Shown here one piece after another: positions 1 to 64,000 of a stretch of 64,000 nt of DNA (positions are counted from its first letter, which is position 1; the number at the start of each line of letters is the position of its first letter). The notes beneath the pieces are model-generated. The model saw only the letters and a list, made by a program, of their open reading frames with translations, was not told the origin of the DNA and made no database searches. This DNA comes from a virus (lineage: Duplodnaviria > Caudoviricetes). The stretch covers positions 29,822 to 93,821 of IMG/VR virus record IMGVR_UViG_3300010348_001730, one strand, 5' to 3'. The translations under genes and the position numbers were made by a program.

Positions 1-429
1 TTTAGGATTAGATTTTGTTCCATAATTTGCAAAAACATTAAATGATTTACCTAAAACCGCATTTTTCAAAAGCATTGCCATTTTATCAACCATTTCTTGA
101 GGTGAAGCTGCTTGAACTGTAGGGTCACCATCTGCTGCAACAATAATTGAAGCAAATTTATTCCATTGTTTTTCAACAGCTTTTTCAAAAGGTCCATATT
201 GAGCATTATGTGTCTTTTCATTTAAATAATACACACCATCATTAGTACTAGCTCCTTTTGAATCAGTATAAGTGATTTGATAATCAGGTTTATTTTTACC
301 TTCATCCTGATAATCTACTCCTTTTTTAGCAATTGATACAGTTACATTTTCTACACGACCTGCAACTCCATCATTAAAGATTAATACTCCATTTCCTTCT
401 TTTACGTTTTCTTTTCCGAATGTAAACAT
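1..429 (-). CDS. Putative ssDNA-binding/replication protein (partial, runs off window)
   Basis: ATG at 429, open to window edge (MFTFGKENVKEGNGVLIFNDG...); lies directly downstream of the Sak4-like ATPase, the usual SSB position. Function inferred from position only. Confidence 0.45.
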   Translation of the reverse strand, partial: MFTFGKENVKEGNGVLIFNDGVAGRVENVTVSIAKKGVDYQDEGKNKPDYQITYTDSKGASTNDGVYYLNEKTHNAQYGPFEKAVEKQWNKFASIIVAADGDPTVQAASPQEMVDKMAMLLKNAVLGKSFNVFANYGTKSNPK

Positions 430-488
430 ATTAATTATTTTATATTTAAGTTATTAATTGATTTGACTTTTATTTAGAAGTCTAACTA

Positions 489-1253
489 TTATTCATTAAT
501 AAATATTTGTGACCAATCTATAGAAATTTTTCCATCAAAATCACTTTCAGCAATAACGATTTGTTTACCTCTTAAATGCTCTGATCTAGCACCAACAATT
601 GCTGATTCTGATGGAGCAAAATTAAGAATAGTTTTATTTTCATGTCGATATAAATACGCTATTGCATCAGCATCAGCACAAACCATTGAAGGTATTCTTC
701 CTGTTAAATCTAATGATTTTTCATCAATTTCTCCATCTTCAGTAGTAATATTTTTTCTTTTAACATGTCCTACCAAGATTAATGTATCACATACTTTTTC
801 AAATTGATTAATTACAAAGAAAAAAGCATCTCTAACATAAGTATATCCTGCACCCATAGGAAGTTTTCTAACATCATTTCCCATCCAATTTGATCCCATT
901 GGAGTTTGACGATACATATCTGCTGCTAATGGAAGAAGAATATCTTCTAATACTGTTACAGTATCTAAAGATATATATTTATAAGGATTTTTACCTATTT
1001 TAGATTTTACTTCATTGAGTTCTTTTATAATTTGTTTTACAACATCTAAAGAATGAACTCCTTGTTCTTCAGCTTGTTTAGGTACATTTATTTTTAAACC
1101 TTCAACAAAATCAGAACCACCTTCCAAATCTACAATTAAATTGTTTTCAAGATTTGCTAAACAAGTGGTTTTACCTGATTTAGGTTGACTAAAAATTATT
1201 AATTTTTTTGGGTTTTTTCTACTTGCCCCTATTTTTTTTTGAGGTAATATCAT
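489..1253 (-). CDS. AAA_24/Sak4-like P-loop ATPase
   Basis: Walker A SQPKSGKTT, DLEGGS, Walker B-like ISLDTVT, LILVGH and DAIAY motifs. Confidence 0.8.
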   Translation of the reverse strand: MILPQKKIGASRKNPKKLIIFSQPKSGKTTCLANLENNLIVDLEGGSDFVEGLKINVPKQAEEQGVHSLDVVKQIIKELNEVKSKIGKNPYKYISLDTVTVLEDILLPLAADMYRQTPMGSNWMGNDVRKLPMGAGYTYVRDAFFFVINQFEKVCDTLILVGHVKRKNITTEDGEIDEKSLDLTGRIPSMVCADADAIAYLYRHENKTILNFAPSESAIVGARSEHLRGKQIVIAESDFDGKISIDWSQIFINE

Positions 1254-1270
1254 TAATTTTATTTTTACTA

Positions 1271-2188
1271 TTAAATTTCACATCCTGCACCACTACACGC
1301 AGCTTCTCCACTAAGATTAGTATTATCTTGTAATTCAATTACTTTAGATAAATCTACATCTTTTAATACAGACATCATTTTTTCATAAGTTTCTTCACTA
1401 CAATCTTCAAATGGAGTTTGTTGATATGTACCACCATTATAAGGTAATACACTAAGACCATTATAATAATCTTTATTTACCCACATCCATTCACCAACAA
1501 TTTTCCATTCATCTGGTCTAACAGAAACAGTACAAGATACATTATGTGTGTTTTGTCCTCTTACATGTCCATTTTTTACCCAGTTTTTAGAAATAAATTT
1601 AACTCTTTCAAGTAAATCTAATGTTGATTCATGTCTTGTTATAGCTCCTTCTGGAGCTTTTTGTGGAACAGAAATTACAGATTGAGTATTAGGACTAAAA
1701 TATTCATCTTCAAGCAATTCAGGATGATATATTGCTAAATATGAATATATCGCTTCATTTTTTCCTAAGCGCATTCTACGAATATAATAATCATTATGCC
1801 ATGCATGTATACCTGAAGAAGTACCAAGCACAAGACTAGTAGTTCCTGCGGGTTTAACTGCGGTAGTTCTGGCTGCAGCATTAATACCAATTATTTCTGC
1901 TAAATTTACATTTTCACTTTTGACAATTTCAGAAGCTTGTTCATAATCTAATTGTAAATTACTTTCAGAAGCAATACCAGTCATAGAAACACCTAATAAG
2001 GCATCTTTTTCAGTATTTTTTCTCCAAATGTCTCTTAAATAGTGAAAATCAGTATAACTTGCTTGTAATGTTGCAATAAAAGATGCAGCTCTAGCTCTAT
2101 TATTTAAATCATTTTGATCTAATATATCAGACATATTTATTTCCACAAGATTACAAAACTGATATGGTCTTAAAGCAATTTCACAACA
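1271..2188 (-). CDS. nrdJ: Class II (B12-dependent) ribonucleotide reductase, exon 3
   Basis: CCEIALRPYQFCNL, TTAVKPAGTTS, C-terminal ACSGAGCEI; joins exon 2 to restore GTNP-CCEI. Confidence 0.9.
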   Translation of the reverse strand, partial: CCEIALRPYQFCNLVEINMSDILDQNDLNNRARAASFIATLQASYTDFHYLRDIWRKNTEKDALLGVSMTGIASESNLQLDYEQASEIVKSENVNLAEIIGINAAARTTAVKPAGTTSLVLGTSSGIHAWHNDYYIRRMRLGKNEAIYSYLAIYHPELLEDEYFSPNTQSVISVPQKAPEGAITRHESTLDLLERVKFISKNWVKNGHVRGQNTHNVSCTVSVRPDEWKIVGEWMWVNKDYYNGLSVLPYNGGTYQQTPFEDCSEETYEKMMSVLKDVDLSKVIELQDNTNLSGEAACSGAGCEI

Positions 2189-2990
2189 CAATTTTATTAC
2201 TCTATATATATATTATAGAGGATTAGTCATTTCTGCTAATCTCTTCATTTCCCAATGAAGTTTGGACTATCTCATCATCTGATTTCTCAGAGTTTAACGT
2301 AGGAATAGGAAACTTATACTCAAAAGATTTAAAAATATATGGTTTGCATCCTTCATATAATTTATTATAATCTTTATTTCTAAGTCTCAATTCGTAATAT
2401 CCTTTGTTATTTACAACATTAAACATTATTCCTAAATTTTCTTCAATCGCTTTTTTTATCAATAAATTATCTCCATATGAAAATGAATTTGTATGAATAT
2501 ACAAATTAGATAGTCTTCCATCTTTTGTAGATGAAGAACCATCATCTTGGATTAATATTGTTAAAGATTCAAAATCTAATAATTTAAGATAATGAGGATT
2601 AATTACTTTCTTATTTTGTAAATACAATCGTTTTCTTAATTTTTCATAAATAGGATGAGTCCTACTTCTGATAACTTTATTTTGAGAATGATTTTTATTT
2701 TTAATTTTTCTATCATACTCTGAACAATTGGTAATATTTTCTAAAATACTTTTTTTCCACATCAAATAATCTAAATTATCAACATTATGTGAAATAGATA
2801 TTCTTGAGTTTTTACCATGTTTCTCTAACGATCCGTCTCCCATTATAAAAAATGAGAGTAATTTAATTAATTCTTTTCTATTCATAGTCTCTACACAACT
2901 CATATCGAGTTAGCACGGGATTTTCTGTTCTAGATTTTCCCCGTTTTTAGTTAAATTTTCTATGTTAATCACTTAACAAAGCCCCCGTTG
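2189..2990 (-). mobile_element. Group I intron 2 in nrdJ
   Basis: Exon ends in U (AACCCU) that can pair with GGGGG (P1); intron ends in G; GAGACTATG and GATAGTCC P7 elements; removal restores frame at NP|CCE. Confidence 0.88.
2223..2903 (-). CDS. Intron-encoded LAGLIDADG homing endonuclease
   Basis: Two LAGLIDADG-type helices (SFFIMGDGSL, TILIQDDGS) and HTNSFS motif; lies inside intron 2. Confidence 0.85.
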   Translation of the reverse strand: MSCVETMNRKELIKLLSFFIMGDGSLEKHGKNSRISISHNVDNLDYLMWKKSILENITNCSEYDRKIKNKNHSQNKVIRSRTHPIYEKLRKRLYLQNKKVINPHYLKLLDFESLTILIQDDGSSSTKDGRLSNLYIHTNSFSYGDNLLIKKAIEENLGIMFNVVNNKGYYELRLRNKDYNKLYEGCKPYIFKSFEYKFPIPTLNSEKSDDEIVQTSLGNEEISRND

Positions 2991-3596
2991 AGGGTTTGTA
3001 CCCCAATCTCTATCATTAGTTAAATATATACCAGGCTCACCACTTCCTGATGCTTCAATTCTTTCCCAAACTTTATCAAATGTTTTTTTGTCAATTTTAT
3101 GACGTAATAAAGTTACAGAATTGTTTGCTCTACCTCTTTGAGGATTAGTTTCCCACCAATTACCAGCTTTACAATTTAACATAGCATCACTATCTAAATC
3201 AAATAAACTAATCATAGCAGCACGTCTAATACCTCCTGCCAATACTGCATCTGCAATATGACATTGTATATCGTGACATTCAATATCAGTTAATTTAGAA
3301 GATTCTTCTTTTTCTCTTAAAATAGCTTCAATTTTTACTAATGCTATTCTTAATGGTTCAGGACCAGGTGCTTTACCACCAGCTGTAACTAATAGCGCTC
3401 CTTTTGGTCTAATATCTGACAAATCAAATTCTATATGTGAAGTAATACTACCAGTATAAGATTTAAATAATGTTTTAATAGCATCAGCCCAACCAATAAT
3501 ACTGTCCTGAACAACGTATTTTTTCTTTCTATTATAATTAGGTTTTCTAATTTCAGGTAATTTGTCAATATGGTGATTTTGTACACTATAACCAAC
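2991..3596 (-). CDS. nrdJ: Class II ribonucleotide reductase, exon 2
   Basis: VGYSVQ, DLSDIRPKGA, GGIRRAAMISL, RANNS, GEPG, WGTNP. Confidence 0.9.
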
Positions 3597-4720
3597 CACG
3601 GTTTGTTATCGTAGCTTTTTTAATTACTACTTCTGTATTTTCTTTTGTTATATACAGTTCAGACTATCTCTTCATTTTTATAAAAAAAATGTTGGACGCT
3701 CTTGGATATATTATATTCTAATTAAAAAAGAAGTTTCAGCCGCTGCTTCACCGTAAAATTCCCTCTTTCAGAATTCACTGTTATCTTCTTTTATAATTAG
3801 TTTCAATATCTAGTCGTTGCACCTTCAAGTAGTGTTTAACTACAAGCTTGGCTCAGGATTGTCCACTTCTGGAGTTTCCCTGAATTCATCCAATTTTACA
3901 CGGGCGTTGGAAATATAAAATTGCTCCTTATATAATTTATCAATATTTCTTCGTATAGTAGGTGAAGATACTTTTAAATAATTAGCAGTCATTTTAAAAC
4001 TTTCAAATTCTAAAATTTCATTATTTACAGTGTTGTAAATAAATATTTTTTTATTATTTTGTTTAAAATTTAATCTCCCAATATATTTTCCTGGATTTTC
4101 ACCATAAGTTATTTGATAGTTTTTCCATCTTTTAACTTTTTTACTTAATACTTTTTCTAAACTACTTTGAGGAACATTTAGTATTTTAACACATTCTGAA
4201 CAAGAATTAAAATTTTGTATAAAATTACCATTTAAATCAAAAATAGAAATTTTAACAGTATTTGTTGGTTTAATTAAATTATTTTCATACTTATATTTTA
4301 AAGTATTACTTATTTTTAATTTTTGAGAATTTGATATAATTTTATTTTTATAACCCTCTCCTCTATCATCATGGTTTGTTAAATTATAATTATATTTTAA
4401 AGCTTTTTTAATATAATTTTTTTCAACTTCATGTGAATAAGACCAACCTTCTACAATTTTTAATTCTTTTATTTTTGGTATTAAACCTTGTTTTAATAAA
4501 GATTGAATCCAAAAATCCCGATGTGTCTGTTTTAATTTGGATTTTGAAATATGACCAATTAATCTTTTATTTAAAGATTGCGTTGTTCTACCTATATATC
4601 TTATTTTACAAGTTATAGGATCTATTAATGTGTATATTTTTACTTTCATAATACAAATATACAATATTTTTATTTAATTTCCAAATATTTTACTAATTAT
4701 TTTATAATTTTATTTATTAT
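3597..4720 (-). mobile_element. Group I intron 1 in nrdJ
   Basis: Exon ends GGU, intron ends G; core elements GAATTCAGGGAAAC, AATCCTGAGCCAAGC, GCAACGACTAGA, AGAGATAGTCT; removal restores LLGGTG|VGYSVQ. Confidence 0.9.
3840..4664 (-). CDS. Intron-encoded GIY-YIG homing endonuclease with NUMOD1-like repeats (probable start ATG 4649)
   Basis: KIYTL...RYIGRT...R...H, and two C-terminal 'F.S..E/M..A/V..L' DNA-binding repeats. Confidence 0.85.
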   Translation of the reverse strand: MYICIMKVKIYTLIDPITCKIRYIGRTTQSLNKRLIGHISKSKLKQTHRDFWIQSLLKQGLIPKIKELKIVEGWSYSHEVEKNYIKKALKYNYNLTNHDDRGEGYKNKIISNSQKLKISNTLKYKYENNLIKPTNTVKISIFDLNGNFIQNFNSCSECVKILNVPQSSLEKVLSKKVKRWKNYQITYGENPGKYIGRLNFKQNNKKIFIYNTVNNEILEFESFKMTANYLKVSSPTIRRNIDKLYKEQFYISNARVKLDEFRETPEVDNPEPSL

Positions 4721-5056
4721 ACCCGTACCACCTAATAGTAAAAACATAGTTTCACTAAAACTACGTATATCATCAATAGGTAAAAAAGCACAATTGTAAA
4801 TTCTAGAATTATTTAAGTTTATTGCTCTACCACCAAACTGTAACGAACGCATTGATGGTAATATTTTTTTAGGAAATACAAAATCTTTGTAAATTCCTCG
4901 AATATCTGCTTCTAATTGCGGATATTTTGTAATATGCATATTCATATTACGAGTAACTAATTCCTCCCAAGTTTCTCTTCTTTCTAACTCAGGTAGATAT
5001 TTTGCATATTTTGTATATACAGTAATATCACTTAAAATTTTTTTATCTAACTCCAT
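4721..5056 (-). CDS. nrdJ: Class II ribonucleotide reductase, exon 1
   Basis: KYAKY..RRETWEE, PSMRSLQFGG, YNCAF, MFLLLGGTG. Confidence 0.9.
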
Positions 5057-5080
5057 TCAATCTCTCTGCAAAAATTTTAA

Positions 5081-5908
5081 TTATCTTCCTTTAAATTCTG
5101 GATAGAGTTCTTTTGCCCTATCACTTTGATAATATTCTTTAGTATCTATATTCATAACTGTAATTCTACCAAACCATCCACCTCCTGTGTCAAGGTTCCA
5201 TATATTTGCAGCATGCATAGGAGTATCTTTTCCCCAAAATTCTGTTGAAGTATGTCCAATGAATATTTCTTTGAACTCATCAACCATTTTAAATTTTGGT
5301 TTATAATTAGCTATAGGATCAGGAACATCATGAACAGGACATCTATCCATACCTACCATAGATTCATAAGATAAAGCTTGACTCCACAAATCTCTATCCC
5401 ACCAATAAACAAATTCATCCTGATCTTCTAACTTATAATGTCTGTTAAAACCACCATGAATAAATAGTCTACCTTTTTCATCTTCGTAATAAGGTAACTG
5501 ATTCTTAAACAAATCCCTATGAGACTGAGGAATCATATAAGGTTTTAAATTTCTTAAAATACCCATATGTTGTTCATCAATAGCTCTTGCAGGGTTACCA
5601 TTAATCATACAATTTTTAGCGTAAGAAAATCCTGTTGCAGCTTGTCCTTGTTGCCAATTTGTAGCTGGAATACCTGTTGTAAGAAAATCATTCCACCAAT
5701 CATCATGGTTACCTTTAACTAAATGTTTATTTTTGATTTTAAGTAATTCTTCAATTACTTCAAATGTTTCAGAATGACCATCACATAAATCACCTAATGA
5801 AATAAGTTCATCATTTTCATAATCAAACCCTGCTCTTTGTAAAGCTTGTTTAAAACCTTTATAGTTACCATGAATGTCACCTACTACAAATTTTCTTTTA
5901 TTTTTCAT
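5081..5908 (-). CDS. Calcineurin-like metallophosphoesterase (Ser/Thr phosphatase-like)
   Basis: GDIHG, GDLCD, GNHD, HGG, GHT and DTG motifs. Confidence 0.9.
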   Translation of the reverse strand: MKNKRKFVVGDIHGNYKGFKQALQRAGFDYENDELISLGDLCDGHSETFEVIEELLKIKNKHLVKGNHDDWWNDFLTTGIPATNWQQGQAATGFSYAKNCMINGNPARAIDEQHMGILRNLKPYMIPQSHRDLFKNQLPYYEDEKGRLFIHGGFNRHYKLEDQDEFVYWWDRDLWSQALSYESMVGMDRCPVHDVPDPIANYKPKFKMVDEFKEIFIGHTSTEFWGKDTPMHAANIWNLDTGGGWFGRITVMNIDTKEYYQSDRAKELYPEFKGR

Positions 5909-6278
5909 GTTCTATTAATTTTTTTCTTAAAGTTTCAATAGGAAACGTAATAGGACCATATTCTGAATCAGAACAATCAAAAATTACTTGATTTCCTACT
6001 AAACTTAAATAAGCGTTTCTGTTGTATTTTGCTTCACCTAAAAAAACATAAGACATTTTGACATCTTGGTCAGTCTGACTAATCTGACTAGTCTGACTAA
6101 CCAGACTTTGTAATTTTTGAATGTACAAAATAGCATCCATTAATTCTTGTTTTAAGTGTTCTAAAAAATCATCAGAATTATTTTCAGCTAACGTTGTACC
6201 ATATTTTTTAATACCTAATTCAGAACGTTTTCTGAATTGATTAATTATACTTTCTACAATAGAATCTGTTTTACTCAT
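5898..6278 (-). CDS. Phage protein, all-alpha nucleotide pyrophosphohydrolase-like
   Basis: RSELGIKKYGTTL...HLKQELMDAILY motif common in phages; contains a 9-nt tandem repeat (SQT/SQI) at ~6073-6098. Confidence 0.5.
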   Translation of the reverse strand: MSKTDSIVESIINQFRKRSELGIKKYGTTLAENNSDDFLEHLKQELMDAILYIQKLQSLVSQTSQISQTDQDVKMSYVFLGEAKYNRNAYLSLVGNQVIFDCSDSEYGPITFPIETLRKKLIEHEK

Positions 6279-6313
6279 TACTAATTTATTTTAGTTTATA
6301 AATTTTCTTTGAT

Positions 6314-6348
6314 GAATCTGAAGATGATTTTTATTATCTTCAGATTCA
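6314..6348. terminator. Long inverted-repeat hairpin, terminator-like
   Basis: TGAATCTGAAGATGAT-loop-ATTATCTTCAGATTCA in intergenic space. Confidence 0.55.
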
Positions 6349-6394
6349 AACTTCAGAAAAGACAATATTCTGTCAATATTGTCGATAAACATAA

Positions 6395-6655
6395 TTATTT
6401 TACTTTAAAAACTTCTCCTGCAATTTTAATTGCATTAATAGTTCTTGGGTCAACACTACGATAACCTTTATCTTGTGCAGAATACATACGAATATATCCT
6501 GTACGAGTAGTATTTTCTTTTTTACACAGTCCATTAATAGTTCTGTCATTACCATCTTTCTTTACAAAAGTTACAGTAAAGAATTTACCAGCATTGTCAT
6601 TAATCATGCTGACTGCTTTTGTTCGAGTTATTGTTTTATTTTTACTCATTTTCAT
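6395..6655 (-). CDS. Small basic SH3/WYL-like phage protein
   Basis: FFTVTFVKKDG..R...YRS pattern typical of this phage family. Confidence 0.55.
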   Translation of the reverse strand: MKMSKNKTITRTKAVSMINDNAGKFFTVTFVKKDGNDRTINGLCKKENTTRTGYIRMYSAQDKGYRSVDPRTINAIKIAGEVFKVK

Positions 6656-6790
6656 TAATTTTAGATTTTAAACCTCTTGATTTTTTAGTGAATACTCCTC
6701 CACTAACTGTTTTTACATTTTTGTCAGGTGTTAAACCCATACCTCCAATAGTGTAAAATATTTTTCTTCTTGTTTTCTTTTCTGAAGCCA

Positions 6791-7705
6791 TTAGAATATG
6801 TTTAATTGTTTTAATTTATGTAACTGATTATCATTTACAAGTGAGAAATTATCATCATTCATATCAACATATGAATTAGTACAATAAATACCATCAAAAT
6901 ATTTATTAAGTTCTTTTAAACCTTTTGAAAATATTCCATGAGTTATTATTAAATATATTTTTGGTTGCTCAACAGAATTATGAACTCTATCTCTAATAGT
7001 TTTTGCAATATTAATAAATGTTGCGCCACCATCACAAATATCATCTATAATAATAAGATCTTTACCCGTAAATTCATAAGGTACATTTACTTTACTTAAT
7101 TGACCATGTTCATCACGAGACTTACTACAAGTAATAATATCTCCTTTATAACCAATTTGTTCAGCTACTTTAAAAATCTTTTTATTTGCACCAGAATCTG
7201 GAGATACTAAAATAAAATCATCATCATAAAATTTTCCAGTATCTTCTGATAATTTTAACATAGAAGAGAGACTAAATTTAATTAAATCTAAGTTACTATT
7301 TTTGTTAAAATTATTTAAACAAGCTTCTAACACATCACTATGAGGATCTAAAACAGTTACAGAATCAAAATTCAAACTATTGATAATAGGACAAATTACA
7401 TCTTTAAGATAATTATTAGAACCTTCTTCAAATTTTCTATCACTTCTACTTCCTAAGAAATAAGGAGTATAAAGATTAATATTTTGAATTCCTAATTCTC
7501 TTAATGATTTTGTAGCACAAATAATTAATTCTAAATCTTTAAAATTGTTTAATCTTGCTTTTATTTGAACATCTGTTCTTAAATGAGGTTCACCATATTG
7601 ATAATCTTCATCTTCAAAAAGATCTTTACAACTTAATATTTTAACTTGTTGTTGACCATCTGGAAATCTAGAAATTTCATATTTAATTTCCAAATTTTTA
7701 GACAA
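6791..7705 (-). CDS. prs: Ribose-phosphate pyrophosphokinase-like protein
   Basis: FPDGQ, PYFLGSRSDR, DPHS, SPDSGA, IIDDICDGGATF, THGIFS. Confidence 0.88.
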   Translation of the reverse strand: MSKNLEIKYEISRFPDGQQQVKILSCKDLFEDEDYQYGEPHLRTDVQIKARLNNFKDLELIICATKSLRELGIQNINLYTPYFLGSRSDRKFEEGSNNYLKDVICPIINSLNFDSVTVLDPHSDVLEACLNNFNKNSNLDLIKFSLSSMLKLSEDTGKFYDDDFILVSPDSGANKKIFKVAEQIGYKGDIITCSKSRDEHGQLSKVNVPYEFTGKDLIIIDDICDGGATFINIAKTIRDRVHNSVEQPKIYLIITHGIFSKGLKELNKYFDGIYCTNSYVDMNDDNFSLVNDNQLHKLKQLNIF

Positions 7706-7767
7706 CTATTTTTAAATTATTTATAACCATCGGTTAAATATAAACTGTTTATTTTAAATGACATGTT

Positions 7768-8859
7768 TTAATTTTTTATTCTTGTTATAATATCCTCATA
7801 TCCAATAAGAATATTGTTAATCCACTTCTCATCTACTGTGTTCATAAGAACAAGTATGTGTATCTGTGCTTCGTGATTTTTTCTTTTTCTAATAATTCTA
7901 CCTATTCTTTGAAATAAATTCTTAGGGTTAGAATTACATTGAAGTATTACTCCAATATCAAGATTTTTAATATTTTCACCTTCATTTAAAGATTCAACTA
8001 CACCTAATCTGTTAATTTTTTCATTAACAAATAAATCATAGTATTTATCAGTTGTTTTAGAATGATAAATTTCAGTCATAATTTCCTCAATTTGTTTAAT
8101 GCTTTGAGAAAATATTAAAATTCTTTTATCTGAAGGTAATTTAGCTAAGAGTTTCTTAGCATATTCTGTTTTTGTACTAGAATTATAAATAAATCTTGCT
8201 CTTAAAAGATAATCCATTTGAGTAGGAAAAGCTTTTTCATCTATTTTTTTACATAGATATTCATACATACCTTTTTCTGACTGAAGAAAACTTATTTTCT
8301 TAGTTTTTACTCTAATGTTTCTAATAACATTAAGATTTAATTCATGAAGATAAATTTTAAGAGGTGCCACAATTCCGATTTCAATAGCTTTTTTTAAAGA
8401 TAATTCATATATAATATTACATTTTAACATGTTAAATAATATATGTTTTTTTTGGTCATCTCGTGGAATTGTTGCAGTTAAAACTAATAATTTTAATCTT
8501 TCATGATGATTTTTAAATGGTTGTACATTATTTATACTTATATTATGACCTTCGTCTAAACAACAACCATCATATTGACTTAAATCTATTTTAGAAAGAC
8601 TTGCGTAACAACATCTGGTAATATAAGTGTTATAAATATGTAATTTATTCCATTTTTTAAATTCTTCTTTCCAATTTTTATCTCGTAATTTTTCAGTAGG
8701 AACTACTAATAACCAAGGTTTTTTTTCTTTAGAAACTATATCTATTAAAATTTTACTTTTTCCTGAACCAGTAGCTAATGCAGCAGTACCTTTACAATTA
8801 TTTTCGTACCATTTTTTTTCTACATCTTTCTGTATTTCTTCTTGCAAGTTCATTATCAA
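7768..8859 (-). CDS. Superfamily 2 helicase
   Basis: ATGSGKS, DEGH, LTAT, QRIGRIIR. Confidence 0.9.
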   Translation of the reverse strand: MIMNLQEEIQKDVEKKWYENNCKGTAALATGSGKSKILIDIVSKEKKPWLLVVPTEKLRDKNWKEEFKKWNKLHIYNTYITRCCYASLSKIDLSQYDGCCLDEGHNISINNVQPFKNHHERLKLLVLTATIPRDDQKKHILFNMLKCNIIYELSLKKAIEIGIVAPLKIYLHELNLNVIRNIRVKTKKISFLQSEKGMYEYLCKKIDEKAFPTQMDYLLRARFIYNSSTKTEYAKKLLAKLPSDKRILIFSQSIKQIEEIMTEIYHSKTTDKYYDLFVNEKINRLGVVESLNEGENIKNLDIGVILQCNSNPKNLFQRIGRIIRKRKNHEAQIHILVLMNTVDEKWINNILIGYEDIITRIKN

Positions 8860-9127
8860 GTTTTAATTTTAATATTTCAAAAGCTAGATTTTCATTCATC
8901 GTCATAGATCCTTGAAAAAATTCAAATTTTTTATCAGATAAGATAAGAGTTTTTAAATCTTCTTCAATATGAATATTACATCCTCTTTTTTTAAATCCAA
9001 AATGTTCATTTAAAGGTCTTAAACGACAACCATATGTAGATGAAAATTGGATATTTAAAGAAACAACTATAATATTATATTTAATTTCAGAACCTTTTTT
9101 AGTTTTATGATAAATAATTTTAGCCAT
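8798..9127 (-). CDS. Hypothetical protein (shared C-terminal motif family)
   Basis: ORF in co-directional cluster; NENLAFEILK motif. Confidence 0.55.
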   Translation of the reverse strand: MAKIIYHKTKKGSEIKYNIIVVSLNIQFSSTYGCRLRPLNEHFGFKKRGCNIHIEEDLKTLILSDKKFEFFQGSMTMNENLAFEILKLKLDNELARRNTERCRKKMVRK

Positions 9128-9374
9128 TTAATTTTTCAATTTTTTGTTTAATTATTTCTTTACCTAGCTTAATATTATTTATATCCTCACTTAAAAATAA
9201 ATTTATAACATTATCTTCTAAAAAAAGATTTATTTTTATTTCAGATTTAAAAAAATCTGAAGCTAGAAAAATGTTTTTATGAATAATATCATTAATTATT
9301 AATAATTTTAATTCACAAATTCCAATTGTAAAATTATTTTTAGTATCTCGATATAAAATAGTATACTCTTTCAA
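9120..9374 (-). CDS. Hypothetical protein (shared C-terminal motif family)
   Basis: LFLSEDINNIKLGKEIIK. Confidence 0.6.
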   Translation of the reverse strand: MKEYTILYRDTKNNFTIGICELKLLIINDIIHKNIFLASDFFKSEIKINLFLEDNVINLFLSEDINNIKLGKEIIKQKIEKLNG

Positions 9375-9376
9375 AA

Positions 9377-9646
9377 TTATTTTTTTAAAACTTCATATTT
9401 TTCAATAATTAATAAACAAGAATCACCAACTTTCCATTGATTTTCTAAACTAAATGGAATTTCAACTTCTATAGTATTTTTATTATCTTGTACCCATATT
9501 CTAGGAAGAGTTGCGACTCTTCCAACATGTCCTTCAGAAAAAGCTGAAACTTTACCTTTTATTACTTCTTGACCAACATGTCTATATTGAGGTTCTTCAC
9601 AAGAAAACAATGATATTAGAAACAATAAAAATAATATTTTTTTCAT
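9377..9646 (-). CDS. Putative lipoprotein
   Basis: MKK + hydrophobic stretch + LFSC lipobox. Confidence 0.6.
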   Translation of the reverse strand: MKKILFLLFLISLFSCEEPQYRHVGQEVIKGKVSAFSEGHVGRVATLPRIWVQDNKNTIEVEIPFSLENQWKVGDSCLLIIEKYEVLKK

Positions 9647-9945
9647 TGTTGTAGTTTATTACGTTCATCTCTAAGTCTTGCAGCATCTTCATAACGTTGT
9701 TCTGCTACAGCTTCTGCAATTTTAGTATCATATTCCTTAATAACTTCATTCTTTGTTTTCTTAGGAACATATACTGTAACAATTTTAGTCATTGTATCGT
9801 CATGAGAAGTAAATGTTCTTGTAATAATTTTACAATCTTCAGTATTAGTGATTTCTTCACTAACAATTCCTAAATCCACTAATTCTGAGAAATTTAATCC
9901 TTCTTGAATACCGTTTAATAACCAATCAATAATTGTTTGTTTCAT
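9643..9945 (-). CDS. UVR (UvrB/UvrC) coiled-coil motif protein
   Basis: C-terminal AEAVAEQRYEDAARLRDE. Confidence 0.7.
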   Translation of the reverse strand: MKQTIIDWLLNGIQEGLNFSELVDLGIVSEEITNTEDCKIITRTFTSHDDTMTKIVTVYVPKKTKNEVIKEYDTKIAEAVAEQRYEDAARLRDERNKLQQ

Positions 9946-9946
9946 T

Positions 9947-10894
9947 TTATTTATCTTTTGTTTCTGTTAATTGAAAATTTTTCCAGATCATACTTGATCC
10001 TTTTTTAAATTGAGTAAAATCCCAATGTTCTCTTCTGGTTTCAACTCTGAATAACCAGTCAAAATACATTCCCCATCTTGAAGCTACGTATGGTGATGTA
10101 TTTAGTGTGGGAGCAGTATTAACCTCCAGTACATAAGCAGTACCTCCACATAACATTACATCAACACCACTCATATCTAAACCAATTGCGGCTGTAGCTT
10201 TAAGGGCTTCTTCTAAAACACATTTAAGATTTTGATCATCTACTTGATTCCAAGAAATATAAGTAAAAGGTTCTGTATCATTTTGTGCTCTATTCCAAGC
10301 AATGTTACCATTATTAGGATTAGATTTTTCCATTACTGCTAACACTTTACTATGTGCACAGTGAATTCTAAACTCTCTTTCTTTATTAATAAATTGAGAA
10401 TAATACCAACTGGAATTATTTCTAACGTAATGATTTACAAATTCTTCTCTTGTATTTAAAACTACAAAGTTTTTTCCTTTTGAATGTGTAAATGGTCGTG
10501 CAATAATAGGTAAATATTCTTCTCTGAATGTATCAGGTGTTACAAGAGCAGGTGTGTTTACATTGTTTGCTATAAATGTTTCTCTTGATAATCTTTTATC
10601 AGTAGCAATAGCAATTGCTTTAGATTGATTATAAACAATTGTTGTTTTATCAGTATCTATTTCTTCTCTTGTTCCCCAACGAACAACTATCGAGTTAAGA
10701 AAACTCATAGTTTTTTCTTTTATTAGCGTTCTAGTATTATTTGTGAATACACGATAATATTGTTTAAGTAGTTTTCTACCAATTTTACTAAACACTTGTC
10801 TTCTTTGAACTAACGTTCCAGATGACATAGACGCATATACTTCTAAAGTTGAAGGTCTACCATGTTTTCCAGTTAGTATTATTTTATTTTTCAT
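9947..10894 (-). CDS. ATP-grasp (RimK-like) ligase
   Basis: DKRLSR, PIIARP, EFRIH, GVDVM, VLEVNTAP. Confidence 0.85.
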   Translation of the reverse strand: MKNKIILTGKHGRPSTLEVYASMSSGTLVQRRQVFSKIGRKLLKQYYRVFTNNTRTLIKEKTMSFLNSIVVRWGTREEIDTDKTTIVYNQSKAIAIATDKRLSRETFIANNVNTPALVTPDTFREEYLPIIARPFTHSKGKNFVVLNTREEFVNHYVRNNSSWYYSQFINKEREFRIHCAHSKVLAVMEKSNPNNGNIAWNRAQNDTEPFTYISWNQVDDQNLKCVLEEALKATAAIGLDMSGVDVMLCGGTAYVLEVNTAPTLNTSPYVASRWGMYFDWLFRVETRREHWDFTQFKKGSSMIWKNFQLTETKDK

Positions 10895-11187
10895 TTTTTG
10901 ATATTTTTAATTCTTTGTTTAATTATTTCTACAGCTAATAGAAATTGTAAATGATCTGATGAAAAAAGTAAATCATATACTTTTTGTTTTATAAAAGTAT
11001 GTGAACTTCTTATTTTACGAGGTTTTAAAAAAAATTTATTAATTTCAGAAATAGTTTCATTATTTATTAAATTGTATATTGTTAAATATTTTTCATTCTT
11101 TAAAGGAATTTCATAATAACTAATTAATTTATTATGTTCAGCAATTTCTATTTTATAAATTTTTAATTTTATTATTTTTTCTTCCAT
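10891..11187 (-). CDS. Hypothetical protein (shared C-terminal motif family)
   Basis: LLFSSDHLQFLLAVEIIK. Confidence 0.6.
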   Translation of the reverse strand: MEEKIIKLKIYKIEIAEHNKLISYYEIPLKNEKYLTIYNLINNETISEINKFFLKPRKIRSSHTFIKQKVYDLLFSSDHLQFLLAVEIIKQRIKNIKK

Positions 11188-11582
11188 TTTATAGGAGATC
11201 TTAAATATTCATAATAATTTGGAAATATTTGTTTAAATATCACAGAAGCTAAACTTAAATTAAGTTTATCTGAACTTTCTAAAAGAAGAAAAAAATATTC
11301 AGGTATTTCCACATATTTAACTCTTTCTAAAACATCTACTGTAAAATTTGAAAAATCATATTTTCTAGTAGATAACTTATAAAAAATCCATTTGTAGTTT
11401 TTACCAATTGATTTACTTGGATCATTTATTATATTATTAATGTAATTATCTAAAATTATAATATTTAAATAGTAATACTGTTTTTTAATTCTACTTTTTT
11501 CAATTCTAAAATATACAGAATCACCATGATATCCTTTTACTTTTACAGTAGCTATTTCTTTTAATGTTTCATTCTTTTTCAT
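11172..11582 (-). CDS. Hypothetical protein (shared C-terminal motif family)
   Basis: LLESSDKLNLSLASVIFK. Confidence 0.6.
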   Translation of the reverse strand: MKKNETLKEIATVKVKGYHGDSVYFRIEKSRIKKQYYYLNIIILDNYINNIINDPSKSIGKNYKWIFYKLSTRKYDFSNFTVDVLERVKYVEIPEYFFLLLESSDKLNLSLASVIFKQIFPNYYEYLRSPIKWKKK

Positions 11583-11838
11583 AAAGAGTATTAATAATTT
11601 CCCAAGCTAATTTTAAATTATCTCTATCTTCTTGACTCGCTACAATCATCTCTACAAGATTACCTAATTCAAGATATTTATGTTTTCCTTCAGGATAACA
11701 CATTTGTTTATTATATATTGAACGATATATAACTTCTCTAACATTATACATTTGAATAGTTTTAGAAGATGTCCAAATTTTAATAACACTTGGAGTATCT
11801 TCTTTTTCTATTTTTATGTGAACTCGATAAATACTCAT
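11569..11838 (-). CDS. Hypothetical protein (shared C-terminal motif family)
   Basis: MIVASQEDRDNLKLAWEIIN. Confidence 0.6.
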   Translation of the reverse strand: MSIYRVHIKIEKEDTPSVIKIWTSSKTIQMYNVREVIYRSIYNKQMCYPEGKHKYLELGNLVEMIVASQEDRDNLKLAWEIINTLYEKE

Positions 11839-12155
11839 ATTTTATCACATTGAGCTTTTAAAATTTCAATTCCTAGTTTTTTTGTTAAAGGATCTGAAGA
11901 ATCTAACATACTAAATCCTATATCAGATAATTCATGATCTCCCATAAGTTCAACTTCATCACTAAATATTGAGTCAGAATATTGAATTTCAGGAAAAAAT
12001 ACATGTTTAATATCTGAGTTAACTAGTAAATAAAGTACACTTGTTCTCTTATTAATATAATAATCTTTACAACTACTAAGAGGAATTATTTCATAATAAG
12101 TTCTAGGATTAAATCCTTTCTTTCTAACTGTAACAATAGATATTTCACATCTCAT
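11835..12155 (-). CDS. Hypothetical protein (shared C-terminal motif family)
   Basis: MLDSSDPLTKKLGIEILK. Confidence 0.6.
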   Translation of the reverse strand: MRCEISIVTVRKKGFNPRTYYEIIPLSSCKDYYINKRTSVLYLLVNSDIKHVFFPEIQYSDSIFSDEVELMGDHELSDIGFSMLDSSDPLTKKLGIEILKAQCDKI

Positions 12156-12158
12156 TTT

Positions 12159-12410
12159 TTAATCTTTTAAAATCAGTTTTTTATCAATTCTATCTTTAAA
12201 AATTTTAATAATTGCTTCATTTACAATTTTAGATCTGTCTTCATCAATATGATCAATCCAATTTATTTCAGTTGTATATTCTGTTTCACCATATTCATCT
12301 TCATAAAGTTTATTAAAAGTAATTAAAAATCTAATTCCATTATATTGTCCTTTATAAATTTTAGTAAATTCATGTGGTGAATTATTTATACCTATTTTAT
12401 TTATGCTCAT
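12159..12410 (-). CDS. Hypothetical protein
   Basis: ORF overlapping the helicase stop, co-directional. Confidence 0.55.
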   Translation of the reverse strand: MSINKIGINNSPHEFTKIYKGQYNGIRFLITFNKLYEDEYGETEYTTEINWIDHIDEDRSKIVNEAIIKIFKDRIDKKLILKD

Positions 12411-13488
12411 TATTTCTGTTGTTTATAACTATTTGTTTTACTTTTTCTATTTCAGAAGATTGATCTGCTTTAGGTAATTCTTTGAAATAATTAACTGCTC
12501 CATTAAAATATAGTGCACAAATAGTACCAGCTCCACCAGATCTTCCTCCTAAAATTTCTAAAAAACGAATATTATCTTTAAAAAATTTTATATCATAACC
12601 TTCATATTCTGGTATATGATGTCTGAAAGGACTAAATAATCCAAAAATAACATTTGCATCTTGTTGTGTTGTTTTATTTTCACCTAAACCGTCAAGTGTT
12701 GGCCTAAGTCTATTTGCTTTCATATTATCAACAGATTCTTGAGCTGCAGCTTGTTGTTGAATTAATACTGGTATTTGATAATATTTATTTCTTAATTGAA
12801 TAAAATATTTACTTGACAAATCTCCAATAGCTTGAGCTACAGTTCCTCCATTTTCAGTTGAAAGTAATTTTGCGTGATCAACAATACACATTACATATTC
12901 TTCTGGATTATTTTCTTCATAATAATCATCTACTTCTTCATTAGTAAAAGCAACATTTTTTTTATGTTGTTTTCCATTTTTTAAAGCATACGATCTCATA
13001 TAATTAAATATTCCAAAAGGGTTTCTAATATTATCAATAAATTCTACACAAGATAAAAATTCATTAATATAATCAGAATGAGATTCTATAAAATCTAAAA
13101 CTTCAGAATTTATAGGATTTCTAGCACTAGATAAATCTGTAGGAGAAATTATTAAGCGCATATTACTCATAACAAAAACTAAATGACATAAAAATTGTAA
13201 AGTTTTTTCTTCTTTAGACATTTCTAAAGAAAAATACTTAATTACTAATTTAATAGGTAATTTTTTTTCTTTTATTTGTCTAAAAGGATTGTATACGAAT
13301 AAAAAATCAGTAATTTGTGTTTTACCAACTTTACTATTTGCTGTTAAAAGATAATATTTTGCTTTTTCAATACCAGGATTAAAGGCTTCAAACTTAGGTA
13401 ACCCCCAAGGGATGCAATTAATTTTTCCTGTTAAAACTCTTTCTCTACGATCTTTTATATATTTAAAAACTCTATCAAATAAACTCAT
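12397..13488 (-). CDS. DnaB-like replicative helicase (crAss type)
   Basis: TANSKVGKT, YFSLEM, IVDH, QQDANVIFGLFSP, R.GG. Confidence 0.85.
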   Translation of the reverse strand: MSLFDRVFKYIKDRRERVLTGKINCIPWGLPKFEAFNPGIEKAKYYLLTANSKVGKTQITDFLFVYNPFRQIKEKKLPIKLVIKYFSLEMSKEEKTLQFLCHLVFVMSNMRLIISPTDLSSARNPINSEVLDFIESHSDYINEFLSCVEFIDNIRNPFGIFNYMRSYALKNGKQHKKNVAFTNEEVDDYYEENNPEEYVMCIVDHAKLLSTENGGTVAQAIGDLSSKYFIQLRNKYYQIPVLIQQQAAAQESVDNMKANRLRPTLDGLGENKTTQQDANVIFGLFSPFRHHIPEYEGYDIKFFKDNIRFLEILGGRSGGAGTICALYFNGAVNYFKELPKADQSSEIEKVKQIVINNRNNEHK

Positions 13489-13649
13489 TTAATTATTTTC
13501 ATTTCATGAACCCATATCGATTTAGGAGTTCTTTCTCTTTTTATTTTTTCTTTAACCATTATCATTGCATTGTATGCATTGTTAGCAACAATTTGTTCAA
13601 CAATTTCATAAGAATCATCTATTCTAATATGTAGTTCATAATTTGTCAT
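13485..13649 (-). CDS. Small hypothetical protein (54 aa, not in ORF track)
   Basis: MTNYELHIRIDDSYEIVEQ...; start and stop overlap both neighbours. Confidence 0.5.
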   Translation of the reverse strand: MTNYELHIRIDDSYEIVEQIVANNAYNAMIMVKEKIKRERTPKSIWVHEMKIIK

Positions 13650-15187
13650 TAGCTTTTATAGAATTTTTGTGAATATGTTATTCCATTATAATTTCTAACT
13701 TTAATAATATACCATCCTATAGATAAAGATGAAACATCATTATTTTCAGAAACAAGTTTTCCTGAAAGATCATATATTTTTAATGTATAATTTTTTAAAT
13801 TAAATACATTTATAATATTGTCTTTTACAAAGATTTTAACACCTAAATTATTTACAATGTATGTTTGTTGTAAATCATTATAACCTTGTGATGTCCAAGT
13901 ATTTAAATTAGCAAATCTTATAGAATAAGCAATATTGTTGTTTTCAGGTAAATTTAAATATAATTTATATGTACCATTAGGTAAACTATATTGCGATAAA
14001 TCTGTAGCTATAGTACTTGTTGTGTTTTTAAACCATTTTCTAGTATTTACTTGTAATAAAAAAGGATAATCTATATTTGTAGTTGTACTTTTAAAAACTA
14101 GATAAACTTTTCTATTTTTCATAATATTACTAAAACCTGTATTATTTAAACTAATATTTAACCAGTTTCCAATAATTTGGCTATTTAATAATTCAAATCT
14201 GTAACCGAGTCTTTTTCTAACTTCTGTTAATTCTGTAGCACTCCAAGAAGATAATACGGAAGTATTATAATCAATATTTAAAGTTAACCAATTAGTTAAA
14301 TTCATTTCATTTAAAGCATTAGAACCTAAAGTTCTAGGTTGATTAACTTTACAAGTTTCACCTGTCATTGGTATATATTTACTATCATTTGATAAAAATA
14401 AATAATCAGATGTTCCTACAGGATTACCTGTTTGACCTGTACCACTATATGTACCAGAATCTCCCCATTCATTTAAGAAACAATCATTATAAAATCCAAC
14501 TCTTGAATTAAAAGAATTTACAAAAGCTGAAGTATCGTTTAATTGTGTTGTTCCATAAATTGTTTTTTTAATAGTAACATATCTTACTTGAATTGGAATT
14601 TCAGAATCAATATTATTAACCAAATTATCAAGAACTTCTTTTCTGTTATTCCATTGCGTTGTATTAATAATATCTCTTTCCCCAAATTCAGAAGAATTAC
14701 CTGTAGTATACCATTCACCCCATGTACCAATAAATCCAGCTTGTAAACTAATAATCACATCTTTATTATTATTAATTACAGAAGATAATTGTTGAATATG
14801 TTGTAGTATTAAAGATTTTACAGGCTGTTGAACAGCTAAAGTTTCATCTTTACTATATACAAATCTAATTACAGCTTTTAATCCTGAACTTCTTAAAATA
14901 TTAAAATCATTTTGAACATTAGTTAAATAAGAAGAACTAATTGTTGTTGTTAAAAATTGATTTAAATAAAATTGACGATTAATCACAGTAATACCTTCTA
15001 CTGTTCTGTAATTTGTTAAAACAGATTGTTGTAAAGGTACATATACAGTTGGTGCTGAAGAAGACATTGAACTTAATTGATGATAAAAACCTCTTTCAGG
15101 ATTTGTAACAACATTAGGGTCTACTTGATAATTTATTACTTGTGCTTGTAAATTAACACAAAACAATAATAAAAATAATTTTTTCAT
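13649..15187 (-). CDS. Secreted DUF4874/DUF4832 glycoside-hydrolase-like protein with T9SS C-terminal domain
   Basis: Signal peptide; NPERGF, QAGFIGTWGEW, GFYNDCFL, GET, RLGYRF; C-terminal IYDLSGK...GWYIIKV...KFYK. Confidence 0.8.
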   Translation of the reverse strand: MKKLFLLLFCVNLQAQVINYQVDPNVVTNPERGFYHQLSSMSSSAPTVYVPLQQSVLTNYRTVEGITVINRQFYLNQFLTTTISSSYLTNVQNDFNILRSSGLKAVIRFVYSKDETLAVQQPVKSLILQHIQQLSSVINNNKDVIISLQAGFIGTWGEWYTTGNSSEFGERDIINTTQWNNRKEVLDNLVNNIDSEIPIQVRYVTIKKTIYGTTQLNDTSAFVNSFNSRVGFYNDCFLNEWGDSGTYSGTGQTGNPVGTSDYLFLSNDSKYIPMTGETCKVNQPRTLGSNALNEMNLTNWLTLNIDYNTSVLSSWSATELTEVRKRLGYRFELLNSQIIGNWLNISLNNTGFSNIMKNRKVYLVFKSTTTNIDYPFLLQVNTRKWFKNTTSTIATDLSQYSLPNGTYKLYLNLPENNNIAYSIRFANLNTWTSQGYNDLQQTYIVNNLGVKIFVKDNIINVFNLKNYTLKIYDLSGKLVSENNDVSSLSIGWYIIKVRNYNGITYSQKFYKS

Positions 15188-15369
15188 TCTATGATTTTTA
15201 AATATTTTTTTTGATCAGAAGATTTTATATAACCTTTATATTTTCTATCTTTATACGAAAATAATGATAAATCTCCAAATGAATCTTTTTCAGCAAAAAG
15301 AATATCTCCAAAAAGCATTAATCTTCTTTTACCTAAAGTAGTAAAATTTGTTATAACTTCTAACTTCAT
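15184..15369 (-). CDS. Hypothetical protein
   Basis: ORF coupled by overlapping start/stop. Confidence 0.5.
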   Translation of the reverse strand: MKLEVITNFTTLGKRRLMLFGDILFAEKDSFGDLSLFSYKDRKYKGYIKSSDQKKYLKIIE

Positions 15370-15755
15370 GATGTTAAAAAATAATAAGTTAATAATAATT
15401 GTAAATAATGTAAAAATTGATCAAAACCAATACTTACAAAAAAATTATGAATTTTTTTATCTTCCCATAATTTAGAATTTAATCTACTAGTAAAAAAATC
15501 AGTTACTGTATGTGCTATAAAAGTAATACTAGTAAAACAAATTAATTGACTAAAAGATAAATTAGTACTGAATAAGAAATATTTAGAAGAAGTTATAATT
15601 CCTAAAATAAACCATACAATACTATAAGTAAAAGTATGTTCTAATAAATATTTCATACTTTTACTTTTATTTGTAGCTTGTTTGTCTGTTTGTGTTACAA
15701 AGTCTGCAAACCAATGTACAAATAAAATACTTAATACAATATATATATTAATCAT
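15366..15755 (-). CDS. DUF3307 membrane protein
   Basis: HWFADFVTQ, H...Y, HTVTD, GFDQFLH. Confidence 0.85.
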   Translation of the reverse strand: MINIYIVLSILFVHWFADFVTQTDKQATNKSKSMKYLLEHTFTYSIVWFILGIITSSKYFLFSTNLSFSQLICFTSITFIAHTVTDFFTSRLNSKLWEDKKIHNFFVSIGFDQFLHYLQLLLTYYFLTS

Positions 15756-15813
15756 CTAATTCTGACAAAAAGAACATTAATATAATAACTCCAAAAATAA
15801 TTGTCGTCATATT

Positions 15814-16458
15814 TTAAATTGAATTTGTAGTCCAATCATCGTTAGAATTTGAAACATTATCTTCAGACATTGTTTCAAGAATAATTTCAAATTCTCTTTG
15901 ATTTAACCAAGTTAATGAATTTTTCATATACGTCATGTTATTGTTTTTATTATTAACATCTTTACGTAATTTGATTTCATAACGTAATGCTTTAATAATA
16001 TCTTCATGAAGTATTCCTTCAGAAAGTAAAGAAAGATATTTTTTTTTACATATTTCTTTATTTCCTTTTAATAAACGAGTTCTTCGATATATTCCGTGCT
16101 CATCAGAACTAGGAAATGTCATCCAAAATTCGTCAAATTTATGTTGATTACTAATTGTTTTCTTTATTTCAGGTGTTTCTTTTAAAACAGTATTTTTTTT
16201 ATTAACAAAAGAATCTATTAAAAGTCTTCCTTTTTCTCTTAAATGAAAAGTTAATACTTCATTTTCATTAAAAGCTTTTATAAGACCTTTTGCTTCTAAA
16301 TCAAGATATGTGTTTAACATATCTGATTCGTAATATATCTTTCTAGAATTTGTTTCATAGCTGTATAGTTTATATAAAGCTAAAAATTCATCAAAAGATA
16401 ATCCTAAACGCTCAATTTCATCAATCAACTCTTCCCACATACGCGTATTATAAATCAA
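15814..16458 (-). CDS. Replication-initiator-like protein
   Basis: N-terminal wHTH-like part; FDEFWMTFP and YMKNSLTWLNQ motifs. Confidence 0.55.
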   Translation of the reverse strand: MIYNTRMWEELIDEIERLGLSFDEFLALYKLYSYETNSRKIYYESDMLNTYLDLEAKGLIKAFNENEVLTFHLREKGRLLIDSFVNKKNTVLKETPEIKKTISNQHKFDEFWMTFPSSDEHGIYRRTRLLKGNKEICKKKYLSLLSEGILHEDIIKALRYEIKLRKDVNNKNNNMTYMKNSLTWLNQREFEIILETMSEDNVSNSNDDWTTNSI

Positions 16459-16660
16459 AAATATAGCTCATACTTAAACTATATTCCATTTTTCGATGTT
16501 CAAGTTCATAATTTTCTGTTAATATTTCATGAACTTCTTTTGGTGATACTTCAATATTTAAAGTATCTTTAATTTTTTTAGAAATTATGTTTACATCTGT
16601 TGTTTTATATGACTCAGAAACTAATTCTGTATAAAATCTTTTTTCTAAATTCTCATTCAT
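16448..16660 (-). CDS. Hypothetical protein
   Basis: ORF between polymerase and initiator-like gene. Confidence 0.55.
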   Translation of the reverse strand: MNENLEKRFYTELVSESYKTTDVNIISKKIKDTLNIEVSPKEVHEILTENYELEHRKMEYSLSMSYIFDL

Positions 16661-16669
16661 TATTCATTA

Positions 16670-18550
16670 TTAAAATAATGTTAATTGATTATGACGATCT
16701 ATTTCGTCAATAATTTCTTGTGTTTTACTAATATAATATTGATAATTAATTTTATAATCTTCCCAAGATTTTTCTTTATAATTATTAAAAAGTTTAACAC
16801 CTTGTCCAACATTTACATGTTGAAATGTACCTGTATCATATTTTCTTTTATATAAATAAGGTGCTGTTTTAGAAAAATAATATCTATTTAAATTTTGTTG
16901 TTTTTCACCATTATGATAAACTGTAAAATCTTTACTAATCTTATTAGATTTACAATAATCAAATATACTAATATTATATTTTTCAGGATTTGATATGAAT
17001 TCTCTAGGATTAATGTTTTTAGTATAATACGCATTTAATGCTTTAGATATTATTACTTCATCACATGAATCACCTAAAGGTATTTCTCTTTGTCCTTTTT
17101 CATTAAAAGGTAATTTAAAAAGACCTTTTCTTTTAACATCTCCTTTTTGAGTTATTGCTATATAATTGTTAACATTTTTGTAAAATATTTTTTCATAAAC
17201 TTCATGTTCTAATTTTAAATTAAATAATTCAATAGTTTTATCAAGAAGTTCATAATATTTATTTTCTTGATCTACAGGCACAATAACTTCAATACCATCT
17301 GTATTAGCAGAAACAACTTTCCAATTATTTATAATACATACTTCAATACATTTTGTTAGAATTAATTGACCTATAAGTCTTAATCTCATAGCTCCTTCAG
17401 GAAAATATAAAAAACAATGTTCCATATCTAATAAACCTGAAGTTCCATTAAGAATAAGTTTAAAAAATAAATCTTTTTGTTTTTCTTTATTTTTTTTAGC
17501 AATAACTCTTTCTGTTTTAATATTTCCATATTGTTCTAATACTTCTGGAAATCTTATACATTTTTTGTTAATTATTATGTTAGGATATAGACTTTCAACA
17601 TCTGAAGTAATAACTTTATGTGTATCTGTAGTATAATATTTTTCATTTTCATTTACAGAATGTAATCCTCCAATACCATAAGTTAACATAATACTAGTAT
17701 TATTATAATTAACTGGTAAATTTTTACTAAAACTATTAGTAGAATTTAAAATTTCTTCATACAATTTTTTAAAAATAGGTAATTCAAATTTAGGATCAAA
17801 TCCTGTAAGAACATCTTTTAAGTAAATTGTATTTTTAATAAATCTAAGATCTCTTGTTAATTTAAGATTTTTACCTGTTATTTCACAATAATTTTTTAAT
17901 AACGCTTCAAGAGCTACTTTTGGAGCATCCCAAGACCAACAAAATAAACCATAATCTTTAACAACATTATGTCTAAGAATAATTTGTTCTTGTTGAGCAT
18001 CTGTAAGCATTTCTAAAATACCTAAATCATGAGTATAATTATAATATCTTAATATAGGTAAATCTTCTTTTTTTAAAATAGTATCGTGCTTATATGGTAA
18101 TTCCTGTATTACAGGATAGCCTAATTGTACACCTAACGCTTTAAGACTAATTTTTTTAGATATTCTAATACCTTTAGACCAATATAAAAATAAATCTATA
18201 TCAATCCAACCCGTATTCATATATTTAATTTTTTTAGTTGCTTCGTCATATACTGTAGTATTTATAATTTTATCTGAAAACCATTTTAAATCTGCAGTAA
18301 TATTATCCCAACTTAAATTTTTATAATTTTCATAATTACTAAGATAATATTTAATAACCATATTGTCATAATGAATACCGTTAAAACTTATAAGAAATCC
18401 TGTAAAAGTCATAAAAAAATGAAAAATTAATTCCCGATCATCTTTTTCTTCACTTATTTCATAAAAAGTAATTTCTTTAGTTTCATAATCTTTAATTCCT
18501 ACACAAAAAAAATTTTTAAATATTTCTATGTCGTATAATTTTTTCTTCAT
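16670..18550 (-). CDS. Family B DNA polymerase (crAss-like)
   Basis: Exonuclease YDIE, FNGIHYD; polymerase DVESLYPN, KLILNG.SG, SANTDG, VNNY. Confidence 0.9.
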   Translation of the reverse strand: MKKKLYDIEIFKNFFCVGIKDYETKEITFYEISEEKDDRELIFHFFMTFTGFLISFNGIHYDNMVIKYYLSNYENYKNLSWDNITADLKWFSDKIINTTVYDEATKKIKYMNTGWIDIDLFLYWSKGIRISKKISLKALGVQLGYPVIQELPYKHDTILKKEDLPILRYYNYTHDLGILEMLTDAQQEQIILRHNVVKDYGLFCWSWDAPKVALEALLKNYCEITGKNLKLTRDLRFIKNTIYLKDVLTGFDPKFELPIFKKLYEEILNSTNSFSKNLPVNYNNTSIMLTYGIGGLHSVNENEKYYTTDTHKVITSDVESLYPNIIINKKCIRFPEVLEQYGNIKTERVIAKKNKEKQKDLFFKLILNGTSGLLDMEHCFLYFPEGAMRLRLIGQLILTKCIEVCIINNWKVVSANTDGIEVIVPVDQENKYYELLDKTIELFNLKLEHEVYEKIFYKNVNNYIAITQKGDVKRKGLFKLPFNEKGQREIPLGDSCDEVIISKALNAYYTKNINPREFISNPEKYNISIFDYCKSNKISKDFTVYHNGEKQQNLNRYYFSKTAPYLYKRKYDTGTFQHVNVGQGVKLFNNYKEKSWEDYKINYQYYISKTQEIIDEIDRHNQLTLF

Positions 18551-18815
18551 TTCTAATATTTAAAAGTCAAACAAAAACTCCATAATAAATTACGGAGCTG
18601 TTGTTATTAATTTTTTATAATATATTTGTTAGGCTTAAACTGAACAGGTCGTTCAAATCTTAATTCTTCTTTTTCATTTTGAATAAAAGAAGATAATATT
18701 TTAACTTCCCTTTTAATTTTTGAAAGTTCAGATCTACCAGACATATTATAAAAAATCAATATTTTTATTCAGTGATTTGGTTTGCTTTCTCATCGTATTG
18801 AATTTACCAGAATGA

Positions 18816-19037
18816 TTATTCAACTTCAAAAGTTACAGCATGTAAATCATGACAAATATCATTAATATGTTGAACAACTTTTGTAAGATCTAAAGGTTTT
18901 CCTTTCTCATCATAAAAAAATTGTTTATTAATGTTTTGACTTTGAAACGTACCGTCTGCAAATTTAAAAGTTATAGTTCCGTTTTCTTTGTCTTTGATAC
19001 GAAGTAGCGTAGCAATCAAGTTATCTAGTTTAGACAT
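18816..19037 (-). CDS. Hypothetical protein
   Basis: Tightly packed co-directional ORF. Confidence 0.55.
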   Translation of the reverse strand: MSKLDNLIATLLRIKDKENGTITFKFADGTFQSQNINKQFFYDEKGKPLDLTKVVQHINDICHDLHAVTFEVE

Positions 19038-19038
19038 T

Positions 19039-19293
19039 TTAAGAAGGATTTAGCAAATTTTCAATGTTTGATAGAACCCCTTTGGATTCTTCAATGGAGT
19101 TTTTAGATGCTTCAATTTCAGCATCAATTTGATCACGTTGTAAAACAAGATTTTCAACGTAAACTTTTTCTTCATCAATTACTTTGAGAAGATCTTCTTT
19201 CATTTTTGTAAAAACAGAAACAATTTTTGTTCTTTTTTTACTAAATTTGGCTGAAGATTTAACCAAAAAACCAAATAATAGTTTTTTAACCAT
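19039..19293 (-). CDS. Coiled-coil hypothetical protein
   Basis: Heptad pattern; tightly packed. Confidence 0.6.
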   Translation of the reverse strand: MVKKLLFGFLVKSSAKFSKKRTKIVSVFTKMKEDLLKVIDEEKVYVENLVLQRDQIDAEIEASKNSIEESKGVLSNIENLLNPS

Positions 19294-19653
19294 TTATACT
19301 TCTAAGGTTTTTACTGTTTCAAAGAATTTGTTTCCTACTTGTTGAGGATCCACATCTTTAATTAAAACTTGTTTTTTTTGACTCAAGAGATAATTTGAAA
19401 CTTTTTCAACTCTAGATTCAGCAATTTCAGCTCCAACGGATTTTACAAAAGGATCATTTACATGATTACCTGCAATACCTATGAGAAGCGTTTTTGTTTC
19501 AGGAAAATATTTTCCTGCAAACGTTCTTCTCGTGTGCTTGTTGCCTGAAACAAAAGTTTCAACAATTTCAGGATTACCTCCTTTATTGACAACCTTCATT
19601 CTTTTTTTCAAAGAATGTGGTTTTTGGTGAACAAGATAGATTCTTTGTTCCAT
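19294..19653 (-). CDS. Hypothetical phage protein
   Basis: DPFVKSVGAEIA..R motif common in phage proteins. Confidence 0.6.
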   Translation of the reverse strand: MEQRIYLVHQKPHSLKKRMKVVNKGGNPEIVETFVSGNKHTRRTFAGKYFPETKTLLIGIAGNHVNDPFVKSVGAEIAESRVEKVSNYLLSQKKQVLIKDVDPQQVGNKFFETVKTLEV

Positions 19654-19753
19654 AATATAATAAATTAAAAATTACATTTTAAAAATTATTACACGGAGTA
19701 GTTTTTAAACTACCCCATGTAATAAAAACCAATCTACGACGTCCAATTCGTAG

Positions 19754-19827
19754 TGGTCCCACTTGGAATCGAACCAAGCACCTACTGATTATGAGTCAGT
19801 TGCTCTAACCGAATGAGCTATAGGACC
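19754..19827 (-). tRNA. tRNA with CAT anticodon (probably Ile2/lysidine type, otherwise Met)
   Basis: GGTCCTA/TGGGACC acceptor, ACTGA-CTCATAA-TCAGT anticodon arm, TTCGATT T loop. Confidence 0.93.
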
Positions 19828-19981
19828 CATCCAAGTTAATTAACTCTATTACTAGCGTTGATTAAAATTTGAGGATTTTTGTAAGTACTGTTTTGGACAG
19901 TATTTATCATCCATCTAATAAAATTTTTTTGTCTGTCAAGTTTTTCTGAAGGTCTTGAAGGACTTTGAGTTAATATTGCGT

Positions 19982-20770
19982 TCATAAATTGGTTTTTAAA
20001 ATATCTTTTAAAATATTAAAATTAGAAGAATACTTATCATTTTTATGATAATTATTCAGGACGCCTAAATGAAAAAGAGTTTCTTGGAAAGATTTACTTT
20101 GATAAGTTATAAAACTTACAAATTCTTCCACATCTGCTCTTAAAATATATTTTACAACTCGAATGTTGAAAATAAATTTTTCATTACGAATAATATCATT
20201 AACAGTTCTAAGATTATAAACTGCTCGATGATTTAAATCATGTTCGATACTTGGTATATTACCAGTATACTCAGCAAGATAGGTAAAAATAACGTCATTT
20301 TGAATTTTTTCTCTTTCAAGAATTTCTTTAATTCGCATTTCATGACTGCCTGTTATTTTAATATCATCTACAAAGACAAGAATTTCTCCTTCACGAATAC
20401 ATGATTTATCAAGATACATCATGTCTGATGAAATAGCAGCAATACGATCTTCTTTATTCATCAATCCATAATCGTCATCATAAGAATACTCTCTAAAAAT
20501 TTTAGATTGTTTAATTATGATATTTTTTTGAATAAATTGATTTGCTAAAGATGAAAGTAAATAATCTTTTAAAGCATTACTTGCTGCGGGAACATTGTTG
20601 TAAGGTGCTGCATAAAAAACTAATGTAGAACCTTCTTGAAAATCACAAACTTGAGCTAATTGTTGACCAAATTTTCTAGCTTGTGTTTTACTACCATGTT
20701 TGAATTTACTGTAGTCTTGATAAAAGTCTTCAGTAAAACTATCTGATTTAATTAAACTTATTGTCTGCAT
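19982..20770 (-). CDS. Phosphoribosyltransferase-like protein (Ter-cluster associated)
   Basis: PRPP-binding VFVDDIKITGSHE; YSKFKHGS. Confidence 0.75.
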   Translation of the reverse strand: MQTISLIKSDSFTEDFYQDYSKFKHGSKTQARKFGQQLAQVCDFQEGSTLVFYAAPYNNVPAASNALKDYLLSSLANQFIQKNIIIKQSKIFREYSYDDDYGLMNKEDRIAAISSDMMYLDKSCIREGEILVFVDDIKITGSHEMRIKEILEREKIQNDVIFTYLAEYTGNIPSIEHDLNHRAVYNLRTVNDIIRNEKFIFNIRVVKYILRADVEEFVSFITYQSKSFQETLFHLGVLNNYHKNDKYSSNFNILKDILKTNL

Positions 20771-21396
20771 CTTTCTGAAATAATGTGATAAGCATCTTTA
20801 ATTGTTCTGGAATTACTATTAATAATTATTGGTTCAGATCCAGCTCTTTTAGCACCTAAATAATCAGTATTATGATTATCACCAATATGATAATGACTTT
20901 TACTATACATTTCTTTATTAGGTTTACTAACCAAAAGATCACTACTAAAATTAAAATTCGTAAAATAATTAAAAATACCTAAATTATCAATTATTGTAAA
21001 TAATGTTTTAGCTTCAAGTAATAATGTATTACTACTTAATATTAAAAGATGATTTTCTGATAATAAACGGAGATATTTAATCGTATCTTCACTATAAAGT
21101 AATGGTGGATATTTAATAGCTAAATCTTGATAAGCTCTGTAAAACTCAATAGTTTTTAATAAATTTGGATCTGAAGGACTGAAATAACTATTTAATAATT
21201 TAATAATTAATTCTTTTGAAGGTTGCCAACCAGTTCTTTCAATAATACAATCAAGATTGTTTTTGATAGTTTTAAAATTGTGATTACTAAGCATTTCACT
21301 ACAAGAAAAAAACTCTTTTGTAAGTTCTGTTTTCTTTAAATGAAATAATGGAGAACTCTTAATAAGAGTTCCCCATAAATCTATACTAATATTCAT
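20758..21396 (-). CDS. HAD-family hydrolase
   Basis: DLWGTL, LSSN, KP, HIGDNHNTDYLGA. Confidence 0.85.
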   Translation of the reverse strand: MNISIDLWGTLIKSSPLFHLKKTELTKEFFSCSEMLSNHNFKTIKNNLDCIIERTGWQPSKELIIKLLNSYFSPSDPNLLKTIEFYRAYQDLAIKYPPLLYSEDTIKYLRLLSENHLLILSSNTLLLEAKTLFTIIDNLGIFNYFTNFNFSSDLLVSKPNKEMYSKSHYHIGDNHNTDYLGAKRAGSEPIIINSNSRTIKDAYHIISERCRQ

Positions 21397-21410
21397 TTAG
21401 ACTTTTAATT

Positions 21411-21515
21411 TTATGACCAATTAATAGTCTTAACCCAGGCTACAATTTTAGCTCCCCAACCAAGGAAAGTTTCTAAAACCATACCTATGACAATACTGAT
21501 AATAGTTGATAGCAT
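21411..21515 (-). CDS. Small membrane peptide (34 aa, not in ORF track)
   Basis: MLSTIISIVIGMVLETFLGWGAKIVAWVKTINWS; start overlaps the vWA stop. Confidence 0.45.
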   Translation of the reverse strand: MLSTIISIVIGMVLETFLGWGAKIVAWVKTINWS

Positions 21516-22231
21516 TATTTAATAAGGTTTAAATTTCTTGCTTGAGCAACCCATCCAGGAAACTCATTCATCAATGACGGATAGAGTTGAGAGTCTGGGA
21601 AATTCTTAATATCTGAGATACTAAAGAAATTCGCATTATCAATTTTTCTACCTTTTAGATCATCAAGTTTTTGTAAAAAACTAAATGATTCTCTTCCAAT
21701 ACCTACAAATTGTATGAAAAAGCCTTGTTCAGACATACTTCTTACAATATCTTCAGTTTCTGATCTATCAAAATTATCACCATCAGTGATAAAAATGATA
21801 TATACAGGATCTTTCATTTTACCAGGAGTACCGCCAAGACCAAGGAATGAACCTTGTTTTTTAGGTGCAAAATCACGTTGAATTTCTCTCAACACTGGAG
21901 CATAATTAGTACCACCCATAGAGTATTTACCAATTACTTTATTTTGAATGTAGCCATCCAAATTTTTCAAAGTGATGTTTTCAGGTAATTTAACTGAGCC
22001 GTTTTCAAACAAATAGAAATCAACTTCTCCATTGTCATCAAAAGCTAAACCAAGTGGTAAAATTCTTTCTACGGTATCTTGTACAGTACCGTTTGCATAA
22101 AGACTTCCCATTGAACCAGAGTAGTCCAGAGCCAGTACAACTTGAGCTTTTTGAGAACCTAATCCCATATCTTTTTTCAAGTTAAGTACTGACTCTTTTC
22201 TTTCTCTAAGCTTTACTAAATCTAACGCCAT
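21515..22231 (-). CDS. vWA domain protein (TerF-associated type)
   Basis: MIDAS DYSGSM, FDDNG, GGTNYAP, FITDG, QFVGIG, DNANFF. Confidence 0.85.
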   Translation of the reverse strand: MALDLVKLRERKESVLNLKKDMGLGSQKAQVVLALDYSGSMGSLYANGTVQDTVERILPLGLAFDDNGEVDFYLFENGSVKLPENITLKNLDGYIQNKVIGKYSMGGTNYAPVLREIQRDFAPKKQGSFLGLGGTPGKMKDPVYIIFITDGDNFDRSETEDIVRSMSEQGFFIQFVGIGRESFSFLQKLDDLKGRKIDNANFFSISDIKNFPDSQLYPSLMNEFPGWVAQARNLNLIK

Positions 22232-22232
22232 T

Positions 22233-22871
22233 TTATTGATGTTGAGATAATAAAGCGTTTAAATCTCCTGTAAATCCTTGACCTAAAGCACGAACTTTTA
22301 GATCTTCATTGTTCCAGTAGATTTCACCAACAATTACACCTGATTCAATTGAGAAATCCTCTTTCAAATCATAGCGAATATGTTCTTTACCATCAGAACC
22401 TTTGATGCTGCAATAAGCTCCATCAACCATTCCCATAGCTTGTTTTCTCTTATCTGCTTCGTAAATATTTACGGCAATAAGAATTTTCTTGTCTTTTGGT
22501 AATAGAGAAGAATTGATGAATAAAGTTTCATCATCTCCATCACCTTGGCCGGTACGATTGTCTTTAGTAATTACAACAGGAGCATTTGCTAAAATACTCT
22601 TAGCTGTGGCCACCACATCTGTTGAAGAAGCATACGCGACATCAGAAGAGGTTCCTTTACCATCAACATTACCATAGAAAAAGAAATTTGCTTCTGTAGC
22701 ACCTTTTCCATCACTGGCATTAACAATAAGACCAACAACATCAAGATCATAATCATCTTTGACACTGCTGTCATTTTTAACATTCCAACCTAAACCAACT
22801 TGAAGTTCATTTAAGTTTAGATCAGCTTTCTCTAACTTGAGATTCTGACCTTTTTGAAGTGATAGTGACAT
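22233..22871 (-). CDS. terD: TerD-family stress protein
   Basis: SLQKGQ, GLGW, DLD, DNRTGQGDGDDE, GEIY, ALGQG. Confidence 0.88.
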   Translation of the reverse strand: MSLSLQKGQNLKLEKADLNLNELQVGLGWNVKNDSSVKDDYDLDVVGLIVNASDGKGATEANFFFYGNVDGKGTSSDVAYASSTDVVATAKSILANAPVVITKDNRTGQGDGDDETLFINSSLLPKDKKILIAVNIYEADKRKQAMGMVDGAYCSIKGSDGKEHIRYDLKEDFSIESGVIVGEIYWNNEDLKVRALGQGFTGDLNALLSQHQ

Positions 22872-22891
22872 ATAAAAAATTTAAAAATTTA

Positions 22892-23617
22892 CTAATTGTT
22901 TTTCTTACCAAACATGATAGGAAATAGGAATACAGTCAATGTAATAGCACTAAATATTAAATCAGTGTTATGTCCATTAAGAATTGCGTGAATTTTTGTT
23001 TCTGGAAAGAAATCAAATATTCCTGCTAAAGCCATTTTAAGACCTAATAGTAATATTACGTAAAATACACTTAATTCTAATGAAGGATATTTATTAAGTA
23101 TTGATGAAAAATATTGTGCAACAAATCTCATAGCTAATATACCTAATGCTACAGCACTACATACAATCCAGAAATTATTACTTAGACTGACAACTGCTAC
23201 CAGATTATCAATACTAAATACAATATCTAAAAATTCCACCATTACTACTGTAGTCCAGAATTTATTTAAACCTATCCAATTACATAATTTTTGTAACCAA
23301 CCTGGTTCTTTTCCTTCTTCAACACTATCAGGTTCTACTGTTAAATGTGTGTAAAACAAATGACATAAATACAATCCACCTGCAATTTTAAACCACGCTC
23401 CTACAGAAGGATTATAAATAATCCAACTTACAAAAGCTAAAGATAATCCTCTAAAAAGATAAGCTCCAATAATACCATATGTCATGGCATGTTTTCTTTG
23501 TTTCTCATCTTTTAAATTTTTGTTAACAATAACTGCAATAACGCTCGCATTATCAACACTAAGTATAACTTCAATCAATAAGATATTAAGAAATACTAAA
23601 ATACTTGTTGTAATCAT
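22892..23617 (-). CDS. terC: TerC-family membrane protein
   Basis: EVILSVDNA, GAYLFRG, DIVFSIDN, GILAMRF. Confidence 0.9.
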   Translation of the reverse strand: MITTSILVFLNILLIEVILSVDNASVIAVIVNKNLKDEKQRKHAMTYGIIGAYLFRGLSLAFVSWIIYNPSVGAWFKIAGGLYLCHLFYTHLTVEPDSVEEGKEPGWLQKLCNWIGLNKFWTTVVMVEFLDIVFSIDNLVAVVSLSNNFWIVCSAVALGILAMRFVAQYFSSILNKYPSLELSVFYVILLLGLKMALAGIFDFFPETKIHAILNGHNTDLIFSAITLTVFLFPIMFGKKNN

Positions 23618-23712
23618 AATAATTGGTTTTAACTGTTTTCTTTTTTTTTTAATTTACGTAATGTTTGATCTTTTCAATATTTATATTATTATGCTGATAA
23701 CCTTTCTTGAGT

Positions 23713-23762
23713 TGGTTACGAGGACTGGATACCTCCATCTTATAGGTTACGAGCCTAATGAG
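23713..23762 (-). pseudogene. tRNA remnant (3' half only)
   Basis: TAGG-CTCGTAA-CCTA anticodon arm and terminal ...GTAACCA; no canonical T loop, no 5' acceptor strand. Confidence 0.35.
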
Positions 23763-23784
23763 CATTATATAAATATTATTCAAT

Positions 23785-24688
23785 CAGTCAGAGCATACCT
23801 GAATATTTAGCTGAAGACTTAATTTATGAATTTTAAAAATGATAAAGTTAGCACCCTCTTGTCTTATTCACAGAATGGCAACCTTAATAGGTAATCTCTG
23901 CTATTATAAGAGTAGGGTCACGTAGTTTGGTGTTTCAACTCACCAGATTGTTCGCCAAAGCTTTTTTTACTACTTGCTGAGAACTCATTTGTGTTATGTA
24001 GCTAATAGATTTCTCTATAATGTTTGCTTATTGCTACCTGCTTTGATTCCTTTCTCAAGGGAACAACACATCTAGGATTACTCCAAATAAAACTTTTGAG
24101 ATAAAACTGCAAGTTTGCAAACTTTGTTATTCATATTTTTATTTATCCTGTCAATTCAGGATTAGTATCTTTATGTAAATTAATAAGAATGGACTTTAAA
24201 AGTCTGACAAACTTTTTCTTATTTACAAAGGTATTCAATGTTTAACCTTTATTTTATTTTAAAAAGTTAAATATCTCTTATACATAATACTATTACATAT
24301 TACGTTCTGTACTTTCTTTTTTCTAATTAGATTTCTAATCCTTATTAGTTATAGATTTCCCTCAAGATACAATTTCTTATTCCTAGGAAGACTTGTCACT
24401 TATGAGTAAGACTTACGTGAAGGTAGTTCTACCATCATTAATATTTAACTTTTATATTTTAAAAAATCACTTGTCCATATCTAGTGGAATAACTTCATAC
24501 TACACCCCAGTTACGAGGATACCCTCACTACTTCAAACAGCCCATTCAGCACTTTATACATTACGCCTAAGTAGTTACTCTATTATTTTTCATTAACCTT
24601 TACAATAAACACAACTGCTAGTACAGTTTTAATAAGGAGCTTTGTTTCAAGCATTAGAAATCTCTGACATATTTGTTTATCTTCAAGC
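23785..24688 (-). ncRNA. Large structured ncRNA, ROOL/GOLLD-like
   Basis: ~900 nt with no credible ORF; 5' TGAAGA and GTCAGAG are complementary to 3' TCTTCA and CTCTGAC; many hairpins; flanked by tRNAs. Confidence 0.55.
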
Positions 24689-24695
24689 AAGTGAT

Positions 24696-24845
24696 TTATT
24701 TTATTGATTTTAATGAATCTGATTTTCTATAAGCCATAACATCAAAAGTAATTCCTGATTGAGAATTATCATTTCTTGTTTTATGAATTAAAGAACCATT
24801 CATATAAATATAAGTTTCATTATTTTCGTTTAAAACTATAACCAT
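24696..24845 (-). CDS. Small hypothetical protein (start trimmed to lie outside tRNA-Leu)
   Basis: ATG 24845, MVIVLNENNETYIY... Confidence 0.45.
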   Translation of the reverse strand: MVIVLNENNETYIYMNGSLIHKTRNDNSQSGITFDVMAYRKSDSLKSIK

Positions 24846-24859
24846 AATTATAAATTTTG

Positions 24860-24945
24860 TACTCAGAGCGGGACTTGAACCCGCACGGACATTGCTGTTC
24901 ACTGGATTTTAAGTCCAGCGTGTCTACCAATTTCACCATCCGAGC
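24860..24945 (-). tRNA. tRNA-Leu(TAA)
   Basis: CTGGA-CTTAAAA-TCCAG anticodon arm, long variable arm, GGTTCAAGTCC T arm. Confidence 0.95.
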
Positions 24946-24951
24946 AAATGA

Positions 24952-25119
24952 TTAATCAAAATCAAAATCGCTGAAATCATCAATATCAATATCTCCTCCT
25001 TGAAGAAGTATTGCAATTGCTGCTCCAACAGCGGCACCACATAATATATGAAGCATTGTATATTTTATAATACCTCCAATTATTGCACCTAAAACAGTAA
25101 ATACTAATAATAAAATCAT
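24952..25119 (-). CDS. Small membrane protein (start trimmed to lie outside tRNA-Arg)
   Basis: Two hydrophobic helices and acidic tail; ATG 25119. Confidence 0.55.
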   Translation of the reverse strand: MILLLVFTVLGAIIGGIIKYTMLHILCGAAVGAAIAILLQGGDIDIDDFSDFDFD

Positions 25120-25121
25120 AG

Positions 25122-25195
25122 TATCTCCAGTAGGATTCAAACCTACGACCTATAGGTTAGAAACCTATTGCTCTATTCAACTGAGCTATGGAGAC
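25122..25195 (-). tRNA. tRNA-Arg(TCT)
   Basis: GTCTCCA/TGGAGAT acceptor, ATAGG-TTTCTAA-CCTAT anticodon arm. Confidence 0.93.
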
Positions 25196-25201
25196 GTAAA
25201 T

Positions 25202-25342
25202 GCTGTGTACCTGATTGCGCAATAAACAGGTTTTTTCTTTATCTACGGAGTTTATTCTCTTCTCAGCTTACACGCCCTATTGAGTGTTGCTTTGAGTCGT
25301 GTTAGGGCACGTGAATTTGTTGTACAGATAATATAACACAGC
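25202..25342 (-). ncRNA. Unidentified structured RNA
   Basis: GCTGTGT/ACACAGC closing stem with internal hairpins; sits between tmRNA and tRNA-Arg. Confidence 0.4.
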
Positions 25343-25372
25343 TTTTGTTTTTATGAGGAATATCCTCTTTAG

Positions 25373-25729
25373 TGGAGACGGGGAGAGTCGAACTCCCGTC
25401 ATACTAATTTTTCAATAAAATAAATTTACAGCTTTTAGGGTCAAAAGTTTTTGACTACCACCACTTCATTTTATGGTTGAAGAACCTCGATAGCAATTTT
25501 ATTAATTGTCAATTTCCTATTTAAGCTTAGGCAGCTACTAACATTGGTGCAACATAAGTTCCTTTACCAATAACAGTTTCGCTATTAAGAATATTATGAA
25601 CTACTTTCATGTTAGCTTTTACTTGGTTGTTTTCTACGTTTCCGTTTATTGAATTTCACCTTAGTTTACAGTTATCTCTCTGGCTGTTTATTTTACTTAC
25701 TAGATTCGCATTCAAATCCATTCGTCCCC
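25373..25729 (-). ncRNA. ssrA: tmRNA
   Basis: GGGGACG/CGTCTCC acceptor with G3-U70, T arm GGGAGTTCGACTCTCC, internal tag ORF ending LVAA-stop (25643-25527). Confidence 0.93.
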
Positions 25730-25842
25730 TTTCGATTTTTTATTATTTTTCAATTTTTTAATAAATCTAAAAGATTCAATAATTGTTAAAAAAATACACC
25801 AAAAAACAAGAAATATTATTGAAAAATATATTTTATTCATAG

Positions 25843-26935
25843 TCAGATTAATTTTAATAATTCAAATTTCAGTTTTGATTTTTTATTGTTGCTGTAATTA
25901 ATCTTTTCAACTTACATTTTTTTTTCGAGGACTAGTTGCTGACCAATTCGCATAGTTAAATTCGATTCGAACGAATATACACCAGTTTTAATCTAAAATT
26001 GCTGTTAGTAAGTTTGTCAGATAACTCCGATATTCCACACCAAGTGCCTCGGCTATAGGGCTAGGGAATCGAACCCATTTCGTCTCTTGTGACAAAAAAG
26101 TGATAGAGTGAAATTTGCTGTTTGTTATCTTATCAGTAGTGCTTTTTTTGAAGTAATCGGATTTGCAGTCTGAGTTTCATAAAAAATTTGCTGTGACACT
26201 ACTTTTCAATTTCCATTTTAACGAATACAAATTAAAAGTTTGTTGTTTATAAATTTGCTGTTAGGAAATTTATCAGCTTTCATTTTTTGACAACCAGTCT
26301 TCAAGATAGGAATCGAACCTCTCTAGAGCATAATGGAGCTTAAATGTAATTTGCTGTTAGAAAGCTTTTCAGATCATATAATAATACGTGCTCTAACCAA
26401 CTGAGCTAAAGATAAGACATTCTTATCCTCTCAGACTCGAACTGAGGACCACGAGGTTGACAGCCTATTTATAAATTGCAGTAAATGATCTTGTCAGAAT
26501 GTATTTTACGTTGTGTTACATTACACCATGTTGAACGAATGTTCTCACTGGATTTTTACCAGAACCACGGCACCAAAAGCTTTTAAATTGCTGTTGACAT
26601 TCTTATCAGGATACATCTGGTTTTTCAAAGTATAGAAAGTTTTGAATTGCTGTAAATATCCTTATCCTCCTAGTTTCCTAGGGGATTAAATGAATGAGTT
26701 TTCATTATGTTTACAATCAGACATTTAGTATTGAACAGGTGTAGTTTCAATATCTGAAGTTATTAAATAATGTTTCTCATTTTCGTAGCGTGTCTAATTT
26801 TTAGTATTTAGATTTGCTGTTTCTACACCTAAATATCAGCTTGTTATAGCTGTATTGTTAGGGGTGCTCACTTGCAGGCTGTGAGTTAGTCTTAATATAG
26901 GTAAGATTTATAATTGTGAGTTTGCAGTTCATAAC
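25843..26935 (-). ncRNA. Tandem array of ~10-11 Y-RNA-like cassettes (stem-ACWGCAA-cargo-stem) carrying tRNA fragments
   Basis: TTGCWGT on + strand at 25889, 25999, 26115, 26188, 26255, 26351, 26476, 26588, 26647, 26814, 26922, each enclosed by its own 5-8 bp inverted repeat. Confidence 0.8.
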
Positions 26936-26970
26936 CTGACAGGTTAAGTAATGCCGTCCACCCCATATCT

Positions 26971-36314: not shown

Positions 36315-36573
36315 TATTAGATTTAAATATAAAATAAAAGAAGTAGCACGACAACTTAACTTACCTGAAAGTGTTGTGGAAGAAGTATTTAATAATCAAT
36401 TTAAATTCTATAAAGAAAAAGTAGAAGAATTACCTATTAAAGAAATTCAAACAGAAGAAGAATTTAATAAATTAAAAACAACTTTTTATTTTAAACATAT
36501 TGGTAAAATGTTTATTAATTGGAGAAAAGTAGAAAAAATTAAAAAAAATATAGAAAAACATGAAAAAAATTAA
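36307..36573 (+). CDS. HU/IHF-like DNA-binding protein
   Basis: IKEVARQLNLPESVVEEV...FKHIGKM. Confidence 0.6.
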   Translation: MINIRFKYKIKEVARQLNLPESVVEEVFNNQFKFYKEKVEELPIKEIQTEEEFNKLKTTFYFKHIGKMFINWRKVEKIKKNIEKHEKN

Positions 36574-37087
36574 TTTTATACCTAGAGGTAGTTACATTTT
36601 AGTTACAAGTAATCTTGTAAAAAAAGATTATTCATTAATATTGGGAAAAACAGCACCTGAAATTAGAGAAATACAGCAAGTTGTAGCTGTAGGTCCTGAA
36701 GCAATAGGGGTTAAAGAAGGAGATTGGGTAATGCTTAATATGCAAAACTTTATTCAAACTGTTAAAAAACAATCAACTATTAGAGCAGGTGTTGGTGGAC
36801 AAGACATGATTACTGAACAAATAGTAATTCCGTTTTTTTCTATTCCTGGTGATGAAACAATTTATATTAAAATAAATAGTAGAGAAATAGAAGGTATCAT
36901 ACCAAATTTTGATACATTACCTGAAACAGTAAAAGAATTTGTAACTTTAAATGATTTTACTAAAGCTCAAGAAGAAATGGAAAAAGAAGCAAATAAAGTT
37001 TTAAAAGAAGGAATGACTTTCCCAAATTCTGGTGAATCAAAAGGACCTATGGTAAAAACAGATTCTTCTAAAATAAAAATGTACTAA
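36560..37087 (+). CDS. GroES-like co-chaperonin domain protein
   Basis: PRGSYILV, VVAVGP, VKEGDWV. Confidence 0.6.
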   Translation: MKKINFIPRGSYILVTSNLVKKDYSLILGKTAPEIREIQQVVAVGPEAIGVKEGDWVMLNMQNFIQTVKKQSTIRAGVGGQDMITEQIVIPFFSIPGDETIYIKINSREIEGIIPNFDTLPETVKEFVTLNDFTKAQEEMEKEANKVLKEGMTFPNSGESKGPMVKTDSSKIKMY

Positions 37088-37335
37088 TGATTATATTAAA
37101 TTATAATAATTTTGAAAATCGTGAAGGAGTTGTTTATGAAAACATAATAATTCCTATCGATATTCCAAAAGAAACAATTCATCAAATAGGCCCTATGATT
37201 ACAAGTCATGGGGCTTTTTATAAGAATGTAAGTATATTAAAAGATATTTATGGAGAACAATATAGAGTTGTAGGTAACTATAAAGATTTAATTAAGATGA
37301 TTAGACCTGAACAAAATAAAATAGGATTTAAATGA
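37087..37335 (+). CDS. Hypothetical protein
   Basis: Coupled ORF. Confidence 0.55.
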   Translation: MIILNYNNFENREGVVYENIIIPIDIPKETIHQIGPMITSHGAFYKNVSILKDIYGEQYRVVGNYKDLIKMIRPEQNKIGFK

Positions 37336-37871
37336 AATTATTTGAATTAAGAGATTGGAACGTAATTATTTCTGAACAAGCATATATGTTAACCCCATTC
37401 AAAAAAATTGTAGATAATGATAAAAGTAAAGATAAAACTCAAGCTACAAGAGAACTTGCTTTTTTATGGTTTTATGTAGATATTAAATCTGATTATCAAT
37501 ATCTTTTAAATGATAAAGAAAGAGCTTCGGAAATAGCTAAAGATTTAGGAATGCCTAAAGATTGGAAAATTTCTAAAGATTTACAAGAAGCAATTGATTT
37601 TTACAATAAACATAGTACAACTGTATCTTCAGAAATATTAAAAAATTCAATGTTTATGGCAAATACCATATCAATGAAAACAAAACAACTTGTTGAAAAA
37701 GATGATTTAACTATTGCAGAAATAGAAAAAATAGGTAAATCATTAGCTCAAATGCCAAGTATTGTAGCTTCATTACAAAAACTTGAAGCGTCTGTACTTA
37801 AAGAGATATCAGAAAAAGCAGATCGAGTTGGTTCACAAGATAAAGCTTTATTTGAAGATGGACTCTTTTAA
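37332..37871 (+). CDS. Putative terminase small subunit
   Basis: Immediately upstream of terL; DKSKDK..A..EL.F motif; helical. Confidence 0.55.
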   Translation: MKLFELRDWNVIISEQAYMLTPFKKIVDNDKSKDKTQATRELAFLWFYVDIKSDYQYLLNDKERASEIAKDLGMPKDWKISKDLQEAIDFYNKHSTTVSSEILKNSMFMANTISMKTKQLVEKDDLTIAEIEKIGKSLAQMPSIVASLQKLEASVLKEISEKADRVGSQDKALFEDGLF

Positions 37872-37883
37872 TATTATTTATAT

Positions 37884-40160
37884 ATGAAAATGAATAAATT
37901 TCAATCAGAAATACCTGAAGATTTAAATAAAAAAATTAAAGATGAACTTCTAGAATATATAGAAACAATTCCTTTTATTAAATATTTAATATCTGATGAA
38001 AGTGTTAGAGGATATGCTAAAGATAAAGTTCGACATTCTGATTTAAAAGATGAAGACGAAAGAAAGCAATATAATGATAATCGAATAGTTGTAGATGTTA
38101 CTAAACCACATATTTTAGAAGATATGGATTTCTTTAGAGAAAGAGCTTTATTTTTTAAAAAACATGGTAAATATACCAACATCCCTCCAAATCCAAATCC
38201 TAAAAGTGAATATGCTAATTTTTGGAAAGAAGAACTTCGTAGATGGAAAGAAGGACTTATTAGAGAATCTGATGGAGAATGGATTCCTGGATATTTATAT
38301 TACTATTGGAATTATGGTCCAATATGGCTTGTTGAAGAAGTAGAAAATACAAATAAAAAAAAGAAACGACAAAAAGCAGAAAGACAACAAGAATTTCCAA
38401 GACCTTGGTTAGGAGATTATTTATTTTTTCATTATGTAGATCAAGCAAGACAAGATGGTCAACATGGAAAACTTTTAAAAATGAGAGGTTGTGGATGGTC
38501 TTTTAAAGCTGGTGCAATTTCTCCATGTAATATGTATGTGTATCCTGGTTCAGGAAATGTTAATTTTCATTTAGCATCTGAAAAAACATTCTTAACAGGT
38601 GATAAAGGAGTTTTTGGAAAAGTAATTGATAATTTAGATTGGATTGCAACTCACACACCTTTACCTAGAATAAGACTTGTTAATTCTCCAAGATCCATGG
38701 AAATTCAATTAGGATATACTGATAAATATGGTAATCGAAAAGGACTTCTTTCTTCTGTGAATGGAGTATCGTTAAAAGATAATCCTGAAAAAGCGAGAGG
38801 TATTAGAGGACCTTTTATTCAATATGAAGAAGATGGTTTATTTCCTGACTTGGAAACAGCTTGGGGAGTTAACAGAGAAGCTGTAGAATCAGGTTCTGCT
38901 TCTTTTGGATTTATGATGGCTGGAGGTACAGGAGGTACTGAAGGAGCATCTTTTGAAGGTTCCAGAAAATTATTTTATGATCCAGAAGGATATAATATCT
39001 TTGGAGTAACTAATGTTTATGATAAAAATGTACAAGGATCTCCAAAATGTGGATTTTTTTGGGGAGCTTATATGAATAGACATCGATGTTATGATTTAAT
39101 TAATGGAGAACCAGATGTAATCAAAGCATTAATTGAAATTATTGAGAATAGACATTTAATTGCTAAAAACACTTCAGATCCTGCAGCTTTGACACAAGCT
39201 AGAGCAGAAAAACCTGTGACACCTCAAGAAGCAATAATGCGTACTGACGGTACAATATTTCCTGTAGGAGATCTTAGTGATTATTTAGATAGTATTAAAC
39301 CTGAAGAACAAAGATTTACAGGTAACCATTATATTGGAGAATTGGTTTATGATGCAGTAGAAGGAGTTAAATGGAAACCAAATGCTGATTTAAAACCAAT
39401 AAGATTAGCTAGTGTAGAAAGAGGTAAAAATAGGGAAGGAGCTGTTGAAATTTTTGAATTACCTAAAAAAGACTCTTCAGGTAAAGTTCAATCAGGAAGA
39501 TATATCGCAGGTATTGACCCTATTGATGCTGATGAAGGAGATTCATTATTTTCAATATTAATATTAGATTTACTTACTGATAGAATTGTTGCAGAATATA
39601 CAGGAAGATATCCTAAAGCCGAACAATGTTATGAAATAGCATTAAAACTTTGTGTTTTTTATAATGCACAAGCAAATTATGAAAATAATTTAAAAGGACT
39701 ACATTCTTATTTTAAGAATAAAAATGCTTTACATTATTTAGCAGATACTCCTGAAATACTTAAAGATATGGACATGTTAAAACCATCAATGTCTAATCCT
39801 AAAGGTACCAGATCAACTAAACCAATTAATGCTTGGGGAAGACAACTACAAGTAACTTGGATGTTGACTGAAGCTTATACACAAGAAGAAAATAAAAAAT
39901 TAAATTTACATACAATTAGATCTTTAGGATATCTAGAAGAATGTATTGTGTGGAATCCTGACGGAAACTTTGATAGAGTTTCTGCAGCAAATATGCTTTT
40001 TATATTGAGAGAAGATAAATTGAGACAAAGGGAAAGTTTAAGAAATGTAGAAACTAAAAGTAAATCTTCTCATTCTTGGGTAAATAGTAAATTTTTTGAT
40101 TCTGTTTATGGAAAACAAAGAGATAATTCTGAAAAATATAAAAGTATTTTCAGCGATTAG
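37884..40160 (+). CDS. terL: Terminase large subunit
   Basis: LKMRGCGWSFK Walker A variant, YEEDG, GGTGG, GIDPID nuclease, YENN, NFDRVSA. Confidence 0.92.
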   Translation: MKMNKFQSEIPEDLNKKIKDELLEYIETIPFIKYLISDESVRGYAKDKVRHSDLKDEDERKQYNDNRIVVDVTKPHILEDMDFFRERALFFKKHGKYTNIPPNPNPKSEYANFWKEELRRWKEGLIRESDGEWIPGYLYYYWNYGPIWLVEEVENTNKKKKRQKAERQQEFPRPWLGDYLFFHYVDQARQDGQHGKLLKMRGCGWSFKAGAISPCNMYVYPGSGNVNFHLASEKTFLTGDKGVFGKVIDNLDWIATHTPLPRIRLVNSPRSMEIQLGYTDKYGNRKGLLSSVNGVSLKDNPEKARGIRGPFIQYEEDGLFPDLETAWGVNREAVESGSASFGFMMAGGTGGTEGASFEGSRKLFYDPEGYNIFGVTNVYDKNVQGSPKCGFFWGAYMNRHRCYDLINGEPDVIKALIEIIENRHLIAKNTSDPAALTQARAEKPVTPQEAIMRTDGTIFPVGDLSDYLDSIKPEEQRFTGNHYIGELVYDAVEGVKWKPNADLKPIRLASVERGKNREGAVEIFELPKKDSSGKVQSGRYIAGIDPIDADEGDSLFSILILDLLTDRIVAEYTGRYPKAEQCYEIALKLCVFYNAQANYENNLKGLHSYFKNKNALHYLADTPEILKDMDMLKPSMSNPKGTRSTKPINAWGRQLQVTWMLTEAYTQEENKKLNLHTIRSLGYLEECIVWNPDGNFDRVSAANMLFILREDKLRQRESLRNVETKSKSSHSWVNSKFFDSVYGKQRDNSEKYKSIFSD

Positions 40161-40216
40161 CTATTTTAAAATTTTAAATAATTTAAAACTAATAAATATA
40201 TTATGTTATATTTGCA
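40158..40216 (+). promoter_or_regulatory. Bipartite promoter motif upstream of portal
   Basis: TAGCTAT 40158, TATATTTGCA 40207. Confidence 0.65.
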
Positions 40217-40234
40217 AATTATTAAATATAAAAC

Positions 40235-42607
40235 ATGAGTACAGTTGTATCAAAAATGCCTCGTCAAAAATTATCATATTCTGCAAAAGGTAAACAATGG
40301 CGAAAAGATAACGTGAATCATGCAGATAAATATTCTTTCTATAATAATGAAAGAGTCAGACAAACATTACGAAATAGAATTATTAATTTAAATCTTTATA
40401 ATGGAATTGTTTCTCCTGAAGATATTGCAAACACATTAAATCCTCAAGGAATTGATGCTGACTTCATTACAAGAGAAATCCCTCATCATCCAATAATGAC
40501 ACCTAAAATAGATGTTTTAATTGGTGAAGAAATTAATAGACCTTTTGATTGGTTTTTCACAGTAATTAGTCCTGACGCAATTTCTAAAAAAGAAGAAGAA
40601 AAATCTGCATTAGTTAAACAAAAATTAGTATCAATTTTACAACAAGGTCTTTCTGAAGAAGAAGCTCAAAAAGAAATTGAAAAATTTTCTAAATATTTGA
40701 AATATAATTTTCAAGATTCTAGAGAAAGAATGGTTAATCATTTAGTTAAACATTATTATGAAGAACTTAATTTTTCAAATAAGTTTAATGAAGGATTTAA
40801 AGATGCTTTAATTAATGCTGAAGAAATTTATCAATGTGATATTGTTTCAAATGAACCTACTTTTGAAAAATTAAATAGTTTAAAAGTACATTCTGTTAGA
40901 TCATCTAATTCATCTAAAATTGAAGATTCAGATCTTATTGTTATTGAAGATCATTGGTCGCCTGGTAAAATAATTGATTATTATTATGATGAATTAAAAG
41001 CTGCAGATATTGATCAAATTACTGAATATTCTACAAGTGGTACTACAGGTAAAGGTGCTTATACTACAGATGATCAAAATCATCTTTTGTTAAGAGATAC
41101 TCATGAAAGTATTATAAATAGTTATTTAGATATTGCTGAAATAAATGGTCATCAATTTACAAGTAAATATATTGATTCTGCAGGTAACATTAGAGTTTTA
41201 AGAATTTATTGGAGATCTCAAAAACAAATATTTAAAGTAAAATTTTATGATGAGTTAACAGGAGAGCCTGATTATAAATTTGTGTCTGAAGAATATATTC
41301 CTAATAAAGATTTAGGTGAAGAACTTACTTCTTATTGGGTAAATGAATGGTGGGAAGGAACTAAAATAGCTAAAGATATTTATATTAGAATGCGTCCTAA
41401 ACCTGTTCAATATAATAGATTAAGTAATCCATCTGTTTGTCATCCAGGTATTGTAGGTGAAGTTTATAATACAAGTCAAGGTAGAGCTGTTTCTCTTGTT
41501 GATAAAATGAAAAATTATCAATATCTATATGATGTTATTTGGGACAGATTAAATAAAGCTATTGCAAAGAATCTTGGTAAAATTTTATTATTAGATATGT
41601 CATTAATACCTTCTGGATGGGAGCCAGAAAAATGGTTAGCTCAAGCTACTAAATTAGGTATTGGTGTTATTGATGGTTTTAAAGAAGGAAATATGGGTTC
41701 TTCTCAAGGTAAACTTGCAGGACAAATGAATGGTACTAATATTAGACCTTTAGATCTTGAAACTGGTAATTATATTCAACAGCATACAAATTTACTTGAA
41801 TTTATTAAAGCTGAAATGGGTGAAATTGCAGGTGTTTCTAGACAAAGAGAAGGTAATGTATCTAATAGAGAAACTGTTGGTGGTACTGAAAGAGCTGTAA
41901 CACAATCATCACATATTACTGAATGGTGGTATATGAAACATGAAGATGTTAAGAAAAGATGTTTACAGGTATTTCTTGAAACTGCCAAGATAGCATTAAA
42001 AGATAATAAGAAAAAGCTTCAAGCAATTACTGATGATATGTCAATTATAATGATTGATATTGATGGTAATGAAATTAATGAAGCAGATTATGGACTTATT
42101 GTTAGTACTGGATCTAAAGTTAAAAAAGTAAAAGAAACTCTTGAAGTTCTTGCACAAGCATTTATGCAAAATGGAGGTTCTTATTCTGTAGCAATTGATG
42201 TTTTAACATCTCAATCTATAGCAGATATTAGAAGAAAAATAGAAAACGCTGAAGATGAGATGAATGAAAGAAATGCTAAAATTGAAGAAGACAAAATTAA
42301 GCAAGCACAAGAAGCAACTTCTATGGAAATGGAACAAAAACAACTTGATAGAGATCTCAAGAAATACGAAATTGATGTTAAAGCTGAAACTGAAATTCAG
42401 AAGGTTATGCTTCAATTAGAAAATGCTCCAGAAGAAGTTAAAGAAACAGATGATTCAAGTGTTGACGAATTTGATTATAAAAAACATAAGGATGATGTAA
42501 TGTTAAAAATTAAAGCTTTACAAGATGCTATGATAATGCATAAAGATAAAATGGAACGTGAAGATAAAAAAATAGCAGTTTCAAGAATTAAGAAAAAAGC
42601 TGCATAA
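40235..42607 (+). CDS. Portal protein
   Basis: 790 aa after terL; PRQKL, PKIDVLIGEE, EWWEGTKI, AGVSRQREG, ETVGG typical of crAss portals. Confidence 0.9.
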   Translation: MSTVVSKMPRQKLSYSAKGKQWRKDNVNHADKYSFYNNERVRQTLRNRIINLNLYNGIVSPEDIANTLNPQGIDADFITREIPHHPIMTPKIDVLIGEEINRPFDWFFTVISPDAISKKEEEKSALVKQKLVSILQQGLSEEEAQKEIEKFSKYLKYNFQDSRERMVNHLVKHYYEELNFSNKFNEGFKDALINAEEIYQCDIVSNEPTFEKLNSLKVHSVRSSNSSKIEDSDLIVIEDHWSPGKIIDYYYDELKAADIDQITEYSTSGTTGKGAYTTDDQNHLLLRDTHESIINSYLDIAEINGHQFTSKYIDSAGNIRVLRIYWRSQKQIFKVKFYDELTGEPDYKFVSEEYIPNKDLGEELTSYWVNEWWEGTKIAKDIYIRMRPKPVQYNRLSNPSVCHPGIVGEVYNTSQGRAVSLVDKMKNYQYLYDVIWDRLNKAIAKNLGKILLLDMSLIPSGWEPEKWLAQATKLGIGVIDGFKEGNMGSSQGKLAGQMNGTNIRPLDLETGNYIQQHTNLLEFIKAEMGEIAGVSRQREGNVSNRETVGGTERAVTQSSHITEWWYMKHEDVKKRCLQVFLETAKIALKDNKKKLQAITDDMSIIMIDIDGNEINEADYGLIVSTGSKVKKVKETLEVLAQAFMQNGGSYSVAIDVLTSQSIADIRRKIENAEDEMNERNAKIEEDKIKQAQEATSMEMEQKQLDRDLKKYEIDVKAETEIQKVMLQLENAPEEVKETDDSSVDEFDYKKHKDDVMLKIKALQDAMIMHKDKMEREDKKIAVSRIKKKAA

Positions 42608-42666
42608 TAGCTATATTGCATTTTAAAAAAAATCAATATTTTTTTAATTTTTATATTACATTTGCA
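42608..42666 (+). promoter_or_regulatory. Bipartite promoter motif upstream of scaffold/MCP
   Basis: TAGCTAT 42608, TACATTTGCA 42657. Confidence 0.65.
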
Positions 42667-42682
42667 AAATAAAAGGAGAAAT

Positions 42683-43759
42683 ATGGAAGATAATAATTAT
42701 GGAATGAATTTATTTTTAGATGATGAATTTTTAGATGATGAAAATTTAAATCTAGAAAACGAAAATGGCGATGAGCCTGAAATAGAAAATGAAGAGATCG
42801 ACGAGGATGTAAATCAGGATGAAGTAGTCGAAGAAGCAGAGGATGAGGAAACTGATCAAAATGACGACGAAACTTCTTCCCCTCCTTTATATAAATCCTT
42901 AGCGTCACATTTATATGATAAAGGTATTCTCGCCTCTGTTGATTCTTCAAAAATAGAAAATGTTAAAACACCTGAAGATTTAGAAGCATTAGTCATTGAA
43001 CAAATGAAAGCTAATGAATATAAAGATTTAACTGATATTCAAAAAGAAGCATTAGAAGCTTTCAGAAATGGGGTTAGTGTTGAAACATTTAAACAACAAA
43101 AAGAAATTGAATTAGAGTTAGAATCTATTACTGAAGAAGCTATTGAGTCAGATGAATCATTAAGACGACAAATTATTCATCAAGGATTTATTAATAAAGG
43201 TTATTCTGAAGATAAAGCTTTAAAATTAACAAATCGTAGTTTTGAAGTAGGTGAAGATTTACAAGATTCAAAAGATGCACTTGAAGATATTAAATTAAGT
43301 GTAAAAGAAAGATTCACACAACAACAAGAATACGAAAAGAATTTAAAAATTCAAAAAGAAGAAGAGCAAAAAAAGCAAAGAGAACTTTTAGAAAACTCAA
43401 TTTTAAAAACTGAAGAGCCTATAAAAGGAATTAAACTAAACGAAATAACTCGTAAAAAAGTATTAGATACAATGTTTGTTCCTGTAAGTAAAAATCCTAA
43501 AACAGGAGAAGATGAAAATGCTTTAATGAAAGCTCAAAGAGAAGAAAAAGATTTTGCTCAAAAACTTTACACAGTATTTACATTAAGTAAAGGTTTTAAA
43601 GATTTTAGTATTTTTGGAAAACAAGAAAAAACAAATACAATAAACCAATTAGAAAAAGCTTTAAAGAATAATCAACACGTATTAACTGGAGGAGATCCTT
43701 CATTTATTGATGATTTGAATGCTTTTGATCAAGAAATTGGAGATAAGTTAGTATATTAA
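42683..43759 (+). CDS. Acidic capsid-associated/scaffold-like protein
   Basis: D/E-rich N-terminus and coiled coil; lies between portal and MCP; ATG 42683. Confidence 0.7.
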   Translation: MEDNNYGMNLFLDDEFLDDENLNLENENGDEPEIENEEIDEDVNQDEVVEEAEDEETDQNDDETSSPPLYKSLASHLYDKGILASVDSSKIENVKTPEDLEALVIEQMKANEYKDLTDIQKEALEAFRNGVSVETFKQQKEIELELESITEEAIESDESLRRQIIHQGFINKGYSEDKALKLTNRSFEVGEDLQDSKDALEDIKLSVKERFTQQQEYEKNLKIQKEEEQKKQRELLENSILKTEEPIKGIKLNEITRKKVLDTMFVPVSKNPKTGEDENALMKAQREEKDFAQKLYTVFTLSKGFKDFSIFGKQEKTNTINQLEKALKNNQHVLTGGDPSFIDDLNAFDQEIGDKLVY

Positions 43760-43791
43760 AAATAATAATTATAAACAATTAAAATTAAATT

Positions 43792-45312
43792 ATGAGTGTA
43801 GGTAAATTTGTAATGACCAAAGGACAATATTGGTCAGGATTAACAACACGAAATCACTTGGGTCAAATTTATGCTACTAGACCAATGGTTGCATCTCAGA
43901 TCACAGGTATATTGCTCGCACAAGCAGGTATGAAAAACTTGGATACAGTGTTGAATATGTTCCCTGTAAAATATCTTGAAGATGAAGGAGATTTCATTTG
44001 GAAAATGGTAGGTTCTCATGAGAGAAGTATTCCGTTGGTTGAGGCAAGATATCAAGGTGCTGTAGTAAATAGTAATACTGTTAATGTTGGTGCAAATAGA
44101 GCTGAAATAGAGTTTGTGTTTGCTGAAAAATATTTTACAGATGTACATGTGATTGCAGGTTCTAAACCAGATATTTATCAATATCGTGTTTTAGCAGACC
44201 CTAAAGCAGAAGGTGTAAATGGGCCTTATGTATATACTGTTGAAGTATGGGGCGGACCAGAAACATATCAAGGTGTTCCAGGTACAGAATTATTAACAGG
44301 TGAAAAATTCTCAATTGAAGGAGCTCCTGTTGAAAGAACAATGTCTATTAAAGGTGCAGATCTTAATTTCAGCTCACCTTACACATTGAAAAATACAATG
44401 TCTCAACTTAGAGTTGAAACTACTGTTCCAGGTAATATGATCAATTGTAAATTAAATGCTACTGATGTATTTTATTCAAAAATTGAATCTCTTGACAATA
44501 CTGGTAAATTAAGAACTTCACATACTTGGATGCAAGAAATTTATTGGAGATTTGAACAACATCTTTCAAGATTAAAAGCTTACAACATTATGTTTGGTAA
44601 GTCTAATAGAGCAGAAGATGGTCAATTCTTAAATATTGGTAAATCAGGATTTAAAATTGAATCAGGTTCAGGTATTCGTGAACAAATGGAAGTTTCAAAT
44701 ATTGTTACGTATAATCTTTTCTCTTTGAGAATTTTAGAAGATATGTTACATGAACTTTCTGAAGGTAAATTAAATTTCAACGAAAGAGTCTTTGTACTTA
44801 GAACAGGTGAAAGAGGAGCTAAACAATTCTCTCAAGCTATTAATAGAGAAGGACAAGCATGGAAAGAACTTTCTCAAAACAACCCTGCTGTTGTACAAAA
44901 AGTAAGTTCTCCGTTGCATTCAAATGCTTTCAAAGCAGGATATCAATTTACTGAATATGAATTTGCTAACTCTATTAAAGTAATGTTGGAAGTAGATCCA
45001 ATGTACGATGATAAAGTTCGTAATAAAATAATGCATCCAGATGGAGGTGTTGCAGAATCATACAGATATGATATTTTATACATTGGTTCAACTGAAGAGC
45101 CAAATATCCAAAAAGTAATGGTTAGAGATAACGAAGAAATTAGAGGATATCAAGCAGGTTTCAGAAATCCTTTCACTGGTGAAAGAGGTTCTGGTAATAT
45201 GGGTAGAATGGAAGATAGTGCTACTATTACAGCTTATGCAATGCAAGGAGCTATGGTAAAAGATCCTTCTAGAACTGCATCATTAATTCCAAGTATAATT
45301 TATCAATTCTAA
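43792..45312 (+). CDS. Major capsid protein
   Basis: 506 aa; WSGLTTRNHL, GSGIREQ, RTGERG, HPDGG.AESYR typical of crAss MCP; strong terminator follows. Confidence 0.9.
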   Translation: MSVGKFVMTKGQYWSGLTTRNHLGQIYATRPMVASQITGILLAQAGMKNLDTVLNMFPVKYLEDEGDFIWKMVGSHERSIPLVEARYQGAVVNSNTVNVGANRAEIEFVFAEKYFTDVHVIAGSKPDIYQYRVLADPKAEGVNGPYVYTVEVWGGPETYQGVPGTELLTGEKFSIEGAPVERTMSIKGADLNFSSPYTLKNTMSQLRVETTVPGNMINCKLNATDVFYSKIESLDNTGKLRTSHTWMQEIYWRFEQHLSRLKAYNIMFGKSNRAEDGQFLNIGKSGFKIESGSGIREQMEVSNIVTYNLFSLRILEDMLHELSEGKLNFNERVFVLRTGERGAKQFSQAINREGQAWKELSQNNPAVVQKVSSPLHSNAFKAGYQFTEYEFANSIKVMLEVDPMYDDKVRNKIMHPDGGVAESYRYDILYIGSTEEPNIQKVMVRDNEEIRGYQAGFRNPFTGERGSGNMGRMEDSATITAYAMQGAMVKDPSRTASLIPSIIYQF

Positions 45313-45320
45313 TAAAAAAC

Positions 45321-45357
45321 ATAGTACTCCAGAACAAAAAACTGGAGTACTATTTTA
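45321..45357 (+). terminator. Intrinsic terminator after MCP
   Basis: ATAGTACTCCAG/CTGGAGTACTAT hairpin followed by T run. Confidence 0.8.
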
Positions 45358-45377
45358 ATAATTAAAAATTAAAAATA

Positions 45378-46256
45378 ATGGGAGAAGTATTAAAAGGAGA
45401 AAAGGAGAAACAAACATTTCAGTTACCTGATGAAAAAGTAACGATTAAATTTATAAAAAGAAATAGAGGTTTAGCTGCTGATGTAGCAGATTCTCATGTA
45501 ATTTCAGGAGGTATGATTGAAGGTGCTACACGAAAATTTTGTGTACCTCTTTTAAGAAATGGAGGATTAAAAAATGTATTAACAAATGAAGAAAAAGAAT
45601 TTTTTGAAAAAGGACATTTCGCAGGAGTTAATTTATCAATTTATAGTGATTTTTGGAAAAACCAATTTGTAAGTCTTGAAAAAATTGATAATATTTTAGA
45701 TTTATCCGTACCTGAAGATTATATAAAATATAAAATTCTTTTAGCGTGGTCAGATGTAATTGCGCCATCTTTAGAAGAATTTAAAAAAATGAATAAAGGA
45801 ACTTATCAATTTTATATTACAAGATCTGGTGAAGAACTTAAAGATAGATCTAAAAAATTAGATTTAACTAAATCAGCTTGGAAACAATATTGGAAAATTG
45901 AAGATAATCGTGATGTATTAGTATCGATAATTTATTTAATGACTGGTAAAAAAGTTTCAGATAATTCAGCCATGAAATATATTAATACTGAAGTAGAAAC
46001 TTTAGTAGATACTAGAACAAAAGATTTTTTAAATTTAGTAGAAGATCCTAATTTTGAAACAAAAACATTAATTGCTCTTGCAGAAAATGCAGGTATTATT
46101 TTAAAGAAAAATGGTAAGTATGAAACAATTGACGGTTTAACATTAGCTAAACAAGGAGAAATTGCTTCATTACCAAATGCTGTCAACTATTTAATTGATC
46201 CTAAAAATCAAGAAGTTCGAGATTTAATTCAAGCAAGAGTGTCAAATACAAAATAA
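45378..46256 (+). CDS. Conserved crAss-like protein downstream of MCP
   Basis: Synteny; LDLSVPEDYIKYKIL, YLIDPKNQE. Confidence 0.65.
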   Translation: MGEVLKGEKEKQTFQLPDEKVTIKFIKRNRGLAADVADSHVISGGMIEGATRKFCVPLLRNGGLKNVLTNEEKEFFEKGHFAGVNLSIYSDFWKNQFVSLEKIDNILDLSVPEDYIKYKILLAWSDVIAPSLEEFKKMNKGTYQFYITRSGEELKDRSKKLDLTKSAWKQYWKIEDNRDVLVSIIYLMTGKKVSDNSAMKYINTEVETLVDTRTKDFLNLVEDPNFETKTLIALAENAGIILKKNGKYETIDGLTLAKQGEIASLPNAVNYLIDPKNQEVRDLIQARVSNTK

Positions 46257-46259
46257 TAA

Positions 46260-46982
46260 ATGACAACTAGTGAATTTAGTTTACAATTTGATATTCTTTA
46301 TAATAATATTGCATCAAATGCTGCACCTGGAATTGATAAATATGAAAAATCTGTATATTTAACTAAAGCTCAACTTGAGATTATAAAAGAATATAATGGT
46401 TTACAAAATAAATATCAAAAAGGATTTGAAGGTTCTGATAAAAGAAGAACTGATTTAAAAGAATTAATTAAAGACTATAAGTCAAATTCTTTTATTAGTA
46501 ATTCTCAAAATATTAATTCTAATTCTAAATTTTGTGTACTTCCTCAAGACGTGTTTTTAATAAAGCATGAAAAAGGAATTTTTAAAAAAAATGGATGTGA
46601 AAAAGAATTAACTATTGTCCCTACAACATTGGATCAATTTGAAGAAAATATTAAAAATCCTTTTAGAAAACCTTACGAAGAAAAAGCTTGGAGATTAGAT
46701 TATAATTCGTCAATGGTTGAGATAGTGAGTAATGTAGATATTATTGAATATCAAATTAGATATTTAAAATATCCTGAACCAATAATTTTGACAAATTTAG
46801 CAACAGATCCTGAATTTTCAGGAATGAATTTAACAATTGATGGAATTACAAGTGAACAAACTTGTAAATTAAATAAAGAAATTCATCCAGAAATTTTAGA
46901 TAGAGCAGTAGAATTAGCATATAGTGATTATAGAGAAAGTAATCTAAAAAATAAAGTTCAATTAAATAATAGAAATAATTAA
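46260..46982 (+). CDS. Head-tail ring/adaptor protein
   Basis: EFSLQFDILYNNI.SN.APG..YEKS..LTKAQ, HPEILDRAVELA; synteny. Confidence 0.7.
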   Translation: MTTSEFSLQFDILYNNIASNAAPGIDKYEKSVYLTKAQLEIIKEYNGLQNKYQKGFEGSDKRRTDLKELIKDYKSNSFISNSQNINSNSKFCVLPQDVFLIKHEKGIFKKNGCEKELTIVPTTLDQFEENIKNPFRKPYEEKAWRLDYNSSMVEIVSNVDIIEYQIRYLKYPEPIILTNLATDPEFSGMNLTIDGITSEQTCKLNKEIHPEILDRAVELAYSDYRESNLKNKVQLNNRNN

Positions 46983-46993
46983 AAATTAAAAAT

Positions 46994-48007
46994 ATGGCGA
47001 GTATAATTTCTCCAAAAAATGTAGGTAAATTAATGGTGGCTACAGCCGTAGCTTCAGAAACAACAAATTCAACTTTTAATTCAGGAGCTTCTTTAGGTGA
47101 AGTTGCTGTAATTAAAGCAGATGGTTCGGCTATTGCTGCAAACTTACCATTTAAAGTAATTCATAAAAAAGATACTTCTTTGACAGGTGTAGATGCTTCA
47201 GATACAATTGATCCTTTACAGATTGATTATGTTAAAGTAGGTACGTATTCTCCAGAATTACCAAAAATAATTACTGTGAGTGGTTTTACAGGAACTCCTA
47301 TTGCAAACGCTACTTATAGAGTATCTATTCGTAAGTTTGATGGAATAGGTTCTCCTCAAAACTTTAGACATATTCATGGTTTTGTAGTAACAAGTGTTAA
47401 TAACACTTTAACTTATACTGATATTTTAAATCAATTAGCAGCAAACTTAAATGCTTCATTGAAGAGAGATAATGAATATAAAGAAATTCAAGTTACTGTT
47501 TCAGGCTCAACTTTAGTTTTTACAGGTCAAGTACAATCTTTTAAACTTGGTAAAATTGCAGGAGATCCTGTTAATTTTGAAATAGAAACTTCAGTTAAAG
47601 ATAATTCTCCAGCAACACTTGCTGCAGCTGGAACATCTTATAACATATTAACAACTACTTTAACTCAAGGTATTAAAGCAGGTGTTGGTACTGGAAAACA
47701 AGTTTCTTTAGCTGAATATTCATTAATGGGTTATGAAAATGCTGATTATGGTCGTGAAATGGGATTCCCTAACAATTTTGACCCAACATATTTAGCAAGT
47801 CCTACAGGAACTTATAATTGTGTTGTAATTGGATATCATAAAGATAGAACTGGAGTAAATGTAGAAAGACAATTTAAAGAATTACATGTTGTTTTTCCTT
47901 TTACTGTAGGTACAATTGCTTCAAACTCATTAACAAATGACTTTTTAGCAAAACTTAGAACAGTTGCTCCAAATGCAGGTGTTCCTGCTAATTTAGCAAC
48001 ATCGTAA
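46994..48007 (+). CDS. Structural protein (auxiliary capsid-like)
   Basis: Beta-rich, followed by terminator; synteny. Confidence 0.55.
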   Translation: MASIISPKNVGKLMVATAVASETTNSTFNSGASLGEVAVIKADGSAIAANLPFKVIHKKDTSLTGVDASDTIDPLQIDYVKVGTYSPELPKIITVSGFTGTPIANATYRVSIRKFDGIGSPQNFRHIHGFVVTSVNNTLTYTDILNQLAANLNASLKRDNEYKEIQVTVSGSTLVFTGQVQSFKLGKIAGDPVNFEIETSVKDNSPATLAAAGTSYNILTTTLTQGIKAGVGTGKQVSLAEYSLMGYENADYGREMGFPNNFDPTYLASPTGTYNCVVIGYHKDRTGVNVERQFKELHVVFPFTVGTIASNSLTNDFLAKLRTVAPNAGVPANLATS

Positions 48008-48020
48008 TAATAACCTAACA

Positions 48021-48060
48021 AAAGGAAGAAGAGAGAAAAATTTCTTCTTCCTTTTTTTTT
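48021..48060 (+). terminator. Intrinsic terminator
   Basis: AAAGGAAGAAGA/TCTTCTTCCTTT hairpin plus T run. Confidence 0.8.
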
Positions 48061-48069
48061 ACAAAAAAT

Positions 48070-48648
48070 ATGGCAGTAGTAATAAATAATTTTGAAATAA
48101 TTAATAGTGGTACCCAATTAGCAATAGACGTTCAAACAACTGTTGGCTATGATATTACATCACTAATGTTATGGAATATTAATACATTTAAAGATTATTC
48201 TTTAGCTGTAAATTTAAATTACAAACTTGAAAATTCTAATAATAGAGAAGTAATTATTGTAACAACTTCTGAATTAGGTATTTCAAAATTTGAAGATATA
48301 TATTTTATTGAAGTTCAAGATAATGCTCCAAATGAAGATTGTCCAGAATGTTTATATCCTGCATTAGGTATTACTTATAGTTTAACAAATTATTACCAAT
48401 GCATGTTAAATTTTTTATTAAAATCTGAAATTGATAATTGTTTAAATTGTAAAGATACAAATTCTAAAAATACATTAATTACAATTTCTTTATTAATTGA
48501 TTCAATAGAAAAGTCAATCGATTTAGGTTATTATTTACAAGCAATTTCTACAATAAATAAATTAAAAAAATTATGTTCTTTAGAAGAATGTAATGAATGT
48601 GGAAATGTATCGTGTACTTCTTGTAGTAAATTTAAACAGATTGTATAA
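48070..48648 (+). CDS. Cys-rich tail-associated structural protein
   Basis: Cys clusters; position in tail module. Confidence 0.5.
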   Translation: MAVVINNFEIINSGTQLAIDVQTTVGYDITSLMLWNINTFKDYSLAVNLNYKLENSNNREVIIVTTSELGISKFEDIYFIEVQDNAPNEDCPECLYPALGITYSLTNYYQCMLNFLLKSEIDNCLNCKDTNSKNTLITISLLIDSIEKSIDLGYYLQAISTINKLKKLCSLEECNECGNVSCTSCSKFKQIV

Positions 48649-49295
48649 TGATTGAAATAGATGATAATAATCACATACCTGTCTTAATAAGTTCTTTAGA
48701 TAAAATTTATAACAAATCAAAAATTACAGGATCTTTAAGTTCAAAAAATTTATATATTTTAAATATTGTATTTAAATTATTAAATGGATGTTGTTTAACA
48801 TTAAATAATGAACAACGAAGAAAATTAATGGCTATTTATAGTAGTATATATTTTAATTCTCAAGATATCTGTAAAGTTAAAAATTTAATAAAATATCAAA
48901 TTCCGGTAAAAACTAAATTTTTTCAAGCTGAAACAATTGATTGTAACACTTATCCTAAATTTGAAAACGTTTTTTATTGGCAAGAAGAAGATTATTCTAC
49001 AACTTACAATGATTTGTTACCTTTAGTAAATCAGACAGGATATTTTACAAATAAACAACAAGATTCATTAATTTCTTTTAATGAAGGTAAATTAATAAAC
49101 TACACTAATATAGGTAGATTATGTTTTGCTATTCTTGAATCAAACAATAGTAGTTATAATTTAATAGACATATTAAATAATAATGTAACAGATACATTTG
49201 ATACACATTATTATCAAGATATAAATACAACATTATTTGTATCAAAATATATTTATTCAAATGGTGAAATTAATTTTAAAATAATAAAAACATAA
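48648..49295 (+). CDS. Putative tail-associated protein
   Basis: Position in tail module. Confidence 0.45.
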   Translation: MIEIDDNNHIPVLISSLDKIYNKSKITGSLSSKNLYILNIVFKLLNGCCLTLNNEQRRKLMAIYSSIYFNSQDICKVKNLIKYQIPVKTKFFQAETIDCNTYPKFENVFYWQEEDYSTTYNDLLPLVNQTGYFTNKQQDSLISFNEGKLINYTNIGRLCFAILESNNSSYNLIDILNNNVTDTFDTHYYQDINTTLFVSKYIYSNGEINFKIIKT

Positions 49296-49296
49296 T

Positions 49297-51207
49297 ATGT
49301 CACAAGATTCAAACAATATCCCAAAAGGATTAAATATAACCACACAAATTCCATTAGATGTAAAAAGATATGCTTTAAATGAAGACACGTTATCTCACTT
49401 AGGAGATAATAATCAATTAGCTTTTACATATTATGATGGTTTAAGAGTATATTGTGTTGCTGAAAAAACAATATGGGAATGGAAAGAAGTTTTATCAGGA
49501 CAAGAAGATACTGGATTATTATTTAATGGTGATTTTACATATCCTTCTAATATAACTACTTTCGGAATAACTTATTCTAATAAAAAATATAATTTTTTTA
49601 AAGTAGAATATGTTAACAAAGCTGATGAAAAATCTTTCGACGCTACTTCTTTAGGAACTGGTCAACCAGTATATAAAGATAAAACTGTAAATGGAAACGA
49701 CACAGTATTTAATTTTAAAAAAATAGATGTTGTTAATGCTGGAACAACAGGTATTCCAGTTCTTTCTGGAATATCTACAGTTGGAGATAGTATTTTAATT
49801 AGTGGAAAAAGATTAAAAACAAATAATTTAGAAATAACAGAAGCTTCTGGTGAAATTACTATAAATACTCCAATAGATGTAAATAATGTTATATTTTATG
49901 TAAATGTAAATTCTTTAGCTACAGAAGAAACTGGAACAATTTCTAAACCATTTAAATCTTTGAAAAAAGCATTTGATGCTTATATAGATGCTCCAAATGG
50001 AGGAACAATATTACAACCAGGATATGCTCAAACAGGTGTTATAGAACTATTGAGCGATGTTATAGTTCCAAGTACTGGAGCCGATGCTATGACTTATTTA
50101 AGTATAAATCAATTAAGATTAAGGGGTAATGGTTTTACAATTTATTATAGAGGAACTCAAGATTACTTTATATCTACACAATATTTATGTAACTTAGATC
50201 CAAAAACAATAAATGGAAAATTAGATAACACAATCTTTATGTCTTTTAAAGATGTTACCATTATTTCAGAAACAAAACATAAAATGATTTATAATTTAAA
50301 TTATAAATCTCCAAGTATATCTACCTTTCAAAATAGTGTAGGTATTGATTTTGAAAATTGTAAAATTTACGATACAGCATATCAAGAAGATTTTAGTAGT
50401 TATTCTTCTGTTGGAACATTATTTGGTGGTACAGTTTACGCACAAAACACTTTACCAACTACAAATTATATGATAGTTAATAAAGATATTAATTGGTATG
50501 GTGAAGGTGGATTTACAATGAAAAATTGTAAAATTGTAGGATCTTCTTCAACATTAGTTTATAATTTAAATACTTCAACTTCATGGTATAATATTGACAT
50601 GAATTTTAATAATTATTATACTAATTATGAAACAGAAGCATCTTCTGTATATAGTCCAAAAGATAATTTATTTTATATTATAAACAGGACAGATGGAACT
50701 TCTGGTAGAAGTAATGGTTATATTAGAATTGAAAATTTTAGTCAAACTAATCAACAAGGTTATTCTGGAGGCTTTATTATTGGTGGAGAAGAGGCTTTTT
50801 GCAAATCAATAGGTCATTCTCAATTAATACTTGAGTCTGGAAAATTTCATTCTGACAGAATGAAAAATTTAATTCAAATTGACAGTTTAGATGGAGAAGT
50901 TACTTTAAATTATTTAGATACTATTGCTGTTCAAATTTCTGATAATACTTATGGTTCTTTTAAATATATTGGATCTTTACCTTTAACACCTAAAACTGTT
51001 TCTGTTACTGGTTCAAATATAAAAGATGTAAAAAACTGGACAACTAATCAATTTATAAGAGTGACTGCACCTTCTGCGACTATTAATGGTACTTATTTTA
51101 ATGATTTACCGACTTATGCAGATAATACGGAAGCTTTAACTGGTGGTTTAATACCAGGAAATATTTTCTTTAATACAAGCACTAAAATAGCAACTAGGGT
51201 TTCTTAA
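49297..51207 (+). CDS. Tail fibre/spike-like protein with beta-helix region
   Basis: IPLDVK N-terminus, GTISKPFKSL motif, beta-rich body, LPTYADN.EA..GGL C-terminus. Confidence 0.65.
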   Translation: MSQDSNNIPKGLNITTQIPLDVKRYALNEDTLSHLGDNNQLAFTYYDGLRVYCVAEKTIWEWKEVLSGQEDTGLLFNGDFTYPSNITTFGITYSNKKYNFFKVEYVNKADEKSFDATSLGTGQPVYKDKTVNGNDTVFNFKKIDVVNAGTTGIPVLSGISTVGDSILISGKRLKTNNLEITEASGEITINTPIDVNNVIFYVNVNSLATEETGTISKPFKSLKKAFDAYIDAPNGGTILQPGYAQTGVIELLSDVIVPSTGADAMTYLSINQLRLRGNGFTIYYRGTQDYFISTQYLCNLDPKTINGKLDNTIFMSFKDVTIISETKHKMIYNLNYKSPSISTFQNSVGIDFENCKIYDTAYQEDFSSYSSVGTLFGGTVYAQNTLPTTNYMIVNKDINWYGEGGFTMKNCKIVGSSSTLVYNLNTSTSWYNIDMNFNNYYTNYETEASSVYSPKDNLFYIINRTDGTSGRSNGYIRIENFSQTNQQGYSGGFIIGGEEAFCKSIGHSQLILESGKFHSDRMKNLIQIDSLDGEVTLNYLDTIAVQISDNTYGSFKYIGSLPLTPKTVSVTGSNIKDVKNWTTNQFIRVTAPSATINGTYFNDLPTYADNTEALTGGLIPGNIFFNTSTKIATRVS

Positions 51208-51217
51208 ATTATTACTC

Positions 51218-51622
51218 ATGTCAACAATTCAATGTAACGAAATAAATCAAACAATAAATGAATTATTAATTGCTTTTCAAGATTGTGTTAGAATAAAAAA
51301 TTCAGATTTAACAAAATTAGTTGAATTAGTAGCTGCTGTAAATGAATGTGCTAATGGAGGTTTACATTATGATACAAAAACACAAGAAATTTTTGAACCT
51401 TTAACAGATACAGTTGTAACATATCCTGTTAATTCTTTTCATGCAATTTCAATTTTAGTTTTGAATGGTCAGATTACACAAACTATAAATACAACTGTAG
51501 TAACATTTCCAGCAGGTACAACATTAAACACAGAATATACAACATTAAATCAAACCGCTGTTACTTTTACTGTAAAAGCAGGAAGTAAAGTAGTTGTTGA
51601 ATATCTAACACAAACAATATAA
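51218..51622 (+). CDS. Putative structural protein
   Basis: Tail module, Thr/Val-rich. Confidence 0.45.
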   Translation: MSTIQCNEINQTINELLIAFQDCVRIKNSDLTKLVELVAAVNECANGGLHYDTKTQEIFEPLTDTVVTYPVNSFHAISILVLNGQITQTINTTVVTFPAGTTLNTEYTTLNQTAVTFTVKAGSKVVVEYLTQTI

Positions 51623-53553
51623 TGGCAGAAATTAATAATTCATTAGGTACAAATTCTGGAACAAATATAACAAAAACATCTGAATTAATAAATGACGGTG
51701 AAAACAATACTTCTACTTATGTTGAGGTAAGTGATTTAGAAAGTGTTGCTTTTACAGGTAATTATAATGATTTATTTAATTTACCAACAATTCCTTCAGG
51801 AAATACTAATTTAACATATAGTCCTTCTTCAACAAACGGTATTGTAAATAGCGATACTGGAACAGATGCTACAATTCCATTAGCTACAAATATAAACGCC
51901 GGTTTATTAAGTCCTAATGAAAAAAGTTTAATTTCTACAGCAATACAAACAGAAGATTTAAGTGATGTTGCTTTTTCTGGAAATTATAACGATTTAAATA
52001 ATTTACCAAATTTAAATTTAAAAGAAGATAAATTTAATAAAGGAATAGCGAATGGGTATGGTTCTTTAGATATAAATGGTAAACAACCTCTGTCAGAAGT
52101 AAACGATGCTTTAATAGGTAATATTCATTGGAAAGGAATTTATAATGGAACAGTTATAATTTCTTCTCCAGATACAGGATTAATAGGTAATGCTTTACCA
52201 ACACCTTCTTCTTCTAATACAGGCTGGTATTTTATTGCACAAGGTTCTTTTACAAATAGTGGTAATAATTATGAAACTGGTGACTGGATTATTTCTGATG
52301 GTTTAACTTGGAATAAAGTAGACAATACTGACGCTGTATCTTCAGTAAATAGTAAAGTAGGAAATGTTGTTTTAAATACAGATGATATTTTAGAAACAGG
52401 TACTCCTACTAATAAATGGTGGAGTAATTTAAGAACTATTACTTCAAATTTAACAGGTTATATTTCTGGAGCAGGTATTATAACTGCTGCTGATACTATT
52501 CTTTCAGCTATACAAAAGCTTAATGGAAATATTAATAATTTAATAACAGGTGTCAGTAGTGTATTTGGTAGAACAGGTGTTGTTACAGCACAAACTGGAG
52601 ATTATAATACAGAACAAATAACTGAAGTTACAAATAAAAAGTTTGTTACAGATGCTTATTTAACAGTATTATCAAATACTTCTAATACAAATACAGGCGA
52701 TGAAACAACAGCTACAATTAAATCTAAATTAGGTGTTGCTTCAACTTCCACAGAAGGGTATTTAACAAATACAGATTGGAATACTTTTAATAATAAACAA
52801 AATACTATATCTTATACTACACAGGAAGATTTATGGACTTGGCAAAGAACTAAAGGTGCATATATTTTTGAAGATTTCTTAGGAAGAAATGATAATGTTG
52901 GTATACCTACTGCATTTGGTATTACTTCTGAATCTTCAGGAACAGGAGCTGTAAATAGAACTACTGGAACTTTTCCAAATAGAACAAATCAAACCGGAGT
53001 ACTTCTTTTATCTACAGGAACTACTGCTACAGGTAATGGAATTGTTAGATTAGGTTCCGCTAATGCACCACAACATTATATAGGAAATGGAGCTATTAGC
53101 TATGAAACATATGTAAATATTGAAACATTATCTAATTCGATAAATAGTTTTACATCAATAATAGGTCTTTATACAGGAGGTAACGTAAGTAATACCTCAA
53201 ATGGTATTTTCTTTTTATATGATGAAGGAGGTGTATGGAACGGCGGAAGTTTAGGAGCATCTCCAAATTGGAGATGTGTAACTGTAAATACATTTACTAG
53301 AACTACTACAAATTCAGGCGTGGCAATTTCAGCAAGTGGCTGGGTTAAACTTGGTATTGAAATTAATGCTGCAGGAACAAGTGTTGGATTTTATATAAAT
53401 GGTTCATTAGTAGCTACTCATACTACAAACATACCTTCTACATCTACTGCGATGCATTGGTATAATTTATTTAATAAAACAGCAGGTACTACTTCTGTAA
53501 ATATGTATTTTGATTATATTGCATACAGACAAATTTTTACAACAAATAGATAA
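51622..53553 (+). CDS. Tail fibre protein
   Basis: VAF.GNYNDL repeats, VSSVNSKVG/VSSVFGRTG, GYLTNTDWNTFNNKQ, lectin-like C-terminus. Confidence 0.75.
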   Translation: MAEINNSLGTNSGTNITKTSELINDGENNTSTYVEVSDLESVAFTGNYNDLFNLPTIPSGNTNLTYSPSSTNGIVNSDTGTDATIPLATNINAGLLSPNEKSLISTAIQTEDLSDVAFSGNYNDLNNLPNLNLKEDKFNKGIANGYGSLDINGKQPLSEVNDALIGNIHWKGIYNGTVIISSPDTGLIGNALPTPSSSNTGWYFIAQGSFTNSGNNYETGDWIISDGLTWNKVDNTDAVSSVNSKVGNVVLNTDDILETGTPTNKWWSNLRTITSNLTGYISGAGIITAADTILSAIQKLNGNINNLITGVSSVFGRTGVVTAQTGDYNTEQITEVTNKKFVTDAYLTVLSNTSNTNTGDETTATIKSKLGVASTSTEGYLTNTDWNTFNNKQNTISYTTQEDLWTWQRTKGAYIFEDFLGRNDNVGIPTAFGITSESSGTGAVNRTTGTFPNRTNQTGVLLLSTGTTATGNGIVRLGSANAPQHYIGNGAISYETYVNIETLSNSINSFTSIIGLYTGGNVSNTSNGIFFLYDEGGVWNGGSLGASPNWRCVTVNTFTRTTTNSGVAISASGWVKLGIEINAAGTSVGFYINGSLVATHTTNIPSTSTAMHWYNLFNKTAGTTSVNMYFDYIAYRQIFTTNR

Positions 53554-53891
53554 TGGTTAAAAAAATTTTTAATTCTATATTTAAAGATGTTTTGAATAAA
53601 GAAACATTTTTAAAAAATAGATGGCATTTACATACTTTAGGAATACTTCCTTTTAGTATAATTTTTGGATATTTTTCTAAATATTTTAATTTTCAAAATA
53701 ATTTTGAAAAAATTGGAGAATATTTTATACCAATTTTTGGTATATTTTTAATTTCTTTTAGTGTTGAATTATTTCAGCAAGGTAAAAGAATAATTGGTGA
53801 AAATGAACGTTTTGAAAGTAATAAAGACGGTGTTTTTACAACAATAATTGGTAGTATATTTTTTATTATTTTTAAACTAGTTTTTAATTGA
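53553..53891 (+). CDS. Membrane protein (holin candidate)
   Basis: 2-3 TM helices upstream of endolysin. Confidence 0.5.
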   Translation: MVKKIFNSIFKDVLNKETFLKNRWHLHTLGILPFSIIFGYFSKYFNFQNNFEKIGEYFIPIFGIFLISFSVELFQQGKRIIGENERFESNKDGVFTTIIGSIFFIIFKLVFN

Positions 53892-54316
53892 TGATACAAG
53901 TTTTTTTAGCACATTGGGATATTGTGTTAGGAGTTATTGGAATTTTAACTTCACCTATAGCGTGGATATTTGGTGGAAGACAAACCAAAAAAATGGAAAT
54001 GAAAAAAGGTTCAATAGATGCAATTAGTTCTATGCAAACTCTTTATGATAATTTTTTACAAGATTATAAAGATAGAATGAATGAAGTTATTTCAGAACTT
54101 GTTTTTGTAAAAGCAAATAATACAGAACTTCAAAGACAATTTAACGAGTTACATTTACAATACGCAAAAGAAATAGAAAGATCTCAAAATTGGGAAAAAT
54201 TGCATAATGAACTTAAATTAAGATATGATTCGTTGACTAAAGCTTATGAATCTTTACAAAAAGACCATGATAAACTTAAAAAGGATTTTGAAAACCATAA
54301 AAAAAATAATAAATGA
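53888..54316 (+). CDS. TM-anchored coiled-coil protein (holin/antiholin-like)
   Basis: N-terminal TM plus coiled coil, adjacent to lysozyme. Confidence 0.55.
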   Translation: MMIQVFLAHWDIVLGVIGILTSPIAWIFGGRQTKKMEMKKGSIDAISSMQTLYDNFLQDYKDRMNEVISELVFVKANNTELQRQFNELHLQYAKEIERSQNWEKLHNELKLRYDSLTKAYESLQKDHDKLKKDFENHKKNNK

Positions 54317-54786
54317 AATTAGATAGTAAAGGTTACGATTTAATAAAAGAGTTTGAAGGTTTGTCTTTAAAACCTTATTTGTGTCCTGCAGGAGTTCCTA
54401 CTATAGGATACGGTAATACTTTTTATCCTAATGGTAAAAAAGTTACAATGAAAGATCCTATTATTACAAAAGAAAGAGCTCATGAAATATTAGTATTTGT
54501 TGCAGATCTTTTTGCTAAAGACGTAGCTACATTAATAAAATCAACAGTAACACAAAATCAATTTAATGCGCTTGTAGATTTTGCGTATAATCTCGGTACA
54601 GATATTGATGCTGACGATATTGCTGAAGGTTTAGGTGATAGTACTTTACTTAAAAAAGTAAATAAAAATCCTAATGATCCTACTATCAAAGATGAATTTT
54701 TAAAATGGAACAAGGCTAATGGTAAAATATTAGACGGATTAACTAGAAGAAGAACTGCGGAAGCAAAATTATATTTTACAAAATGA
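54313..54786 (+). CDS. Endolysin, GH24 lysozyme
   Basis: IKEFEG, CPAGVPTIGYG, QNQFNALVDFAYN, GLTRRR.AE. Confidence 0.92.
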   Translation: MKLDSKGYDLIKEFEGLSLKPYLCPAGVPTIGYGNTFYPNGKKVTMKDPIITKERAHEILVFVADLFAKDVATLIKSTVTQNQFNALVDFAYNLGTDIDADDIAEGLGDSTLLKKVNKNPNDPTIKDEFLKWNKANGKILDGLTRRRTAEAKLYFTK

Positions 54787-55778
54787 AAATAAATTTTAAT
54801 TTAGACGAAAGAAAAATATCTAAAGAAAGTAGAAATAAAATATATGATCTTGGTCAAATATCTACAACTCTTCAAGATTTATTAAATAATTCTGAAATTA
54901 CAATTACTGATAATTTAATACCTATTATTTCAGTAACAAATACTGATGACATAATAAGTTATTACTTATTACCTGATTTAAAATACGATTATTCTAATAT
55001 TTCTAGAAGAAATACTTTAAATATATTAGAAACAGATTTAATTCCTTTATCAGGTAGTTCTTCATCAGGTGGTTCTGGAACTACTCCAACACTTCAAGAA
55101 GTTTTGGATACTGGAAATATTAGTTCTACAGGATTTAATATAAATCTTTCTCCAACAGATAATACTACGTCAGTTAGTAATATTTTTAGTGTTCATAGTA
55201 ATATTATTGGCTCAGGTTCTAATTTATCAGATTCTCAACTTACTTTTTTTAGTCCTATTCCTGGTGATTTTACAACATATTCTAGTAATTATTTTGGTAA
55301 AACTGAAAACTCAAAAAATACAACAGTTCTTTTTGAAACACCTTCAGGAATGAATGATATATTCATTCCCGATAAAAGTGGAACATTACTGGTTTCAACA
55401 GATTTACCAAAAACGTATCGTGCAACAATTACTCAAACAGGAACTTCCGCTCCAACAACAAATATATTACAAAATACAGTTGCTCCAGGATTAACTTGGT
55501 TAAGAGACGCTGTTGGTACATATAGATTAAATTTAACAGGTGCTTTTCCAGAAATTAAAAGATTTTTACCAATATTTCCAAATGATAATAATGGAGTTGT
55601 AAATTATTTACCAGTTACGAATACTGTTGCAGAGGTTATTTCAGGTTATTATACAATGTATTTTGGAAGTGAAGATGATTTGTTTTTATTAACTGTTGAT
55701 GAAACATTTACACCAATAGAAATGGAAGATTTATTTTTTACTTCTAGATTACCTGTTGAATTTTATATTTATAATTAA
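54783..55778 (+). CDS. Tail fibre-like structural protein
   Basis: TPTLQEVLDTGN, PDKSGT, YRATITQTGTSAP modules. Confidence 0.6.
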   Translation: MKINFNLDERKISKESRNKIYDLGQISTTLQDLLNNSEITITDNLIPIISVTNTDDIISYYLLPDLKYDYSNISRRNTLNILETDLIPLSGSSSSGGSGTTPTLQEVLDTGNISSTGFNINLSPTDNTTSVSNIFSVHSNIIGSGSNLSDSQLTFFSPIPGDFTTYSSNYFGKTENSKNTTVLFETPSGMNDIFIPDKSGTLLVSTDLPKTYRATITQTGTSAPTTNILQNTVAPGLTWLRDAVGTYRLNLTGAFPEIKRFLPIFPNDNNGVVNYLPVTNTVAEVISGYYTMYFGSEDDLFLLTVDETFTPIEMEDLFFTSRLPVEFYIYN

Positions 55779-56386
55779 TGGAAAATAAAAAAAAATCTTT
55801 TATTCTTTATCTTATAATTTTTATTTTATTTCTTTGTAATTTTATTCCAAGAAGTTGTTCTAAAAAACAAAATTCTTTAATAATTCCTAAAATAGAAGGA
55901 AAATTTGATACAATTAAACCTAAAGAAGTTAAAGGAAATAAAGAATATGTTTATATTACTAAATATAAAACTAAAATAGTTACTACTCATCCTGTTAATG
56001 ATTCTGTAGTTAAAGAGTTTGAAAAAGCTTCTGATTCTACTAAAATTAATATGTTTATGGAAAAAACTAAAATAAGACAGTATAACGAAGTATTTGAAAA
56101 TGATACTATCAAACTATCAATCTTTGCAGAAACTGCAGGAGAGCTTCTTAAAATGAGTCCTAGCTGGGTTATAAAAGAAAGAAAAATGCAAATTAAAGAA
56201 AAAGAAACAGTTTTTGCATTATATGGAGGTATAAAAGTTTATAATAACATGATGTTATCTAACCCTGGAATTGAAGGAAATTTAGGTTTTCAAATTAAAA
56301 GAGGAGATATCATTGAAGCAGGATATGATACAAATAAAAATATTTTAGTAGGTTATAAATATAGATTACTAAACATAAAAAAATAA
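55778..56386 (+). CDS. Spanin-like membrane protein
   Basis: N-terminal TM, RSC, C-terminal beta strands ending GYKYRL; lysis neighbourhood. Confidence 0.5.
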   Translation: MENKKKSFILYLIIFILFLCNFIPRSCSKKQNSLIIPKIEGKFDTIKPKEVKGNKEYVYITKYKTKIVTTHPVNDSVVKEFEKASDSTKINMFMEKTKIRQYNEVFENDTIKLSIFAETAGELLKMSPSWVIKERKMQIKEKETVFALYGGIKVYNNMMLSNPGIEGNLGFQIKRGDIIEAGYDTNKNILVGYKYRLLNIKK

Positions 56387-56454
56387 ATTACAAAATAAAT
56401 TTGGATTTATTAAATAATAATATTATATTTGTACTTTAATTTAAAAAATAATCT

Positions 56455-57387
56455 ATGCATTTAGAACAAATCAAATCTTTTTTAAGAGAAAAAAAAGGAT
56501 ACTTAAAAGAAGGTGGTAAAAGACTTGCTAAAATTTTAAAAATATCTAATGTAGAATTGTGTAAACAAGCTATTAGAGAAGTTCAGCGAGAATTAAGATT
56601 TAAAAAAATTAGTAAAGCTAAAAGATTATTCTATGATATTGAAACATCTTATAACATAGTTAAATCTTGGAGAACTGGATATGGTCTTACAATACAACCT
56701 GGAGATATAATTCATGAAAGAGCTATTATGACAATAGCTTGGAAATGGGAAGGTGAAGACACTACTTATTCTATGTCTTGGGATAAAGGAAATGATAAAC
56801 ATTTAGTACAAAAATTAGTAGAATTGCTGAATGAAGCTGATGAAGTTGTAGGACATAATATAGAAAAATATGATACTGCTTTTTTAATGACAAGAGCATT
56901 AGTTCATGGAATATTAGCGTTACCTAAATATAATCAATTTGACACACTTAAAAAAGCTAGAGCTTATTTTAATTTTAATTCTAATAAACTAGACTATTTA
57001 GCAAAGTTAATGGGATTAAATGGTAAGTATGAACATGCAGGAATGAAAATGTGGGATGATATAATCATGTACGATATTCTTGGAGTAGGTTCTCAAAAAA
57101 CAAGAGATGAAGCTATGCAAGAAATGATGCATTATAATTCAATAGATGTTATACAAACAGAAGAAGTTTTTAACAGATTAAGAGTTTATACTGAGCATGA
57201 AACACATCATGGTGTAATAATGGGTAAACCTAAATTTACATGTCCTAATGATGGTTCAGAAAATGTAGAATTAGTTAAAACTTACGTTACTAAAACAGGT
57301 TACATAAAGAGAATAATGAGATGTAATGATTGTGGTCAATCTTATATTTTAAGTAACACTGAATATTTAAAATTTTTAAACAAATAA
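56455..57387 (+). CDS. RNase H-like (DEDD) exonuclease with C-terminal Zn ribbon
   Basis: YDIET, GHNIEKYD, SNKLDYL, YNSIDV, CPND...CNDC; host-type promoter at 56400-56431. Confidence 0.8.
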   Translation: MHLEQIKSFLREKKGYLKEGGKRLAKILKISNVELCKQAIREVQRELRFKKISKAKRLFYDIETSYNIVKSWRTGYGLTIQPGDIIHERAIMTIAWKWEGEDTTYSMSWDKGNDKHLVQKLVELLNEADEVVGHNIEKYDTAFLMTRALVHGILALPKYNQFDTLKKARAYFNFNSNKLDYLAKLMGLNGKYEHAGMKMWDDIIMYDILGVGSQKTRDEAMQEMMHYNSIDVIQTEEVFNRLRVYTEHETHHGVIMGKPKFTCPNDGSENVELVKTYVTKTGYIKRIMRCNDCGQSYILSNTEYLKFLNK

Positions 57388-57391
57388 TATT

Positions 57392-57420
57392 AAGCCTCTC
57401 TATATTACAGAGGGGCTTTT
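57392..57420 (+). terminator. Intrinsic terminator
   Basis: AAGCCTCTCT/AGAGGGGCTT hairpin plus T run. Confidence 0.7.
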
Positions 57421-57434
57421 AAGTTTATATAAAT

Positions 57435-58118
57435 ATGGCAAGCACACTCCAAGTTATATATGATGTCAAAGAGACTCTTAAAAAATATAGCGATGATTCA
57501 GATTATGACAACAGACATATTCTATATCTTTGTAATTTAAAAAGAGCTAAATTTCTTAGACAATTATTAGACGATAAAACAAGAAATTTTGATCCAATAC
57601 TAATGCAATCTTTTTGTTTAGGATTTGAAGAAGTTAGTAAAGATCTTTGTGGTATTACTACATCATGTACTGTGATGAGAAGTATTAAACCTCTTCCTAG
57701 ATTATTACAAGTTAGAAATAGAAATACATTAGTATCTGTAAAATTTGCTGAAGTATTTGCTAAAACATTAAAAATAATTGATTTTAGTCAAGCACCATAC
57801 GTGTTAGATAAACCTTACAATAATAGTATTTATCTTACTATTGATAGTAATAATTATGTTTATATGATTTCTAAATTACCAGAACATAAAATGATTGAAT
57901 GTTTATATTTTACAGGAGTTTTTGAAAATCCTAGTGAATTAGAAGATTTTAATAGTTGTTGTAATTGTAATATAGTCAAATCTTGTTTTGATGAAGACAC
58001 AGAATATCCTGCACCATCTTTTATTATTGATTTAATAAGAGACGAAGTAGTTAAATTATACATAACTACTAAAGAAAAAATGATCGAAGATAAAGACAAT
58101 AACTCAGATGATAATTAA
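57435..58118 (+). CDS. Tail ring-like structural protein
   Basis: YSDDS, GVFENP, D..YP, DNNSDD; crAss synteny. Confidence 0.6.
   Translation: MASTLQVIYDVKETLKKYSDDSDYDNRHILYLCNLKRAKFLRQLLDDKTRNFDPILMQSFCLGFEEVSKDLCGITTSCTVMRSIKPLPRLLQVRNRNTLVSVKFAEVFAKTLKIIDFSQAPYVLDKPYNNSIYLTIDSNNYVYMISKLPEHKMIECLYFTGVFENPSELEDFNSCCNCNIVKSCFDEDTEYPAPSFIIDLIRDEVVKLYITTKEKMIEDKDNNSDDN

Positions 58119-64000: not shown

What the first reader, a model, noticed from the sequence alone, without database searches (positions are those of the whole stretch)
26084..26580. Array cargo includes isolated anticodon stem-loops for different tRNAs (possible nuclease decoys)
Seen (minus strand): ACAAA-CTTTTAA-TTTGT, a perfect Lys(UUU) anticodon arm (26227-26243); TCAGA-CTGCAAA-TCCGA, Cys(GCA) (26157-26173); CTTTT-TTGTCAC-AAGAG, Asp(GUC), followed by a T arm (26084-26100); AGG-CTGTCAA-CCT, GUC (26454-26466); GC-TTTTGGT-GC, a Gln(UUG)-like loop with a weak stem (26570-26580). 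Established: PrrC and PARIS AriB cut tRNA-Lys, RloC-type nucleases cut wobble-U tRNAs, colicin E5 cuts QUN tRNAs including Asp, and some VapCs cut tRNA-Cys. Inference: the cassettes display protein-stabilised anticodon decoys that soak up host anticodon nucleases. Alternatively they recruit tRNA-modifying enzymes or synthetases.
Basis: partly seen in the sequence, partly recalled or inferred. Interest (0 to 1): 0.88.

Follow-up and report, generated by a model that had tools for sequence, protein, structure and literature searches.

The report
Phage RNAs displaying tRNA anticodon arms
A crAss-like phage encodes, just after a Ro60-like ring protein, about eleven small RNAs that share one "handle" and whose variable parts copy pieces of tRNAs, including anticodon arms of tRNA-Lys, -Cys and -Asp. 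These copies are conserved in related phages, but whether they act as decoys for tRNA-cutting defence enzymes is untested.

Summary
All five stem-loops are at the stated coordinates on the minus strand. They lie in the variable cargo of 11 tandem small-RNA units (25845-26944). Each unit has a covarying 7-8 bp AG...CU closing stem plus an invariant ACAGCAA. The array follows a DUF2828/DUF7788 protein whose model matches Ro60 full-length. Lys and Cys are isolated hairpins. Asp carries a T arm. The two weak ones sit at the anticodon-arm position of circularly permuted, closed-acceptor tRNA-like bodies.

In this 26% GC window the count alone is not above background, and the hairpins are thermodynamically marginal. 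Across 122 units from about 60 related phage loci the signal is strong:
- Only 7-nt loops are enriched.
- YU-NNN-RN non-T loops number 39, against 5.7 in shuffles.
- Exact real-tRNA loops number 14, against 0.4.
- Canonical 7-mers are stem-flanked in 67% of cargo cases, against 12% in background.

The anticodon mimicry is real. The decoy function is plausible (about 35%) but unproven; tethering to tRNA repair or modification enzymes is a serious rival.

This scan has found the same protein-plus-handle-RNA system many times on other DNA. I found no publication describing it.

The parts
26971..28650 (-). 559-aa DUF2828/DUF7788 protein, a Ro60-like TROVE-type helical ring plus a vWA domain with an intact MIDAS motif (D351-x-S353-x-S355, T423, D454). 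It is the presumed partner of the handle RNAs.
   Evidence: Pfam DUF7788 E = 5.8e-10. PHROG 850 'RNA-binding protein' E = 7e-33. AF2 model pLDDT 71.5. The top 11 Foldseek PDB hits are all Ro60/TROVE, full-length: 9KOP 9.5e-7, then 1YVP, 2I91, 2NVO, 9NEN. ESM Atlas places it in DUF2828/DUF7788 viral clusters. Invariant MIDAS residues.
26836..26944 (-). Unit 0, a loose unit with an ACUGCAA variant of the motif and an imperfect closing stem (GUUAU/AUAAC with a bulge).
   Evidence: Read from the sequence. Low confidence. Agrees with first-reader note e1-5914250.
26737..26830 (-). Unit 1: closing stem AGGUGUAG/CUACACCU, then ACAGCAAAUC and cargo without a clear tRNA part.
   Evidence: Sequence; motif hit at 26812-26820.
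26608..26662 (-). Unit 2: closing stem AGGAUAU/GUAUCCU, then UUACAGCAAUU. The cargo hairpin is UUCAAA-(11 nt)-UUUGAA. It is the orthologue of units that carry UUUNGGU loops in other phages.
   Evidence: Rfam Dicty_Class_I_RNA partial hit, 32 bits, E = 7.5e-4 on the array.
26496..26603 (-). Unit 3: a degenerate, circularly permuted tRNA-like body. GC-UUUUGGU-GC (26570-26580) sits at the anticodon-arm position.
   Evidence: Orthologous units in L006 and L008 keep a T arm, a closed acceptor stem and a D arm.
26371..26491 (-). Unit 4: a complete, circularly permuted tRNA-Asp-like body with a closed acceptor stem. Its parts are the anticodon arm AGG-CUGUCAA-CCU (26454-26466), T arm (26430-26446), acceptor hairpin closed by AAUGU (26410-26429) and D arm (26389-26406).
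   Evidence: Rfam YrlA partial hit at 26387-26453, 28.1 bits. ARAGORN calls tRNA-Asp(GUC) in 65 of 256 trimmed, un-permuted versions. The L010 orthologue has the compensatory stem AGC/GCU and the loop CUCUUAC.
26275..26366 (-). Unit 5: cargo with a T-arm-like hairpin (GAGG-UUCGAUU-CCUA) and further small hairpins.
26208..26270 (-). Unit 6: closing stem AAUUUCC/GGAAAUU (AA...UU in place of AG...CU, a compensatory change). The cargo is an isolated tRNA-Lys(UUU) anticodon-arm mimic, ACAAA-CUUUUAA-UUUGU, at 26227-26243.
   Evidence: The same loop with different covarying stems occurs in L001 (twice), L002, L035, L043, L101 and L106.
26135..26203 (-). Unit 7: closing stem AGUAGUG(U)/(G)CACUACU. The cargo is an isolated tRNA-Cys(GCA) anticodon-arm mimic, UCAGA-CUGCAAA-UCCGA, at 26157-26173, with one A.C mismatch.
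   Evidence: The arm appears in the unconstrained minimum-free-energy fold. CUGCAAA hairpins also occur in L001, L007 and L013.
26019..26130 (-). Unit 8: closing stem AGAUAAC/GUUAUCU. The cargo is a tRNA-Asp(GUC)-type anticodon arm, CUUUU-UUGUCAC-AAGAG (26084-26100), then a 7-nt linker, a T arm (26065-26077) and a conserved 3' module.
   Evidence: The 3' module is conserved in L003, L011 and L104.
25909..26014 (-). Unit 9: cargo with a perfect T-arm hairpin (AUUCG-UUCGAAU-CGAAU) and a D-arm-like segment.
25845..25904 (-). Unit 10, the last unit: closing stem AGAUUAAUU/AAUUAAUCU. The cargo hairpin is UCAAA-ACUGAAA-UUUGA, a 7-nt loop that does not fit YU-NNN-RN.
   Evidence: Weak Dicty_Class_I hit, 17.9 bits.
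25372..25729 (-). tmRNA gene directly downstream of the array, followed by tRNA-Arg(UCU) at 25121-25195 and tRNA-Leu(UAA) at 24859-24945. All lie on the same strand, so this is context: one co-directional RNA island.
   Evidence: ARAGORN; Rfam tmRNA 72.3 bits and tRNA hits.

Best explanation
The stem-loops are tRNA anticodon-arm mimics. They are carried as interchangeable cargo by a family of handle-tagged, Y-RNA-like small RNAs.

Anatomy. Each unit is closed by a 7-8 bp stem that starts AG and ends CU. An unpaired ACAGCAA(A/U)U follows directly on the 5' side. This handle is most likely bound by the Ro60-like DUF2828 protein encoded just upstream. In this phage, units 2-10 abut and are separated only by GAYA. 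The array is therefore probably cut out of one transcript that also carries the tmRNA and tRNAs.

Cargo. It ranges from a bare anticodon arm (Lys, Cys), through anticodon arm plus T arm (Asp), to whole circularly permuted tRNA bodies whose acceptor stem is closed by a loop, so they cannot be charged.

Mechanism I commit to: molecular mimicry. The particle presents anticodon arms, and other tRNA parts, to proteins that recognise tRNAs. The leading candidate targets are host tRNA-cutting defence or toxin nucleases, which the RNAs would occupy or absorb as a decoy or sponge.

Basis for each step:
- Shown: the unit architecture, covariation of the closing stem, tRNA derivation of the cargo, enrichment and conservation of anticodon-type loops, and the Ro60-like fold.
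- Strongly inferred: binding of the protein to the handle, and processing of the array.
- Inferred only: the target class. Odds: decoy for anticodon nucleases about 35%; tether or bait for tRNA repair, modification or charging enzymes about 25-30%; other, the remainder.
For: Architecture:
- Direct reading and my parser find the units in the window, with covarying stems.
- RNAalifold on 38 short units from 14 loci predicts only the closing stem. All 8 pairs show compensatory changes, there are no broken pairs in positions 1-7, and ACAGCAA is invariant.
- ACAGCAAWU occurs 9 times in the window, 8 of them in the array, against 1.9 expected.

Partner protein:
- The fold matches Ro60/TROVE full-length.
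- The same gene-plus-array pairing is seen in Leptolyngbya phage Lbo-JY46, in most of the 15 first and 80 further IMG/VR loci, in MAG contigs, and in Enterococcus phiSHEF16 and Bacillus phage Nate, whose proteins are only about 23-25% identical.

tRNA derivation:
- 45 T loops in cargo against 0.3 in shuffles.
- A partial YrlA hit.
- Un-permuted long units are called as tRNA-Asp, Met, Lys, Thr and Leu by ARAGORN.

Anticodon mimicry:
- Enrichment statistics.
- The loop profile shifts toward real tRNAs at positions 32, 33, 37 and 38 with no pattern imposed.
- Identical canonical loops sit on different, complementary stems in different phages: CUUUUAA on ACAAA/UUUGU, UCAAU/AUUGA, UUCUA/UGGAA and GAAAU/AUUUC.
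- Several arrays hold panels of different canonical loops. L050 has CUUCUAA, CUGAUAA and CUGUAAA in consecutive units.

Context for a tRNA conflict:
- The array lies between the Ro60-like gene and tmRNA, tRNA-Arg and tRNA-Leu.
- An RNA ligase gene lies two genes from the homologue in Erwinia phage Kaldavass.
- From established knowledge, not tested here: Ro60 stabilises and is regulated by Y RNAs, YrlA mimics tRNA (PMC4201824), and isolated anticodon stem-loops are substrates of PrrC and colicin E5.
Against: - There are no expression, processing or binding data.
- In this window alone, the number of loop-plus-stem matches is no higher than the genome background.
- The window's arms are predicted to be unstable by themselves. 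The Lys arm is not in the minimum-free-energy fold.
- Fewer than half of the short units carry an anticodon-type loop by the strict stem-and-loop criterion (26 of 63). Others carry unrelated hairpins.
- Anticodon triplets change freely between orthologous units: GUC against CUU, and UUG, UAG and UGG in one class. Some are unnatural (AUA, AAU, ACA). This fits drift on a structural U-turn loop as well as an arms race.
- The Lys excess is partly compositional in U-rich loops.
- The phage has no RtcB, and no conserved neighbour gene accompanies the module.
- The host and its nucleases are unknown.
- Scan notes, which I did not verify, report cellular homologues beside RtcB. That points to repair or sensing rather than anti-defence decoys.
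Confidence: 0.5

Rival explanations
1. Tether or adaptor model, as in Ro60-Y RNA-PNPase. The tRNA-like cargo recruits tRNA-handling enzymes to the Ro60-like ring, or brings the ring to damaged tRNAs. Candidate enzymes are RNA ligase/RtcB, CCA-adding enzyme, modification enzymes, RNase P/Z and aminoacyl-tRNA synthetases. The particle would then act in tRNA repair, quality control or sensing of tRNA damage, not as a sponge.
For: - The protein has the Ro60 fold.
- Y RNAs tether Ro60 to PNPase, and YrlA is modified by tRNA enzymes (PMC4201824). Thermus phage Ro60 forms RYPER-like complexes with host PNPase (PMC12135203).
- The cargo shows T arms, D arms and whole bodies, not just anticodon arms.
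- An RNA ligase gene lies near the homologue in Erwinia phage Kaldavass.
- Scan note e1-5078513 reports a bacterial cassette with RtcB. I did not check it.
- The displayed anticodons are mostly ones read by their synthetases, and Leu, Ser and Ala are rare (4 of 56). The numbers are small and the units are not independent.
Against: - This phage has no RtcB, and no conserved partner gene accompanies the module.
- A bare 17-nt anticodon arm is a poor ligand for most tRNA-body-reading enzymes.
- The panel-like diversity of anticodons within one array is not obviously needed for a tether.
Confidence: 0.27
2. YUNR U-turn display for RNA-RNA pairing. The 7-nt loops are generic U-turn loops, as in antisense RNAs. 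They would present three to five bases for kissing contacts with target RNAs, guiding those RNAs to the Ro60-like ring. In this reading the resemblance to anticodon loops is structural convergence.
For: - U33 and R37 are the YUNR signature.
- The triplets vary freely between orthologues and include unnatural anticodons.
- From knowledge: Ro60 handles misfolded RNAs.
Against: - Positions 32 and 38, which lie outside YUNR, also shift to the tRNA profile.
- Exact canonical tRNA loops number 14 against 0.42 expected.
- The loops sit at the correct position of full tRNA bodies with T and D arms.
- G at position 37 follows a G at position 36 in nearly every hairpin that passes the strict stem criterion, as in real tRNAs; the looser set has a few exceptions.
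Confidence: 0.08
3. Evolutionary relics. The units arose from tRNA genes captured behind the handle. Only the handle, and perhaps the T arm or overall shape, is functional. The anticodon arms persist by descent and are decaying.
For: - Weak or mismatched stems in the window: A.C in the Cys arm, a 3-bp stem and a 2-bp stem.
- Marginal predicted stability.
- A degenerate body in unit 3.
- Many units lack anticodon-type loops.
Against: - Identical canonical loops are kept on stems that changed by compensatory substitutions, across phages whose proteins are only 48-70% identical.
- Canonical 7-mers are stem-flanked in 67% of cargo cases, against 12% in background.
- Short units consist of little else than the arm, at a fixed distance of 8-14 nt after the motif.
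Confidence: 0.1
4. Chance matches in A+T-rich DNA: the five hairpins are what any 1 kb of 26% GC sequence would give.
For: The relaxed pattern occurs 5.3-5.6 times per kb per strand genome-wide, against 4 in the array. CUUUUAA alone occurs 66 times on the minus strand of the genome.
Against: All comparative tests argue against it, as do recurrence in Lbo-JY46 and ARAGORN recognition of the un-permuted unit 4 as tRNA-Asp.
Confidence: 0.03

Closest known systems
Bacterial and mycobacteriophage Ro60 (Rsr) with YrlA-type Y RNAs (Rfam RF02553; Chen et al. 2014, PMC4201824)
   Same: A ring protein with a TROVE-type helical repeat plus a vWA/MIDAS domain, encoded next to small RNAs on the same strand. 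The RNAs are closed by a stem joining their 5' and 3' ends. They carry a tRNA-like module with a T arm, a D arm and an acceptor stem closed by a loop. Unit 4 gives a partial YrlA hit (28 bits).
   Different: The protein is not recognised by the Pfam TROVE model; it falls in the DUF2828/DUF7788 family. The binding motif is ACAGCAA next to an AG...CU stem, not GNCGAAN0-1G or a bulged helix. There are up to about 11 units in a head-to-tail array rather than 1-4 genes. Many units carry only an anticodon arm, a part that YrlA lacks because its anticodon stem is replaced by the Ro60-binding stem. In some units the tRNA body is broken between the D and anticodon arms, so a full anticodon arm is displayed.
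Thermus phage phiLo Ro60 with Yrl1/Yrl2 (PDB 9KOP, 9L5Y; PMC12135203)
   Same: A phage-encoded Ro60-type ring with phage-encoded partner RNAs beside the gene. It is the best structural match to my model (Foldseek E = 9.5e-7).
   Different: Its RNAs carry the CGAA motif, there are two of them, and no anticodon-arm cargo is described. Sequence identity to the window protein is about 15%.
Dictyostelium Class I RNAs (Rfam RF01414; Kjellin et al. 2021, PMC7919456)
   Same: The same design. The RNA starts (A)AG and has a 6-7 bp covarying stem joining the ends. A conserved single-stranded motif holding UUACAGCAA sits directly after the 5' strand, followed by a variable body, and the RNA ends CUG. Three window units hit the model (32, 17.9 and 16 bits).
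   Different: All hits are below the gathering score of 41.5. Class I RNAs are eukaryotic, dispersed genes with their own promoter. No tRNA-like cargo has been reported. Their known direct binder is an RRM protein (Rnp1A/CIBP), and they are stated to be unique to Dictyostelia.
Phage answers to tRNA-targeting defences: T4 Pnkp/Rnl1 repair of PrrC-cut tRNA-Lys, T5-type phage tRNAs that replace or evade cleaved host tRNAs, and RNA anti-CRISPR repeat decoys (from my own knowledge, not checked here)
   Same: The same presumed conflict over host tRNAs. RNA anti-CRISPRs set a precedent for phage-encoded arrays of RNA mimics that occupy a defence protein.
   Different: None of these uses non-chargeable anticodon-arm mimics, and none is linked to a Ro60-like protein. 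No decoy of an anticodon nuclease has been described to my knowledge.

Membership tests
Handle-tagged RNAs partnered with DUF2828 (undescribed family seen repeatedly in this scan) | A 7-8 bp closing stem joining the 5' and 3' ends, covarying between units, usually starting AG and ending CU | tested here: met
   Nine abutting units plus two looser ones in the window. RNAalifold on 38 units: all 8 pairs show compensatory changes and there are no broken pairs in positions 1-7.
Handle-tagged RNAs partnered with DUF2828 (undescribed family seen repeatedly in this scan) | Unpaired ACAGCAA 0-2 nt after the 5' strand of the stem | tested here: met
   Invariant in 38 of 38 aligned units. Eight of the nine window matches to ACAGCAAWU lie in the array. 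Two of the eleven units carry the variant ACUGCAA.
Handle-tagged RNAs partnered with DUF2828 (undescribed family seen repeatedly in this scan) | Encoded within a few kb of a DUF2828/DUF7788 gene on the same strand | tested here: met
   The array starts 27 nt after the stop codon of the 559-aa gene. The same holds in L001-L016 and further loci.
Ro60/Rsr - YrlA Y RNA system | Partner protein with a TROVE ring plus a vWA domain | tested here: inconclusive
   The fold matches Ro60 full-length (Foldseek E 1e-6 to 3.5e-4, TM 0.31-0.48) and the MIDAS residues are conserved. However, there is no Pfam TROVE hit and no PDB sequence hit. It is a distant relative, not an orthologue.
Ro60/Rsr - YrlA Y RNA system | Ro60-binding motif GNCGAAN0-1G, or a bulged helix, near the 5' end (PMC4201824) | tested here: not met
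   The units carry ACAGCAA instead. No GNCGAA motif sits at the 5' stem.
Ro60/Rsr - YrlA Y RNA system | tRNA-like domain with a T arm, a D arm and an acceptor stem closed by a loop | tested here: met
   Unit 4 (26371-26491) aligns to the YrlA model over the T arm, closed acceptor and D arm. ARAGORN calls tRNA-Asp after un-permuting.
Ro60/Rsr - YrlA Y RNA system | Score above the Rfam gathering threshold (69 bits) | tested here: not met
   28.1 bits, with only positions 24-84 of 114 matched.
Dictyostelium Class I RNA (RF01414) | Start (A)AG, 6-bp terminal stem, 11-nt motif holding UUACAGCAA after the 5' strand, end CUG(U) | tested here: met
   Unit 2 matches all four features. Others match with ACAGCAA and CU followed by GA. 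Features taken from PMC7919456.
Dictyostelium Class I RNA (RF01414) | Score above the Rfam gathering threshold (41.5 bits); dictyostelid genome with an upstream DUSE promoter | tested here: not met
   Best score 32 bits. This is a phage genome. DUSE does not apply.
tRNA anticodon arm (as a structural mimic) | 5-bp stem closing a 7-nt loop with Y32, U33, R37 and a natural anticodon with its usual position 37/38 context | tested here: met
   Lys (CUUUUAA, 5 of 5 pairs), Cys (CUGCAAA, 4 of 5) and Asp (UUGUCAC, 5 of 5 including one G.U) meet it. The 26454 loop has only a 3-bp stem and the 26570 loop a 2-3 bp stem. CUGCAAA and the CUGUCAC-type loop occur in real tRNAs of related loci.
tRNA anticodon arm (as a structural mimic) | Stable folding of the arm | tested here: inconclusive
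   Nearest-neighbour dG >= 0 for the isolated arms, and pairing probability about 0.17 for the Lys arm. Comparative covariation supports pairing.
Decoy or inhibitor of anticodon nucleases (functional class; no described family) | Binding to, or cleavage by, a tRNA-targeting nuclease, and protection of host or phage tRNA | not testable with these tools
   The host and its nucleases are unknown. No expression or cleavage data could be obtained.

The most novel reading that the evidence does not exclude
The Ro60-like DUF2828 particle is a modular display platform. One protein-binding handle carries a phage-specific, fast-evolving panel of non-chargeable tRNA mimics (anticodon arms, T arms, whole permuted bodies). 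The panel neutralises, or reports on, the host's tRNA-cutting immune nucleases. This would make it an RNA-based counter-defence as general as phage tRNA sets.

The same handle defines the unexplained Class I RNAs of Dictyostelium. The particle may therefore span viruses, bacteria and eukaryotes. If so, the protein of unknown function pulled down with a Class I RNA (DDB_G0281243) may be its eukaryotic partner.
Probability: 0.3. Interest if true: 0.92.

Novelty: new variant of a known kind. Interest (0 to 1): 0.8.

Why it matters
Three reasons.

1. It gives the large DUF2828/DUF7788 family a candidate RNA ligand and a link to tRNA biology. One profile search scored more than 2,000 members, and the family is found in 151 phage records, including Listeria, Enterococcus, Bacillus and jumbo phages.

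2. It extends the Ro60/Y-RNA concept. A single particle type could carry many interchangeable tRNA-part mimics, including bare anticodon arms, which have not been described as Y-RNA cargo.

3. tRNA cleavage is a common anti-phage strategy (PrrC, RloC, PARIS, retron and toxin-antitoxin effectors, Cas13). If the mimics bind or absorb such nucleases, this would be a new RNA-based counter-defence, and the anticodon panel of a phage would report which host tRNAs are under attack.

The hypothesis can be tested directly in laboratory strains. The shared handle also makes the long-unexplained Dictyostelium Class I RNAs approachable.

Tried and rejected
- Host identification for comparing anticodon stems with host tRNAs. 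The genome-contig scan returned only MAG contigs binned to very different phyla (Micavibrio, PVC, Bacteroidales, Richelia, Myxococcales, Ignavibacteria), so these are probably phage contigs. The terminase places the phage among crAss-like phages of Bacteroidota, but no specific host is known.
- Promoter and terminator scan of the array: nothing above shuffles, and the sigma-70 consensus may not apply to Bacteroidota.
- RtcB in the phage genome: none.
- A conserved partner gene: the 132-aa ORF upstream (28655-29053) and two nearby ORFs have no relative in any fetched locus and no Pfam or PHROG family.
- Whether Dictyostelium DDB_G0281243 is a DUF2828 protein could not be settled. The 2011 pull-down paper is not held. 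The proteome supplement is truncated before that gene. The profile search returned only close phage relatives in its top 120.
- Literature: 'DUF2828' gives five unrelated papers. Searches on anticodon nuclease, decoy and tRNA-like terms gave no description of this system.
- Counting loops in this window alone: rejected as a test, because the AT-rich background is just as dense.
- Unconstrained folding of single units: uninformative for the AU-rich arms.
Full report
**What is there**

The window is part of a 93.8-kb, 26% GC crAss-like phage genome. The terminase is 39-40% identical to those of crAss-like Bacteroides phages, and a phage DNA polymerase is present.

On the minus strand a 559-aa gene (26971-28650) is followed by an ORF-free stretch of about 1.1 kb. 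After that come a tmRNA (25372-25729), tRNA-Arg(UCU) and tRNA-Leu(UAA).

The ORF-free stretch is an array of 11 units. Each unit is closed by a 7-8 bp stem whose 5' strand begins AG (or AA) and whose 3' strand ends CU (or UU). The stem sequences differ from unit to unit but stay complementary: AGAAUGU/ACAUUCU, AGAUCAU/AUGAUCU, AGCUUUC/GAAAGCU, AAUUUCC/GGAAAUU, AGUAGUG/CACUACU, AGAUAAC/GUUAUCU. Directly after the 5' strand comes an unpaired ACAGCAA(A/U)U. The rest of each unit, the cargo, is variable. Nine units abut, separated only by GAYA.

ACAGCAAWU occurs 9 times in the window. Eight of these are in the array, against 1.9 expected.

**Check of the observation**

All five stem-loops are exactly at the stated coordinates.
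- The Lys-type arm (26227-26243) is essentially the whole cargo of unit 6. It has five Watson-Crick pairs and the loop CUUUUAA.
- The Cys-type arm (26157-26173) is essentially the whole cargo of unit 7. It has four of five pairs and the loop CUGCAAA.
- The Asp-type arm (26084-26100, loop UUGUCAC) is followed after a 7-nt linker by a T arm in unit 8.
- The 3-bp AGG-CUGUCAA-CCU lies in unit 4. This unit also holds a T arm, an acceptor helix closed by a 5-nt loop, and a D arm. When the cargo is un-permuted, ARAGORN calls tRNA-Asp(GUC) in 65 of 256 trimmed versions, and Rfam YrlA aligns to its T arm, closed acceptor and D arm. So this loop is not isolated. It is the anticodon arm of a circularly permuted tRNA-like body that cannot be charged.
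- GC-UUUUGGU-GC sits at the equivalent place in unit 3, a degenerate body of the same kind.

**Is it more than chance?**

Not by counting in this window. A relaxed search (YU-NNN-RN loop, at least 4 of 5 flanking pairs) finds 5.3-5.6 hits per kb per strand across the genome and 4 in the array. The arms are also predicted to be marginal on their own, with dG >= 0, and the Lys arm has a pairing probability of about 0.17 in context.

The answer comes from homologues. The closest named relative of the protein is in Leptolyngbya phage Lbo-JY46 (48% identity). It is followed by five units of the same design, whose cargo hairpins are UUCUA-CUUUUAA-UGGAA, CUUU-CUGCAAA-AAAG (followed, after a longer spacer, by a T arm), GAAAU-CUUUUAA-AUUUC and UUUCU-UUGCCU-AGAAA.

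I fetched 95 IMG/VR loci and 8 MAG contigs encoding relatives. From these I parsed 226 non-identical units, 122 of them with the GAYA tail. The results on those 122 units:
- Hairpins with 7-nt loops: 169 against 71 +/- 9 in dinucleotide shuffles. No other loop size came close (8-nt loops 97 against 69 +/- 7).
- T loops: 45 against 0.3.
- YU-NNN-RN loops that are not T loops: 39 against 5.65 +/- 2.56, with a maximum of 14 in 300 shuffles. In the 63 short units: 27 against 2.07.
- Loops identical to anticodon loops of the 169 real tRNAs found in the same loci: 14 against 0.42. This count excludes CUUUUAA, which occurs 6 times.
- Density in cargo: 4.5 per kb, against 1.2 per kb in the flanks of the same loci. 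The flanks include the real tRNA genes.
- A test that does not select on pairing: of 36 canonical anticodon-loop 7-mers found in cargo, 24 are flanked by at least 4 of 5 complementary pairs, against 12% in the background.
- With the handle constrained, minimum-free-energy folds of short units contain such a loop in 18 of 63 cases, against 0.3 +/- 0.6 in shuffles.
- With no pattern imposed, the base profile of all non-T 7-nt loops in cargo moves toward that of real tRNAs at positions 32, 33, 37 and 38.
- The same loop sits on different, complementary stems in different phages.

The anticodon-type loops are selected features of the family.

**The partner protein**

By sequence the protein matches only DUF7788 in Pfam, PHROG 850 'RNA-binding protein', and DUF2828/DUF7788 clusters in the ESM Atlas. 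It has no PDB hit by sequence.

An AlphaFold2 model from a 12-sequence alignment has pLDDT 71.5. Its top 11 Foldseek hits in the PDB are all Ro60/TROVE structures, aligned over the full length. The best is the Thermus phage phiLo Ro60 (9KOP, E = 9.5e-7), followed by Xenopus, human and Deinococcus Ro60 (9KOP identified in PMC12135203). The vWA MIDAS residues are invariant.

The protein-plus-handle-RNA pairing extends to proteins only about 23-25% identical. Enterococcus phage phiSHEF16 has three units upstream of its gene. One of them holds ACAU-CUGAAAA-AUGU (a tRNA-Phe loop) in a permuted body with a closed acceptor. Bacillus phage Nate has units between its 20-tRNA array and the gene.

RNAalifold on 38 short units from 14 loci predicts only the closing stem. 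Every pair shows compensatory changes, and ACAGCAA is invariant.

**How it most likely works**

By analogy with Ro60, which binds the terminal stem of Y RNAs while the rest of the RNA acts as a gate or tether (PMC4201824, PMC12135203), I infer that the protein holds the handle and the cargo is displayed. In short units the arm starts 8-14 nt after the motif, a roughly fixed geometry.

The cargo is tRNA-derived: T loops, D arms, and un-permuted units called as tRNA-Asp, Met, Lys, Thr and Leu. It cannot be charged, because the acceptor stems are closed. The mechanism class is therefore molecular mimicry of tRNA parts.

Which protein is being mimicked-to is open.
- Lys mimics are the commonest class (11 of 56 relaxed hits).
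- tRNA-Lys is the classic target of PrrC and PARIS (my knowledge).
- Isolated anticodon stem-loops are known substrates of such nucleases (my knowledge).
- Arrays carry panels of different canonical loops, for example Arg, Ile and Tyr in consecutive units of L050.
- The locus lies in a tRNA/tmRNA island.

Against it, or in favour of a tether or repair role:
- Other tRNA parts are displayed too.
- The triplets drift between orthologues, and some are unnatural.
- Fewer than half of the short units have an anticodon-type loop by the strict stem-and-loop criterion.
- This phage has no RtcB or conserved partner gene.
- Notes from this scan, which I did not verify, report cellular versions next to RtcB.

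My odds are: decoy or sponge about 35%, tether or bait for tRNA repair, modification or charging enzymes about 27%, relics about 10%, U-turn kissing loops about 8%, and chance about 3% (chance applies only to individual weak hairpins).

**Comparison with known systems**

The closest described system is Ro60 (Rsr) with YrlA-type Y RNAs. It shares the ring-protein fold, the end-joining stem and the tRNA-like domain with a closed acceptor. It differs in several ways:
- The binding motif is ACAGCAA rather than GNCGAAN0-1G.
- The protein family is different.
- The units are arranged as an array.
- Bare or complete anticodon arms are present, which YrlA lacks.
- The Rfam YrlA threshold is not reached (28 against 69 bits).

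The handle has the same design as Dictyostelium Class I RNAs: start AAG, a 6-bp stem, a motif holding UUACAGCAA, and end CUGU (PMC7919456). Three window units hit that Rfam model below threshold. [quoted passage not shown] Its preprint lists an uncharacterised protein, DDB_G0281243, among four proteins pulled down with a Class I RNA. I could not determine that protein's family.

**Novelty and standing**

My paper searches found no description of DUF2828-associated RNAs or of anticodon-arm decoys. Within this scan the same system has been noted many times on other genomes, including the Dictyostelium resemblance. Those are unchecked AI notes, and I count only what I tested here.

I class the finding as a new variant of a known kind: a Ro60/Y-RNA-type particle with a new handle and a new cargo type. 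It shows that anticodon-type loops in the cargo are far above chance across the family, and that two of the five loops belong to complete permuted tRNA bodies. It also adds two cautions: the window alone does not prove the point, and the arms are thermodynamically weak.

Noticed in passing
window 26608-26662, 25845-25904 and 26208-26270 (minus strand): Three short units hit the Rfam Dictyostelium Class I RNA model (32, 17.9 and 16 bits; gathering score 41.5). They share its whole design: (A)AG start, short covarying stem, UUACAGCAA after the 5' strand, and CUG end. The Class I preprint lists an uncharacterised protein, DDB_G0281243, among four proteins pulled down with a Class I RNA. Whether it is a DUF2828 protein could not be checked.
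   Followed up: partly
L061-L086 (IMG/VR 3300045988 clade), about 1.3 kb downstream of the DUF2828 gene, e.g. L070:5514-5590: ARAGORN calls tRNA-Lys/Asn genes with abnormal anticodon loops lacking U33 or Y32: CGUUUAA, AUUUUAA, CGGUUAA, AUGUUAA, GUGUUAA. All are preceded by a conserved 34-nt leader. tRNA-Asp genes with the loop CUGUCUA (U at position 37) also recur. This is reminiscent of phage tRNAs whose anticodon loops are altered to evade nucleases.
   Followed up: no
L013:2961-3033 (same contig as L041): A whole, non-permuted 73-nt tRNA-Tyr-like sequence with the loop UGGUAAA (G at position 33) sits as cargo inside a handle (ACAGCAAAUA before it, closing strand after it). Cargo can therefore be a complete tRNA shape.
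   Followed up: no
L004:4829-4886, L007:4875-4935, L012:5743-5800, L013:1854-1913, L050 and window 26608-26662: One orthologous class of short units keeps the stem UUCAAA/UUUGAA while the loop reads UUUUGGU, UUUAGGU, UUUGGGU or UAUGGGU. Only the middle 'anticodon' base varies, and G at position 37 always follows G at position 36. The window's copy has an 11-nt loop instead.
   Followed up: partly
L018:2380-2830 (Enterococcus phage phiSHEF16) and L017:2420-2870 (Bacillus phage Nate): In these distant phages the units lie upstream of the DUF2828 gene, next to large tRNA arrays. In phiSHEF16 each unit follows its own promoter-like TTGACA...TATAAT and ends CUUGUUACAU rather than CU-GAYA. The transcription and processing arrangement therefore differs between lineages.
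   Followed up: partly
window 25372-25729 (minus strand): The phage tmRNA is directly downstream of the array. ARAGORN reads an unusually long tag ending in LVAA.
   Followed up: no
window 21515-23617 (minus strand): TerC, TerD and a vWA-TerF-like gene (a Ter-type stress cluster) lie in the phage, co-directional with the RNA island.
   Followed up: no
window 26663-26736 (minus strand): A stretch of about 70 nt without a handle lies between units 1 and 2. It contains the hairpin CCUAG-GAAA-CUAGG. Its function is unknown.
   Followed up: no

What the first reader, a model, noticed from the sequence alone, without database searches (positions are those of the whole stretch)
26369..26602. Circularly permuted tRNA bodies inside the cassettes
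Seen: unit 26369-26490 reads anticodon hairpin, then CGT-GGTC, T arm (CTCAG-TTCGAGT-CTGAG), an acceptor stem closed by a loop (AGGATAAGA-ATG-TCTTATCTT), D arm (TAGCTCAGTTGGTTAGAGC) and ACG. The T arm precedes the D arm and there is no free CCA end. Unit 26494-26602 has the same order with a Gln-like D arm (TGGTGTAATGTAACAC) and a degenerate T loop. Units 25907-26013 and 26273-26365 keep TTCGAAT/TTCGATT T arms with shortened acceptors. Established: this T-before-D topology is that of YrlA tRNA mimics. Inference: several independent tRNA captures, some retaining an extra anticodon hairpin 5' of the body. A standard tRNA scanner would likely miss them.
Basis: partly seen in the sequence, partly recalled or inferred. 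Interest (0 to 1): 0.8.

Follow-up and report, generated by a model that had tools for sequence, protein, structure and literature searches.

The report
Phage Y-like RNAs displaying permuted tRNAs
Next to a gene for a Ro60-shaped RNA-binding protein, this phage encodes ten small RNAs that share one "handle"; at least one carries a whole tRNA rewired so that it cannot be charged, which makes it a probable tRNA decoy or adaptor of a kind not yet catalogued.

Summary
On the minus strand, unit 26491-26371 reads anticodon hairpin, variable loop, T arm, hairpin-closed acceptor, D arm. tRNA scanners miss it in native order. Re-permuted in silico, ARAGORN calls it a perfect cloverleaf tRNA-Asp(GUC). 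Unit 26603-26496 has the same order but is degenerate (Gln UUG-type loop, decayed T loop). Unit 26014-25909 keeps T and D arms with no acceptor. Units 26366-26275 and 26130-26019 keep only a T arm.

These bodies are cargo inside a ten-unit tandem array. Each unit is a 7-8 bp terminal stem, then AC(A/U)GCAA, then variable cargo. The array lies directly downstream of a DUF7788/DUF2828 gene whose predicted fold is Ro60 (TROVE-like ring plus vWA).

The handle follows this gene in 67 of 80 related viral loci. It also appears beside 24%-identical homologues in Enterococcus, Bacillus, Fusobacterium and Felix O1 phages. Stems covary strongly.

The RNAs work like YrlA Y RNAs but fail YrlA membership: 28 bits against a cut-off of 69, no CGAA motif, and a partner that is Ro60-like by fold only.

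"Independent tRNA captures" is unproven. The extra anticodon hairpin is better read as the tRNA's own anticodon arm, nicked in its stem.

Earlier runs of this scan found the same system on other DNA. I found no paper describing these RNAs.

The parts
26971..28650 (-). Gene for a 559-aa Ro60-like protein (N-terminal helical ring plus C-terminal vWA); the presumed protein partner of the RNAs
   Evidence: Pfam DUF7788 at 39.2 bits (cut-off 27.1) and a weak DUF2828 match. PHROG 850 'RNA-binding protein', 7e-33. AF2 model pLDDT 82. Top Foldseek PDB hits are all Ro60/TROVE over the full length: 2i91, 9kop, 1yvp, 9l5y, 2nvo, E 1e-7 to 4e-5.
25845..26830 (-). Tandem array of ten stem-closed small-RNA cassettes. 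U0 26830-26737; U1 26663-26607; U2 26603-26496; U3 26491-26371; U4 26366-26275; U5 26270-26208; U6 26203-26135; U7 26130-26019; U8 26014-25909; U9 25904-25845. From U1 on they are separated by 4-nt GAYA/GAAA spacers.
   Evidence: ACAGCAAWTT occurs 6 times in the window, all here, against 0.67 expected. No minus-strand terminator-like site lies between the gene and the array.
26371..26491 (-). Cassette U3: handle (stem 26491-26485 / 26377-26371; ACUGCAA 26482-26476) carrying a complete circularly permuted tRNA-Asp(GUC)-like cloverleaf. Anticodon hairpin 26466-26454; junction CG 26453-26452 with CG 26388-26387; T arm 26446-26430; closed acceptor 26429-26409; D arm 26406-26390.
   Evidence: One search gives the ARAGORN cloverleaf after permutation. 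One search scores it 56 bits with my model R1, which was built partly from it.
26496..26603 (-). Cassette U2: handle plus a degenerate permuted tRNA-like body. GC-UUUUGGU-GC hairpin 26580-26570 (Gln UUG-type loop); CGU 26569-26567; T-like arm with decayed loop UAAAAAU 26562-26548; short acceptor-like hairpin 26547-26529; D arm GUGU-AAUGUA-ACAC 26526-26513; ACG 26511-26509.
   Evidence: 5.6 bits, E 0.11; family alignment; the nearest relative, L043:4609, has loop UUCUGGU (Gln CUG); no ARAGORN call.
25909..26014 (-). Cassette U8: T arm AUUCG-UUCGAAU-CGAAU (25976-25960) followed after 7 nt by a Leu-type D-arm-like segment UGCGAAUUGGUCAGCA. The acceptor hairpin is absent.
   Evidence: 13.8 bits, E 4e-4, acceptor positions deleted. 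Relative L016:6483-6643 keeps the acceptor hairpin.
26275..26366 (-). Cassette U4: handle plus an isolated short T arm AGG-UUCGAUU-CCU (26320-26308). No D arm was detected.
   Evidence: 11 bits, local match to the T arm only.
26019..26130 (-). Cassette U7: handle plus T arm GGG-UUCGAUU-CCC (26076-26064), followed by a conserved element CCGAGGCACUUGGUGUGGAAUAUCGG
   Evidence: The same cargo recurs in L026, L126, L081, L044 and L045.

Best explanation
The flagged stretch holds two adjacent genes, U3 and U2, of a ten-member co-directional array of small non-coding RNAs. They are the Y-RNA-like partners of the Ro60-shaped DUF7788/DUF2828 protein encoded immediately upstream.

Each RNA has the same 'handle': a 7-8 bp stem joining its 5' and 3' ends, followed on the 5' side by single-stranded AC(A/U)GCAA. 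By inference this handle is the protein-binding site, playing the part of the Y-RNA stem and CGAA motif. On the handle sits exchangeable cargo.

In U3 the cargo is a whole tRNA-Asp(GUC)-like cloverleaf in circularly permuted order. The acceptor ends are sealed by two extra base pairs and an AUG loop, so there is no CCA end and no charging. The molecule is opened in the 5' strand of the anticodon stem, where two 9-nt A/U linkers tie it to the handle. U2 is a decayed Gln-type copy of the same design. U8, U4 and U7 keep only parts of it.

Inferred mechanism: the array is transcribed with the gene and cut at the GAYA spacers. The protein then binds the handles and presents uncharged tRNA look-alikes (elbow plus anticodon arm) to enzymes that recognise tRNA. 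Those may be host anticodon nucleases or tRNA-modifying enzymes (decoy role), or an RNase or repair enzyme tethered as in the Ro60-Y RNA-PNPase complex.

Shown here: sequence architecture, covariation, gene linkage and protein fold. Inferred: binding, processing and biological role.
For: Handle and array:
- define the units.
- In 80 related viral loci ACAGCAA occurs 311 times on the gene strand and 34 times on the other; 67 of 80 loci carry cassettes.
- Under a strict test (at least 7 Watson-Crick pairs, then GA), 135 of 310 motifs pass, against 6 of 310 with a displaced 5' strand and 0 of 34 on the opposite strand.
- In the handle stem all 7 pairs change on both sides; pairing is 100% against 66% shuffled and 33-40% slid.

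Same handle beside distant homologues:
- Leptolyngbya phage Lbo-JY46.
- Enterococcus phiSHEF16, Bacillus Tsamsa and Fusobacterium Fnu1.
- Felix O1 ORF42: hhalign 97.8%, Pfam DUF7788 3e-43, and four ACAGCAA motifs in the gaps of its tRNA array.

tRNA mimicry:
- YrlA partial hits in the window and in five of seven other loci scanned, each inside a cassette.
- U3 gives a cloverleaf after permutation.
- 28 of 30 T/acceptor/D modules are called tRNA after permutation.
- 15 of 16 pairs change on both sides; 98% paired against 61% shuffled.
- G-U pairs in these stems fit RNA from the gene strand.

Protein: Ro60 fold.

Function lead: Bas63 gp130 is described as a Ro60-like protein encoded just upstream of that phage's tRNA genes. 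It counters the Ppl defence (PMC11482910, read).
Against: - There is no expression, processing or binding data.
- The pairing percentages come from units that I selected for pairing. Their weight rests on the reverse-complement, shuffle and displacement controls.
- RNAfold does not favour the cloverleaf-like fold of U3: -20.6 against an MFE of -26.9 kcal/mol, with an anticodon-hairpin pair probability of 0.08.
- U2 is statistically marginal.
- In the PhageMaP preprint gp130 alone, expressed without phage RNAs, restored T7 plaquing on Ppl. The protein's anti-defence activity may therefore not need these RNAs.
- I did not check the identity of Bas63 gp130 against the window's protein. I checked only its genus relative, Felix O1 ORF42.
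- The phage genome has no RtcB, Rnl2-type ligase or CCA enzyme to suggest an RNA-repair context.
Confidence: 0.8

Rival explanations
1. These are true permuted tRNA genes, as in the red alga Cyanidioschyzon merolae. The handle would bring the nicked anticodon stem together, an RNA ligase would seal it, RNase P and RNase Z would open the acceptor loop, and a functional tRNA-Asp would result.
For: The re-permuted U3 is a flawless cloverleaf with U33, purine 37 and a canonical T loop. Many modules in relatives also give clean anticodon calls. The phage encodes only three ordinary tRNAs.
Against: - The acceptor is extended by 2 bp and closed by a 3-nt loop, with no recognisable discriminator or trailer. 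Acceptor loops are 7 nt or shorter in about half of the modules.
- Sister units with the same handle have a dead T loop (U2), no acceptor (U8) or no tRNA parts at all (U1, U5, U6, U9).
- The phage has no RtcB or Rnl2 ligase and no CCA enzyme.
- Bacteria lack the splicing-endonuclease (BHB) route used in C. merolae; this rests on established knowledge.
Confidence: 0.05
2. The units are decaying remnants of tandem tRNA genes: the T arm and 3' acceptor of one gene next to the 5' acceptor and D arm of the next, with no function of their own.
For: Chen et al. 2014 warn that dimeric tRNAs can score as YrlA. The array sits next to tmRNA and tRNA genes. U2, U4, U7 and U8 look degenerate.
Against: - The two acceptor strands pair with each other and covary across 25 modules.
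- No 5' half precedes the units and no 3' half follows them.
- Each unit is enclosed by its own covarying stem plus an invariant motif.
- The design is kept next to the same gene in phages of at least four host phyla.
Confidence: 0.04
3. The RNAs are real structured RNAs, but the handle is read by something other than the adjacent Ro60-like protein. That could be a host RNase acting at a processing signal, or another phage or host RNA-binding protein; the linkage to the gene would then reflect only a shared operon.
For: Binding is untested. Units are packed with conserved 4-nt spacers, as processing sites would be. gp130 works without phage RNAs in T7. Handle units also lie between tRNA genes, away from the gene, in Tsamsa and Felix O1.
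Against: The handle tracks this gene family across about 24% protein identity and unrelated phage backbones. The Ro60 fold has a well-known habit of being encoded beside its Y RNAs (PMC4201824, PMC12135203). A handle-like stem with an ACAGCAA-like motif also spans the gene's own start codon in many relatives, which suggests the protein reads it.
Confidence: 0.1

Closest known systems
YrlA-type bacterial and phage Y RNAs with Ro60/Rsr (Rfam RF02553; Chen et al. 2014, PMC4201824)
   Same: The ends are joined by a stem. A tRNA-like domain runs T arm, closed acceptor-like hairpin, D arm. The RNA is encoded on the same strand within 4 kb of a Ro60-fold protein gene, and several RNAs can accompany one gene.
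   Different: The score is 28 bits against a gathering score of 69, and only the tRNA-like core matches. There is no GNCGAAN0-1G/CGAA Ro-binding motif; instead there is a short stem plus single-stranded AC(A/U)GCAA. The partner is DUF7788/DUF2828, not Pfam TROVE. U3 also displays a complete anticodon arm, which YrlA replaces with the Ro-binding stem. The array has ten units with swappable cargo.
Thermus phage phiLo Ro60 with Yrl1/Yrl2 (PMC12135203; PDB 9KOP, 9L5Y)
   Same: A phage-encoded Ro60-fold protein with adjacent small-RNA partners. It is a structural match to the window's protein (TM 0.50-0.63).
   Different: The phiLo RNAs were defined by CGAA motifs and are not described there as tRNA-like. 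Structure-based sequence identity is about 12-13%.
Bas63 (Felix O1-type coliphage) gp130, anti-Ppl counter-defence protein (PhageMaP preprint, PMC11482910)
   Same: A Ro60-like protein encoded at the head of a phage tRNA array. Its genus relative Felix O1 ORF42 belongs to the same family as the window's protein and has ACAGCAA units in the gaps of its tRNA array.
   Different: The preprint only guesses that some 'tRNA genes' might be Y RNAs, and it does not describe the handle RNAs. The gp130 sequence itself was not compared here. Direct tblastn from the window's protein listed no Felix O1-type phage among the 85 rows I could read.
Dictyostelid Class I RNAs (Rfam RF01414; Kjellin et al. 2021, PMC7919456)
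   Same: They are 42-65 nt long. A short stem joins the ends, a conserved motif containing ACAGCAA lies directly 3' of the 5' stem strand, the interior is variable, and UG follows the 3' strand. Short cassettes hit RF01414 at 27-36 bits, always on the gene strand.
   Different: All hits fall below the gathering score of 41.5. Only 7 of the 11 motif positions are shared. Class I RNAs are eukaryotic, each gene has its own DUSE promoter, they are reported to bind an RRM protein, and they are stated to be unique to Dictyostelia. They carry no tRNA-like cargo.
Circularly permuted tRNA genes of Cyanidioschyzon merolae and other algae (recalled from memory, not looked up)
   Same: The 3' half of a tRNA is encoded upstream of the 5' half, with the acceptor ends joined by a short intervening loop.
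   Different: The algal genes mature into functional tRNAs through a circular intermediate. Here the break lies within the anticodon stem and is tied to a conserved handle, sister units are non-functional as tRNAs, and there is no sign of a maturation route.

Membership tests
YrlA (RF02553) | Score at or above Rfam's gathering threshold (69 bits) over the whole model | tested here: not met
   28.1 bits, model positions 24-84 of 114 only. Relatives reach 26-36.5 bits.
YrlA (RF02553) | tRNA-like domain in the order T arm, closed acceptor-like stem-loop, D arm | tested here: met
   for U3. It is weak for U2.
YrlA (RF02553) | GNCGAAN0-1G motif near the 5' end, in the Ro-binding stem (PMC4201824) | tested here: not met
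   Neither U2 nor U3 contains CGAA (reading). The conserved element is AC(A/U)GCAA next to a 7-8 bp stem.
YrlA (RF02553) | Encoded within 4 kb and on the same strand as a Ro60/TROVE orthologue | tested here: inconclusive
   The RNA is on the same strand, 0.4-0.6 kb downstream of the gene. The protein is Ro60-like by fold, but Pfam TROVE does not match at E <= 0.01, and phmmer finds no PDB chain.
YrlA (RF02553) | Bound by Ro60; carries tRNA-type modifications | not testable with these tools
   This needs immunoprecipitation and modification mapping.
tRNA (RF00005 / ARAGORN) | Cloverleaf in native 5'-to-3' order with a free acceptor end | tested here: not met
   No tRNA call in 25840-26900. The acceptor is closed by a hairpin.
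   U3 gives tRNA-Asp(gtc). U2 gives 0 calls out of 5204 permutations, so the test is met for U3 only.
Dictyostelid Class I RNA (RF01414) | Gathering score of 41.5 bits and the 11-nt motif | tested here: not met
   Best score in the window is 32.0 bits, for U1. Best among relatives is 35.8 bits. Only ACAGCAA is shared.
Dictyostelid Class I RNA (RF01414) | Short stem joining the 5' and 3' ends, with the motif adjacent to the 5' strand | tested here: met
DUF7788/DUF2828 Ro60-like proteins (partner protein) | Pfam DUF7788 above its cut-off; DUF2828 N-terminal region; Ro60-like ring plus vWA fold | tested here: met
   DUF7788 scores 39.2 bits against a cut-off of 27.1. DUF2828 scores only 15.2 against 29. 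The nearest Atlas cluster (score 0.99) carries DUF2828 in 65% of its members. Fold.
Permuted tRNA genes (algal type) | Matures to a functional, chargeable tRNA | not testable with these tools
   Indirect evidence points against it: degenerate sister units, a very short acceptor loop, and no ligase or CCA enzyme in the phage.

The most novel reading that the evidence does not exclude
The handle RNAs and their DUF2828-type proteins form a second, undescribed Ro/Y-type ribonucleoprotein lineage, spread through phages and, according to earlier unchecked notes of this scan, bacteria. Its RNA signature (end-joining stem plus ACAGCAA) is homologous to the unexplained 'Class I' RNAs of social amoebae. 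In phages the scaffold is used to display panels of unchargeable, circularly permuted tRNAs as decoys or adaptors in the conflict over tRNAs.
Probability: 0.25. Interest if true: 0.9.

Novelty: new variant of a known kind. Interest (0 to 1): 0.75.

Why it matters
Ro60-Y RNA particles are known from animals, some bacteria and a few phages, and their function is still debated. This locus shows a sequence-divergent branch of the Ro60 fold with its own RNA signature and modular cargo. I found that signature in neither Rfam nor the papers I could search.

The cargo includes a complete tRNA that is topologically disabled for charging but still shows its anticodon arm and elbow. That gives a concrete, testable idea for how a phage might bait or recruit tRNA-directed enzymes. 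It also supplies candidate RNA partners for a protein family of which one apparent member (Bas63 gp130) is already reported as an anti-defence factor.

It also flags a class of RNA genes that annotation pipelines miss, and it offers a possible lead to the origin of Dictyostelium Class I RNAs.

Tried and rejected
- Rfam gathering scan: only tmRNA and three tRNAs; nothing in the array.
- phmmer of the protein against PDB sequences: no hit. The fold search was needed.
- PADLOC: no match.
- Promoter and terminator scans: uninformative in this AT-rich DNA.
It was too permissive, since chance stems are likely within 230 nt, so I replaced it with a strict test plus a displaced-strand control.
- ARAGORN on permuted U2, U4, U7 and U8: no calls.
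- The model R1 also picks up the 3' parts of the genuine tRNAs and tmRNA, so low scores outside cassettes mean little.
- I guessed accession MZ501111 for Bas63. It turned out to be Bas51, so I used Felix O1 instead.
- The idea that anticodons are limited to the split-box tRNAs favoured by anticodon nucleases is not supported. Calls include Met, Gly, Leu, Phe and Arg as well as Asp, Asn, His, Tyr, Glu, Gln and Lys.
- DNA-level readings (integron attC-like or transposon ends) are rejected. The reasons are strand bias, G-U pairs, unit sizes of 55-125 nt and the absence of any recombinase context.
Full report
**Where we are.** The window is part of a 93.8-kb IMG/VR virus record that is about 94% complete. 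Its DNA is AT-rich, about 30% GC. Everything relevant lies on the minus strand, in this order:
- a 559-aa ORF, 28650-26971
- about 1 kb without ORFs
- a phage tmRNA, 25729-25370
- tRNA-Arg and tRNA-Leu

**The observation.** Unit U3 (26491-26371) reads as follows:
- AGAUCAU, UU, ACUGCAA, then a 9-nt linker
- AGG-CUGUCAA-CCU, then CG, then UGGUC
- T arm CUCAG-UUCGAGU-CUGAG
- acceptor AGGAUAAGA-AUG-UCUUAUCUU, then UA
- D arm GCUC-AGUUGGUUA-GAGC, then A-CG
- a 9-nt linker, then AUGAUCU

ARAGORN and Rfam see no tRNA here, even at E <= 10. Rfam's YrlA model matches 26453-26387 at 28.1 bits (E 1.4e-3), using only its tRNA-like core, positions 24-84.

I cut U3 in the acceptor loop and joined the exit (..GAGC-A-CG) to the entry (AGG-CUGUCAA-CCU-CG..). 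ARAGORN then draws a flawless cloverleaf tRNA-Asp(gtc):
- a 7-bp acceptor stem
- a 4-bp D stem
- a 5-bp anticodon stem with U33 and A37
- the variable loop UGGUC
- a canonical T arm

In a blind sweep of 15,040 permutations the dominant call was Asp(gtc). The native sequence gave nothing.

The 'extra anticodon hairpin' is therefore the tRNA's own anticodon arm. The anticodon stem is nicked between positions 28 and 29, and the rest of the RNA attaches there. The phage has no ordinary tRNA-Asp; it has only Met, Leu and Arg plus tmRNA.

**The other units.**
- **U2 (26603-26496)** has the same order: GC-UUUUGGU-GC, CGU, GGUU, a T-like arm whose loop has decayed to UAAAAAU, a short acceptor-like hairpin, the D arm GUGU-AAUGUA-ACAC, then A-ACG. 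It is statistically weak. No ARAGORN call came from 5,204 permutations, and my module model gives 5.6 bits, E 0.11. Its tRNA-like reading rests on alignment to relatives that share the invariant skeleton ACAGCAA ... GC-[7 nt]-GC-CGU ... ACG-UAAAA. In those relatives the T arm and acceptor are intact and the permuted form is called Glu(UUC), Gln(UUG) or Arg(UCU). Its nearest relative has the loop UUCUGGU, also a Gln anticodon.
- **U8 (26014-25909)** keeps a good T arm and a Leu-type D-arm-like segment, with the acceptor deleted (13.8 bits, E 4e-4).

**What the units belong to.** The bodies are cargo inside a tandem array of ten cassettes, U0-U9, spanning 26830-25845. Each cassette is [A + 6-7 nt] + 1-2 nt + AC(A/U)GCAA + variable interior + the complementary 3' strand. 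From U1 on, 4-nt GAYA/GAAA spacers separate them.

The stems all differ in sequence. ACAGCAAWTT occurs six times in the 64-kb window, all within the array, against 0.67 expected. No minus-strand terminator-like site separates the ORF from the array, so co-transcription followed by processing is the simplest reading. This is an inference.

**The neighbouring protein.**
- Pfam gives DUF7788 above its cut-off and a weak DUF2828 match.
- PHROG 850 is 'RNA-binding protein'.
- An AlphaFold model built from 36 homologues has pLDDT 82 and pTM 0.84.
- Foldseek against the PDB returns Ro60 structures as the top eleven hits, aligned over about 510-590 columns. They include Xenopus and human Ro60, D. radiodurans Rsr and Thermus phage phiLo Ro60 (E 1.4e-7 to 3.9e-5, TM up to 0.63). 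vWA domains follow for the C-terminal part.

By sequence the protein is not a recognisable TROVE protein.

**Linkage across genomes.** The closest cultured relative is Leptolyngbya phage Lbo-JY46, at 48% identity. It has five cassettes of the same design starting 8 nt after its homologue's stop codon.

In 80 related viral loci (510 kb):
- ACAGCAA occurs 311 times on the gene strand and 34 times on the other.
- 67 of the 80 loci carry cassettes within 2.5 kb.
- Under a strict criterion (at least 7 contiguous Watson-Crick pairs followed by GA), 135 of 310 motifs are stem-closed. The controls give 6 of 310 when the 5' strand is displaced by 12 nt, and 0 of 34 on the opposite strand.
- On a MAFFT alignment of 43 short cassettes, all seven stem pairs show changes on both sides. 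Pairing is 100%, against 66% after shuffling and 33-40% when the partner is slid. The units were chosen by a pairing filter, so the controls carry the weight.

The handle also sits beside homologues that are only about 24% identical:
- Enterococcus phage phiSHEF16: three units, two of them with T arm, closed acceptor and D arm.
- Bacillus phage Tsamsa: three units.
- Fusobacterium phage Fnu1: one unit.
- Felix O1: ORF42 is a family member (hhalign 97.8%, E 7e-13; DUF7788 3e-43, DUF2828 1e-28). Four ACAGCAA motifs lie in the gaps of its tRNA array.

**How general is the permuted tRNA?** A strict structural search required a TTCRA-type loop, a 5-bp T stem, a 7-bp acceptor closed by a loop, a 2-nt link and a 4-bp D stem. 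It finds 30 of 290 distinct cassettes, and none among their reverse complements or shuffles.
- On an alignment of 25 modules, 15 of 16 pairs change on both sides. Pairing is 98%, against 61% shuffled and 40-52% slid.
- After permutation, 28 of the 30 are called tRNA by ARAGORN.
- The stable anticodon calls include Asp, Asn, His, Tyr, Glu, Lys, Met, Gly, Leu, Phe and Arg.
- The panel is thus broad and not confined to classic anticodon-nuclease targets.
- Other cargo types recur: a T arm abutting the 3' handle strand, a T arm plus a conserved CCGAGG...GGAAUAUCGG element (as in U7), one non-permuted tRNA-like body, and short units with a 5-bp stem and a 7-nt loop.

**Independent captures?** In favour, anticodon and D-arm type sometimes agree. 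For example, L010:5966 has Glu UUC with a Glu-type D arm. Against, modules with different anticodons share the same junction (CGU/ACG), linkers and handle register. That fits one ancestral module diversifying, or cargo exchange by recombination. I cannot decide this with the present data.

**Comparison with known systems.**
- **YrlA.** Functionally the closest. YrlA is a Y RNA whose ends form a stem and whose body mimics a tRNA in T-acceptor-D order, encoded beside Ro60. Membership fails on three tested features: the score, the GNCGAA motif and the partner's sequence family.
- **phiLo.** The phiLo Ro60/Yrl system is likewise CGAA-based.
- **PhageMaP.** The preprint shows that Bas63 gp130 is Ro60-like, is encoded just upstream of that phage's tRNA genes and counters the Ppl defence. 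It works even when moved to T7 without Bas63 RNAs. The authors only speculate that some tRNA genes might be Y RNAs.
- **Class I RNAs.** Short cassettes repeatedly hit the Dictyostelium Class I RNA model at 27-36 bits, below its threshold of 41.5. The two share an end-joining stem, ACAGCAA directly after the 5' strand, a variable interior and a trailing UG. Class I RNAs are reported as unique to Dictyostelia. Homology or convergence cannot be settled here.
- **Literature.** The searches I ran found no paper describing these RNAs or their link to DUF2828. A full-text search for DUF2828 returned five unrelated papers.

**Caveats.**
- There is no expression or binding evidence.
- RNAfold prefers another fold for the interior of U3: -26.9 against -20.6 kcal/mol for the cloverleaf-like structure. 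The handle and acceptor hairpin have pair probability 1.0. Ordinary tRNAs also often fail to fold as the MFE.
- The phage has no RtcB, Rnl2-type ligase or CCA enzyme. This argues against maturation into a working tRNA and gives no repair context.

**Earlier notes of this scan.** Searches show that the same handle/Ro60-like system was reported before on other genomes, and in parallel notes on this one. I used those notes only as leads. The PhageMaP paper and the Felix O1 family membership were checked here.

**Verdict.** The stretch is best described as Y-RNA-like tRNA mimics of an uncatalogued handle family, partnered with a DUF7788/DUF2828 Ro60-like protein. That makes it a new variant of a known kind.

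Noticed in passing
window 28652-28606 (minus strand); also L025, L030, L031, L040, L043, L059 and L101 at about 2499-2560: The start of the Ro60-like gene looks like a handle itself. AGAUGUUU (which contains the start codon) is followed by an ACAGCAA-like motif (GAAGCAA in the window), and CAUCU lies 36-69 nt downstream. Of 26 distinct relatives that start with AGATGTT, 25 have CATCT in that range, against 23 of 520 control windows. This could be an autoregulatory operator. All the distances are multiples of 3, so a coding constraint is not excluded.
   Followed up: partly
window 25370-25729 (minus strand): A phage-encoded tmRNA (Rfam 72 bits; tag ANMKVVHNILNSETVIGKGTYVAPMLVAA) lies directly after the cassette array. 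tmRNA hits occupy the same position in relatives L006 and L010.
   Followed up: no
window 19982-23617 (minus strand): A Ter-type stress gene set sits in the phage: TerC, TerD, a vWA-TerF-like protein, a HAD hydrolase and a ComF-like PRTase. It is co-directional with the RNA island.
   Followed up: no
window 26130-26019 (U7); L026:4423-4659, L126:2858-2967, L081:5008-5135, L044:4954-5079: A recurring cargo type: a T arm followed by the conserved element CCGAGGCACUUGGUGUGGAAUAUCGG. It is kept in at least six loci, and I do not know what it mimics.
   Followed up: partly
L017:2935-3050: One cassette encloses a tRNA-like body in normal, non-permuted order (Rfam tRNA 53 bits; ARAGORN Tyr gta). Position 33 of its anticodon loop is G instead of U. 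The handle can therefore also clamp an unpermuted tRNA.
   Followed up: partly
A4 rows such as L038:5243-5304, L036:5264-5325, L034:2138-2200 and L079:4677-4738: Many short cassettes carry a 5-bp stem (UUCAA/UUGAA) with a 7-nt loop of the form UUNNGGU. That is the same loop type as U2's Gln-like hairpin, i.e. an isolated anticodon-arm-like display.
   Followed up: partly
L006:3868-3955: A sub-threshold RAGATH-1 hammerhead match (49 bits against a gathering score of 56.3) lies just upstream of the Ro60-like gene in a relative.
   Followed up: no
L023:2300-2760 (Enterococcus phage phiSHEF16): Each of the three handle cassettes is preceded by a conserved element of about 45 nt (GGUUUUG..CAUAGUUCCAACCUAACAGGUAGCCGGAACAUA). 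It may be a promoter or processing structure specific to that clade.
   Followed up: no
L138:23881-24595 (Salmonella phage Felix O1): Four ACAGCAA motifs lie in unannotated gaps between the first tRNA genes, just downstream of the DUF2828/DUF7788 gene ORF42.
   Followed up: partly
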